This document shows, one piece after another, positions 1 through 64,000 of a stretch of DNA of 64,000 bases (position 1 is the first letter of the stretch; each line of letters starts with the position of its first letter). Both the position numbers and the translations under genes were made by a program. This stretch comes from Octopus vulgaris (Eukaryota), in assembly GCA_951406725.2 (NCBI GenBank), contig OX597828.1, positions 70,308,001 through 70,372,000 of the forward strand, in the 5' to 3' direction. The notes below the pieces were generated by a model. That model was not told the origin of the DNA and made no database searches. It saw only the letters and a program-made list of their open reading frames with translations.

Positions 1-438
1 ATGTGGTTGGTAAGCAAGTTATTTACCACACAGCCACTCCTGTATGAGTGTATGTATATATTTACACACACACACACACACATGCAAATCCAGGTGCATA
101 TTTACATGTAGGTGTGCATGTCTTGTGAGAGAAGTGAGAAAGAGAGAAAGAGCGAATCCGAGATTGTGAGAATGCTGTGTACCTCTTCAGAAAGATCACT
201 CGATCAAGCTGGGATGGTTTGATGCATCCAGTTGCCCCCGAACATGAATATCCCTTTCTCACACGCAATCTTCCCTCAACACTCACGTGCAATACACACA
301 CATTGAAACAAACACACACACACAAACACACACAAACACATGTATGTATAAATATGTATTATGTATAGTTAGTATGTATGCTTATATGGGTTTAGGTATC
401 TATGTGTGAATGTGTATATTTATATATGTATGTGTGAG

Positions 439-471
<33 letters not shown>

Positions 472-1446
472 TTTGTGCATGTCTGTGTTTATGTGTATGC
501 ATGCATGTGTATGTGTGTGTGTCTCTGTGTGTTTGTGTGTGTGTAAATATACATACATAATGCACATGTGTATTAAATGTGTATGTAAACAGATATGTGT
601 GTGTACATGTGTGAATATATGTATGCACAAATTTATCGCTGTGTATGCATTTATGTGCATGTATACATATGTATGTATAAATGTGAACGTATGTATATTT
701 GTACATAGAACCATATGTGTGTATGTGTATGTGTGTGTTGTGCCATTGCTCCCTCTGCTGATAGTGACACCTCTAATATTAACCATGTGACCATCACAAA
801 CTGCTAGATTTTTCTAGATAAGCTGGTATATTCAGATAAAATATTTACAACACAGAATGTTCTTTATCACCTGATAATTGAATAATTATATCAATAAGCT
901 GTGTGTGTATGTGTTTGTGTGTGTGTATGTGTGTTTGTGTGTGTGTATTTATGCGTTACTCTTTGCATATATATATATGTGTATATGCATTTATATGTGT
1001 TTGTGCAGATATATGTATGTAATATTTGCATGTTAAGTTATGCATGTGTACGCATATTTGCGTGTATGTCTATGTGTGTACTCATATATTATTCTCAGTA
1101 TGTGTGTATGTGTATGTGTGTATGTACATGTGCATGTGTGTGTCAGTATGTGGATGTGTGTGTGTGTGGTGTGTGTGTGTGTGTTTACGTCCCCAAACTA
1201 GAATGTACAGAAACGTGCAGATGGATTGAGGTGGGTGTGTGTTTAATTTCATGTTCAAACATGTCATTTTGTGGATATATATATATATATGTATGTATGT
1301 ATAAATACATGTGTGTATGTGTGTGCATGTGCACACGTGTGTGTATGTGTGTGTGTGTTATGCATATTGTATGTATGTACGTGTGAATATATATATATAT
1401 AGAGAGAAAGATGGAGAAAGAAAGAGAGAGAGAGAGAAAAGGGAGA

Positions 1447-1490
<44 letters not shown>

Positions 1491-1602
1491 CACATATAAA
1501 TGTGTATATACACACATATATGTATATATACATTCTATATATTTATATATATATACTTGTATGTGTGTGTGTTTATATAAATATATATATATGTATATAC
1601 AT

Positions 1603-1639
<37 letters not shown>

Positions 1640-1730
1640 TTCATCTTAAAAAAGTATGACTCTGTAGAGGCTTAACAAACCCCGTATTTTCGCATTTCTA
1701 CATTTTTCTCTTCCTCTGTTTCCTTTGCAG

Positions 1731-2313
1731 GATGTGCAGCAGCAAACAGCATCACAGCAACCAACTCCACCTCCACCAACGGCAACAACATCCTCATCAA
1801 ATGAGGCAACAGGTGGCGCTGAAGCCGGTGTGATTGTCTCTCAGCCACCTTTACCACCGCCACGCCGCAAACTGAGAAAGGCCCATTCCACAAACCAGAC
1901 CACTTTGCCCAGCAAGGAGTCGGATGTGAGCGGGAAGGCCACAGCAGAGGTCCACAGCAGTGGCAGTAGCAGTAGTAAGGTTCCACCAACCCCTAAACCG
2001 AAACCTCTCTCCAAATCGGTGAAGCACGCTCACTCAGTCCCTGCACCGACAGACAAAGGAAGGCAGGTGCACAGTGCTGCAACCTCTACAGCAGCAGCAG
2101 CAGGAGGAGATGTACCATCAGCAGCAGTAGCAACGGGCATCAGCAGCAATAACAGAGAGACAGGCAGAAAAGCATCGACTGTCTCATCGTCATCGTCGAA
2201 GGGGCTGTCGTCTGACAAGAAGACGGCGGTCAAGAGTAGTAGTGAGCCTGCTGCTGTGGAACCGGGTGTGGTGTTTCCGTGCCAGTCAGCTGCCGGACCT
2301 TCACGACTGAGAG
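1731..2313 (+). CDS. PCLO: Piccolo-like exon A (Pro/Ser/Ala-rich, DVQQQ...PSRLR)
   Basis: Pyrimidine tract + tttgcag|GAT acceptor (phase 0); donor GAG|gtgagt (phase 1); non-repetitive coding-like sequence; phase matches exon at 29371. Confidence 0.8.
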
Positions 2314-2457
2314 GTGAGTCAAACGTCAACCACTTCATTCCTCTTCTTTTTTTCTTTTCTGTTTCTCTTCTTCTTGTTCTTTGTCATTGTTCTTCCTCTT
2401 CTTCTTCTTCTTCTTTCACCTCATTTTACTCTTGCCTCTTTGTCTTGTTACAACTTT

Positions 2458-2525
<68 letters not shown>

Positions 2526-3058
2526 TTACTACTACTTATAATGATGATGATGATGCTAAAAATTTCGAATTCAGGCCACCTGTGCAGGTGGGGTTAGTTG
2601 TTTACATTGACTCCAATATTTGAACATGTTCCTTATCAACCCTCAAATGGATGAAAGGCAAAAATCAACTCCCACAAAATTTGAACTCAGAACGTGAAGT
2701 GGCTGAAGAATCGCTGCTGAGCATTTTGCCTGACTCACTAAAAGTTCTTCCAGTTCACCACCACCACCACCACCACCTTCTTCTCCTTCTCTTCCATCCC
2801 CCCCCCACCATCCTCATTATTATTATTATCTAAGGTTGTGAGCTGGCAGAACCGTTAGCACACTGGATGAAGTGCTTAGCAGTATTTCCCCCATCGCTAC
2901 GTTCTGAGTTCAAATTCTGGTGAGGTCGACTTTACTTTACATCCTTTTGGGGATCAATAAAATAAGCACCAGTTGAAAACTGGGGTCAATGTAATCGACT
3001 TAATCCCCACTCCCCCAAGCTGCCCTTGTGACAAAAATTTGAAATAATAATAATAATA

Positions 3059-3134
<76 letters not shown>

Positions 3135-3837
3135 ATGTCATTATTATTGTTATTATTTAAGGCGATTTATTTGAGTATACCCACCCCAGCAAATCTGTTT
3201 CCTTGTCATTTTGTCCTTCCTTATGTTCTGGGTTCAAATTCTGCTGAGAATCATTATAAGCCCTTTTTAGGGTTAAGATCTGTGCTAGAACACTGAACAA
3301 ATGTCCTTGAGCTGATCAACTAACTACCTCCCCCACTAAAGTTTGCAGGTCTTCTGCCTAAACTAAAGACAGTTATTATAAAGGGTAGCAGACTGGGAAT
3401 GTGGCAGTTTGTGGCTTAGTGGTTAGGGTATTTTGCTCATGATCATAGGACTGTGGTTTCAATTCCTGGACCAAGTGATGTTCTCTGTTTATCTTCTTGA
3501 GCCAAACACTTCATTTCACATTCCTCCACTCCTCTCAAATGGCAAAAAAATTAGTAACCCCATGACAAGCTAGTGTCCTGTCTAGTGGGGAATATTTACA
3601 TCAGAAAATCTGGGAAACTGGCCTTATGAGCTGATGGCTTGGGAAGGACCTTTGGTCCCCATTTTTTTTAGACTAGTAATATCATTTGACAGCCTGACAA
3701 AATACCTTGTGGTATTTGTTCCAGATCTTTACCACATGAGTTCAATTTTCCCTAAGATCAAGTTTGCCTTCCTTCCTTCCTTCTGGGCTTGATAAAATGA
3801 ACACCAACAAAATACCTGTGCCAGTCTAAATTGACTG

Positions 3838-4050
3838 ACATCTCACCTGATTTGTGTAGCCTTGTATAATGTTTCACCTGAACTGATTGATCTTGCCTTG
3901 TGTAATATCTCACCTGACTGAATTGTGTGTTATTGTGTAATATCTCACCTGAATTGTGACTTTGTATGACATCTCACCTGAAATCTGTGATCTTGTATTA
4001 TATCTCACCTGGATTATGTGACCTTCATTAATATGTCACCTGAATTGTAT
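3838..4050. repeat. ~33-bp degenerate minisatellite
   Basis: Recurrent atctcacctga. Confidence 0.75.
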
Positions 4051-4348
4051 GATTTTATGCATAAGTTATTATCATCATCATCCTCATCATTATTATCATT
4101 ATCATCATCATCATCATCATCATTATTGCCATTAAGGTGGCAAGCTGGCAGAGTCGTTAGCATGCTGGACAAAATACTTAGCGGTATTTTGCCTGTTGCT
4201 ACGTTCTGAGTTCAAATTCCGCTGAGGTTAACTTTACCTTTTATCCTTCGGGGTTAATGAAATAAGTACCAGTTGAGTACTGGGGTCAATGTAATCAACT
4301 ATCCCCCTTCCACAAAATTACTGCCCTTGTGGCAAAATTTGAAACCAA

Positions 4349-4382
<34 letters not shown>

Positions 4383-4639
4383 GTTGTTGTGTTCTGGTAG
4401 AATTGTTACCATACCAGACAAAATGCTTAGTGGCATTTCATCTGAGGTTGACTTTGCCTTTCCTCCTTTTTTGGGACCAATAAAATAAGTACCAGCTGAA
4501 CACTGGGGTTGATCTGATCAACTAGTCACCACTCAAAAAATTTCATGCCTTGTGCCTATAGCAGAATGGATTATCATCATCATCGTCATCGTCATCATCA
4601 TTATCATCATCATCATCATCATCATTATCATCGTCGTCG

Positions 4640-4718
<79 letters not shown>

Positions 4719-4931
4719 TGTCATCATCATCATCATCAAGGCAGCAAGCTGGCAGAATTGTTAGCATGTTTGGAAGAAATGCTTTGTGGGATTTCTTCTG
4801 GTTGACTACATTCTCAGTTCAAATTCCATCAAGGTCAACTCTGCTTTTCATTTTTCTGGGGTCAATAAAAAAAGTACCAGTTGAACACTAGAATGATTTG
4901 AAACTGTTATCATCATTACCAAATTTTTTAA

Positions 4932-4973
<42 letters not shown>

Positions 4974-6172
4974 ACGCGTACAGTATAAAGAAACTTATTT
5001 CCATGAAAGTAAGTGATAATGGTGTTTGGTTCTGGAGTGAGGTAGTTATGTCAAGCATTGGTAACTAAGAGGAAGTAAATTTAAAGACAAGGGCAGTCCT
5101 GATGGGTGGTCGATAGTATGTCAAGCCATGTCATTATTTAACCCAAGGAAGGCAGCGAGCTGGCAGAATCGTTAGCACACCGGGTGAAATGCTTTGCAGT
5201 ATTTCGTCTGCAGCTACGTTCTGAGTTCAAATTCCGCCAGGTCGACTTTACTTTTCATCCTTTCGGGGTCAATAAACTAAGCACTAGTTACACACTGGGG
5301 TCGATGTAATTGACTTAATCCATTCGTGTGTCCTTGTTTGTCCCCTCTGTGTTTAGCCCCTTGTGGGTTGTAAAGAAATAGGTATTTCACCCATCGCTAT
5401 GTTCTGAGTTGAAATTCTGCCGAGGTTGATAAATTAAGTACCAGTTGCATACTGAGGTTGGTGTAATCGACTTAATCCCCCCACCCCAAAATTTCAGGCC
5501 TTGTGCCTTCAGTAGAAAGGATTATTTAACCCAAGGCCAGATGTCTGATTGACAATATTTCAGCAGCCATGAACTACATTATCCTATATGTGTCCTTTCC
5601 TTCCTCAACATGGTAGGATAAGATTTGATGGTAATTTGCTGCTATTTCTAGTGAGTCAAGTGACTCTCTCATTGTGTTGGAAACATAGAAAGTAAAAGCA
5701 ACTGATGTAAGAAGATGGGTGGGGTAGATGGTGCAGAGGTAAGACAATAACATAAGATGACATTTACATTTCAGCAGTGGTGGTCACCATGTATTTGATA
5801 TTAGCAATAATTGTTGTATTAAGGATTGAAATGGAATTTGGTGAAATACATGAAATATTCCCCACTTTTTTTTGCTGCTGCATTTAGGGTGTCATATGAC
5901 ATTAGAGAAGTGGTCCCTAATGGTATTTGGGAGCGGGGGGGAGCAGAACGGTGGTGGTGGGGAGGTAGGGGAATTACACTAATGAGATGACTCAGAAGTG
6001 TGTAACAACCATTTGTAGAGTGGTGGTGTGAAGGGGGAAGGGATGACAAAGGGGTTTATTGGTGGTGGTGGTGGTGGTGGTGGTGGTGATGGTGGTGGTG
6101 GTGGTGGTGGTAGTGGTGGTGGTGGTGCTGGTGATGATTTGGATCATGATAGGGATCATGACAATGAACACA

Positions 6173-6208
<36 letters not shown>

Positions 6209-6439
6209 GTGACAGTAACGTTTGTGATCATGACAATGATGATGATGAGGAGGCGGTGGTGGAGGGGGAGAAGGAGGACAATGTTAGTGGTGGTGATTCT
6301 ACAAAGATGATTAAAGCAGAAACTCATCTAATTTACTAACATCATGTCAGAGAATCCACATTCCACATGTCTGACGTACTTCTTCTCTCCCTCTGTACTC
6401 CGTTTTCTCTTTTTCTCCTCTCCCTCCTCAGTCAGGGGA

Positions 6440-6852
6440 AGAAGAAAGAGTTAGAGAGAGGCAAAGAGGCAGAGATAAAAAGAGAGAGAGAGAAAGAAAG
6501 AGAGGGAGAGGAAGAAACAAAGAGAGAGAGAAAGAAAGAAAGGGAGACAATGAGGCAGAGACAAAAAGAGAGAGAGAGAAAGAAAAAGACAGAGAGAGAG
6601 AGAGACAAAGAGAGAGAAAGAAAGAGAGAAAAGGAGACAATGAGGCAGAGACAAAAAGAGAGAGACAAAGAGAGACAAAGAGAGAGAGAGAAAGAAAGAA
6701 AGAGAGAAAGACAGAGAGGGAGAAAGAAAGAAAGAAAGAAAGAGAGAAAGACTGAGAGAGAGAGAAAGAAAGAGACACAGAGAGAGGGAGCGAGAGAGAG
6801 AGAGAAAGAAAGAGACAGAGAGAGAGAAAGAAAGAGAGAGATAGAGACGAGA
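6440..6852. repeat. Purine-rich (GA/GAAA) tract with internal duplication
   Basis: ggagacaatgaggcagagacaaaaagagagagag occurs twice. Confidence 0.9.
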
Positions 6853-6973
6853 TAGCGGCAGGAGTTAATAGATATTATTTTCTATCTCTTTGACTTTTTG
6901 CTCAGTCGATTGATTGATTCTCTTTGTTCTCTCCTACTCTTACTACTCCCCTTGCTTCGTACAACATCATTAG

Positions 6974-7021
6974 ACACGCTACCACCTCTGGAGAGTACTG
7001 GCTGTAGCTTGGCCAGGACAG
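6974..7021 (+). CDS. Candidate 48-nt cassette microexon (DTLPPLESTGCSLART)
   Basis: Long pyrimidine tract with TGC, cattag|AC acceptor, CAG|gtcagt donor; phase 1-1, open frame, fits intron 1. Confidence 0.55.
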
Positions 7022-8046
7022 GTCAGTTCCATTGTGTGAAGTCATTAACTGAACCGTTCCCTCCATAGTGTTGTTGACACTTACTTCCAGATCTATATTT
7101 TACACAATTCAATCATTATTCACCGTTGCGTGGGTTCAAATTGGACCATTGCCATATAACAACCGAACCGACAGTGGGGCAGTAGAGCAGCTGGTCAGTG
7201 AGTAACAGAGCATCTATCCATCCATTTGTTCATTCATTCAATCATTCATTGCTGATCAATGTCTCTTCTGATCAGGAACACCAGCTGTCGTAGCGCCATC
7301 TACTGTCAGAAGATGGAGTTAACTCCTCTCGCTTGATTGAACATTCCGGAAATTATTGGTTAAGTTTCTCATCACAACAATCATCTCTTTACAAACTGGC
7401 AACATTCCACCACAGCTCATGTGGTGGTGGTGTGTAGTAGGTGGAGCAGTGACCCAGAGGTTCCCTCATTGGTTTGTCCCTGTGGGGAGATAGAGGTGAG
7501 GGGGTGGAGTAAAGGCAGGTAGAAAAATAGTGAGAATGATATCGAGTCTTTGTGATAGTCATGCCTCTCCTGGTAATGGAAATACCATTAGTACAGTAGT
7601 AGAAGCATTTAATGCAACTAAAGGCATGAGAAATGCGATGTTGTGATAGGTATGCCTTTCCAAAGATATGGTTTCAAACAGTAGCTAAAACTGAGTCGTG
7701 GATTTACTTTAGGTTTTGTTGCATAAGCCTTGGTCAAATGTGTTCAAGCAGACCAGGGGTTATTCCACAAGTGATCAGCCAAACAACTAGGCCTATAAAC
7801 CATCAGCTGAGTGACCAGAGATTTTAAGGGTCTCCTGAAAGGCTTGGTTGGAGGCCCAACCATCTAAGTTCATTTACAGGGCTTAGAAAAGCTGACGGAC
7901 TGCTACAATAAGTGTGTGAAAATGAGAGAGGGATATGTTGAATAAAATCATAACTGACTGATCCACCTGTAATTTCTTTTACCCCAAAACAGGAACTTTA
8001 CAGCACCCTCCCCATACACACACACACATATAATATATATATATAA

Positions 8047-8470
8047 AACCTCCTCGAGGAATGTGAAGACACAGGCTGGAAAGCGGAACATTTTCCTATC
8101 AAAGTCGGATGTAGAGGGTTTGTTGGACATAGCATGAGACGACTGTTGTTATTGCTAGGCCTAACTCATCATAAAGTCAATACCACCATGACTGATATCC
8201 AATCTACAGTGGAGAAGGCTAGCCACTGGATTTGGTTAAAAAGAGACGATGAGCGATGGCTAGAAGTATATTGAGTTCTCCATAACCAGCTGATCTTGCA
8301 AGCGGGGCCTCATATCAGTGAGGGGGGCCGGTGCGCATTGATGCCGTCGAGAGGTAGGCCCCGAAATGGCGCGCATTCTCTCCTGATGACCCCATACACT
8401 TGCTAGTTTCCGGTATACGGAGCTTTTAACTGGTAGCACTTGCATGTGCAAGTTGTTTGCAAAACATGTA
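8047..8470 (+). mobile_element. HERO-clade (RLE-type non-LTR) retrotransposon 3' fragment
   Basis: Open frame 8047-8274 reads NLLEECEDTGWKAEHFPIKVGCRGFVGHS...VEKASHWIWLKRDDERW, matching the HERO C-terminal signatures (PIEVGCRGF, W.WLKR) as I recall them; GC-rich 3'UTR follows. Confidence 0.8.
8304..8393 (+). ncRNA. Candidate permuted hammerhead ribozyme in HERO 3'UTR
   Basis: GUC site 8346-8348, GAAA 8363-8366, CUGAUGA 8383-8389, each flanked by complementary stems (see findings). Confidence 0.6.
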
Positions 8471-8471
8471 T

Positions 8472-8690
8472 ATATGGCATGCTGAAAAGTTCCTGGCTTT
8501 AAGGGTATCATGAAAGGCCTGGTTGGAGGCCCAACACACTGAGTTCTTTTTACAGGGTTGAGAAAAACTGAAGAACCGCTGCAATAAGTGTGAATCTGAG
8601 AGGAGAATATGTTGAATAAAATCATAATTAACTGATCCTCCTGTATCTTCTTTTACCCAAAGCCATAAACTTTTCAGCCCCACCCCCTTG
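8472..8690. mobile_element. Mariner MITE (second related copy ~7820-8012)
   Basis: gctgaaaagttcctggcttt ... aaagccataaacttttcagc TIRs; internal LRGEYVE-like transposase end. Confidence 0.65.
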
Positions 8691-10270
8691 TACACTCTGA
8701 CATAAAGTGATATATTGTGTGAGGTGTAGTGGGAACAGTTTAGACACATAGCCTACTGTCAACTGCCCAGCCTACTTCTGTAAGCCTGCAGATATCAACT
8801 GGCAGTGGTCACTGTGGAATCAAGCAAGCTGGACTCCATCAAAGTGCAGCAGTTGCTGTGTGACCTTTATCCTACCTTGGTGTTTGGGTTAGTAGGACCA
8901 TTGACCATGTATCTAGGTTTGTATGTAATGTGTGGGTGGGGAGATGATGTTTATACGATGTGTAGTGATAGTGGTGGTGGGGATGGGGAGGTTACGGTGT
9001 ACAGCAGGAATGATGATAATTGTGATGATGGTGGTGGTGGGAGGAATGTTATTGATGATGGTGGTGGTTTGTTGTGAAGCTGTATAATGCCGGTAGTAGT
9101 AGAAGTAGTAGTAGTGGTGGTAGTAGAGGTTATAGTGGTTGTGATAGCATGAGTTGATAATCATAGCGGTGGCGGTGGTGGTGGCAGTGGTAGTGATGAT
9201 GATGATGGTGATGATGGTGGTGGTGGTTAATGCTGCCAGTGGTAGTGCATAACAATGATGGTGGTGATGGTGGAAGTAGCAATTAGTGCTAATGATATAC
9301 ACAATGTATAGAGGTGGTGGTGGTGGTGTTGGTGGTGGCAGTGATGGTTATGATGTATGGGTGCTAGTGGTTATGACAGTGGTTGTGACAGTGGGAGTGC
9401 GGGGAGGCAGGGCGGGGAGCAAACGTGATGGCTGCAATTTAATTAAGCTCAATAAATGACCGGTACTTTATGATTTTTTAAGAACAAAGGATAAAATTGA
9501 CCTCACTACAATTTGAACTCAGGACATAAAAGAACATACGGAAAACACCACACTGCTCTTGGCAGTATGTCCTCCCTCCATCCCACCCTCCCTCCCTCCT
9601 TTCTCCTCTCTCTTTCCCACCAGCTCTCCTCTTTACTTTTAAAAATTATGTTGTAATTAATAAAGTTAATTAACAACATCATCTTTCATATACATATATA
9701 TGCGTGTGTGTATATATATATATGTATGTATGTATGTATACACACACAAACACACACACACACACATACACACACACACACACATATATATGCACACACA
9801 CATAAACGCTGACATAGCTGTGTGGTAAGAAGCTTCCTTCTGAACCACATGGTTTCAAGTTCAGTCCCACTGCATAGCACCTTGTGCAAATATCTCATAC
9901 GAAAGCTTTGGGCCAGCCAAAGGCTTGTTAGGGGATTTCACAGATGGAAACTGAAAGAAGCCCAAGTCAACACTGTAAAGAGTTTGGCATTATGAAGGGC
10001 ATCCAGCTGTAAAAGCCATGCTAAAAGAGACATTGGAGCTTGGTGCAGTCCTCTGGCTTGCTGGCTCCTGTCCAACCCATGCCAGCATGGGAATCACACC
10101 TTAAATGATGGTGATGATGATGATATATGTATATGTGGTCATGTGTACGTATGTATATGTGTGTGTGCATGTGTGTGTGTATGTGTGTGTGTTTATGTAT
10201 ATAATACATATTATCTATCTGTCTACCTCCCCTGTCACATTCCCCTTCAATGCAGCATGCTAATTTTCCT

Positions 10271-10313
<43 letters not shown>

Positions 10314-10663
10314 TCCCACTACATCTCCCTACATACAACTTTCCCTTCATAAAGACTTCTCCTTAACACCTCTCTCATCCACAATCACATATAACTATGC
10401 TGGTGTAGGAGTGGTGGGGGGGATGTGGTTGTGATGTGATGACATTGGTGGTGGTGGTGGTGGTGGTGGTGGTGGAGATAGTTTAGGGAGAAATGAAGGT
10501 ATGAGGCCTCTCCCCCCACCCCCTCCTAGTGAAGTGGTCAGGGGATGTGTCAGTGTCTTGTTGAGCAAATAAAACCTCTCAAATTGACTCCAGTGAACAG
10601 ATACTGATGTAGCATCTCCTCCTCCTTGACCTCCTTCATCACCCTCCCCCACCCCACACACAC

Positions 10664-10695
<32 letters not shown>

Positions 10696-11720
10696 AACAT
10701 TGACACAATACATTAAAAGATCAGATAAAGGCTTGGCAGAGCAACACATGAATGGAATGTCTTGCTAAAACACACACACACAAGCACGCACACGTGCAAA
10801 CACACACACACACACACACACACACGCAAGCACACATGCGCATGCACACACACACACATGCATGCACACTGACACACACACATACATATACCTTCTTGCA
10901 TGCAAACATATAGCCATATACTTACAGAACAATATATACACACACATAGCTGTGCGCACACACATACACACATACACATACATATCCACAGACAAACATA
11001 TTCACATACATGTAGATACACAAGAGCATGCACACACACACACACACACACGAACATGCTAATGAGGTAGTGATTGGGGTGGGTGGGGGTGGAGTGCAGG
11101 GTGGGGCAAGGGATCAAACAGGGGAATTCGTTTTATTCTATAATAGCATTATTTGGACTGAATTTGTCCTGCCTCCTCATCTTCCTCTTCCTCCTCTTCC
11201 TCCTCCTCTTCCTCCTCCTCATCTTCTTCCCTCTCCTCCTCCCCCAACCCCTTGAAATAGCAGGAATTAACAAAAGCATAATAATAAAACACCAAATACA
11301 TAAATTATTTAAAGAAAATTTATAAATGAAAGAAAAAACAAATATACAAAATTTTGTCGAAAAGATGAGCCAATGGAGTGAAAACTGGGAAGGGGTGGGG
11401 GGCAAGGCTGGATCTGGAGTTATGTGTATGGGTGTTGAGTAACAGGAAGAAATAGGGTGATAAAACATAGATCTGTTCCCATATACATATTTATTCTTTT
11501 CTTTTTTTTTTTACTTGTTTCAGTTATTTAATTGTGGCCATGCTGCAGCACCGCCTTTAGTCTAGCAAATCGACCCCAGTACTTATTCTTTGTAGGCCTA
11601 GTACTTATTCTATCGGTCTCTTTTGCCGAACCACTAAGTTACACACCAACGTAAACACACCAGCATTGGTTGTCAAGCGATGGTAGGGAAACAAGCACAA
11701 ACACACAAACATATACACAC

Positions 11721-11795
<75 letters not shown>

Positions 11796-11800
11796 CAAAT

Positions 11801-13826
11801 AATTACAGATGTATCAAGCTCTTGGATCAGATAATGAAGATCACAGAGAGGGTCATAGGCCAACTAATTAGGGAGAGAGTAAGTTTGGATGAGATGCAGT
11901 TTGGTTTCGTGCCAGAGAAAAGCACCACTGATGCCATATTTCTGTTGAGACAGCTGCAGGAGAAATACCTAGCCAAAGATAAGCCCCTGTACCTGGCTTT
12001 CGTTGACATGGAGAAAGCCTTTGACAGGGTCCCCCCCGATCCCTTATCTGGTGGTCAATGAGGAAACTAGGGATAGATGAATGGTTAGTGAGAGCCGTGC
12101 AAGCCATGTACAGGGACAGTGTCAGTAAAGTGAGGGTTAGCAACGAGTACAGTGAAGAATTCCGGGTAGAGGTAGGGGTCCACCAAGGTTCAGCCCCCTC
12201 CTATTTATCATAGTCCTCCAGGCAATAATGGAGGAATTCAAGACAGGATGCTGATGACCTTGCTCTAATTGCTGAGTCACTAACAGAACTAGAGAAGTTT
12301 CAAGTGTGGAAACAAAGATTAGAATCGAAGGGCCTTAGAGTCAACGTAGCTAAAACCAAAGTCCTAATAAGTAGGAAGGCAAGCAAACCACAAATTCCTT
12401 CAGGTAGATGGCCCTGCTCGATCTGTAGAAAAGGCACAGGTAGATTCTCTATAAGATGTACCCATTGTAAGCTATGGCCACATAAGAGGTGCAGCAATAT
12501 CAAAGGAAGGCTAAATGGGAGGATAGTTTTCGTATGTGGCAGATGCTCGGGAGCTATGAATAACACTAAAAATGTGCAGAGAACAACTTCTGCCACATTC
12601 CAGGGAGAAAAACTAGAAGTAGTTGATAGCTTCTGTTACCTAGGTGACCAAGTCAGTAGCAGGGGAGGGTGCACTGAAAGTGTAGCTGCAAGAATAAGAA
12701 TAGCCTGGGCAAAGTTCAGGGAGCTCTTACTTCTGCTGGTGACAAAGGGCCTCTCGCTTAGAGTAAAAGGTAGACTGTATGATGCAAGTGTACGAACAGC
12801 CATGCTACATGGCAGTAAAACATGGGCCGTGACTGCTGAGGATATGCGTAAGCTCACAAGGAATGAAGCCAGCATGCTCCAATGGATGTGTAATGTCAGT
12901 GTGCATACTCGACAGAGTGTTAGTGGCCTGAGAGAAAGGTTGGACCTAAGAAGCATCAGATGTGGTGTGCAAGAGAGACGACTGTGCTGGTATGGCCATG
13001 TGGTGAGAATGGATGTGATAGCTGTGTGAAAAAGTGCCACACCCTAGCAGTTGAGGGAACCTGTGGAAGAGGTAGACCCAGGAAGACCTGGGATGAGGTG
13101 GTGAAACATGACCTTCAAACATTGGGCCTCACCAAGGCAATGACTAGTGACTGGGACCTCTAGAAATATGCTGTGCTTGAGAAGACTCAGCAAGCGCAAG
13201 TGTGACCATAACCTTGTGGCCTATGCTAGGGGTGTAACCAGTCCACTTATACATGCCTTTTCTTCATTGGACACTAAACTCTACTTGCGAAGACCAGTTG
13301 AGGCAAGTGAAATTGAAATCGAAATCAAACTCGATTGCAAAGACCTGTTGAGGAACATGAAATCAATCAAACTCGGTGACTGGCATCCGTTGCTAGTGGA
13401 GCGCTAAGAGTACCATACAAGTGAGATCGTTGCCAGAGCAACAAGCTGGCCTTCCTGCCGATGGCTTGTTAAACACACCATTCGAGTGTGATCGTTACCA
13501 CGTCGCCTTACTAGCACTTGTGCTGGTGTTACATGAAACATTCAAGTGAGGTCATCACCAGTGCCGCTGGACTGGCTCCTGTGCAAGTGGCACATAAAAT
13601 GCACTATTTGGGCATGGCCATTGCCGGTACCACCAAACTGGCCCTCGTGCCGGTAGCATGTAAAAGCACCCACTACACTCTCAGAGTGGTTGGCGTTAAG
13701 AAGGGCATCCAGCTGTAGAAACTCTGCCAGATCAGATTGGAATCTGGTTCACCTGACCTCAGTCAAATCGTCCAACCCATGCTAGCATGGAAAGCAGACA
13801 TTAAATGATGATGATGATGATGATGA
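11801..13826 (+). mobile_element. RTE-clade LINE, 5'-truncated and frameshifted (RT domain, PHD-like Cys cluster, 3'UTR, (GAT)n tail)
   Basis: QFGFVPEKSTTDAIF...FVDMEKAFDRVP, YLG motif, C-x2-C...C-x2-C-x4-H-x2-C, RGRPRKTW; inserted in the microsatellite of a minus-strand SINE. Confidence 0.9.
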
Positions 13827-14044
13827 TATACGATGAGCTTCTTTCAGTTTCTGCCTACCAAATCCACTCACAAGGCTTTGGTCGGCCCAAGGCTTTAGTA
13901 GAAGACACTTAATTTGATGACCCTGAAAGGACGAAAGGCTAAGTTGACCTCAGTGGAATTTGAACTCAGAACATAGAGATGGGTGAAATACCACTAAACA
14001 TTTCATCTGGCATGCTAATAATTCTGCAAGCTCACTGCCTTAAC

Positions 14045-14082
<38 letters not shown>

Positions 14083-14384
14083 TAATAATAATAATAATAA
14101 TAATGACGATAATGGTGATGATGATGCTACCATCACAACTGCTACCACCACTACTACTGTTACTACTTAATATATTCCAGTCCTCCCACACTCTCTACCA
14201 ACCAGATCCCTGCTCCCAAACAACTCCCTTTCAATGTTTACCACTTCATCTTAATCCCTAACCCTAACACTAACCCCACCCCTCATTCCAGTCCACCAAT
14301 CCCTTCCCTCCCTCCCTCCCTCCCTTAATCAACCAGTATTTCCAATTCCATTTTTCGCTGCTGCATCCTCTCTCCCACATTAAG

Positions 14385-14399
14385 ACCCAAATCCCCAAG
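14385..14399 (+). CDS. Candidate 15-nt microexon (DPNPQ)
   Basis: tttttcgctgctgcatcctctctcccacattaag|ACCCAAATCCCCAAG|gtttcc; phase 1-1; weak donor. Confidence 0.3.
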
Positions 14400-15189
14400 G
14401 TTTCCCCTCGAATTCTTCTTCTTCGTCACAGTTCTGAAAGCCTTGATGATAATTGGCAGAATCATGGCCTTGTCACATTCTTTATTCCAGCATTGGTATC
14501 TTCCATCTTGTATCTTTTTTACTTGCTTTAGCTATTGGGTGGTGGCCATACTGGGGCACCCCCTTCAACAGTTCAGTCAAATAAATCAATTCCAGTATGT
14601 TTTTGCAGCTTTTCTATTTAAAAAAAAATTTTTCTTGTACTTATTTTATCAGTCTCTCTTTCATGAACCACTAAGTTATAGGGACATAAGCCAATGCTTG
14701 TCATCAAGAAGTGATGGGAGACACACACACACACACATCTATGGCAGGTTTCTTTCAGTTTCCATCCACTCCCAAGGCTTTGGTCGGCCTGAGGCTATAG
14801 TAGAAGACACTTGCTCAAAGTGCCATGCAGTGGGACTGAACCTGGAACCATGTGGTTGAGAATCAAATTTCCTATCACCCAGCCACAGCTTATATTGTAT
14901 CAGAATGCCCACAATTTTCTCAAAATGAGAAAAATTATGGTAATGGTTCCCAGGAAGTTTTTGCACGAACAGCAAAGAACAATGAACAGCTTGTGAGAAG
15001 AGAAATGGGAGTATTTGAAAATGGTGAAGTGAGGTTGTATGGAATCTTCCCATTGAAACCATAAAAGCCTGAAGTCATTAACAAGAAGAACAAAGCCTGT
15101 TTCGGACTGATATGAGTTGGTCAGTTTGATGGCAGAGTCAAGGAAAAAGGAAAAGTAATATGTGATTTTTTTAGGCACAGGCATGGCAG

Positions 15190-15618
15190 CAGCACTTCAT
15201 TAAGCATTAAGCAAAATAAGCATGTGTTTAGGGCATAAAGGGAAGGAGGGGAGGAACCACAGAAATGGTAAATGGTTGACGGCACAAAAGAAATCACTTT
15301 AAACTTGCTAAAATAATATTCGGGATGCCTTTATCTCTGCTGAGTATAGATGCAGATGTGTTACCTAAGATTAATTTTGAGGATCTGATCAAAGACTTTG
15401 CAATTCCAAAAAGTAGGAGAAAACTTTTCCAAATTTAAATAAAGTGGAAGGAGACAAAAATAAACATTATTTTCCCTCTTACTGTTTTGTCTCGTTTTGA
15501 AAAATAAGAATTTATTTTATGGTTTGTTATTGTTTATATTTTGAATTGCATAATCTTTTATGGGGGCACCAAAATCTTTTAAGTGCTTAGGGCCTCAATG
15601 GGTCTTAATCTGGCCCTG
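15190..15618 (+). mobile_element. Degenerate hAT non-autonomous element
   Basis: LSLLSIDAD...INFEDLIKDFA..KSRRK hAT C-terminal-like peptide; terminal cttaatctggccctg. Confidence 0.5.
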
Positions 15619-15790
15619 CATGGTAGTGTGGCTAAGAAGCTTGATTTACAACCAAGTAGCCTCAGGTTCAGTTCTCCTGCATGGCACCTTGGTCAAATAT
15701 CTTCCACTACAGCCCTGGGCCAACTAATGCCTTCTGAATGAATTTGGTAGATGGAAATTGCATTGAATCTTTTCATTTCTGTGTGTGTGT

Positions 15791-15859
<69 letters not shown>

Positions 15860-16714
15860 CGTGCGTTTGTCCTCCATTACTGCTTAACAACTGATGTTGG
15901 TGTGTTTCTGTTCCTGTAACTTAGCAGTTCAGCAAAAGAGACCTATAAAATAAGTACCAGGCTTTCCAAAAATAAAAATAATAAAGAGCATTGGGAGTCA
16001 ATTCATTTGATTAAATATTCTTCAAAGCGGTGCCCCAGCATGGCCACAGTCTAATGACAGAAACAAGTAATAGCTAAAAGCTAAAAGCTATCATTTTACC
16101 ATCATCCCACATCCTACATTTGTACGAACAATCCTGTTTATCCTTCCTTCTCTTGATCCAATTAATCCTTAGAACTCGTTCTTCTGTTACGAAAATCAAT
16201 CCCTCCTCACTCTCTTTCTTCTTTTTTCAATATTCCTTTCATTAACCTAAGACAGCTGTCCTTATCAATCTCTTTCTCTCTCTCTCTCTCTCTCTCCCTC
16301 TCTCCCTCTCCCTCTCTCCCTCTCTCCCTCTCTCTCTCTCCCTCTCTCTCTCTCCCTCTCTCTCTCCCTCTCTCTCTCTCTTGTTTGTCTTGCTGTAAAA
16401 CATTGAATGGAGATTCTTTCCTTCAATGTCTTTTCCTGTTTTCTTTTTGTTCGATTTTTCTTTCTTCTTTTTCTTTTTCTTTTTTCTTTTTTGACTATTT
16501 CAGCTCTTCCAGCTCTGCAACTAATCCACCTCTTCCCATCTCCTTAACAACAACAACAACATCTTCTCTTTCTCTTCTTCTTCCACATAGAATCTCAGAC
16601 TTGTTTCTCTCTCATTCTACAATCTCCTCAAACACTCATTAACCTCCTTCCTGCTTCTGTTCTCCAATATAAACAGTCCACATCTGATTGATGGAAGGGA
16701 GCTTATTTCTTTCT

Positions 16715-17171
16715 ATCATCATCATCATCATCATCAAGAGCATCATTGTTGTCGTCATCGTCATCATCATCATCATCATCATCATCATCGTCATCATCAT
16801 CATCATCGTCATCATCATCATCATCATCATCATCATCGTCATCATCATCATCATCATCATCGTCATCATCATCATCATCATCATCGTCATCATCATCATC
16901 ATCATCGTCATCGTCATCATCATCATCATCATCATCGTCATCGTCATCATCGTCATCGTCATTGTCATCATCATCATCATCATCATCGTCATCGTCATCG
17001 TCATCATCATCATCATCATCGTCATCATCATCATCGTCATCGTCATCATCATCGTCATCGTCATCGTCATCATCGTCATCGTCATCATCATCATCGTCAT
17101 CGTCATCATCATCATCATCATCATCGTCATCATCATCATCATCATCATCATCATCGTCATCATCATCATCG

Positions 17172-17203
<32 letters not shown>

Positions 17204-17228
17204 GTCATCATCATCATCGTCATCGTCG

Positions 17229-17285
<57 letters not shown>
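16715..17285. repeat. ~570-bp (CAT)n microsatellite with CGT interruptions
   Basis: Direct inspection. Confidence 0.97.
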
Positions 17286-17485
17286 AGGCAGCAAGCTGGT
17301 ACAATTGTTAGTTTGTCAAACGAAATGCTCATCAGCATTTCCTCCATCTTTTATATGGCTGAGGTCAACTTTGCCTTTCATCTTTTCAGGGTTGATAAAA
17401 TAAGTACCAGTTGAACACTGGGGATTGATGTAATCAACTATCCCCCACCCAATGAAATTTCAAACCTTCACTCTATAGTAGAAGG

Positions 17486-17528
<43 letters not shown>

Positions 17529-17930
17529 TCATTATCATCTTCTTTCGATTCTGTTTCCATTTGTTGCTGAGTGTCTTCCTGACATCTAGGGCAGAGAAAT
17601 GCACTGTATACAATGGTAGGCCATTAGAATAAACACACCAGATAATTCCTTTACAAAGTCATGTGATAACGAAAAGGGGGAAAGAAAGACAGAGAAAAAA
17701 TAGAAGATAAAAAAAGTAAACAAACATAAATAAAGAGGAAAAAGGGAAAGAAAACTCACAGCAACAATCCTCTTCATTTGATTAAATATTCTTCAAAGCG
17801 GTGCCCCAGCATGGCCACAGTCTAATAACTGAAACAAGTAAAAGACAATCCTTTGTGCTTCCTGCATGGATGGTAAGCTAGGGATCATTGTTAAATAATT
17901 TTCAGTTCCCTTTTTGATCATACTTACTTT

Positions 17931-17961
<31 letters not shown>

Positions 17962-17971
17962 TATTATTATT

Positions 17972-18526
17972 GAGTGAGAGAGCAGTGCATGCCATCAAAG
18001 TGACACTGGGGTAAAATATACGAAGCCCAGTATACCCATCATGACTACCTGTCTGATAAGGATACACCAGGCACATGCATCACAACCATATGTGCACGAC
18101 ATGGTGATCTCAAATCAAGATATACAGCACATGACCTTGCAGGTGGGGCCCAGTTAGAATTTTCTTCTGGTCGAGTAGCCCATCCCGCTCAAAAGGTCCC
18201 TGAATAAGGATTGTTTAAGGATGTTGAACGAACCACCCATGTTTCTAAAGGTGAATTATGCAAACCTCCAAGAATTCCTCTCAACACATGGCTATGATGC
18301 TCCCCTACTACTTCTGCTCATGATCAGAGATGCACATATCGTCAGCCACTAAGGGACATGGTCAACTGGTTAAGGTCAAACAACTGACAAGCAAATCTGT
18401 GGTATTGAGCAGAATATTTGCTGTAGCCCATCTTTTATACCAAGACAAAACAATGTACATGATAACACTTCCAATCAGTTAAGATCAGAAGCCATGAGAG
18501 CCACTGCCTAGTACTGCATCAGGGCA

Positions 18527-18530
<4 letters not shown>
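17972..18530. mobile_element. Unclassified interspersed element inserted in (TTA)n
   Basis: Complex ~560-bp sequence with (TTA)n on both sides; possibly an RLE-LINE UTR or non-autonomous derivative. Confidence 0.45.
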
Positions 18531-18586
<56 letters not shown>

Positions 18587-19220
18587 GTTATGTTTTAGTG
18601 GTCAGAGTATTTGGCTCAAAACCATGAGATGGTGAATTTGATTTTTGGTCGTGCATTATGGCCTTGAGCAAAACACTTTATATCACATTGCTTTTGTCCA
18701 CTTGTCTGGCAAAACTGAATTGTACCTGTAATATCAAGGGCCTGCCATGTCACATTCTGAGAAGGTGATGAACTGGCAGAATCGTTAGCATGCTGGGCAA
18801 ATTGCTTAGCAGCATTTCACCTTGTCTTTATGTTCCTATTTTCAAATTCCTCCAAGGTCAACTTAGCCTGTCATCCTTTCTGGGTCTATAGAATAAGTAC
18901 CAGTTGAATGCTGGGGTCAATGTAATCAACTTAAACCCCCTCACCTTTGCCCCTGAAATTGCTGGTCTTGTGCCAAAATTTGAGACCGTTATTATTACCT
19001 TATGCTAGATCATCATCATCATCATCGTTTAGCGTCCGTTTTCCATGCTAGCATGTTTATTGTAATTAAGGTGAAATTTATAAAATACTGATTACAATAC
19101 ATGGGAGGAGGAGGAGGAAGAAGAGGAGGGGGGGAGGAGTGTTCTGAGATATAGGTTGAAGGATTTGAAGAATGTCATATTATGAAATGTAGATGTTGTT
19201 GTTGTTATTGTTGTGGATGT

Positions 19221-19500
19221 TATAAATCAATTTGATGAAAGGTAATTTGTCATTCGTCGCATAACCTCACCTACAATTCACTCGATTGGATCTCAGTGTT
19301 TGCCATTAGTTTGTTGCGTTCTTGTGAAACGATAAAGGATATGTGCTGTTGACTTCTTGATTAAGGCCTGTGATTGCCGAAGGCTCTTGAACAAACTGGG
19401 TGACCACCTGGCTGCAGAAAATCAAGGACACCACAAATAACTTACGTGAAATTTCTTAATCCAATTACAAACATGGAAACATAAGTAATAAAGAAAGCAG
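19221..19500 (+). promoter_or_regulatory. Candidate internal TATA+Inr promoter and non-coding first exon
   Basis: TATAAA at 19221 is 31 nt upstream of the A in Inr-like TCATTC (19250-19255); unique sequence ending in donor CAG|gtgagg at 19500. Confidence 0.4.
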
Positions 19501-19859
19501 GTGAGGTCACACCTGGAACAAAGAAGGATGGAAGATGTGGGTGGTGGGGTGAGAAGGTGTTATGACTTGTGACCTGATTCGAAGTGAAGTGTCTCAATGT
19601 TTGTCCAGTTATGTGTGTGTTCTTTTATTCTTTTACTTGTTTCAGTCATTTGACTGTGGCCATGCTGGAGCACCGCCTTTAGTTGAGCAAATCAAACCCA
19701 GGACTTATTCTTTGTAAGCCTAGTACTTATTCTATCGGTCTCTATTGCCGAACTGCTAAGTTATGGGGACGTAAACTCACCACCATCATTTGTCAAGCGA
19801 TAGTGAGGGGACAAACACAGACACATACATACACATACATACACACATACATACATACA

Positions 19860-19908
<49 letters not shown>

Positions 19909-20534
19909 GATGAGTTTCTTTCACTTTCTGTCTACCAAATCCACTCACAAGGGTTTGGTCAGCCCAAGGCTATAGTAGAAGACACTTCCCCAAGGTGCCA
20001 CGCAGACACAAACACACACACACGCACACATAGATATATACATATAGGTCTATGGATCTCTCTCTCTATCTCTCTTACACTCTCATATATATATACATAT
20101 ACGCACGCACACACACACACATACACACACACACACAGAAATATACATAGTTATTATGTAGGTAGTTAGGGTAATACGCAGTTGTTTCCTCTTGAAACAC
20201 ACCTGCTTATTTCATTATCACCATCCAGTGACATAGATAGTTATTTGCAGGGTGTCAGGTGAAATAAACATCAGAGATGCGTTGCCCCACCCAGAAATCA
20301 CAGAAGGTGCTCAGTAGTTTTGCAACAAATTCTAAATCCATTTGTGATTCTGGGAACCTTTCTGCATCATCAGCAGGTATCTCAGATTAATGAGTGTTTC
20401 TCCCTTTAGCCTGTATGCTTCACCTGTGTAGGGCAGCAAAAACTGAGCTAGTCTTCACCCATGGAAGGATCCCACTTGCAATTTCTTATCGACAGACAGA
20501 CAGATAGATAGATAGAGAGACTAACAGGTAGATG

Positions 20535-20592
<58 letters not shown>

Positions 20593-20807
20593 GAGACAGA
20601 CAGGTAGATAGACCGACAGACAGACAGATAACTATTTACAGGGTCATAAAATTATGCTGATGAACACTGAATTGGCTGAGTTATCAGAGCTACAGTTGGA
20701 ATGGCTTGTAGCTTTTATTTTAGACCTTTGCATTATGAGTTCAAATCTTGCTGAGGTCATCTTTGTCTTTTGTATTTTCAGGGTTAATAAAGTATTAGTA
20801 CTAGGGA

Positions 20808-21005
20808 TTCTTCTTCTTCTTCTTCTTCTTCTCCTTCTTCTTCTTCTTCTTCTTCTTCTTCTTCTTCTTCTTCTTCTTCTTCTTCTTCTTCTTCTTCTTC
20901 TTCTTCTTCTTCTTCTTCTTTTTCTTCTTCTTCTCCTTCTTCTTCTTCTTCTTCTTCTTCTTCTTCTTCTTCTTCTTCTTCTTCTTCTTCTTCTTCTTCT
21001 TCTTC
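20808..21005. repeat. (CTT)n microsatellite
   Basis: Direct inspection. Confidence 0.95.
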
Positions 21006-21580
21006 GCCCCTCTTTCTCCCTTGCTCTCTCTCTCTCTCTCTGGATTGTTCTTGCAGTTTAAATGTCCAGTTTTGTCATATGCCACCATGTCTATTTGACC
21101 TAAGATTCGCATTAAGAGGACACCTAACTTAGGAATACTCAACCATTTACCCATCCATTTCACAAGAATTTATTTACCCAAACAACTGAATGCTCTCCAT
21201 CAAAGCCATATGACAATCAACCCCTGCCCTTTCAACTGCCCTGATTAAATTGGGCTAAACTGACCTCTGTGACCAGGTTTACCCAAATAACAAGTCCAAT
21301 GGTTACCAGCAAAACACTCCCTGTCCTAGCACAACCTCTTCTCCATTGTACTAATACTCACAACTCACTAAAGAGCACCAAAGATCACTGGTGGATCAAT
21401 GAACCATTTTCCTCTCCCTGTCACACACATCTCACTGATTGAAGTGCATCCTCTGTTTACCTCACACCTCCCCTCTGGTGCACTACAACACTTTGTCCTC
21501 TCTGTCCTCACAGGTGGGTCACAAACAACTGATTCTGCATAGTCAAATGACAGGGATCTGCCATCATTCATGTGCGTGTG

Positions 21581-21642
<62 letters not shown>

Positions 21643-21875
21643 GTGTGTGTGTGTGTGTGTGTGAGTCTATACATATAGAGTATGAGAGTTTTGGGGCATA
21701 CAGATACACGTGATTGTGTCTATGTAAATACATTGATTCTCTTAATCTATATCAACACCAATATACACACATCAACACACACAAATATACACACTCACAT
21801 ATATTTATTCTTTGATTTGTTTTAATCTTCATGAACATGTTCATATTGCTTTACTATCTTTAAAGTTGAAGTTCT

Positions 21876-21934
<59 letters not shown>

Positions 21935-22125
21935 TTATAAATATATATGTATACACACATATATAAATATATATCTATATATGCATATATATATATATAT
22001 ATATATACATTTATAAATATATATGTATACACACATATATAAATATATATCTATATATGCATATATATATATATATATGCATATATATATATATGTATGT
22101 ATGTATTTACACACATATATAAATA

Positions 22126-22180
<55 letters not shown>

Positions 22181-24236
22181 ATATATATATATTTATATAT
22201 ATATCATTTCATGTACACAGTATAAAAACACAAGCTACTAATAGTTTCTTACTTTGGGGACATGTGTCGAGGCAGGTTTTGTAACATACCTTGTGCCTCC
22301 AAGCAATCATCAGTCTCTTAGCACATGGTCTGTTTTTGTTGATTTTACCTTAATGGAACAGTAAACTATATATATATATGTGATAAAAAAAATATAGTCA
22401 AATACCCTCATTTGTTTCTCAGTTACCTGTATTTGTAAATTCCTTAATCCTACATCAACAAAGCATATATTTCTGTCTGCTTAACAACCAAATCACTATT
22501 TCTACATCAACGTACTGAGAGGTTACATTTCACTGAAGAGCTCCAACAAGGTGAAGCCTCTACAGTGATCTCCCTCAGCAGCTAATGACAAAATAAGATT
22601 ACTATATAAATAAAATAGATTTTAAATCATTATCTAAAATCAAATTTTATTTCACTGCATAATTTGAATCACTGAATTTATTTTGAATGTTTATCTTCTA
22701 AACATTGAATATATTCACCTACTTAAATGTCTACTTCTTTATGTATGTGTGTGTGTGTGTGTATGTGTGTGTGAACAGATACACTACCAACTTTTCAGCA
22801 TCCTTGGTTCCAGCAGTACCAGATTATCCATTTTATTTTAAAGCCTATAACTGCAATCCTCAAAGACTATTACCAATTTCTTGATAATGTTTCACTACTA
22901 AACCTTCACGACACACCATTCTTTATTCTCTAGAAACGTTATATGTTTTGAATCTTTCTTCTAACTCTTCCACTATAATAATATTGAGATCCAAATATTT
23001 AAAACAAAGTCTAATGTTAGACGCTAACCTGCTTACTAGAGGGCCCCTACCCTCATCCAGACCATCTCTTGAATGATAACTGTGAAAGGAATATATTTAC
23101 TTTTCACTCTCCCATGCTGGGATACTGTATTCTCTGCAGTGAAGATAAGATATCTATTAACTGGCTCTTTATAAAGAGAGAATCCTTAGGGGTTCAACGC
23201 ATTGTGTTAGATTTAGTTGTAAATATTTGCATCTTTATATTATTATGGTTAGGAAGAGTGTTTCCACTTTCTAGTGTTGTTACAAGTGAATAAATAAATG
23301 TATGTCAAGAAGGATTTATAGGGAAAGAAAAAAAAATTTAATGATTGCTGGGGAAATTCAACTGTTTTCACATTGTTATGTCTGGATTAAAAGAGAAACC
23401 AGATCATCAGTTTGCTGGAAAGTCAGTAGTGTTCCTGTATGTGTGTGTGTGTGTGTGTGTAAATATATACATATGTGTGTGTATGTATGTTTATGTATAT
23501 GTCTTTGTATATATGTGTATGTTATATTGAAGATATGGCGTGTTTGAGTTAAACCCATTTTATTATGAATGACTACGGACCTTTCCCTGTTGTTTTAATC
23601 CCTAATGCTTAATTCACATTTATAACATCATTTCTAAGTCTGTTAATATTTCAGGAATTTCTCAGTCCCATCTCCAGAACGAAGTGGTGATAGTAGTGTT
23701 ATCATCATATAAAGAAGAAATATAAAAATCATTAATAAAAACAAAGTTATATCTCAAACATCACTTTGTCTGCAATATTACATTTTATGTGTCTGCGTGT
23801 GTGTGTGTGTGTGGGTGTGTGTAGGTGTGTGTGTGTTTGCCTATGTATATGTATATAACTCATTTCTGAAGATGGAGAATGAATTTAGCACATGTATATT
23901 ATTGGTTACAATTGTTTCGGTGCCACTCAGTCTTTTCACCATTTGCACGTGAATGATTTCATGTTGAAAAGTCACGTCATGTTTGCGGTTGATTAAATTG
24001 GATCAGCACATCATCAAACTTGCATCTAAAGGTTGTGTTCACTCATTGTGTATATATATATATACGGTCAAACGCATACATACATAATATTTATGTATCT
24101 ATATATCATCAAATATATATATAAATATATATACACATACATATATATATATATATGTATGTATCTATAAATATATATATATATACACACACACATATAT
24201 ACATACACACACACACACAGATATATACATACATAT

Positions 24237-24273
<37 letters not shown>

Positions 24274-24339
24274 CATACATATATACATACATACATATAT
24301 ATAAACACATATATATATACATATATGCATATATATATA

Positions 24340-24373
<34 letters not shown>

Positions 24374-24507
24374 GTATACACACACACACATATATATGTA
24401 TACGTATATATATATATATATATATATATTCACACACACACACATATTTAATATATAGATATAGATAAATATATATACATATATATATGTACATATGTGT
24501 ATATATG

Positions 24508-24538
<31 letters not shown>

Positions 24539-24689
24539 GTGCGTGTGTGTATTTTTTTCTTTTTCTGTTATGTTTTTTTTTTTCACTTTTCTGCCAATTG
24601 TCTGCATGTGAATGCTTGCCACTGCATCTCACACTCACTGATGTATCACTCTCTCTCTCTCTTTCTCTCTTTTGCCTCCACATCAACAG

Positions 24690-24719
24690 GTGTACTGCTA
24701 TCTATGGTTGGACCTTGTG
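24690..24719 (+). CDS. Candidate 30-nt microexon ([10 protein letters not shown])
   Basis: Strong CT tract with TGC motifs, caacag|GT acceptor, GTG|gtgaat donor; phase 1-1, open, contains an in-frame ATG. Confidence 0.55.
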
Positions 24720-24753
24720 GTGAATATTGCTTCTTTTTTTTAACTACTTACTA

Positions 24754-24793
<40 letters not shown>

Positions 24794-24936
24794 TGACATT
24801 TTTATTGTTGTTTTTGTTGTTGTTGCTAATGTTATTCTAACTACTTGCACACACACACACACACACACCAACATATGTTGCTGCTTAAGAACACGCCCCT
24901 TCATTACTACTACTACTATTAGCACTACTACTACTG

Positions 24937-24969
<33 letters not shown>

Positions 24970-25709
24970 ACTACTAGTGCTGTTGTTGTTACTGTTGCTG
25001 CAGCTATTCGTACATGAAAGCTATTTTGTAGTTTAGCTTGGTTTATTCCGTTGGCTATAAATTTACCATTTTCTATTTGATTCCAGTTTGCCGTTATCAT
25101 TGCTGATGCTGCTGCTACTGCTGCTGCTGCTGTTGTTGATGTTGTTGTTGTTATTGCTGTTGCTGTCACTGTTGTTATTGTTGTTATTGTTGCTGTATAT
25201 ATTTAAATGATAAACATAGAATGTGTTATATTTTATGTTATTTCTATTGTTGCTGTTGTTGTTGTTTTTTTTTAATGCCTTTTTTTATAGGCAATGAACT
25301 GGCAGCTTCGTTAGCATCGTCAGACAAAATCCTTAATGGAATTTCCTCCATTTTTATGTTGTAAGTTCAAATCCTGCTGCGGTCAGCTTTGCCTTTCAGA
25401 GTTGATGAAACAAGTACCAGTTGTACGCTGGGGTCAATGTAATTGACATGCCCCCTCCACCAAAATGTTTCTCTGTGTGTGTGTGTTTGTTTGTGTCTTA
25501 ATCAAGTGTGGATGACATTAACGTAAATAACTTATTATAATAAGGTAAAACATATAAAAAGCAAAGAATAAGGACTGCATTCACTGAGTCTTGAACTCAT
25601 ACCTTCAGGTTCACTTCTTGGTGCATAGACTTCTGTGTTGTATGCTTTCATGTAAACTCAGCTGCTGGGATTAACTACTTAAGAGATTATATAGTTGTAA
25701 TACTGGCAT

Positions 25710-25712
25710 ATG

Positions 25713-25754
<42 letters not shown>

Positions 25755-26129
25755 TTAATAATAATAATGATAATGATGATAATAACAATAATGATAATAA
25801 TAATGATAATAATAGTAATGAGAATGAGAATAATAGTAATAATAATGATAATGATAATAACAATGATAATGATAATAATAATAATAACTATAATAATGAT
25901 AATAATAATAATAATAATAATGATAATAATAATAATAATAATAATGATAATAATAATAATGATAATAATAATAATAATGAGAATAATAATAATAATGATA
26001 ATAATAATAATGATAATAATAATAATGATGATAATAATAATAATGAGAATAAGAATAATGATAATGATAATAACAATGATAATGATAATAATAATAATAA
26101 CTATAATAATGATAATAATGATAATAATG

Positions 26130-26171
<42 letters not shown>

Positions 26172-26210
26172 TCAATAATAATGATAATAATAATGATAAT
26201 AATAATAATA
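25710..26210. repeat. ~500-bp (ATA/ATG)n microsatellite
   Basis: Direct inspection. Confidence 0.95.
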
Positions 26211-26315
26211 GCAGCTTGAATGTGGAGCCTAAAAACAGAAACAATTCCTATCATAGTAGGCGTGATAGATAAGATAAAAAAATATTCAGACAAATACATA
26301 ACAAAAGCATTAGGG

Positions 26316-26353
<38 letters not shown>

Positions 26354-27259
26354 TATTGATTTTGGCATATGTGTGTTTGAAGGAAAGGATTAAAACATGA
26401 GGGAGCTGCATCTATTTGTGATGGATGCATGAATGTATTTTGAGTCCAGGAATGGATTTTGCTATGAAGTAGGAATGTTGACAGTGACAATTTGATTTTG
26501 CCAGGGGTTGGATACATGTGTCTGTTGATTAGAGGACAGGAAAGGCAGATGCTGCAAACTGATGGGAATATCATAAGAGGGACCTGTCTCTTGTGTCAGT
26601 TCACCATGTCTCTCTTTCCGGTCTCTGGTGCTGAAGAGGAGATAACCACTCTGAAATGCATAAATCTGATTACGGGAATGCTGTGAACAGACACAGTCTG
26701 TTTACACCAACCTGTCAACAGTGAAAAATTTTCTCCATGATAAAATACAATTGAAGTAGTCCCAGCGCTGTGGGATGCAAAGATTAAAAAGATAGTATAG
26801 GCATACCGCAAGGGTTAGAGAGAAGGGAGGGTATCATCAACGTCTGCTCATGACTACACAGGCACCTGAAACAATTAATGAAAGCATGGTACAATCTATT
26901 ATGTCATACTCGATTACAAGTGATGGCTGTGCATTCATGTGTGCAATTTCACTGATAAAAAATAAAAAGGAGCAGTAAACAAACCACAAAGAGAAAAAGA
27001 ATGCATGAGTGAAAGATGTCCATAGGGAAACTGGACACTGGTCATCTTCTATGCAGAAATTAATTATATCACATGGAACTTCCCAACTGATGACCAGTTT
27101 AGCAAAAAGAGACTATTTAGGGATCAACTGATGTATTAACATCTCTCAATAGGATTTCTACAGGGCAGTGGGGATTCAGGATACCCAAGTTATTTGTTCA
27201 AATTATCTGTATTTCTTTCTTTCTTTCTTTCTATCTATATGTCTATCTATCTATACATC

Positions 27260-27292
<33 letters not shown>

Positions 27293-27367
27293 ACGCACGC
27301 ATACACATACACACACATATACATTTATGTATATATTTATTTATCTATCTATCTTGCTTTCTGCCTG

Positions 27368-27400
<33 letters not shown>

Positions 27401-27443
27401 ATCTATATATATATATATATATATATATATCTATCTATATATA

Positions 27444-27476
<33 letters not shown>

Positions 27477-27499
27477 GTCTGTCTGTCTGTCTAAACATG

Positions 27500-27980
27500 T
27501 ATGAGGATGAGTCAAAAAGTAATGCCATTTTGTTTAGGACAGGTATAATTACCAACATAGTCACCATTTCTCTCAATAGCAATGTTCCACCTTCGAATTA
27601 GAGCATGTATCCTTGCTCTGTAAAATTCTGTTGTCTGTTCTTTGAGCCACTTCTTCACTACCTCCACACTCACCAGATTTAGCGCCTTTTTCGGTACCAC
27701 GAAAGAGGGCTTGAGAGGTAAACATCATTCCAGTGATGAGGAAATGAAAACTGTAGTGAAGAAGTGGCTCAAAGAACAGTCAACAGAATTTTACGGGGCA
27801 GGGATACATGCTCTCATTCAAAGGTGGAACATTGCTATTGAGAGAAACAGTGACTATGTTGAGAAGTAGGGATGTGATCCACAGAGGACCAGCTTCATTT
27901 TGATGTATGATACATGTTCCAGTGTTGGTAATTATACCTGTCCTAAACAAAATAGCATAACTTTTTGACTCACCCTCATA
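27500..27980. mobile_element. Mariner-derived foldback element
   Basis: TA-flanked ~58-bp TIRs; internal mariner transposase C-terminus (GIHALIQRWNIAIERNSDYVEK) present on both strands. Confidence 0.88.
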
Positions 27981-28406
27981 CCTTTCTATCTATACATTTA
28001 TCTAAGTGTCTGTGTGTCTGTCTCTCTACTTACCCACCCATCTATTTACCCACCTACCAATCTGTCTGTCTGACTGGCTGGTTGTCTGCCTGTCTTACTG
28101 TTTATCTGTCAGTAACAATATAATTGTACAACACACACACACACACACAACAGGGTATCAACCACAACGTGTGTCATCAACTCATCATTGTCTTTTGTTT
28201 TTAATTGTATCCACCTCTTAATTAGGGAATTTAATTCTAGATTAAATTAGTGTCAAAATATATTTGTAGTTTTTACAGTATTTCACTCTGTTTGGTCAAA
28301 TAGCTTTGATATGTCTGATAACTAAGATTATGTTGGATATGAAACTGTTGTTGTTGTTGGATGAGAAATGGTTTTGTTGTGCTTCTGTTGTCTACATTGT
28401 CTGCTG

Positions 28407-28950
28407 CAGTAGTTCTCAACCATTTTTTCCCAATGGACCCCTTTGGTTCCCATTTTATTCATGTGGACCCCATAGCCATTATGCTTTAAAAAGAATCCTA
28501 TTATATGTTTATAATTAAATAAAGATAAGGGCAAAGACCCCTTCAGTCACAAATGACAATGGAATTGCACTTCCCTTCTCAGGCACAAGTCGGAGCAAGG
28601 TTGTTTACGGAAGATCAACACTCGCTCATGCATACCAGCCCCACCTCTCCACACCACTGATGTTATCTGAGGGAAAGGCAAAGGGGCCGATACAGCTTGG
28701 CACCAGTGACGCCGCAACTCATTTCTACAGTTGAATGAACTGGAGCAACGTGAAGTAAAGTGTCTTGCTCAAGAACACAACACACGGCCTGGTCTGGGAA
28801 TTGAACTCACAACCTCATGATTGTGAGCCTGAAGCTCTAACCACTGAGCCATGCACCTTAGGAAACGCATAAAGACAATTGTTAAAATATTTGGTGTATT
28901 GTAGAAGTATGACCTCCAAGGGTCATCTGGTCCCTGGTTGAGAACAACTG
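28407..28950. mobile_element. hAT-type MITE with nested SINE (related ends at ~43517-43531 and ~60729/61585)
   Basis: TIR cagtagttctcaacc / ggttgagaacaactg; degenerate 8-bp TSD gtctgctg / gtctattg. Confidence 0.7.
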
Positions 28951-28999
28951 GTCTATTGTGTATGGTGATGTTGAGCGAGGAATGTCAGCCGTTTATGTT

Positions 29000-29330
29000 G
29001 AATGTCTGCTGTATTTTGAATATGAAATGCTTATTGTATGCTGAATGTTTACCATGATTTATGTTGAGTGTGAATTGCTTTCTGTGTGTTGATTGTGAAA
29101 TATTTACTGTATGTGTAGAATGAAATGCTTACTGTATGTCAAATGTGAAATATTTATAATATGTTTAATGTGAAATCTTTTACTGTATGTTCATAAAGAA
29201 ATGTTTGTTGTGTTAGATGTGAATTGTTTACTGTATGTTTAGTTTATGATAAACATGAATTGTTTTCTGTGTTGTTGACTGTGAAATGTTTACTGTACAT
29301 TTAACTTGAAATGTTCACTGTATGATTGCA
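29000..29330. repeat. ~26-bp degenerate tandem repeat upstream of giant exon
   Basis: Recurrent tgaaatgtttactgtatg. Confidence 0.75.
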
Positions 29331-29370
29331 ATGATGACCTCATTCTAGAGCAAGCCTGTTCCTTTTTAAG

Positions 29371-32360
29371 GTGCAACATCTACGAGGTCCAGAAGTGACT
29401 CAGAATGTTCCGATCCTGTGTCCGAAGTTGACTGGGAAGAAATGACAATGAGTAAATACCACTCTGAAGTGACCAGTCCAGATGGAAGTAGTGCTGAAGA
29501 TGAAGAGGATGAGGACTACGATAGGGAAGGAATCATTAGCGGTAAACCTCTCCGTAGAAAACACCGACCGAGATTTCTCAATATTAGCCGTTCTCTTAGT
29601 GTGACATCTTCTGATGATGAGGTGGATGAGAAGAGCTACAAATTAGCTCAGTTAGAACATGTTAAACATGTGTCTGCCAGTGAAAAGTCTTCTGAAAAGA
29701 TCAACAGCAATAATAAAAGTGATTCAGACGGCAGTCTGAAAGAGGGGAGGGGATCGGATGGTATAGCATACCATGCCGAGTCTGTGAAAGGTCAACTGGT
29801 GCAAGAACAACAACATCAGCAGTCTATGGACTTTTTAAGTGATGGAAAAGCTGTCCGCAGTCCCAGTCCACCCAGAAGTCCGAGCTGGCGAGAAGGTCTT
29901 GACAGTCCCCCCTTTTCCCCACGTAGAAGGGATTCATATCCGGCTAAGAAACGCGGACATATTTCCCCTTTATCACCAAAAGATAAAAAATTCCAGTTTT
30001 CATATGTCGACACATCTCCGACAAAACGCCATCTATCTACTGAAGACTTATATGACAGCAACCACCAAAGTGAGATTTCACCTTCAAGATCTCCACTTAC
30101 TCCTGAAGAACTGAAGAAAGCATTTGGTGCTGTATGTGGCCAGAGCACACAGAAAGAAAGCTCTAGCTCTGATAGTTCCAGAAAGTCAACACCATCTTCA
30201 GTATTGTCCATACCACATCATCGTGATACTAATACAAAAGACCAAAAGCCATTTGCCTTAGGTATGGACACCGAAGTCATTGATTTAGCAACTTATGCGG
30301 CAACCATTGCCAGCAACACAGCTAGCTTAACGTCCCTTAGTGCATCCCCGACTAACCTCCCAACGTCCACAATAGAAGGACCTGACAGCATTTCTCCTGA
30401 ATCGATTACGAGCACTGACAGTACGTCCCCTATATCTCCCAATTACTATGATGGTTCCCAGTCTGAAGAGGGAGACGTAGAACTAGCAGACCCTTCAACA
30501 AAATCTATTGATTATCAAGGTACTAAGAGGCAAAAACAAAGGCCACCGTCATCTGATTGGTCTCCAGTTATTGATCTGTCACCAATCATTGATGTCTCGC
30601 CTTCAGTCGAGGAGGCAGAGCAACAAGAAATGTTGGCGCAGCAGCGGGAAGTTCTTCGTAAAAGAGAATCGGATGCTGCTTCTGAGTCAGAAGAGGAGGA
30701 TGGAGAAAATTCCAGTCCAGAAAAGAAAAACTTAGACAATTATGAAATTCCTTGCTTAAAACGGTACATGAACTTCGAAGATATCAGTAAAATATGTGAA
30801 GGAAAGATTCCAGATGAGAAGAAGATTGAACGAATAAGCGACATGTTGAGTGATTTCCAAAAAATCAATCGTAATATTGATATATTAACTTATCCAATTC
30901 TGAGATCGAATGGTGATAAGGAAAATATTATAACAACAACAAGTTCTGCATCAAACCCTAGATCGGGGACGAGTGACGTTGTCACAACCCTTCCCATTGC
31001 AAGACCACCATCAGCTACATACACAATGGCACCTATCTCAACGTCAGTGACAACATCCCCTGTTACTATGACAACTGTTTCTGTATCAGAGGAAGAAAAC
31101 GATCGGATTATTCACCCATTACCATCGAGAGGGATGCGGCCAACCATATCTACGTCATCTTTGTCAGAGCTTATGGATTCTGGTGGCGAGGAATCTGAAT
31201 TAATGACTGCATGGAACTTGGCTCAGTCTAATGTCACGTCAAAGACATTACCATCTCTGCAGACATCCACATCAGTTGTTACTGCAACGTCCTTAGCCAT
31301 GTCTGCTACTGTTGTCACAAGTGCTGCCTCTAGCTGCAGCGTGTCGAGAGCAGAACAAGGTGATCGGTCAGCAACCACGAAACCAATGAAACCAGCTATT
31401 GCCCCGAAACCGACAGTAGCAGCCAAAAACATGCCTGCAGGTAAAGCAGCAGAGGTGAAACCTGCTGCTAAACCGGCACCAACTGATAACAAGCCGGAAC
31501 CACCACCTCGTGTTAGGCGGAAATTACCCGAACCAACACCTGAAATCTTGGCCACTCAAAAACCACCGAAACCTCCTAAACCAGCACGTACACCGTCGAC
31601 TTGCGTGTCGACAACACCCACCACACGAACTGCTCCTGTAAACGTCGTTCCAGGGCAGCCCACGAGGCCATTGCCTCCCCCTCCAGCCGGTAGCAAGTCT
31701 GTCAAGCTGTTAACCGAAGCATTTGAAGTGAAAACGGCTGCTCAAGCACCTCCGGAGATCAAACCCAAGCCAGCACCTGCTGCTGTCGCTGCTGCCACTG
31801 CTGCTGCAGTACCTGTCACTACTACCACCACTACTGCAGTAGCAGCAGCTGCTTCTACTACTACAACTACCACAACTACTACTACTACTACTATTAGGAC
31901 TACAACTACTGCTGCTACTGAACCCAAACCGCCAAGTCCAGCTGTGGAACCTAAACCAGCTAAAGCGCACCCTATAAAAGCAGAGCCTGAAAAGAAGAAG
32001 GCGAAGGATATAAAACCGAAACTGAGGTCCCAACAGAAGCATGGAGAGCAGTCTTATTCCCCCTCCCAGTTAAAAGTATTGGACTCTCCTGTAACACCCC
32101 CAGAGCCTTCTGTATCTGTTCTGAAACGCGAATACTCTGACAGTACATCTGTCTCTCCCTCTTCCTCTCCTGATCATGAGCTTGACGCTTACCCTTCTCC
32201 GGGGACCCCACCAGATTCTGATACATCTCCGCCAAAAGCGTTGTCCCCATCATCTCCCAAAGGGAGTACTGCAACAACAAGAACTGTGAAGCCCATAAGT
32301 TCCCAGCCAGCTACTGATCCGAAGAAACTCCGACCTGTCTCTGCTCCCAGAACAACTGTG
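29371..32360 (+). CDS. PCLO: Piccolo-like giant exon B (2990 nt)
   Basis: Acceptor cctttttaag|GT (phase 1) in frame with the 983-aa ORF; donor GTG|gtaagt (phase 0); contains DLSPIIDVSPSVEE, acidic and Pro-rich segments. Confidence 0.92.
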
Positions 32361-32445
32361 GTAAGTTAAGTTTTTGCAATAAGTTCTTCAGAATATTTGG
32401 GGAACTGAATTTGGGCAGAAGGTAGGGAGATGGGCAGATAGGTAG

Positions 32446-32480
<35 letters not shown>

Positions 32481-32924
32481 AAGAAAGAGAGAGAGAGAGA
32501 GGAGTGAGAGATACAGCTATAGTATTTGCATTACAGTATCCAAATCACAGTGATGCCAACATTTAAATTTGTTCTGAGATCAATAAAAGAAATTTCATCA
32601 TCATCATCATGTCAGAATTGTTAGCACATCAGGTAAATGCTTGGCAGCGTTTCGCCCATCTTTACACTCTGAGCTTAAATTCTGCCAAGGTCGAGTTTAC
32701 CTTTCATCCTTTCAGGGTCAATAAATTAATTACCAGTGAAACACTGAGGTCAATGTAATCAACTCAACCCTCTCCCCCGAAATTGCTGGCCTTATTCCAA
32801 AATTTGAAGCTATTATTAAGAGCATGTGGTGGTGGTGGTGTGGGGGGGTGATGTTATGAACGAGCTCTTCCCAAATTTCAGGCTTTCTACTTATAGTAGA
32901 AAGATTTATTATTAATATTATAAT

Positions 32925-33568
32925 TATTGCCTTTGCACAGCTTCTAACGCTGGAGATGTATTACAGTGTCAGCTGTTCACTACCAGTGAACTAAGGTAAC
33001 ACTTCTTACTTTTTGAGCACCTTCCAGAATATTTAAGCGATTCCAAGCAGTGCTGTTTTCTGCAAGTGCTCCACACTTATTGCAGCCCCTATTTTTTCCA
33101 TGTACTTCTCGAAATTTTTGCTCACTGTTCCCAGGCCTCCGACAATTATTGGTACTACTACCACCTTTTTTCATCAACCATAACTGCTTAACCTCCCAAG
33201 CTAACCTGTCATATCTCTCAACTTTTCTTTCTTCCTTATCGCATACCTTGTTGTCAGCTGGGCATGCTATATCTAGGATCCAGTATAGTTTGTTTCCTTT
33301 CTCAATTAAGACCGTGTCTGGCTTCCTATTCTCTATCTCATGGTCGCACTGAATCATAAAATCCCATAGGATCTTTGCATTTCTATTTTCGATGATGACT
33401 TCAGGTTTGTGGTCGTACCAATTTTTTGCTCTGTCAAGTCCATACTTGTTGTAAAGTGTCCAATGGACAAGCCTGGCTATATTTTCATGACATCTCTTAT
33501 ATTCCTTCTGGGCTAGTGGTGTACATTGGCTGGTAATATGCCATATGGTTCCACCGTTTTGTCCACAG
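32925..33568 (-). mobile_element. R4/Dong-type RLE LINE 3' fragment
   Basis: CG...TIWHITSQC (CCHC knuckle), KILWDF, RKPD...ILDIACP...EERK endonuclease motifs; abuts a (TAA)n tract, the known Dong-type target. Confidence 0.85.
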
Positions 33569-33632
<64 letters not shown>

Positions 33633-35644
33633 GCTGTTGTTCTTTTACCCTTTCAGGGATCAATAAAATAAAGTTCCAGTCAAGGACTGAGGTTGATTTC
33701 CTCAATTACCCCCACCCCATCCCACCTCCAACCAGCCAACCAGTTTCAGGCCTTGTGCCTATTTTAGAAACCATTGAGGTAGCAAATGGTTGAATCATTA
33801 GCATACCAGATGCTTAGCAGCATTTCTTCTAGCTTTACATTCTGAGTTCCAATTCCTCTGAGGTCGACTTTGCCTTTCATATTTTGAGGTCGATAAGATA
33901 AGCACCAATTGAGTTTTGGTGACAATGTAATCCACTGTAATCCATTCCTAAAATTTCAGGTCTCTTCCCAAAGTAGGAAGAATTTTCCCCTCCACCTATT
34001 TGCACACAATATGCCCTTGTTAAATCCCTTCCTCCCACCTCTAGCTCCCACTCTCCTCCTGAAATCTTGTGAACTTACCCTCATCAATCTCTGATCCACT
34101 TCATTTTATGCACCACCCTGTAACTTGGGTGTACGGCCCTTGCCCCCTCTCTGTCATGTCTTCACCATCATTCCATTGTCTCTCTTCTCCATCTGAGGAA
34201 GCCATGTCTCGCTTCTAATGTAAGACTCCTTTCTGTTCCCTCAGTATTACTCCCCCCAGTTGTGGGGGTCTTGTCCTGCAAGTTATTTGGCAACCCTCAC
34301 TGCTGTTGGTGCCACATGAAAAGCACCCATTACACTCTTGGAGTGGCTGGCACTAGGGAGGGCCATCCAGCCATAGAAACCATGCCAAAACAGATAGTAG
34401 AGCTTGCTGTAGTCTTCTGATTTGCCTGTTCTTGTCAAACCATCCAACCCATACCAGCATGGAAAATTAGACGTAAATTGATGATGATGAGGATGACGAC
34501 AATGATGATGAAATATTACTATTGTTGTTGTTGTTAGCAGAGTTCTGTTGGCAAAGACTGGATCTTTGAATTAGTTCCTGCCATTTACCTTTTTGTTAAA
34601 ACATTTATTAATCTTCTTGGGATACTCTTTGACCTCTCATTAGTTTGTTTCAAGTGAAAAAAAAAAGAAAAAGAACAGGAAATGGTTTTCTTTTTAATCT
34701 CGAAACATAAAGAAGACATAATTTTCAAGTGTGAGGAACGAACTGTGTCAATAAGTCAACTTCTGTTTGATCTGCTACAATAAAGAACACGGAAATCTAT
34801 TTGAGATTTTTTGATAAAAAGATATTTATTTTTATTGTAAACAAAAAAATGTTGTTATTACAAATATCAACAAGCACCAAGATATTTTCAAAGCTTATTG
34901 TTCTTGGCTTATGTACATTAGTAGTAACTGTTGTGAGTTTCTTGGTGTTAGCTGATCATTGTGTGTTGCTGCCACTGTTCGTCCATTGTTATTGTGCAGA
35001 GACAGTACTCTGGTTCTGCTACTCTCTGCTGACTGCCATTTTCACCGCCCGGTCTGATTTCTGCCATCTAGTGGTAGTGGCTAAAATGCACTGACTATAT
35101 AGTGGGGGTCTTACTCAGAAAAATGTGCACCAATGATGAAATTGTTAGTTCTGATTACAAATGAAGTCTTGAAGGGTCAGAATTTTTAATGACATTGGTA
35201 ATATTCTAGAAATCGCAATCATATTCTTGGGTTACTTTTCTCGCACTGGATACAGTCATCTGGATTCAGTTGCTAAATCTTCCTGCTACAGATCCCTAAT
35301 CATTTTCAGTTCCATCTCCAATCATCTTCAGTTTGATATCTAATCATCTTCAGGTGTCTTAGTTGCTGGATGGGATCAGACTGGATTAAAATTAAGAATT
35401 TTTATTTCAAAAATAAGATTTAAATCGTTCTTGTTCATCAGTGACCTAGAGCAGATAATAATAATAAGGCAGTTTAGAAATGAAAGTTTTAAAAGTTTGC
35501 AGTTCAACTCCTACTTGGTAAGAAATATTGTTTTAAGAACCTTCTTTCTGGAAAGAAAAAATATTTTCTGATCTCATCTTATTCAAAAAACACTTTGTAA
35601 ATAATCTCTCTTTCCATACACAAACATCTCTCTCTCTCTCTTTG

Positions 35645-35737
<93 letters not shown>

Positions 35738-35764
35738 GTCTATCTGTCTATACACATACACACA

Positions 35765-35801
<37 letters not shown>

Positions 35802-36005
35802 GTACATATACATACATGTACATTTGTATATATATGTATGTATATATACATATGTCTTTATATATACACACACACATATATGTGTGGAATGCATGTCTGT
35901 CACTATCTTTCTCTTTCTCCCTCTCTCTTTTCCTCTATCTCTCTCTCTCAATCTCTCACATTCTTCCCTAATTCACCTTCATTATGCTTCTTTCCTACCT
36001 CTCAG

Positions 36006-36357
36006 CCTGACTCACAGAAGGCCAAAGATGGCAACAAGAAAATACGAAGGAAACTTCCTGCCATCCCAGCAGATGAAGAACCAGTAACTGCACCGAGGGC
36101 CCTTGGTGTTAAGAAGGGTCCTTTATTCAACACACCACCAGCTCCAAGTCGTAAGGCTCCAACACTCAAGACTGGAAAGCCCGCTACCAACATTGATCCT
36201 GCACTCAGAGCAGATGAGAGTATTCGTGAGAGTATTTATGCAACTCCGGTGACCCAATTAACAAGTATGGATACATCAATGTCAGCACAACCAAATGGAC
36301 GCAGTAGCAACCCAAACGTTGGTCACAAACAGAAATTAGGGCCAATTACTTCAAAAG
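36006..36357 (+). CDS. PCLO: Piccolo-like exon C (PDSQKAKD...PITSK)
   Basis: Acceptor ctacctctcag|CCT (phase 0; alternative in-frame acceptor at 36018), donor AAG|gtcagt (phase 1). Confidence 0.85.
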
Positions 36358-37105
36358 GTCAGTTAAAATGTTACAGATGAATTATTCTTATTTTATTTCA
36401 TTTATCTCTTTCCATGGCTTTTATTTTTTTCATAGCATTTTGTCTTTCTTACCACCTGTTTCAATGAATCAAACGACACAAGTACCAGTAACATATTCTT
36501 CTTTAATCCTCCTTCTTGTCATCATTGTTTTAAAGCCCACTTTTTCCTTCTTGCATGGGTCAGACAATTTGTTGAGGCAGATTTTCTACAGCTGGATACC
36601 CCTCCTGTCATCAATCCTCACCTGTTTCCAAGCAAGTACCAGTAATGTACTGGGTATGTTTTACCATGTGTGTTTGTCCAAACAGTTGTAGTTGAGGAGA
36701 ATACGAGGATAGTGATGTGGTGGTGGATCAGAAAATATGGAGACAATGTGTGGGGGGAGAGGGAGTGAAGGGATGAGAGAGAAATGAACAGTGAAAGGGA
36801 TGGATGTCAGAGGTATGTAGTAGAGGCTATAGTGAGTGGGTGTCATGTATATATATATATCATATATATACATATATATGTATTATATATATTATATTAT
36901 ATACATATATAGGTAGGTGTATGAGTGGCTGTGTGGTAAGTAGCTTGCTTACGAACCAGATGGTTCCGGGTTCAGTCCCACTGCGTGGCACCTTGGGCAA
37001 GTGTCTTCTACTCTAGCCTCAGGCCGACCAAAGCCTTGTGAGTGGATTTGATAGACAGAAACTGAAAGAAGCCTGTCATATATATGTTATATATATATAT
37101 ATATA

Positions 37106-37152
<47 letters not shown>

Positions 37153-38729
37153 TCATCATCATCATCGTTTAACGTCCGTTAAACGATGATGATGATGATG
37201 ATGATGATATATATATATATATGTATATATATGTATGTGTGTGTGTATATATTTGTGTGTCTGTATTTGTTTTGGTCACTCTCTTGGTTACTGTAGCAGG
37301 TTCCGGTGGTAAGCATTGCCAAAATGACTGCTACTGTTTTGAATGCAACTTTTACTCCAGATTACCTTTCTTCTAAAAGAGCTGAAGTCCCCCATAACCT
37401 TCTCTGCCCCTGGGAAACGTGTTTAACTTATAGCTGGGAATGTGACAAATACTACCGTTCTGGGTGGGAACGATTATGGTAATGAAGGGCTGACTGCACT
37501 CTCCCCACAACTTCAGAACTCCCAAACTGCAGCCTCACCACAGGATGCAGTTTGATGTCATACTCAGGACTTAAATACGTACGTCAGTGTTTACTTAGAT
37601 GCATACATACATGGATACATGCATAGCTACATGTATGGATACATTCACACACACGCACATACACACACAACAACAGCAACAACAACAAGTTTGCATTGTA
37701 AAATTCCATCTCCAACATATTTATCAACCGAATGCACACAGTGGAATTGAACCTGGAATCATTATGGTCGCAAAGCAGACTTCTTAACCACGCAACCATG
37801 TCTGGCGGAGGCTCAGACCTGTGTCCTCATTAACCAAGGCCCTGTGGCTCAAACAGGGCAAAATGTTCGTAAAAGTTTTGTTAGCAGTATGAATAAACCC
37901 TGAAGTCACATGCTTCTCTCTTCACAATCAGACGCGAGAATATACTAAAGTTAGACGACATCAAGTATTGATCATAAATATATTGACCCAGCTCGAAAAA
38001 TATAACCCACAACCGTTAGCTGAAAGATCAACTCTTGCTTTCACATCAATTCAATACATTATATATTTTTTATTTATTTATTTATTTATTTATTAATTTT
38101 TGTTGTTGTTGGTCTTTGGTCCATTGTGTTCGGTCGTCATGGCAATAATAACGGAGAGAAATTAATATCTTGGACATTTGCCAGTCTTTGCGAATATTTA
38201 ATGATATGATGTCACTGAGTAACATCGGGTTTTTGTTTGAAACAGAACAATTTAGTTATTGAAGCAGTGGATGTATAGCAACTGGGTATGTAACACACAT
38301 ATATATGTATATACATATATACATATATATTTATATTTCTTCATTTCCCAGTTTGTTGTTTTTACTTTTATTTCTTTTCATGGAGCTGTTTGTAGTAGGT
38401 TTATGTGAAACAAGATGTCGAAATGGTTTATGAGACTTTTAAAGGCAGCTGATTAATGCCGCTGTAATGGTTGTATAAACAGATGTGAGGATGGAAAAAA
38501 AAAATCAATTCCAACATTTCTGAATGATTGCTTAATTACTCCTGACAGCTTGGTGAACTGCAGTAACGTCGGATAAAATATATATTTATAGACACCTTGT
38601 GATTTGAACTCCTGAGCTGTGAGTACATAGACTAATACCTTATCCTCTCAGCCATCTCACCTTTCTTATGTAACTTCAGTACAGTATCAGTCTGCACTAT
38701 AAACATAACAAGACCACTGACTATTAGTG

Positions 38730-39030
38730 AACTGCTGACCATATGAGGGAGCTACTGTGGACTGCATTTAATCAAATGACAAATAATTATTAGAGTCAAA
38801 TGTTAAAATGGACCCAACACCACTGACTGACCATGGTGTGACAATAATATATGTACAGTGTAATCTCATACATGACTGACCATGGAGTACTATCATATAT
38901 TAGTGTGCTGCCACATGTGACTGACCACAATGTAAAGTAATATGCATTGTGGATTCACACTTGACTGACCACTGTGTAACAACATAAATAATTGTTTTTC
39001 ACATAACTGACCATAGTGTAACATAATAAG
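38730..39030. repeat. ~50-bp degenerate minisatellite
   Basis: Recurrent tgactgacca(t/c). Confidence 0.65.
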
Positions 39031-39611
39031 ATACAGAGAGGTCTCTAACAGAATTACCAATTGACATATCAAATACTTTCAGTTTATGGTCAAGCCCATC
39101 TCCCTCCCTCCCAAAGATCAACTGGACAAACAGCAGGTTTAGCCACCAAAACTGGCTCACAATTAATGGTTTTGAGTCAGCAGAAAATACATTACAAAAC
39201 AGAAACTAAACTTAAAGTGATGGTGGAGTGGGGGTGAGGTAGGATATATTACTTCTCCGACGATGGGTCCAGCTCAGAAGATGAGCCTCCATCTCATCGT
39301 AAGACACAGCAGCATAGAATTGGTCAGTTTGTTTTTAAGGTTTAATTCGTACCATCTTAGGTTACTTAGCTAATACGGGGAACAACAAATCAGTTTTGAA
39401 GGAGTCTTAAGGATTTGAAATCTCTGCATACAACATGTGAGTTGCAACTTTCTTTTTTTTTTTTTTTACTTCTGGTGCATTCTTCACTAAAATCTCTCAG
39501 AATGTAACAACAGCACCATATATGTATGTATATGTATGTATATGTATGTGTGTACATGTGTACATATATATGTATGTATGTTCATATATATGTATGTATA
39601 TGTGTGTGTAC

Positions 39612-39642
<31 letters not shown>

Positions 39643-39725
39643 TTTATATATGTATGCATATGTGTGTATATGTATATATAAATTTATATTCATATATATA
39701 TATATATTTATATGAATGTATATGC

Positions 39726-39757
<32 letters not shown>

Positions 39758-39853
39758 GTATGAATGTACATATGTGTATATATACATGTATGAATGTATA
39801 TGTGTATGTATATATATATATATATATATATAACACACACACACACACATTTA

Positions 39854-39898
<45 letters not shown>

Positions 39899-40951
39899 AC
39901 ATAAATACATATATGCATATACATGTGTGTCTGTATGTATGCATGTATGTATGTATGTATGTAGGTAGGTAGAACACACACACACTCTACTACACTCTCT
40001 CTCTCCTGCATGATGCAACAATGCTGTATAGAATGGTCTGTGGTGGCATGGGATAGTGTAGTGGTGGTGCTTGTTGTGGTGTGTGTGGTAGTATGTTTTC
40101 ATAGTGGTGTGTGGTCAAAGATCAAATTAAAGTATGGCGTAATCTTCTATGTTTCATTGGTTACCTCCATATCTTAAATCTCATCAAGCATAACAGACTA
40201 GGTATACTCAGCCACACGAAACGATCTAAATGCAATTGCCAGGTAAATAACAATACCAGAATTGGCAGGTAAAGAGAAATGGTTTGGCCATGAGACATTA
40301 TTAAATTATGTTGTGGTATTTCTATATAAATACAAAAAACAATGTTTATTTTGGATTTTTCCATCTATTCTGGCACTTCAAAGAAAATCGGCCACTGCAC
40401 ATCAACTTGGTGTGTCAGGAATACTCGCAGAATCGCTAACGACTCACAGAATGTTTTTCAAATAGAGAATAGACACAGTTTTGCTTTGTTTTTTTGCGGT
40501 TAACATCTGCTAGTCAACTTTTTAATTACTATTTTATATTTTTTTAATGCGTTCTTCTTTTAAAAGTTTGATGCCGGTCAGAGGAAACGTAGAAGATTTT
40601 AATTGGAAAGTTTTCTCCTAAAATTTATGATGAAAATCCTGAAGTTAAAGCGAGAGGAGAGGGATTCTTGGCCAACCAAATTCTTGCTTTGATGTTTTGT
40701 GTGGATAAACAGTGATACATATGTTCACCATTATCTTACTCCAGGAGGTGGGGTGGAGGACAGGGGCTAGTTAATATTTGAGGAGAGGAAGTGTTAAGAA
40801 GTCTATAAGTTGGTAAGAATTAGTTTAGCAGCAGAGGCCAAGTGGATAAAACAGACACGTGAATTAATTTTGCAGAAAAACCACTTCTTACGCCATCTCC
40901 AGCATTCATCTGTAGAAATCTCTTCATTTATCCATCTATCTACCTACCTAC

Positions 40952-41033
<82 letters not shown>

Positions 41034-41110
41034 GTCTATCTATTTTTATCTATCTATCTATCTGTCTGTCTGTCTGTCTAGCTAGCTATCTCTCCCTGTT
41101 TATCTATTTG

Positions 41111-41144
<34 letters not shown>

Positions 41145-41193
41145 CATCTATCCATCTATCCATCTATCCATCCATCCATCCATCATCTCTCTC

Positions 41194-41240
<47 letters not shown>

Positions 41241-41994
41241 GCCTATCTATCTGTCTGTCCGTCTTTCTATCTATTTATCTATTTATGTATGTATGTATGT
41301 ATGTATGTATGTATCTATCTATCTGTCTGCCTATCTATCTATCTGTCTGCCTATCTTTGTGTGTGTGTGTGTGTACACATATACCTGTACAAGTACTGGA
41401 GTTGATGTAATTGACTAACCTCCTTCTCTTTAAAATTTCTGCTCTTGTGCCTAAATTAGAAACTCTTCTTCTTATTATTGTTTTTTTTTTCTGTTTTCAA
41501 GTATCACATACATTAAGATAATCATATTCGATTATAGGGAGATTTGACTGCTGTTTCTAGCCATTTGATCCACCATATAATGACACCTTTGCCGACCTGT
41601 TATGTACACCCTGTGTGATGTGGAGCAGAGTAAGGTGTATTAAACTACAGAATATTCGGTCATCATATAAAAAAAAAAGACTGGACTGCGGAATGGTGTT
41701 CAGGGTACCACACTGTACATTACGTTAGCCTGTGTGGAGTGGAGTATGGTGGCTAGGGTAGCACACTGGAATATGTATTCCACAATGGGTGGTCATGGTT
41801 TGAATGTCCTTTCGTCATAGGTCAACTGGATAAAAGCTGACCTTGGGCTAAACAACAACACATTATGGAAGACTGTCACTGTTGAAGATGCTAGAAGGTG
41901 ATTGGGGTGTATGTATTATGTTGATCACCATCATAGTTGTTTAACGTCTACTTTCCATGCTGGCATGGGTTGGACGGTTTGACTGAGAGCTGGC

Positions 41995-42226
41995 TAAGGC
42001 GGCAAGCTGGCAGAAACGTTAGCATGCCGGGCGAAGTGCGTAGCCGTATTTCATCTGCCGTTACGTTGAGTTCAAATTCCGCCGAGGTCGACTTTGCCTT
42101 TCATCCTTTCGGGGTTGATTAAATAAGTACCAGTTACGCACTGGGGTCGATGTAGTCGACTTAATCTATGTGTCTGTCCTTGTTTGTCCCCTCTGTGTTT
42201 AGCCCCTTGTGGGTAGTAAAGAAATA
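41995..42226 (+). mobile_element. tRNA-derived SINE family A, young copy (others: + ~2832, 4133, 4395, 4737, 5149, 17285, 18762, 25290, 32610, 33775; - ~13910-14040, ~53750-53970)
   Basis: A-box-like TGGCAGAAACGTTAGC, B-box GAGTTCAAATTCC, conserved core gcctttcatcctttcgggg..gat.aaataagtaccag; 19-bp TSD. Confidence 0.88.
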
Positions 42227-42834
42227 GGTTTGACTGAGGGCTGGCAAGCCATAAGGCTGTACCAGGCCCCAATCCGATCTGACAAAATTTCTACAGCTGG
42301 ATGCCCTTCCTAACGCCGACCACTCTGTGAGTGTAGTGGGTGCTTTTTACGTGTCACTGGCACGGGAGCCAGCCAGGTGGCACTGGCAGGAGTTCTTTTC
42401 CCAGTGGACTCCTTGGATTCTTTTTTTTTACTCTGCTGGACCCTCATAGCCATTTAATGATTAAATAATTCTGTTGTATTTTTATAATGAAATATTTTTA
42501 GGAATTGTATAAAAAAATATTATTCTTTTACTTTTTTATTAGTTTCAGCCATTTGACTGAGGCCATGCTGGAGTACTGCCTTGAAGGGTTTTAGTCAAAC
42601 AATTGAACCCAGGACTTATTCTTTTTTTAAGCCTAGTACTTATCTTATCGGTCTCTTTTGCTGAACTGCTAAGTTACACGGACATAAATACATCAACAAT
42701 GGTTGTCAAGTGGTGATGGGGAACAAACACTGACACAAAGACACACACACACACATACATATATGTATATATATATATATATATATATTAATATATATAT
42801 GCATAAATCGATCAATGGAAATTGCAGATGTGTT

Positions 42835-43222
42835 ACCAGTGCCAGTGGCATGTAAGAGAACCTTCCGTTTCGCGACCGTTGCCAGTGCCGCTCCGACTGG
42901 CATCGTGCCAGTGGCACGTAAAAAGCACCATCCGTTCGTGTCCGTTGCCAGCCTCACCTGGCCCTCGTGCCGGTGGCACATAAAAAGCACCATCCGCTCG
43001 TGGCCGTTTGCCAGCTCTGTCTGGCACCTGTGCGGGTGGCACGTAAAAAGCACCCACTACACTCACGGAGTGGTTGGCGTTAGGAAGGGCATCCAGCCGT
43101 AGAAACACTGCCAGATTTGACTGGGCCTGATGAAGCCTTCTGGCTTCACAGACCCCAGTAGAACCGTCCAACCCATGCTAGCATGGAAAACGAACGCTAA
43201 ACGATGATGATGATGATGATGA
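42835..43222 (+). mobile_element. RTE 3'UTR-only insertion (related copies: + ~9975-10120, ~34310-34510; - ~41940-42390, ~48340-48480, ~51260-51460, ~54030-54195, ~61950-62300)
   Basis: Shared core cccactacactc...ggcgttaggaagggcatccagc...catgctagcatggaaa and (GAT)n tail. Confidence 0.8.
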
Positions 43223-43603
43223 TGTATACACACATATATATATATATATATATATACATACATACATATACATACATAAATACATACATACATACATAAA
43301 TCTACCAAATCCTCTCACAAGGCTTTGGTCAGCCTGAGGCAATAGCTGAAGACACTTTCCCATGCAGTGGGACTGAACCCAGAACCATGTGGTTGGGAAG
43401 CAAGCTTCTTACCACACAACTACAACAAAATCTTATGTGAACCCCCAAGTGTCATACAGACCCTCAAGGATCATGTAGACCCTCCCAAAGGTCATTTGGA
43501 CCCTCAAGGGTCATATGGTTGAGAACCACTGCTTTATATATTCTCTTTCATCTGTTTTATATTAACATATTATTTATTGTTTGTTGTTTATTTCTTCCAC
43601 CAG

Positions 43604-45391
43604 GTGGCAGTTCTCGGAATGGGAAACCAACAGAAAGTGGTGCAACCGGTAAAATTGCCGCTTCATCTCATGCAAAACAAGGTTACGTACCTGACCAACC
43701 ACCAAGGAGTGATGCTGAGGAGATAAACATTTTGTTCAGTGAGAGGAAAATGATGAATCCCGAAGACAATATCAGACAGTATAGATCTGCAAGCTTTTCT
43801 GAATATCAGAGGCTGACTTCAAAACGGTCGGAACTGCATGGAGCCAGCACAACTCTGTTGCATGAGGAATTCTCACAAGACGAGAATGACCAAATCATAG
43901 ATTCATTGGTCAGCATTTATGGAATTCCAATTAGTACTGCAATGAAGTCATTAAAAAGAAGACTTCAAGACGAGTTGCGAAAAGTTACGGAGAGTCGGAG
44001 GCGTAAGATAGAAGAACTTGAGGAAATCCACGCACTTGAGCAACAAATCGAAGAATTAAAACTGGAATCAAAATCGGATTCTAAAGCTGCTTCATTTCTT
44101 CCAAATGGTCACAAGTCTCGATCCCTTCCAAGAAATGGCCGTGGCTTGGTGACGTCATCTTCATTCGATAAATCTACTGCAGTGCGTTCTTCTCCACAAA
44201 TCATACCCAGACGTTCACGTCATCGGCGACAGGCATCAGATCCAATGATAGCAAAGTTTTCTCCTATCAAGGAAGACAAAGACATTGAAGCTGATTTTCA
44301 AGCTAAAGCTAGTGAGGCTTACGATGGTAAGTTCTCAAAGTATTCCACCGATGACAGTTCCCAGTCAGGACTCAGTGATACGGAAAGCACTCGATCCGAG
44401 CCGACTGGAGAATCTTTGAACTCTGCCTACAAGAAGATCAAGCCTTCAGCTTACGCCAAAATGTTTTACACTGGTCGAGCCCAGTCCACTGAACGAATTC
44501 ACTCTTCAGACAGTGCACAGTACTTGTCATCCTCTGCTCCTTTGTCAAGCAGCCAATCAGAGTCGTTCCTTTCTGAAGGCTATGCTGGACATTCGAGAAC
44601 ACCCACTTACTTCTCAGATGATGAAGAGAAGCGAACTAAGGAGGAAAAAAGACAGATATTACAGTATGAAATAGAAAAGAGAAAGAAACAGCTTGAAGAG
44701 ACTGCACGCTTGCAGCACGAACTTATTCGACTTTCTCGTGCTCGACAAGCTGTGGCCCACAGCTATGATGATATCCCCAGACGTTATGCCTATTCCACTA
44801 GTCCCAGACATGTACCGACTGGCATCATTAAGCCCTTGGATGACGAACTACCCTATCAATTAGAACGCTACGTACAGAGCAGTCACGACATACATAAATC
44901 CGATAGTATGGACGCTAAACGAGCCCAGGAACTCGCTCAAGCTCAAGCTAACTACAGCTCCACCGAATATCTAGCTCACAAACAAGAGCTTGCTCGGCGC
45001 CAGTTGTATGACGATTACTCCACTTATGGTTCGTACCCACCTTACGATGCAGGCTTAGGACAATCTCAGGTTTACCCTTCATCTCCAAACCTGATGAACC
45101 GCAGTGACTCTGGTCCTGTTATCATTCAATCAATGCCCCCCACTTTACCGTCATCTGGAATCTCTGGTAGTGTCACTCTACCAGAAATCAACAGGTCAGA
45201 CATGGATATTATGCCTTCCAGAGACCTACATCAACATCAGTTCTCCTCAGATACAGATAACAGCCCAGCAAGTGATTACACACCTGCTATGCCGCTGTTG
45301 GATGATATCACCACCAGATCACGTAAGATCCTACATGATATTGGTAACCGACCCCTGTCTGCTGAGTTTAACTTGCCTGGAGGTGTTGATG
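43604..45391 (+). CDS. PCLO: Piccolo-like large exon D (1788 nt; two coiled coils)
   Basis: Acceptor ttccaccag|GT (phase 1) within the 638-aa ORF; donor ATG|gtgagt (phase 1); coiled-coil segments LKRRLQDELRKVTESRRRKIEELEE and EEKRQILQYEIEKRKKQLEE. Confidence 0.92.
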
Positions 45392-45969
45392 GTGAGTGCA
45401 ACTTTCTTATACACAACTTAATCATTAGTTTTTAATTGACAATGCATAATTAATCATCCTTATTTGTTTTAACATCTACTTTTCCTTACTTGCTTATGTC
45501 AAATGAGACTTTGCTGAGGCAGTGTCTTCGCTGGTTCAATTCTCTCCTTGATGCTGATCCTCACCTGTTTCCAAGCAGTTTAATTATTTCCTTTGTCTGT
45601 TGAATAATGAGCAGCCCTGCATGCTTTTGCAGGGGCCTGCTAACAAACGACACCCCTCTCACCCTGCCAACTACTGTCCTATTGCACTCATTTACATATA
45701 CCCCTTCCCACACACACACACACACACACATATGTATATTTTGTATAAAAAGAACATAAATGGGGTTTTTATACCTACCCCACACCTAGAACCTACCCTG
45801 TGCCAGATCTACAGTTTAAACTGGTTTTGCTATTTACATATCTGCAACATGCTACCAACACATGATACTTCGTGGTTGTCTTACCTCACTGTGAACCCTA
45901 TGTTATGGTACCTAGCCAGTTCTGGCATCCTGCGTGTTGATGTGCCTGGATTCTAATGAACCTGTAACT

Positions 45970-46011
<42 letters not shown>

Positions 46012-46417
46012 GACATATATATGTGTGTATGTAAGATAGGCTTCTCTCAATTCTCATCTACCAGATGCATTCATAAAGCATTGATTGGCTTGGGACTCTG
46101 GAAGGCACCTATCCAAAGTGCCATGTGGAGGGACTGAACCTGAAACCATTTGGTTGCGAAGCAAACTTCTCTACCACAGAACAAAAAAAAAAATGATAAA
46201 ATAGCAGATTTGCAAAGGTGTTGGGGAGGGTTCTAATGGTTCAGGCAGTGTGTTTAATTGGAGAAAGTAAGAGAGATTTAACTGTGAGGCATTCATCTGT
46301 GGGAAAGTGGGATGGGGAAAGGGTTTGTGTTGACCAGGGTTCAAATCTCTCAGTAAAAATCATTTTATATTTCATAGTGGACATTGTTTTCTATTTTATA
46401 TTCTATGTTTTGTGTAG

Positions 46418-46539
46418 ATTTAATGAATGCCATGTACCGAGTGGAAAGTGACAATAGTGTCGATGCTGATGAACCAATCATGAAACATATGACAGAAGGA
46501 GGTGTCACCATTTTGAAACAGCTGGAACGGAAGAAACAG
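46418..46539 (+). CDS. PCLO: Piccolo-like exon E (DLMNAMY...LERKKQ)
   Basis: Acceptor ttttgtgtag|AT (phase 1), donor CAG|gtacat (phase 0). Confidence 0.85.
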
Positions 46540-47008
46540 GTACATCGTCAGCTCTTCCTCTCTCCAACCTCTCTCACTTACTCTCTTTCTCTCACTCGCT
46601 CACCCTCTCTCTCTCTCTTTCTCTTTCTGTATTTGAGTGAGTATATCTATATAGATGTGTGTGTGTGTGTATGTATGTGTGTAAGGATTCCGAAGATAGT
46701 GTAACAGCTCTTGGCTGTTGTGACGCTACAAGAATACACAAAACCAAAATGCTGGTAATCGGTAAGAATGTTAACTGAAAGACTTTTAGAGGCATGAGAG
46801 AATTCTTGCACTTATTTGCAGAGATGATAAAAAATGGAGAATAAAAGTAAATATTTTCTTTAAAATTTTGAAAATTTCTTGATGCTTGAAGCTGGAGAAC
46901 TCTGTAAAACTGTTGGCCTTGATTCAACTTGAAAAAACAATATTTTTTTATATTAGATATTTGTTTAGCACAATTTAAAGCAGAAATTTTAATAAAAGAC
47001 CATTCCTT

Positions 47009-47240
47009 TGGTCTCACAGCACCCTACTAACTGCACCTCACTGGTTTTACAGCACCCTATTAATTGCACTTCTGTGGTCTCACAGCACCCTACTAACTGC
47101 ACCTCTGTCGTCTTAAAGCATCTTTCTAACTGCACCTCTGTGGTCTTACAGCACCCTTCTAATTGCACCTCAGTGGTCCTATAGCACCCTTCTAGCTGCA
47201 CCTCTGTGGTCTTACAGCACCCTACTGACTGCACCCCTAT
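47009..47240. repeat. 33-bp minisatellite (~7 units)
   Basis: Unit tggtctcacagcaccctactaactgcacctc(ac/tg). Confidence 0.9.
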
Positions 47241-47460
47241 GGTGTGACCTAGCCCTTGAGACCAGAAGGTATTAGTTCCATTAAAATCCAAATAGAGTTT
47301 GGAGTCTATGCATCATTTCCTTGTGTTGAATAAGAGGAAACTTTCAGCAGATTTCATGAAAGAATTTCACTAAAAGATTATGGAATTTTCACTTGTGCCT
47401 TCTTGGACCAAAATCAAGTAATCTCCACTGCAAGGGGATTGGCACAGACTGAAATCAAAT

Positions 47461-47654
47461 TTAACCCTTTAACATTCAGATTACTGTCATTCAGATTGCT
47501 TATTCAGATGGTTTTGAGTTAATCATGCGTTATTTCATAACTGTGATTATTTTATTACATTGTAGGGTTGGTAGGAGAGGTGGGATGTGGTCAGTTTGAC
47601 TGTAAAACAGAATATTTAGGCTGGATATGACCAGTTTAAATACTACAGGGTTAA
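47461..47654. mobile_element. piggyBac-type MITE
   Basis: ttaaCCCT ... AGGGttaa termini (TTAA TSD). Confidence 0.5.
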
Positions 47655-47724
47655 GATTTTGAAATAAGGGAAGGGACTGAACCTGACTGCTTGGATTTGG
47701 AGATTATAATGAAAAGAAAGTGGA

Positions 47725-47965
47725 GGTGTGTGGCTTGGTGGTTAAGGGCATTGGACACATGAATGCAAAATTGTGGTTTCAATTCCTGGACCGGGTAAAG
47801 CATTGTGTTCTTGAGCAAAACACTTCATTTCATGTTGCTCCAGTCCACTCAGCTGGCAAAAAGGAGTAACCCTGCGATGGACCAACGTCCCATCCAGGGA
47901 TGTGGGGAATATATATGCCACTGAATCCTGGAAACCAGCCCTCATGAGCCTGGCATGGCTCGAGA
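47725..47965 (+). mobile_element. tRNA-derived SINE family C (others: + ~3410-3650, ~18595, ~49625; - ~28560-28860, ~62690-62815)
   Basis: gtggcttggtggttaagg...tttcaattcctggac head and cttgagcaaaacacttcatttca core. Confidence 0.75.
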
Positions 47966-48768
47966 ATGAAACAATTATTTTTATTCTAATGAAAAGAAAA
48001 TGATTTTATTGAGTATATTAGGAGAATGAAAGTGGTTACAGAGAAAAACCTAGAGGAACAGATGGACATCGATAATGATGAACGTGTTGTTTATCAAGCA
48101 ACTGACCGGGAAAGAGTGGACGTGATACAAGATGGTGAGTAAAGAAAAAAGCAAGATGATGATGATGAAAATGTAGAGAAGAACAAAGAAGCATAAGAAA
48201 GAATTTCCATAAGAAACTGTATCCAGAATGAGCAGATATTTAATAGCAGGATTAGGACAGAAGGACTCTAAAACAGAACAAAAATATCATCATCATCATC
48301 ATCATCATCATCCTCTTCCTCTTCCTCTTCATCATCATCGTCATCACATGTCCAATTTCCATCCCTGACATGGGTTGAACAGTTTGACAAGGAACTGGCA
48401 AGCCAGAGAGCTGCACCAGGCTCCACTTGTCTGTTTTGGCATGGTTTCTACAGCCGGATGCCCTTCCCAATACCAACAATTTTACTGTCCATTTATTCGA
48501 TTCAAACAGAATTAATTAGAAGGAAATCTGAGAACCAGAAGCAAAGTAACGGGCAAAAGTTGCTGGTGAGGGTTGTTTAACAATGTTGCCAAGGTGCATT
48601 CCAACACACAAACTTCCCGTCCCTATATTTCCTCTGGTCTTGATGTGTATTTGGGGCTAGGTGTACTTGTTGACCATGGAGATCCTGATCATCCTGTATA
48701 CCATGTCAAATATTCTGTGTTTAAATAATGTCAATATGTATATATATATGTGCTTATATGATGCATGT

Positions 48769-48812
<44 letters not shown>

Positions 48813-48850
48813 ATGAAATGTTGTCATATATTTGTTTTTTTCTGTTACAG

Positions 48851-48935
48851 CCAGCACCAACACAACCTAAACGGTACCCATTCATCACAAAAAGAATCTT
48901 ACTTACAAGAGATCCAAAGGACAAGTCAATCAAAG
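48851..48935 (+). CDS. PCLO: Piccolo-like exon F, PDZ N-terminal strand (PAPTQPKRYPFITKRILLTRDPKDKSIK)
   Basis: Acceptor ttctgttacag|CCA (phase 0), donor AAG|gtttgt (phase 1); Piccolo/RIM-type PDZ start. Confidence 0.88.
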
Positions 48936-49296
48936 GTTTGTAACTATGGTTAATATATACATGTGTGTTACTGTTTTTGACCCCGGGGAAGGGGCTGTGC
49001 CCGTAGCTTCTTCAAGCCCCACCAAAACCGAACAGCTGCATGTTGATGGCCACAGGGGCAAAACATGAAGGGGGAAAGAATCGGGAGGGAGGATGTTGTG
49101 GGAGCGCAGAAGGACTGGGGAAATGGATAATGGTGGTGATGGTGGAAGAGTAGAGACATTATGGGTGAAGTGAAGAGGAGGGATGAATGCATTAGTAGGT
49201 CCTGAAAAATGGTCATCATTGCTCCCCTTTCTCTTCGGACTAACAACTAACCCACCAGCCCATATATATATATATATATACATTTATTATATATAT

Positions 49297-49560
49297 TATT
49301 CAATGTACACAATATAAAGATACAAGCTATTTCTTGGTGTGAAGACACATGTCTTGGTCAGTTTTTATGATATACCTTGTGTCTCCAAGCAATCTTTGGA
49401 CTCCAAGACACAAGGCATGTTATAAGAACTTACCAAGACACGTGTCTCCATAGCAAGAAACTATTAGTGGCTTGTGTCTTTATATTCTGTACACTAAATG
49501 ATATTTATTTCTCACTTGATGGGGTATTTTAGTAATTAATGGAACAGTAAACTATATATA
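49297..49560. mobile_element. Palindromic MITE-like repeat (half copy at ~22200-22370)
   Basis: tgtacacaatataaagatacaagc ... gcttgtgtctttatattctgtaca inverted arms; both copies end aatggaacagtaaac(TA)n. Confidence 0.6.
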
Positions 49561-50909
49561 TATATAATTAATCAAAGGACATACTAAGTATGTTTACCTG
49601 CTGGAAATAACAGTCAAAACTCTTATTTTCTTGTCACTTCAGTCCACACAGCTGGCAAAAGTGAGTTGTACCTGTAATTCAAAGGGGGAGGGGGCAGCCT
49701 TGTCACATTCTGTATCATGCTGAATCTCCCTGAGAATTATGTCAAGGATACATGTGTCTGCGGAGTACTCGGCCACGTGCAAGATAATTTCACAAACAGG
49801 CTGTTCATTTGATCAGACCAACTGAAACACTTGTGGTAACTGATGGAATGGCAGTTATCATAAAACCGTTTATTGTCATAATAATGTGCTCATCCATGGA
49901 ACACTTGTTCATTCTCTGCCTCGTGACTCCACTGAAGAAAGGGATCACCAACTCTCATCAAAATATGATGAACATCATCATCTTTATCATCTTTTACATC
50001 ATCATCATCATCTTTTTTATCATCATCATCATTATCTTCATGATCTTTTCCATCATCATCATTGTCATCTTCCTCGTCTTTTTCATCATCATGTTCATCA
50101 TCTTCATCATTATCATCATCATCTTTATAATTATCATCATCATCATTGTCATCGTCATCATCATTTTCATCATCATCATCATCCTCGTCTTTTTTCATCA
50201 TCATCATCTTCATAATCATCATCATCTTCATCATCTTTTTAATCATCATCATCATCATTTTCTTTTCATCCTATTTTGATGAGGGTTGGTGGCCCACTTC
50301 TTCTTCAGTACAGTACCCCGGCATGTGGACTCTTAAACATGATTCTGCTTGTATAAAAAAAAAGTAAATAACTATGGCACAATTATATCAGCTCATTAGG
50401 CTGGGGTCTCCCTGGGTTTCCATCATCCATAACTGACCAACAGTGTGCAATTCACCCTCATGCCACACCACGAAAAGGATGCCATTCCATTACAGAGTGA
50501 ACCTGCAGGGGGTTAGGCCACATACCTTCAGACACTGTGTACTCCATGACATTTGCTACATGCACAGACGTATAACATATTATTGTAGACAAACACACAC
50601 ACACATAATATACTTGCAACATTAACAGAGTGTTGAAGTTCTTAAACTCAGTCACCCTTATCTCCCAGAAAAGAGTGTGTGTGCGTGTGTGTGTGTGTGT
50701 GTTGGTGGATAGGTGTTATAGAGCCATCATTTGGCTGGGGACCCAACTACTATTTGTTGGCTCAGACTAATGAACAAAGCACCAATTAGATGTTCACAAT
50801 GAAAACACTGTCACCTCCGTATCATCTCCTCACTTGAGCAACATGGAACTACTGTCATAACATAACGAGTTTCCTTATAACTGATACGTACACATGTATA
50901 TATGTGTGT

Positions 50910-51015
<106 letters not shown>

Positions 51016-51117
51016 ATGCATACATACATATAGATATATCTATATATATGTATATATTTGTTGCAAAGATCCTCATTGTTATAATTAGATATAATTTTAT
51101 ACACATGCATATATATA

Positions 51118-51178
<61 letters not shown>

Positions 51179-51464
51179 GTATATATATATGTGAGTGCGT
51201 GTGTGTGTGCATGTATGTGCACCCTGCGATATACATATATTGTCATCATCATCATCACCATCATCATTTAACGTCCGCTTTCCATGCTAGCATGGGTTGG
51301 ACGATTTTGACTGAGGGTTAGTGAACCAGGTGGCTGCACCAGGCTCTAATCTAATCTGGCAGAGTTTATTACAGCTGGATGCCCTTCCGTACACCAACCA
51401 CTCCGAGAGTGTAGTGGGTGCTTTTACGTGCCACCGGCATGAGGGCCAGTCAGGCAGTACTTTA

Positions 51465-51501
<37 letters not shown>

Positions 51502-53691
51502 TATATATTATATAGATGGTTACAGATGTGTGTATACATATATATCCATCTATATATAAAAGCATAATTACACGTAGGTATCCATGTATCTATATCTATA
51601 TATGTATGTATGTATGTGTATATATATATATATGTATACATGCCCATACACGTACACACACATACACATATATCTATATATATATATGGAAATCTGTATA
51701 AACAAATATGTGTATACAGTTTACTTTACATGTCAAAAATTGAAAAAGAGATGGGATCCACTTCCCCAAATATTTTTTACCCCCCCCCCACCCCATCATA
51801 AGCATCTGGAGATGCAAAGAGGCAGAAATGATGATGTCATATCAGTAGGGTGGTCAGTTTTTACTGTCTAACAGCAGTCAACGCTGTTGCCCTTGTAGTA
51901 GTGATAGTGGTGGTGGTGGTGGTGGTTGCAGTGTGAGTAAAGTACCTAGAAAGTTCCTTCATGTAGAAAACTGTTCCCTTAATTCAATAATTTCTTCCAG
52001 GCCTCGCCCATCCTGCCTCTAACCCTTCCAAAAACAATCTTATCTTAACAAATTGCTTTGTTATTTTTCTTCACACCCTGCTCTCCCCTTTTATATTTAT
52101 TTAATTCTATTTGTTTTATTTCATTTTGTTTTTCTCTATCTTTCTCTCAGGGAATATCTGTCAAACACAAACATTCACACTTTTTTCCATCCCTGCCATG
52201 ACATCCACCCCAACCCCTAGTCCAAGCACTATCCACCACCCCAGCCTGTGCAATTAAACATAAACAGCTTATTAAGGTCTCCATCTCCCTTTGTAGAACC
52301 CTACCAACTTTCCACTGGGTCTCCAGTGAGGGTGGTTTTTAGGTAGTAGTGATGGTGGGAGGGGTGGGAACTGTGGTACTTTCAGTAGTAATGGTGGTGG
52401 TGGTGGGGGTAGTGGTGGTGGTGGTGGCGGCGGCGGCGGTGGTGAGTCATAGTGTTGCTGTCATTCAACCCCAGCTCAGTTTTGATCAAAAGTCCTATCT
52501 CCAAAAGCCATTCCAGCCATGCCCATCTTATCTAAGGCTACTTTGTCCTTTGCTTTTCTTGTTTTCTTTTCTTCAGATAACAGTGTGTAATCAGTGAGTA
52601 TTTGGTTTCTGTTTCTAGCAGTTTGGAGTGACTGCATAGAGACTCCCTGGTTGTCCCTGGAGGTAGTGGTGTTGGATAATGGTGGGCATGGGAGGAAATG
52701 GTGGTGAGAAGGGGATGGTGAGGTGGCAGGGGTATGGAAAAGTGATGGTGGTGGTGGTGGTGTTGAGAAGATGGTAGTGATGGTGATTGTGATAAAGGTT
52801 GTAGATGTGTTGATGTTGGTGGTGGTGGTGGTGGTGAAAGTGTTGTGATGGTAGTGGTGGTGGTGGTGGTGATTATGGTGAAAGTGTTGTGATGGTAGTG
52901 GTGGTGGTGGTGGTTGTGATGATGGAGGTGGTGGTGAAGTTGTTGTTGTTGTTGGTGATGGTAATGGTGGTAGAGGTGGAGGTAGTAGTGGTGATGATGG
53001 TGGTGGTGTTGAAGGTGGTGGTGGTGGTGGTGGTGGTGGTGTAGGAGATAGCAGTGTGAATTTGTCACTCGGAAGAGAGCTGTCTTTCTGTTTATTTATT
53101 TTATAATTTCTCCCCATCTCATCTCCACCACCACAACCACCGTACACCACCATTGCCAATACCATGCACCAATACACCACCACCACCACCACCAGAATCT
53201 CTTCCTCCTCTTCCCCCTCCCCATGGTATGGGACAAAGGGAGATGAATAAAAAAAATGGGGTGCAAATTACAGTTTATTTTCTCTTATTTTGTTTCCACA
53301 ATTTCATGTCTGTGTGTGGTGGGGGTGGTGGTCTTTGCTTTCTGGTTTTTTTTTTTTTTTTTGTATTTCTATTTATTTTATTTCATTGTTTTTCTTTTGT
53401 TATTTCCCACTCTCCGAATTAAGTTTAGAAGACGGATAAAAGACAGGAATGTTCCCAAGAGACCTGGGAACTGATTCTCTTTTTAACAAACAACTAACTC
53501 AAATGTCCTTTCTTTCGATTCGAAGACACCCACAAGAATTGTCTACAGCAGAGTTAAACTTGGCAATATTTGAACTAGAGGTGATGCAGTGGCTTTTATC
53601 CATTTGCTTAGTTCATCTCGAAGCAAAACCACTCCCTTCCGCAAAAACCCAACTGCAAAATTGAATGATAAATAAGTAAATAATAATAATA

Positions 53692-53743
<52 letters not shown>

Positions 53744-54255
53744 CCTTTTTGTTATAGGCGCAAGGCCTGAAATTTTGGGGGAGGAATAAGTGTGTCATTT
53801 ACATCAACCCCAATGTTTATCTGGTATTCATTTTATTGCCCCACCCCACCCCACCCCATAAAAAAAGAGAATGAAAGGCAAAGCAAGCTTTGGTGGGATT
53901 TGAACTCAGACCTTAAAGAGCCAAAAGAAATGCTATTAAAGCATTTTGCCCAATGTGCCAATGTGCCAGCTGACCACCTTTTTGATGATGATTACGATGA
54001 TGATGATGATAATAATAATAATAATCATTGTCATCATCGTTTAACGTCCGCTTTCCATGCTAGCATGGGTTGGACGAATGACTGAGGGCTGGCGAACCAG
54101 ATGGCTGCACCAGGCTTCAATCTTGATCTGGCAGAGTTTCTACAGCTGGATGCCCTTCCTAATGCCAACCACTCCAAGAGTGTAGTGGGTGCTTTCATTA
54201 TAATAATAGCAATAGATAAATAAATAAATAAATTTCTGTCGTAGTAATAATAATG

Positions 54256-54292
<37 letters not shown>

Positions 54293-54616
54293 TGATGATG
54301 ATGATGATGATAGTTAATAAATAAAATTAAAAGGATTGAAATAAAAGTGAAGCTTTTTAAATTCCCCCACCATCTAAACCAATTCTTTGTAATCCTACTC
54401 TGCCTTAACATAATTCAAAAAACCCTTAGAAATGAGAGAAGCAGGACAAATATAACTACATATATACATACATACATATATGATATATATATATGTGTGT
54501 GTGTGTATATATATATGGATATGGATATATTAAAAGAAGAGAGAGAGTTAAGCCAGGAGGGTAATTGGTGCCTTTGCTAACCAGCATCAATTGTTCTACC
54601 ACTCTGCTTTTTCTAG

Positions 54617-54652
54617 GTGGCCACAGAGATCCAAAAGATCTATCAATGAAAG
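54617..54652 (+). CDS. Candidate 36-nt cassette microexon in the PDZ loop (G-GHRDPKDLSMK)
   Basis: tgctttttctag|GT...AAAG|gtttgt; phase 1-1, open frame; duplicates the 3' end and donor of exon F. Confidence 0.75.
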
Positions 54653-57217
54653 GTTTGTGTGCTATTTTTATTTATTAATTTCTTTCCCCCCTCTCTCTCT
54701 CTCTCCCCCTCTCCAATGTTCTTGATCTATCCCCCATCATCGTCAAACCGTGAAAGTGCCGCTGTTGCTATATAGTCCCCGCCCCCTGCTAATTCCACGT
54801 CCTCTTCTTCTTCTTTGCTCTCTGCGACTGGTTTTCATAACCAGAAGCATTATACACTTTATTCTGACCAGGGCATTTTAAGAAACCCCTTAAGCCTTTT
54901 ATTACCACATTTCTCTTGAAGTACACAGTTTGTATTCATTATTTGAAAATAATAAATAATTTTTTAAAAATAATTTTGTTATTATTAAGCTGGAATTTGG
55001 AACAAACAGTGGTAGGAAATTTTGGTAGAAGGCTTTCATTAAGGTCCTTTTAAAACAGGGAGTTTGTATCAGAGAAGCAGGGGCAGTTTCAAGCAGGTTC
55101 ATATCAAATGGCTCAAAATGCAGTTAGCAGTTTTGGAGATGGTTTTCAAATGCCATATATATATGTATATATATATATGGATATAGATATATAGATATAA
55201 ATAATTATATATATATAATATAAATATAGATATAAATTTATAGATGTATGTTTTTATAATGTAAAGGAATTGGGATTTGAAATCTGGGCACTCTGATACA
55301 ACCCAGATCTGCCTAACCACATCAATTAATAAGGAACATTAAGAATCATTTCAGATAAACATTAAACTTTCTAACTTTCTGGGTGCAATCCAATGGTCAT
55401 TTATGACTGAAGGGGTTTCTATACATACATATATACATGCATGCATGCATACATATATGCATGCATACATACATGCATGCATGCATACATACATACATAC
55501 ATACATACACACATACATACATACATGCATACATACATACATACATACATACATACATACATACATACATACAACTCATGAAAGAATGTGATGTAGTAAA
55601 GCTTATCAAAATATTAAAACTCTTCCCACCTTATGTGGTCCATTCACAACAGTGCAATGTATTATTATTCTGAAGCATTTTAATAAAGCTATGGGTGTGT
55701 CCCTTCATGTTATAGAACAACTTATCAGTTAGGGTCAGGGTTATTATTGGAGGGACAACACATTGTGTGTTTGTTCTGTGATGTTTCAGTTATTCTGTGT
55801 GTGCCTGTTAACCATATCCTCTGTATGTGTGTGAGGAGTGAGGTTAGTTAGGGTTTGCTTGTATATTTTGTTTTTATAATTTCTTAATGACTTAATCAGA
55901 GGTGAGAGGGTATCATCCATGATTGGTGGAAATAAGGAAATTCATTACCCTCAAACCATAATCCAAGCTTACATCCTTGAAACAGAGGTAGAGACCAAAA
56001 AGTAGCTAAGGGAATGGTATTGATGTTAAAATGGACAATCCATTAAGTCCTATATCCCACAAACTCCATCTCTCAGATGCAATTTTTGTGGTGTAAGACT
56101 TAATCCTGTCTCCCAGACAGGCTTCCTCACAATTTCCCTCCACCAAATTATGCTTGCAATACTTTGATCAACCCAGTGCTATGACAGAAGATACTTCTCC
56201 ATTGTGCTGTGCAAAAGGATCGAACCTGAAAAGATGTATTTGGGAAGAAAAGGTCTTAAGCATGCTTTGTTGGGATGAAGAACCACCACATGACACACCC
56301 TCACCCTGCTGCCCCATATGCGACACTTCCTCACTTCCACATGCTCTACCATTCCTGCATAACATTGCTGCCCACTCAATTTGTTCCTACTACAGCATTA
56401 TGCCCTATGCATAACATGCCCTCACACTTATACGACACCCCACAACATCCCTTCACTATCACTCTGTACACCCTACAGTAACACTTTGACCCCAGGCTAC
56501 ACTAAACTATAGTAACAAAGAGAAACTGTGGAACCCCAGGCAACTTGTGATGGTATGAAGTGGTAAAGAGGAAAGTCACAAAGCAGAATAAATTATATTT
56601 CAATGTAAGGAATGAGCAAAGTGTGCGATATAGGTGCAGAGACCCTTCAGACGAAGGGCTTGGCCCTCAACATTAGATTTCTATCCCTTCTAATAGTACA
56701 ATAATCAGCTCTTATTTTGTGAATGTTTTCAACAAGACATTAGATGGTCGAGAGCATCAGGGTGTTGCTACAGAGTAAATAACTGGTCATCTCTCTCTCT
56801 CTCTTGCTGACCATATCTATTGACCACCACACTTATCAACTTGGCCCAAACCAGTACAGCATCACACTGAGCCATTTCTCTATCCTATGGAAATTTTAGC
56901 TCTCCAAGGATCGACTTAGCTTCTTCTCCCTCTGGGGTTTGATAAAATAAGTACCAGTCATAAACTGTGTGCCCCTGACCAATAGCTTTTGTCCTTTTGC
57001 CTTCATAATAAACCATTATTGGTCCCTATATCTAAGAATTGAGGATCTCATCGAGGACTTCCCTTTATACAATAGCAAATGCCTATAACAGCATACTATT
57101 ATAATCTTCCATAGATGATGCATTAAATTATTAAGGTCATCCATACTTATGTCAGCATGATATTACAGCCTCCCATACATTCAGTAATGAGTTATTAAGG
57201 TCGTCCGTCTATCTTTG

Positions 57218-57474
57218 TATTGGGTTGGTGCATAATTATTGCTGTTTTTTTTTTCAACAAATTTTATTCAACAAAAACAATAACAATATTTAATAAAAAC
57301 ATCTTTAAATGCCGGTCTGACCGTCTGCCAAGCAAATGGGAAGCAGTAATTGAGGTAGATGGTGAATATGCTCCGGAATAATCATTTAAAGATGGTTTTG
57401 TTAAATGTTGTTGTTGTTTTTGTTGAATAAAATTTGTTGAAAAAAAGCCACAATAATTATGCACCAAGCCAATA
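57218..57474. mobile_element. Mariner MITE with ~90-bp TIRs
   Basis: tattgggttggtgcataattattg ... caataattatgcaccaagccaata; centre encodes RLPSKWEAVIEVDGEY. Confidence 0.85.
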
Positions 57475-57890
57475 TATAAGTCATCACAACAGAGAGGTCA
57501 ACATTGGGCCCTCAGTGACCGAAGCTCAGTTGGAACCCCTCACTTCATCATTGCTCTCTGCGTCTGTCAGACAAATTAAAGCTTCTCACTATTTGTGCTG
57601 CCTGCTTTCTTACCTCCTCCTCTCACTCACCCTATCATCGTCACACTCTCTTCCTCCTCCTCCTCCTCCTTCACCTCACCAACACTCTCCTCTTCCTCCA
57701 CCTCCTCCTTCCTCCCTTTACACTTATTTTTCCCTTTTACCATTTATTGTCTTCTGATATATTTTATAAGTCTTATGAATCTGTTCTTTTCTTTTTTATG
57801 TTTATGTTTGTGTGTGTGTGTGTGTGACTAATAACGTAAATACATATATACATATACATACATACGTACATATACATATATATATACATA

Positions 57891-57922
<32 letters not shown>

Positions 57923-57925
57923 CTT

Positions 57926-59085
57926 ATGGCAGTGAAACATGGGCCATGACTGCTGAGGACATGCGTAAGCTCACGAGAAATGAAGCTAGTATGCTCCGTT
58001 GGATGTGTAATGTCAGTGTTCATAGTCGACAGAGTGTAAGTACCTTGAGAGAAAAGTTGGACCTAAGAGGAATCAGATGTTGTGTGCAAGAGAGACGATT
58101 GCGCTGGTATGGTCATGTGGTGAGAATGGATGAAGATAGGTGTGTGAAAAAGTGCCACACCCTGGCAGTTGAGGGGACCTGTGAAAGAGGTAGACCCAGG
58201 AAAACCTGGGTCGAGGTGGTGAAGCACGACCTTCGAACTCTAGGTCTCACCAAGGAAATGACCAGAGACCGAGACCTATGGAAGTATGCTGTGCGTGAGA
58301 AGACCCGGCAAGACCAGTGAGAACAATTAAAATCAAATCATATATCAGAAAGCAGGGGTTAAGTGACCCATCCGTTCGTGTCCGCTGTCAGCCTCGTCTG
58401 GCACCCGTGCCGGTGATACGTAAAAGCACCATTCGCTCATGGCCGTTTGCCAGCTCTGCCTGGCCCCGTGTCGGTGGCACGTAAAAGCACCATCCGTTCG
58501 TGTTCGTTGCCAGCCTCGCCTGGCCCCATGCCGGTGACACGTAAAAGCACCGTCCGTTCGTGGCCGTTTGCCAGCTCTGTCTGGCCCCGTGTCGGTGGCA
58601 CGTAAAAGCACCATCTGTTCGTGGCCGTTTGCCAGCTCTGTCTGGCCCCGTGTCGGTGGCACGTAAAAGCACCATCCGTCCGTGTCCATTGCCAGCCTCG
58701 GCTGGCCCCCGTGCCGGTGACACGTAAAAGCACCGTCCGCTCGTGGCCATTTGCCAGCTCTGTCTGGCAACCGTGTCGGTGGCACGTAAAAGCACCATCC
58801 GTCCGTGTCCGTTGCCAGCCTCGGCTGGCCCCCGTGCCGGTGACACGTAAAAGCACCATCCGTTTGTGGCCGTTCGCCAGCTCTGTCTGGCACCTGTGCA
58901 GGTGGCACGTAAAAAACACCCACTACACTCGCGGAGTGGTTGGCGTTAGGAAGGGCATCCAGCCATAGAAACACTGCCAGATCTGACTGGGCCTGACGAA
59001 GCCTTCCAGCTTCACAGACCCCAGTTGACCCGTCCAACCCATGCTAGCATGGAAAGCGGACGCTAAACGATGATGATGATGATGA
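57926..59085 (+). mobile_element. RTE LINE 3' fragment with expanded 3'UTR minisatellite
   Basis: ORF 57946-58320 is nearly the same as 12830-13190; followed by a ~61-bp tandem array and the same terminal sequence plus (GAT)n. Confidence 0.9.
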
Positions 59086-59132
<47 letters not shown>

Positions 59133-59439
59133 ATACATATATATATGTGTGTGTATACATATATATGACTGTTAGCTCCTAGGTCTTATGTGCATGTGGT
59201 GGAAGAGTGAGGTAGAAAGGGCCATAAAAAAAGAAGGGACAAGTTTGGAAATAGTGGAAAGATGGAGGTAGCAGAGAACCATACTGAATAGCTAAGAAGC
59301 AATAGGTTTATCTAGCAAAATATTCTTGTCACCATTAGGACAAGAATAAGATGGCGAAATTTCAGAGAGCCAATACCTGTGTTGGCAACAAGAAGCCAGT
59401 CATAACTTTGAGTGAAAGGTAGATTGTATGATGTTTGTA

Positions 59440-59770
59440 TATGCACAGGTAGTGAGACAAATGCAGAGGACATTGTGAAGGTTGAGCAGGAACGAGGCTA
59501 GTGTGCTCTTCGGATGTGCAGTGCTAGTGTGTTTGTACGACAAAATGCAAATGTATTGAGAGAAAAGTTTGGCATAAGAGGAGTCAGAGTAAGCAGGAGA
59601 GGAGACTGTGCTGGTCATGTGATGCTGGTCATGTGATGAGGACAGTTGTATGAAGAAGTGCCAGACATTTAGAGTGGATGGAATTTGTGGAAGAGAGGGA
59701 TCCAGGGAGGCATGGGACAAAGTATTGAAGGCTGATCTCAAGATGCTGGTCCTTACAGAGGAGATGGCAT
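59440..59770 (+). mobile_element. Old degenerate RTE fragment
   Basis: Degenerate similarity to 57930-58280. Confidence 0.5.
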
Positions 59771-59774
59771 AGTC

Positions 59775-60130
59775 CCTGGTTCAGTCCCATCATGTGGCAC
59801 GCTGGGCAAGTGTCTTCTACTATAGCCTTGGGCCGATCAAAGCCTTGTGAGTGGATTTGGCAGATGGAAACTGAAAGAAGCCTATTGCACATATATGTAT
59901 CTCTGAGTGTGTGTGTCTTTGTGTCTGTGTTTGTCCCCCGCTACTGCTTGACAACCAGTGTTGGTGTGTTTATGTCCCTGTAACTTAGCGGTTCAGTTAA
60001 AGAAACCGATAGAATAAGCACAGGTTTTACAAAGAAACAATAAGTACTGGGGTCGATTCATACAAACTAAAATTCTTCAAGGCCATGCCCCAGCATGGCC
60101 ACAGTCTAATGAGGGAAACAAGTAAAAATA
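59775..60130 (+). mobile_element. tRNA-derived SINE family B with internal microsatellite (others: + ~9815, ~15625-16085, ~36925; - ~1-40, 11505-13910 split, ~14515-14890, ~19625-20005, 42530-43420 split, ~46030-46180)
   Basis: ggttcagtccca...gggcaagtgtcttctactatagcc...gaaactgaaagaagcc head and ...ccagcatggccacagtc...gaaacaagtaaaa tail recur many times. Confidence 0.85.
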
Positions 60131-60586
60131 AAGATAGGTGTATACACACACACACACATACACACGCACGCACACACGCACGCACCTTCATCAGTACCAT
60201 TTCAATTCAACAGAGTGGAACATTTACTTGGTCCCTAACACCTAATGTTCATCTTCCTGAAACCCTTTGCTTTTATAATCCTGTTCACTCTAAAAGCTGT
60301 ACAATAATAAATGGTCAGAATTCCTGTTAGAATCCTCACAAAACCCAAACTGTAGACAAATAAGACAATAGTCAGGGCAAGAGACAGAATGTTGTTCCTG
60401 GAACTGATGGCACCGCAAATGAAATATCCTGACTTCCAATTTGTGCTCTTGTTTATGTTTTTGTTTTGTATTTTTATTTTGGTTTCCCAATCTCTGCTTT
60501 TTGTGATTTATTGTGAATCAGTGGCTTTCAATAATGCCTTGTCCAATGTGTTTTTAATCTGCTGTGGTTTCTCATTTGTCTGGCAG

Positions 60587-60712
60587 GAAATGGAATTGGG
60601 ATGAAAATTGTTGGAGGTAAACAGCAAGGACCTGACGAAGAGATGGTGGCATATGTAGCAGCCATTTATCCTGGAGGTATTGCAGAACAGCTACATGGAG
60701 AGCTGGAAGAAG
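60587..60712 (+). CDS. PCLO: Piccolo-like exon G, PDZ core (GNGIGMKIVGGKQQGPDEEMVAYVAAIYPGGIAEQLHGELEEG); not in ORF track
   Basis: Acceptor tttgtctggcag|GA, donor AAG|gtaaga, 126 nt, phase 1-1; GIGM carboxylate-binding loop and typical PDZ betaC-alphaA pattern. Confidence 0.92.
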
Positions 60713-60846
60713 GTAAGAACCATTGCAAAACAGCAACCATTTTCTGCCTATGGACCCCCAATGATTCTTAAGGACCCTTATAACCATTTGATATTTTAAA
60801 AAATCCCGTTACACTTTTATATTTGAATTCTTTAATTAATTTAATT

Positions 60847-61470
60847 CATCGTTTAACGTTCGTTTTCCATGCTGGCGTGGGTTGGACAATTCGACTGAGG
60901 TCTGGGAAGCCAGGCAACTGCACCAGGCCCCAATCTGATCTGGCAGTATTTCTACAGCTGGATGCCCTTCCTAATGCCAACCATTCCGGGAGCGTAGTGG
61001 GTGCTTTTTACATGCCACTGGCACAGGGGCCAGAGGAGCTGACATTGACCACAATCGGATGGTGCTTTTTACAGGCTGCCGGCATGGAAGCCAGTCAAAG
61101 TGGCACTGGCATCGGTCACGTTCAGATGGTGCTTTTTACGTGCTCCCAGCACGGGGGTCACAACTACAATTTCCATTTGATTTGATGTTGATGTATTTGA
61201 CTCAATAGGTTTCCTCAAGCACGGTATGTTGCCCTACAATCCAAGGTGGACTGGTTATGTGACACTGGTGTAGGTTACAGCTGTGGACTCACTTTATTTG
61301 CCAGGTCTTGTCAGTCACAGCATACCTCCAGCAGTCTCAGTCTTTTGTCATTGCCTCTGTGAGGCCCAACATTCAAAGGTCATGTTTCACCACTTCATCC
61401 CATGTCTTCCTGGATCTCCTTCTACCCCAGATTGCTTCCACTGTTTGGGAGTGGCACTTCTGTACGCAGC
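60847..61470 (-). mobile_element. RTE LINE 3' fragment (antisense)
   Basis: Reverse complement of the RTE terminus (cgtttaacg...ttccatgc...gggttgga) and ORF end. Confidence 0.75.
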
Positions 61471-61919
61471 TCTAAATATCATTAGGAATTGTATAAAAAA
61501 AAATTTTAATATTTTGTATATTGTAGAAGTAAAACAAATATTTTAATAATAAAATCTTATATGGACCCCGGTTGAGAATCACAGTTGTCCTTGTATTTCG
61601 ATGGTGGGTTCTTGTTGTTTAGCAGAGGGACATATCCTGTCTAATGAAACAGATGAGGGAGCATCACATCCTTCTCCCTAGTATTGTATTTTATCCAATG
61701 TGTCACTCCATTTCAGAGATTTTTTACTATGATTTGAGGGACATTTGGTTGCTATTTTTAGAAGGTTAAATAACCATGTAGCAGGTCTTTTGTTGTTTTT
61801 AGTGAAGAACTGATGCTTGGGCATTGACGGACGACAAGGGATAACAGAGCAGGGAGTCCTTGAGTTTTAAAGTAATTGGCTGCACTGTAGAGTTTAGGAC
61901 AATTAGAGCTGATGCAAGG

Positions 61920-61953
<34 letters not shown>

Positions 61954-63823
61954 GTTTAACGTCCGCTTTCCATGCTAGCATGGGTTGGATGAATGACTGA
62001 GGGCTGGCGAACCAGATGGCCGCACCAGGCTTCAATCTTGATCTGGCAGAGTTTCTACAGCTGGATGCCCTTCCTAACGCCAACCACTCCAAGAGTGTAG
62101 TAGGTGCTTTCACATGCCACCGGAACGGGGGCCAGTCAGGCAGTACTGGTAATGACCTCGCTCGAATCTTTTTACACATGCCAACAGCACAGGTGCCAGT
62201 AAGGTGATGCTGGTAACGATCATGCTTGAATGGTGTCTTTTACGTGCCACCGGCAAGGAGGCCAGATAGCTGCTCTGGCAACGATCACGCTGGCAACGAT
62301 CCAGGATGTAATAAATGCTGGAACATATAGCTAGCCTACAAGAATATTTGCAACCACATGTATGATGATATCAGGGGTTTTGTTCTATGCCTTGACCTGA
62401 GTATAGGACAGGGCTCACCTCTTTGAGCTGGGAAATGAATGGAATGTCTGGTGTGTGTCTTGTTGTGACTACCCGCTCCTAAAAAAAAATGGGAGGAATA
62501 GGCCTGGGTGTATGAAGAGAAATATGTATGATGGTAGAGTGTTGCACATCCAAGGAAGATCGTTCTGCAAATTCTGGCCAAACAAATGATTTGCTTGATA
62601 GTGATCAAATGGTTGTAATGTTCATTAGCTCACTCTGTCTCTATCAAATCAACGTTGCCTGAACAGATGCACGGTGTACCACATGTCAGGTTTCAAAGTG
62701 ATAGCAGAGCAACATGTTTTTGCTCAAGAACTCACTGAACCACCCAGTTCAGGAATTGAAACCACAATCATGAGATCATGAATGCAGCACCCTAACCACT
62801 AGCCCATGCACCTTCACAATAATCACATGTATGGCCTGTGGGTTACTGATAGCAGAAATTACTAGGTAACCATGATAGCACTACATGTAGAAATTATGAG
62901 CTTATGTGTTAACTGTAAGGTCCTTAGCAAAGGGCAAAACCCGTTGTGTGGTATGTTTTTTGTAGTAGAGAGTAAGGATCTCTGTGCCAGCCACATGTAT
63001 ATTAGTCATGAGTTGCCCACAAGAGGGGGCAAGTGTAAATATTAGGGCAACTCATTTACAGGGTACGTATAGCCTGAAGATAAGGGTATAGACAAGGGTA
63101 ACGTGTATGAAAGTATAAGGTTACATCTTTAGGGGTGGGGTACAGATGAGGGGGATAATATTTTGGAAGTTGGTAGGAAAGATAGATTTCCTGAGGGAAG
63201 AATCAATGCAGAAGATGGAAATGATGTGAGCCCACACATCACGTGATGAACATATCAGACATGGAGATGGAAGTGTGTTTTTATATGCGTCTCTAGTTAT
63301 ACTCTATGCAGATGTGCATGCACAAAATACTCAAAAATATAGTTTACATACATACATACATGTGTGTGTGTGTGTGTGTATGTGAGTATGTGTGTGTGTG
63401 TGTGTGAATTTATACACACACAATCACACATACACACATAACCTGATGTAACTTTCATGCAGGTATATGTAATCCGGGTTAAGACAATCCCATATGTAAA
63501 TACGTGTGTGTGTGTGTGTGTATGTGATATATATATATGTGTATATATATGTATGTATATATGATTTTGTATACAACACAATATCATCATGTATGTAGGT
63601 TTGTATAAATATAAGTGTGTGTACATACACACGCCACACACACACACTGATATGTATACTTGTGTACATAAAGATAGATACATTTGCATACATAAATACA
63701 TGCATGCACACACGTGCACGTGTGTGTACATATATATGTACATAGAATGATAGACAGACAGACAGACAGTAAGATTGACAGAAAGAGGGAAACAAGTTGC
63801 AAACACACACACATTTATATGTT

Positions 63824-63859
<36 letters not shown>

Positions 63860-64000
63860 CACTCACTCATGTGTTGTTGGTTAAAGAGTATATAAGTTTA
63901 AGTCAGAAATTAATTGTAAACAGATGGAAATGTTTCGCACGATGCATACAAATTTAGTGTGTATGCTTCCGTGTGTGATACGTCTGTGAGTGTATAAATA

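Follow-up and report, generated by a model that had tools for sequence, protein, structure and literature searches.

Splice inserts in PDZ loops are already known, in a molluscan paralogue and at nearly the same place as the exon described here. Vertebrate Piccolo itself reportedly possesses a splice switch in its C2A domain, which Garcia et al. are said to have described in 2004 and in which a short insert is added by alternative splicing; it is alike in being a short spliced insert in a folded Piccolo domain and unlike in that the domain is C2A, not PDZ, and the protein that of a vertebrate. In Aplysia RIM, an optional five-residue insert before strand betaB abolished the pull-down of the CaV2 tail, and the insert is reported to show no enrichment in sensory neurons (PMC10657410). 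In PTP-BAS (PDZ2a/b), splicing inside the PDZ domain likewise lengthens a loop, an event that the source calls considerably less reported (PMC7094393). Exon birth by duplication is also an established process, and tandem duplicated or mutually exclusive homologous exons are exons homologous to a neighbour in the same gene (PMC9741552). The neural exons that depend on the eMIC carry a UGC near the 3' splice site and a CUAAY branch motif (PMC8797185). Here we describe exon M, a candidate splice switch in the PDZ domain of a Piccolo-type gene of the octopus, and compare it with these systems. The window, i.e. the whole stretch of DNA analysed, is 64 kb long, and the features of the locus are collected in Table 1.

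Table 1. Exons and splice signals of the Piccolo-type gene, in window coordinates
Feature	Position	Strand	Description
Exon B (large, ~3 kb)	29372..32360	+	Same gene; boundaries approximate; ORF 29370-32369, tblastn to P0021/P0023
Exon D (large)	43604..45392	+	Piccolo-type gene; boundaries approximate, from splice motifs
Exon E	46418-46539	+	Upstream of F, its end adjoining F in all 4 contigs; molluscan relatives at 92-95% by tblastn
Exon F	48851-48935	+	85 nt, phase 0-1; encodes PDZ strand betaA and the beginning of the betaA-betaB loop; probable source of the copy
Exon M acceptor region	54577..54616	+	Branch-point-like CTAAC (-40), pyrimidine tract, TGC (-12) and AG
Exon M	54617-54652	+	36 nt, phase 1-1; 12 additional residues; 3' 28 nt like the end of exon F
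Exon M donor gtttgt	54653..54659	+	Same as exon F donor over 6 nt
Exon G	60587-60712	+	126 nt; G-N-G-I-G-M carboxylate-binding loop, betaB, betaC; joined to F in X8

Judged by sequence, the gene is a cephalopod Piccolo-type active-zone scaffold, Piccolo and RIM being the PDZ domains compared. The cuttlefish homologue is 97% identical to octopus in exon F and 89-95% in exon G, and its PDZ domain matched that of human Piccolo (1ujd) with an E-value of 4.9e-29, as against 2.5e-14 for RIM2 (1wfg, 40% identity) and 7.9e-11 for RIM1 (1zub, 35% identity). Identity as RIM was rejected on these scores, those for RIM1 and RIM2 lying far below that for Piccolo, and Foldseek with the cuttlefish PDZ placed 1ujd at rank 1 with 54% identity. 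The relatives of exon D, from molluscs and brachiopods, bear the names piccolo-like or PCLO and have FYVE_2/zf-piccolo, PDZ and C2 domains; the exons for the zinc finger and C2 are located beyond the 64 kb window, and this domain set is known from those relatives. The eight ORFs of the window that were looked up (8/8) had no exact match among proteins, and three homologue searches (at most 2000, 3000 and 4664 residues) returned no octopus protein. The exon of about 3 kb at 29370-32369 is of low complexity, rich in Ser/Thr/Pro and without a Pfam match; long disordered segments are typical of Piccolo. By inspection, introns of the gene contain broken reverse-transcriptase-like ORFs of LINE-type elements (11789-13163 and 57835-58320), and the M-G intron holds a nine-copy tandem array of a 61-bp unit (58368-58914, 82% match) beside a common interspersed repeat, with similar units near 42700-43180 and 61000-61150. 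Two further regions, 27500-27870 and 32980-33705, contain what look like pieces of a mariner-type transposase and a retroelement ORF. The identity of the gene bears on its ligands. The earlier note had suggested Ca-channel or ELKS binding on the model of RIM; because the gene is Piccolo-type and not RIM, CaV2 or ELKS ligands are unsupported. Molluscs are described as possessing RIM, Piccolo and Fife, with the CaV2-binding residues said to be kept by RIM only and the non-RIM members differing in ligand-recognition residues (PMC9282427). For the vertebrate Piccolo PDZ, a review names Epac2 as the partner (PMC4709825).

Over the last 28 nt of exon M and the donor gtttgt, 28 of 34 positions agree with the end of exon F, against a next-best match to the F end in the 64 kb window of 20 on the + strand and 21 on the - strand; the ends of exons E and G, used as controls, gave no match above 21 in the window. 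The acceptor of M reads tgctttttctag. The proposal of the earlier note that M is a copy of the F end and donor is upheld as likely, and its claim of an own branch-like motif (CTAAC at -40) and acceptor is upheld as well. A scan of the F-G intron yielded three candidate mini-exons, of which only M has a polypyrimidine acceptor, an AAG/GT donor and an open frame; the other candidates (49643/49652-49660) were unsupported by spliced contigs and were discarded. By sequence, the 36 nt in phase 1-1 are open, keep the frame and add 12 residues. The peptide of F ends in RDPKDKSIK and that of M in RDPKDLSMK, while G starts with GNGIGM, so that the register previously given as R-x9-GNGIG is corrected to R-x8-GNGIG.

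Transcript support comes from 4 of 24 listed runs, which were compared with the stretch around exon F as one contig per run; the RNA status of the runs is a guess, and all four contigs are spliced from E to F and are therefore derived from mRNA. In X6, X2 and X11, three runs of organism A from three studies, the letters 54619-54648 of M stand directly after exon F (the X6 contig is 8552 nt long, with a depth of 52.8), whereas in X8, from organism B, F is joined straight to G and M is skipped. The anticipated junction 48935-54617 is thus found in contigs of three of the four runs, and contigs exist of both forms foreseen in the earlier note, inclusion (F-M, 3/4 runs) and skipping (F-G, 1/4). 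Loose contig ends are visible to 30 letters, which covers the F-M join and leaves the M-G join beyond reach. With a single contig per run and no tissue record, the contigs give neither inclusion level nor tissue, and minor forms are hidden. We are almost certain that M is a real exon, and it is probably a cassette exon. Since F and M stand side by side in single contigs, M is a tandem insert and not a mutually exclusive exon; the latter arrangement was rejected also for the difference in format, F having 85 nt in phase 0-1 and M 36 nt in phase 1-1.

M was likely born by copying of the 3' end of F with its donor. About 31 exonic bases and 6-7 bases of the donor are alike, beyond which the match drops to background, and no derivation from F was detectable for the acceptor and first 8 nt of M, when compared with the acceptor and 5' half of F (not above shuffles). 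Duplication of the whole exon with decay of the F 5' half was considered and rejected: a 9/10 match lies upstream of M, but 209-643 of 1000 shuffles equal it over six settings. In the simplest history, a short stretch comprising the 3' end of F and its donor would have been copied 5.7 kb downstream, to a place where intronic sequence ahead of it provided a branch point and a phase 1 acceptor; with the acceptor in phase 1, inclusion keeps the reading frame. The six differences between F and M comprise two that are cleanly synonymous, three within one codon (K>L) and one I>M. The excess of pS (0.55) over pN (0.15) falls short of significance (P 0.09 for at least 3/6, 0.32 for at least 2/6), so that the coding constraint previously read from the synonymous changes is not established. 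M shares with tandem duplicated and mutually exclusive exons its homology to a neighbour in the same gene, but it differs from the duplicated exon substitutions described in that only the 3' third of F is copied, the phases differ (1-1 vs 0-1), and M, being spliced in tandem with F, inserts and does not substitute (PMC9741552). A doubled RD[PS]KD was found in none of 108 anchored Piccolo-type proteins (12 further ones were not anchored by the pattern), and a metagenome scan for the 5' part of M gave two matches, both unrelated by their flanks. A literature search gave no published report of exon M; public octopus annotations may already include the isoform, and a 20-species splicing preprint that covers Octopus bimaculoides may list it in its supplements (10.64898/2026.09.05.749416).

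The splice signals of M invite comparison with neural microexons. Among the six acceptors of the gene compared, M is the only one with CTAAY and a TGC near -12, and its previous AG lies at -34, which leaves an AG-free zone of about 30 nt, the shortest of the six. A looser limit for microexons stands at about 51 nt. M is similar to eMIC/SRRM4 microexons as these are described (PMC8797185, PMC12992808) in that it is short, preserves the frame, belongs to a synaptic gene, and has the UGC, the CUAAY motif and a non-consensus donor; it departs from them in its short AG-free zone and, at 36 nt, exceeds the limit of at most 30 nt, on which count we rejected it as a microexon in that sense (PMC12992808). 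Neural regulation of M is putative, and we consider the chances for and against it to be equal.

In the protein, the insert would enter the PDZ domain next to its ligand-binding site. In the model of the cuttlefish skipping form, betaA spans residues 39-44 and betaB 59-66, and the F/G junction sits within the betaA-betaB loop, with two residues between it and the G-I-G-M carboxylate-binding loop; the placement of the insert just ahead of this loop in the earlier note agrees with the cuttlefish model. The second register that the note saw in the repeated arginine is structurally not equivalent to the first: the second R follows G-G-H and not the betaA strand, and for this reason it cannot simply replace the first. 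We propose that betaA and the G-I-G-M loop would stay anchored while the extra 12 residues loop out beside the ligand C-terminus, and that the repeated sequence would leave native-like neighbours on both sides of the insert. M would probably be a regulated cassette whose insert leaves the fold intact and likely weakens or re-tunes the binding of C-terminal peptides. The insert would likely tune partner binding as a predicted effect; a measurable change in peptide binding is predicted with slightly less than even confidence. For the whole chain, in which an optional exon extends the loop beside the ligand C-terminus and probably reduces or alters peptide binding while the domain stays folded, our prediction is evenly poised.

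The insert in Aplysia RIM is the nearest parallel, as a short alternative segment before betaB in a molluscan RIM-superfamily PDZ domain, with both forms expressed. It differs in lying in the paralogue RIM, with five residues within the carboxylate motif as against 12 before it in octopus, and it is not described as a copy of a neighbouring exon; the loss of binding was measured there and is only predicted here (PMC10657410). As the Aplysia insert lies inside the carboxylate motif and M before it, the effect of M may be smaller. The insert of PTP-BAS, in another protein, comprises five residues in the beta2-beta3 loop and lowers peptide affinity (PMC7094393).

Relatives of the octopus gene vary at this very junction. 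Isoforms of Lingula anatina with a 13-residue insert (P0089, P0090, P0092) and without it (P0036, P0091) differ at the same PDZ loop position, the insert being unrelated in sequence to M apart from a shared G-G start. Haliotis isoforms with and without three additional residues (P0021/P0044/P0046 vs P0045) differ at the same junction, as do those of Argopecten with and without one additional residue (P0023 vs P0048-51), while in Mizuhopecten all three PDZ-bearing records carry the single residue and in heterodont clams (P0030, P0032-35) only the +3 form occurs among the records fetched. The clams show that this loop can accommodate added length. None of the inserts in these relatives is related in sequence to M. 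For some of the +3 and +1 variants a tandem acceptor is likely, and genomic ORFs P0010-P0014 run extra residues into exon G. Patella P0112 has a +3 or +1 variant at the same junction, and the hypothetical protein P0016 of Pomacea has eight extra residues there, which may be a model error. In P0127, a lancelet-like protein, the start of the exon G equivalent (G-N-G-L-G...K-E-I-P, 15 residues) is tandemly doubled, either as a gene-model artefact or as another partial exon copy. All four proteins of the cuttlefish cluster that cover the PDZ domain are without an insert, a result that does not speak for the cuttlefish genome.

This variability, with +1, +3 and +13 across lophotrochozoans in unrelated sequences, is what would be expected if M were a real alternative exon of nearly neutral effect, in a loop that tolerates length, where a native copy is the least disruptive insert and drifted to high inclusion. 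The model of the Lingula isoform with 13 additional residues at the same site points in the same direction, as it predicts an intact PDZ domain (mean pLDDT 83) that still matches 1ujd best, with the insert as a low-confidence loop (below 50 at 25-32), and so does the absence of a significant dN/dS signal. We nevertheless consider near-neutrality unlikely. Counted from the basic residue that follows betaA up to G-N, 40 of 46 animal representatives have a length of 8 (9 in three, 6 in two and 11 in one), a set drawn from 150 listed representatives as 45 single-stretch hits and P0127, with 104 multi-PDZ proteins dropped; M keeps the exact donor, CTAAC and an open frame, and is in the assembled form of three of four runs. 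Moreover, binding was altered by the Aplysia RIM insert, which occupies this loop too (PMC10657410). A stronger functional reading is that the intron ahead of the carboxylate-binding loop is a recurrent splice-switch site of RIM-superfamily PDZ domains, with optional inserts gained independently in five lineages and gating which active-zone partner is bound, and with the insert as the main octopus form in some tissues. The inserts claimed for it number 12 residues in octopus Piccolo, 13 in the brachiopod, 3 in abalone, 1 in scallops and 5 in Aplysia RIM, and we hold this reading to be doubtful.

Inclusion was seen only in the runs of organism A and skipping only in the run of organism B, with one contig each. 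The X8 contig, at a depth of 7.5, carries in addition an A>G change at window position 48934, i.e. position -2 of the exon F donor, synonymous for Lys (AAA>AAG); the G may be a SNP or the product of A-to-I editing. As the skipping contig stands under a different organism label and bears this change, skipping could represent a lineage difference, with M a constitutive, lineage-specific exon of organism A that organism B lacks or ignores, and with no switch at all. All three A runs include M and the one B run, which differs at 48934, skips it, as such a difference would have it; yet exon D hardly differs between A and B, with 0.94-1.00 of its words found in the runs of both (0.94-0.98 in B runs, a divergence of about 0.1-0.2%), while M is an old copy that has diverged from F at 6 of 27 coding bases (22%). 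Because the divergence of A and B is far below that of F and M, M is likely, by this comparison, to predate the split of the two organisms, which would favour alternative splicing over absence from B. One assembled path per run would also hide a minor skipping form in A, and A-to-I editing could account for the change at 48934, squid Piccolo being reported to have 182 recoding sites (PMC4384741). We find it improbable that M is constitutive in A, and fairly probable that M is alternatively spliced within one species. That M is instead an old microexon homologous to the Lingula insert, its 3' part overwritten by gene conversion from F, would fit the optional exon-sized insert of Lingula at the same position, the G-G with which both inserts start and the lack of F derivation in the acceptor and first 8 nt of M, but it is very improbable, as M otherwise shows no likeness to the insert of Lingula, the first G follows necessarily from the phase-1 junction, and the fetched gastropod, bivalve and cuttlefish proteins have no insert like that of Lingula, except for the eight residues in the unsupported Pomacea model.

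The birth of M by partial copying, which we regard as likely, may be datable across cephalopod genomes, as the probable parent can still be recognised 5.7 kb upstream. Splicing within PDZ domains has rarely been described (PMC7094393), and the two PDZ isoforms would form a ready pair for finding the ligands of the invertebrate Piccolo PDZ domain. Aplysia and Octopus are described as having similar sets of synaptic scaffold genes, and alternative transcripts have been raised as a source of diversity (PMC9282427); exon M is a concrete candidate for such scaffold diversity by alternative transcripts.
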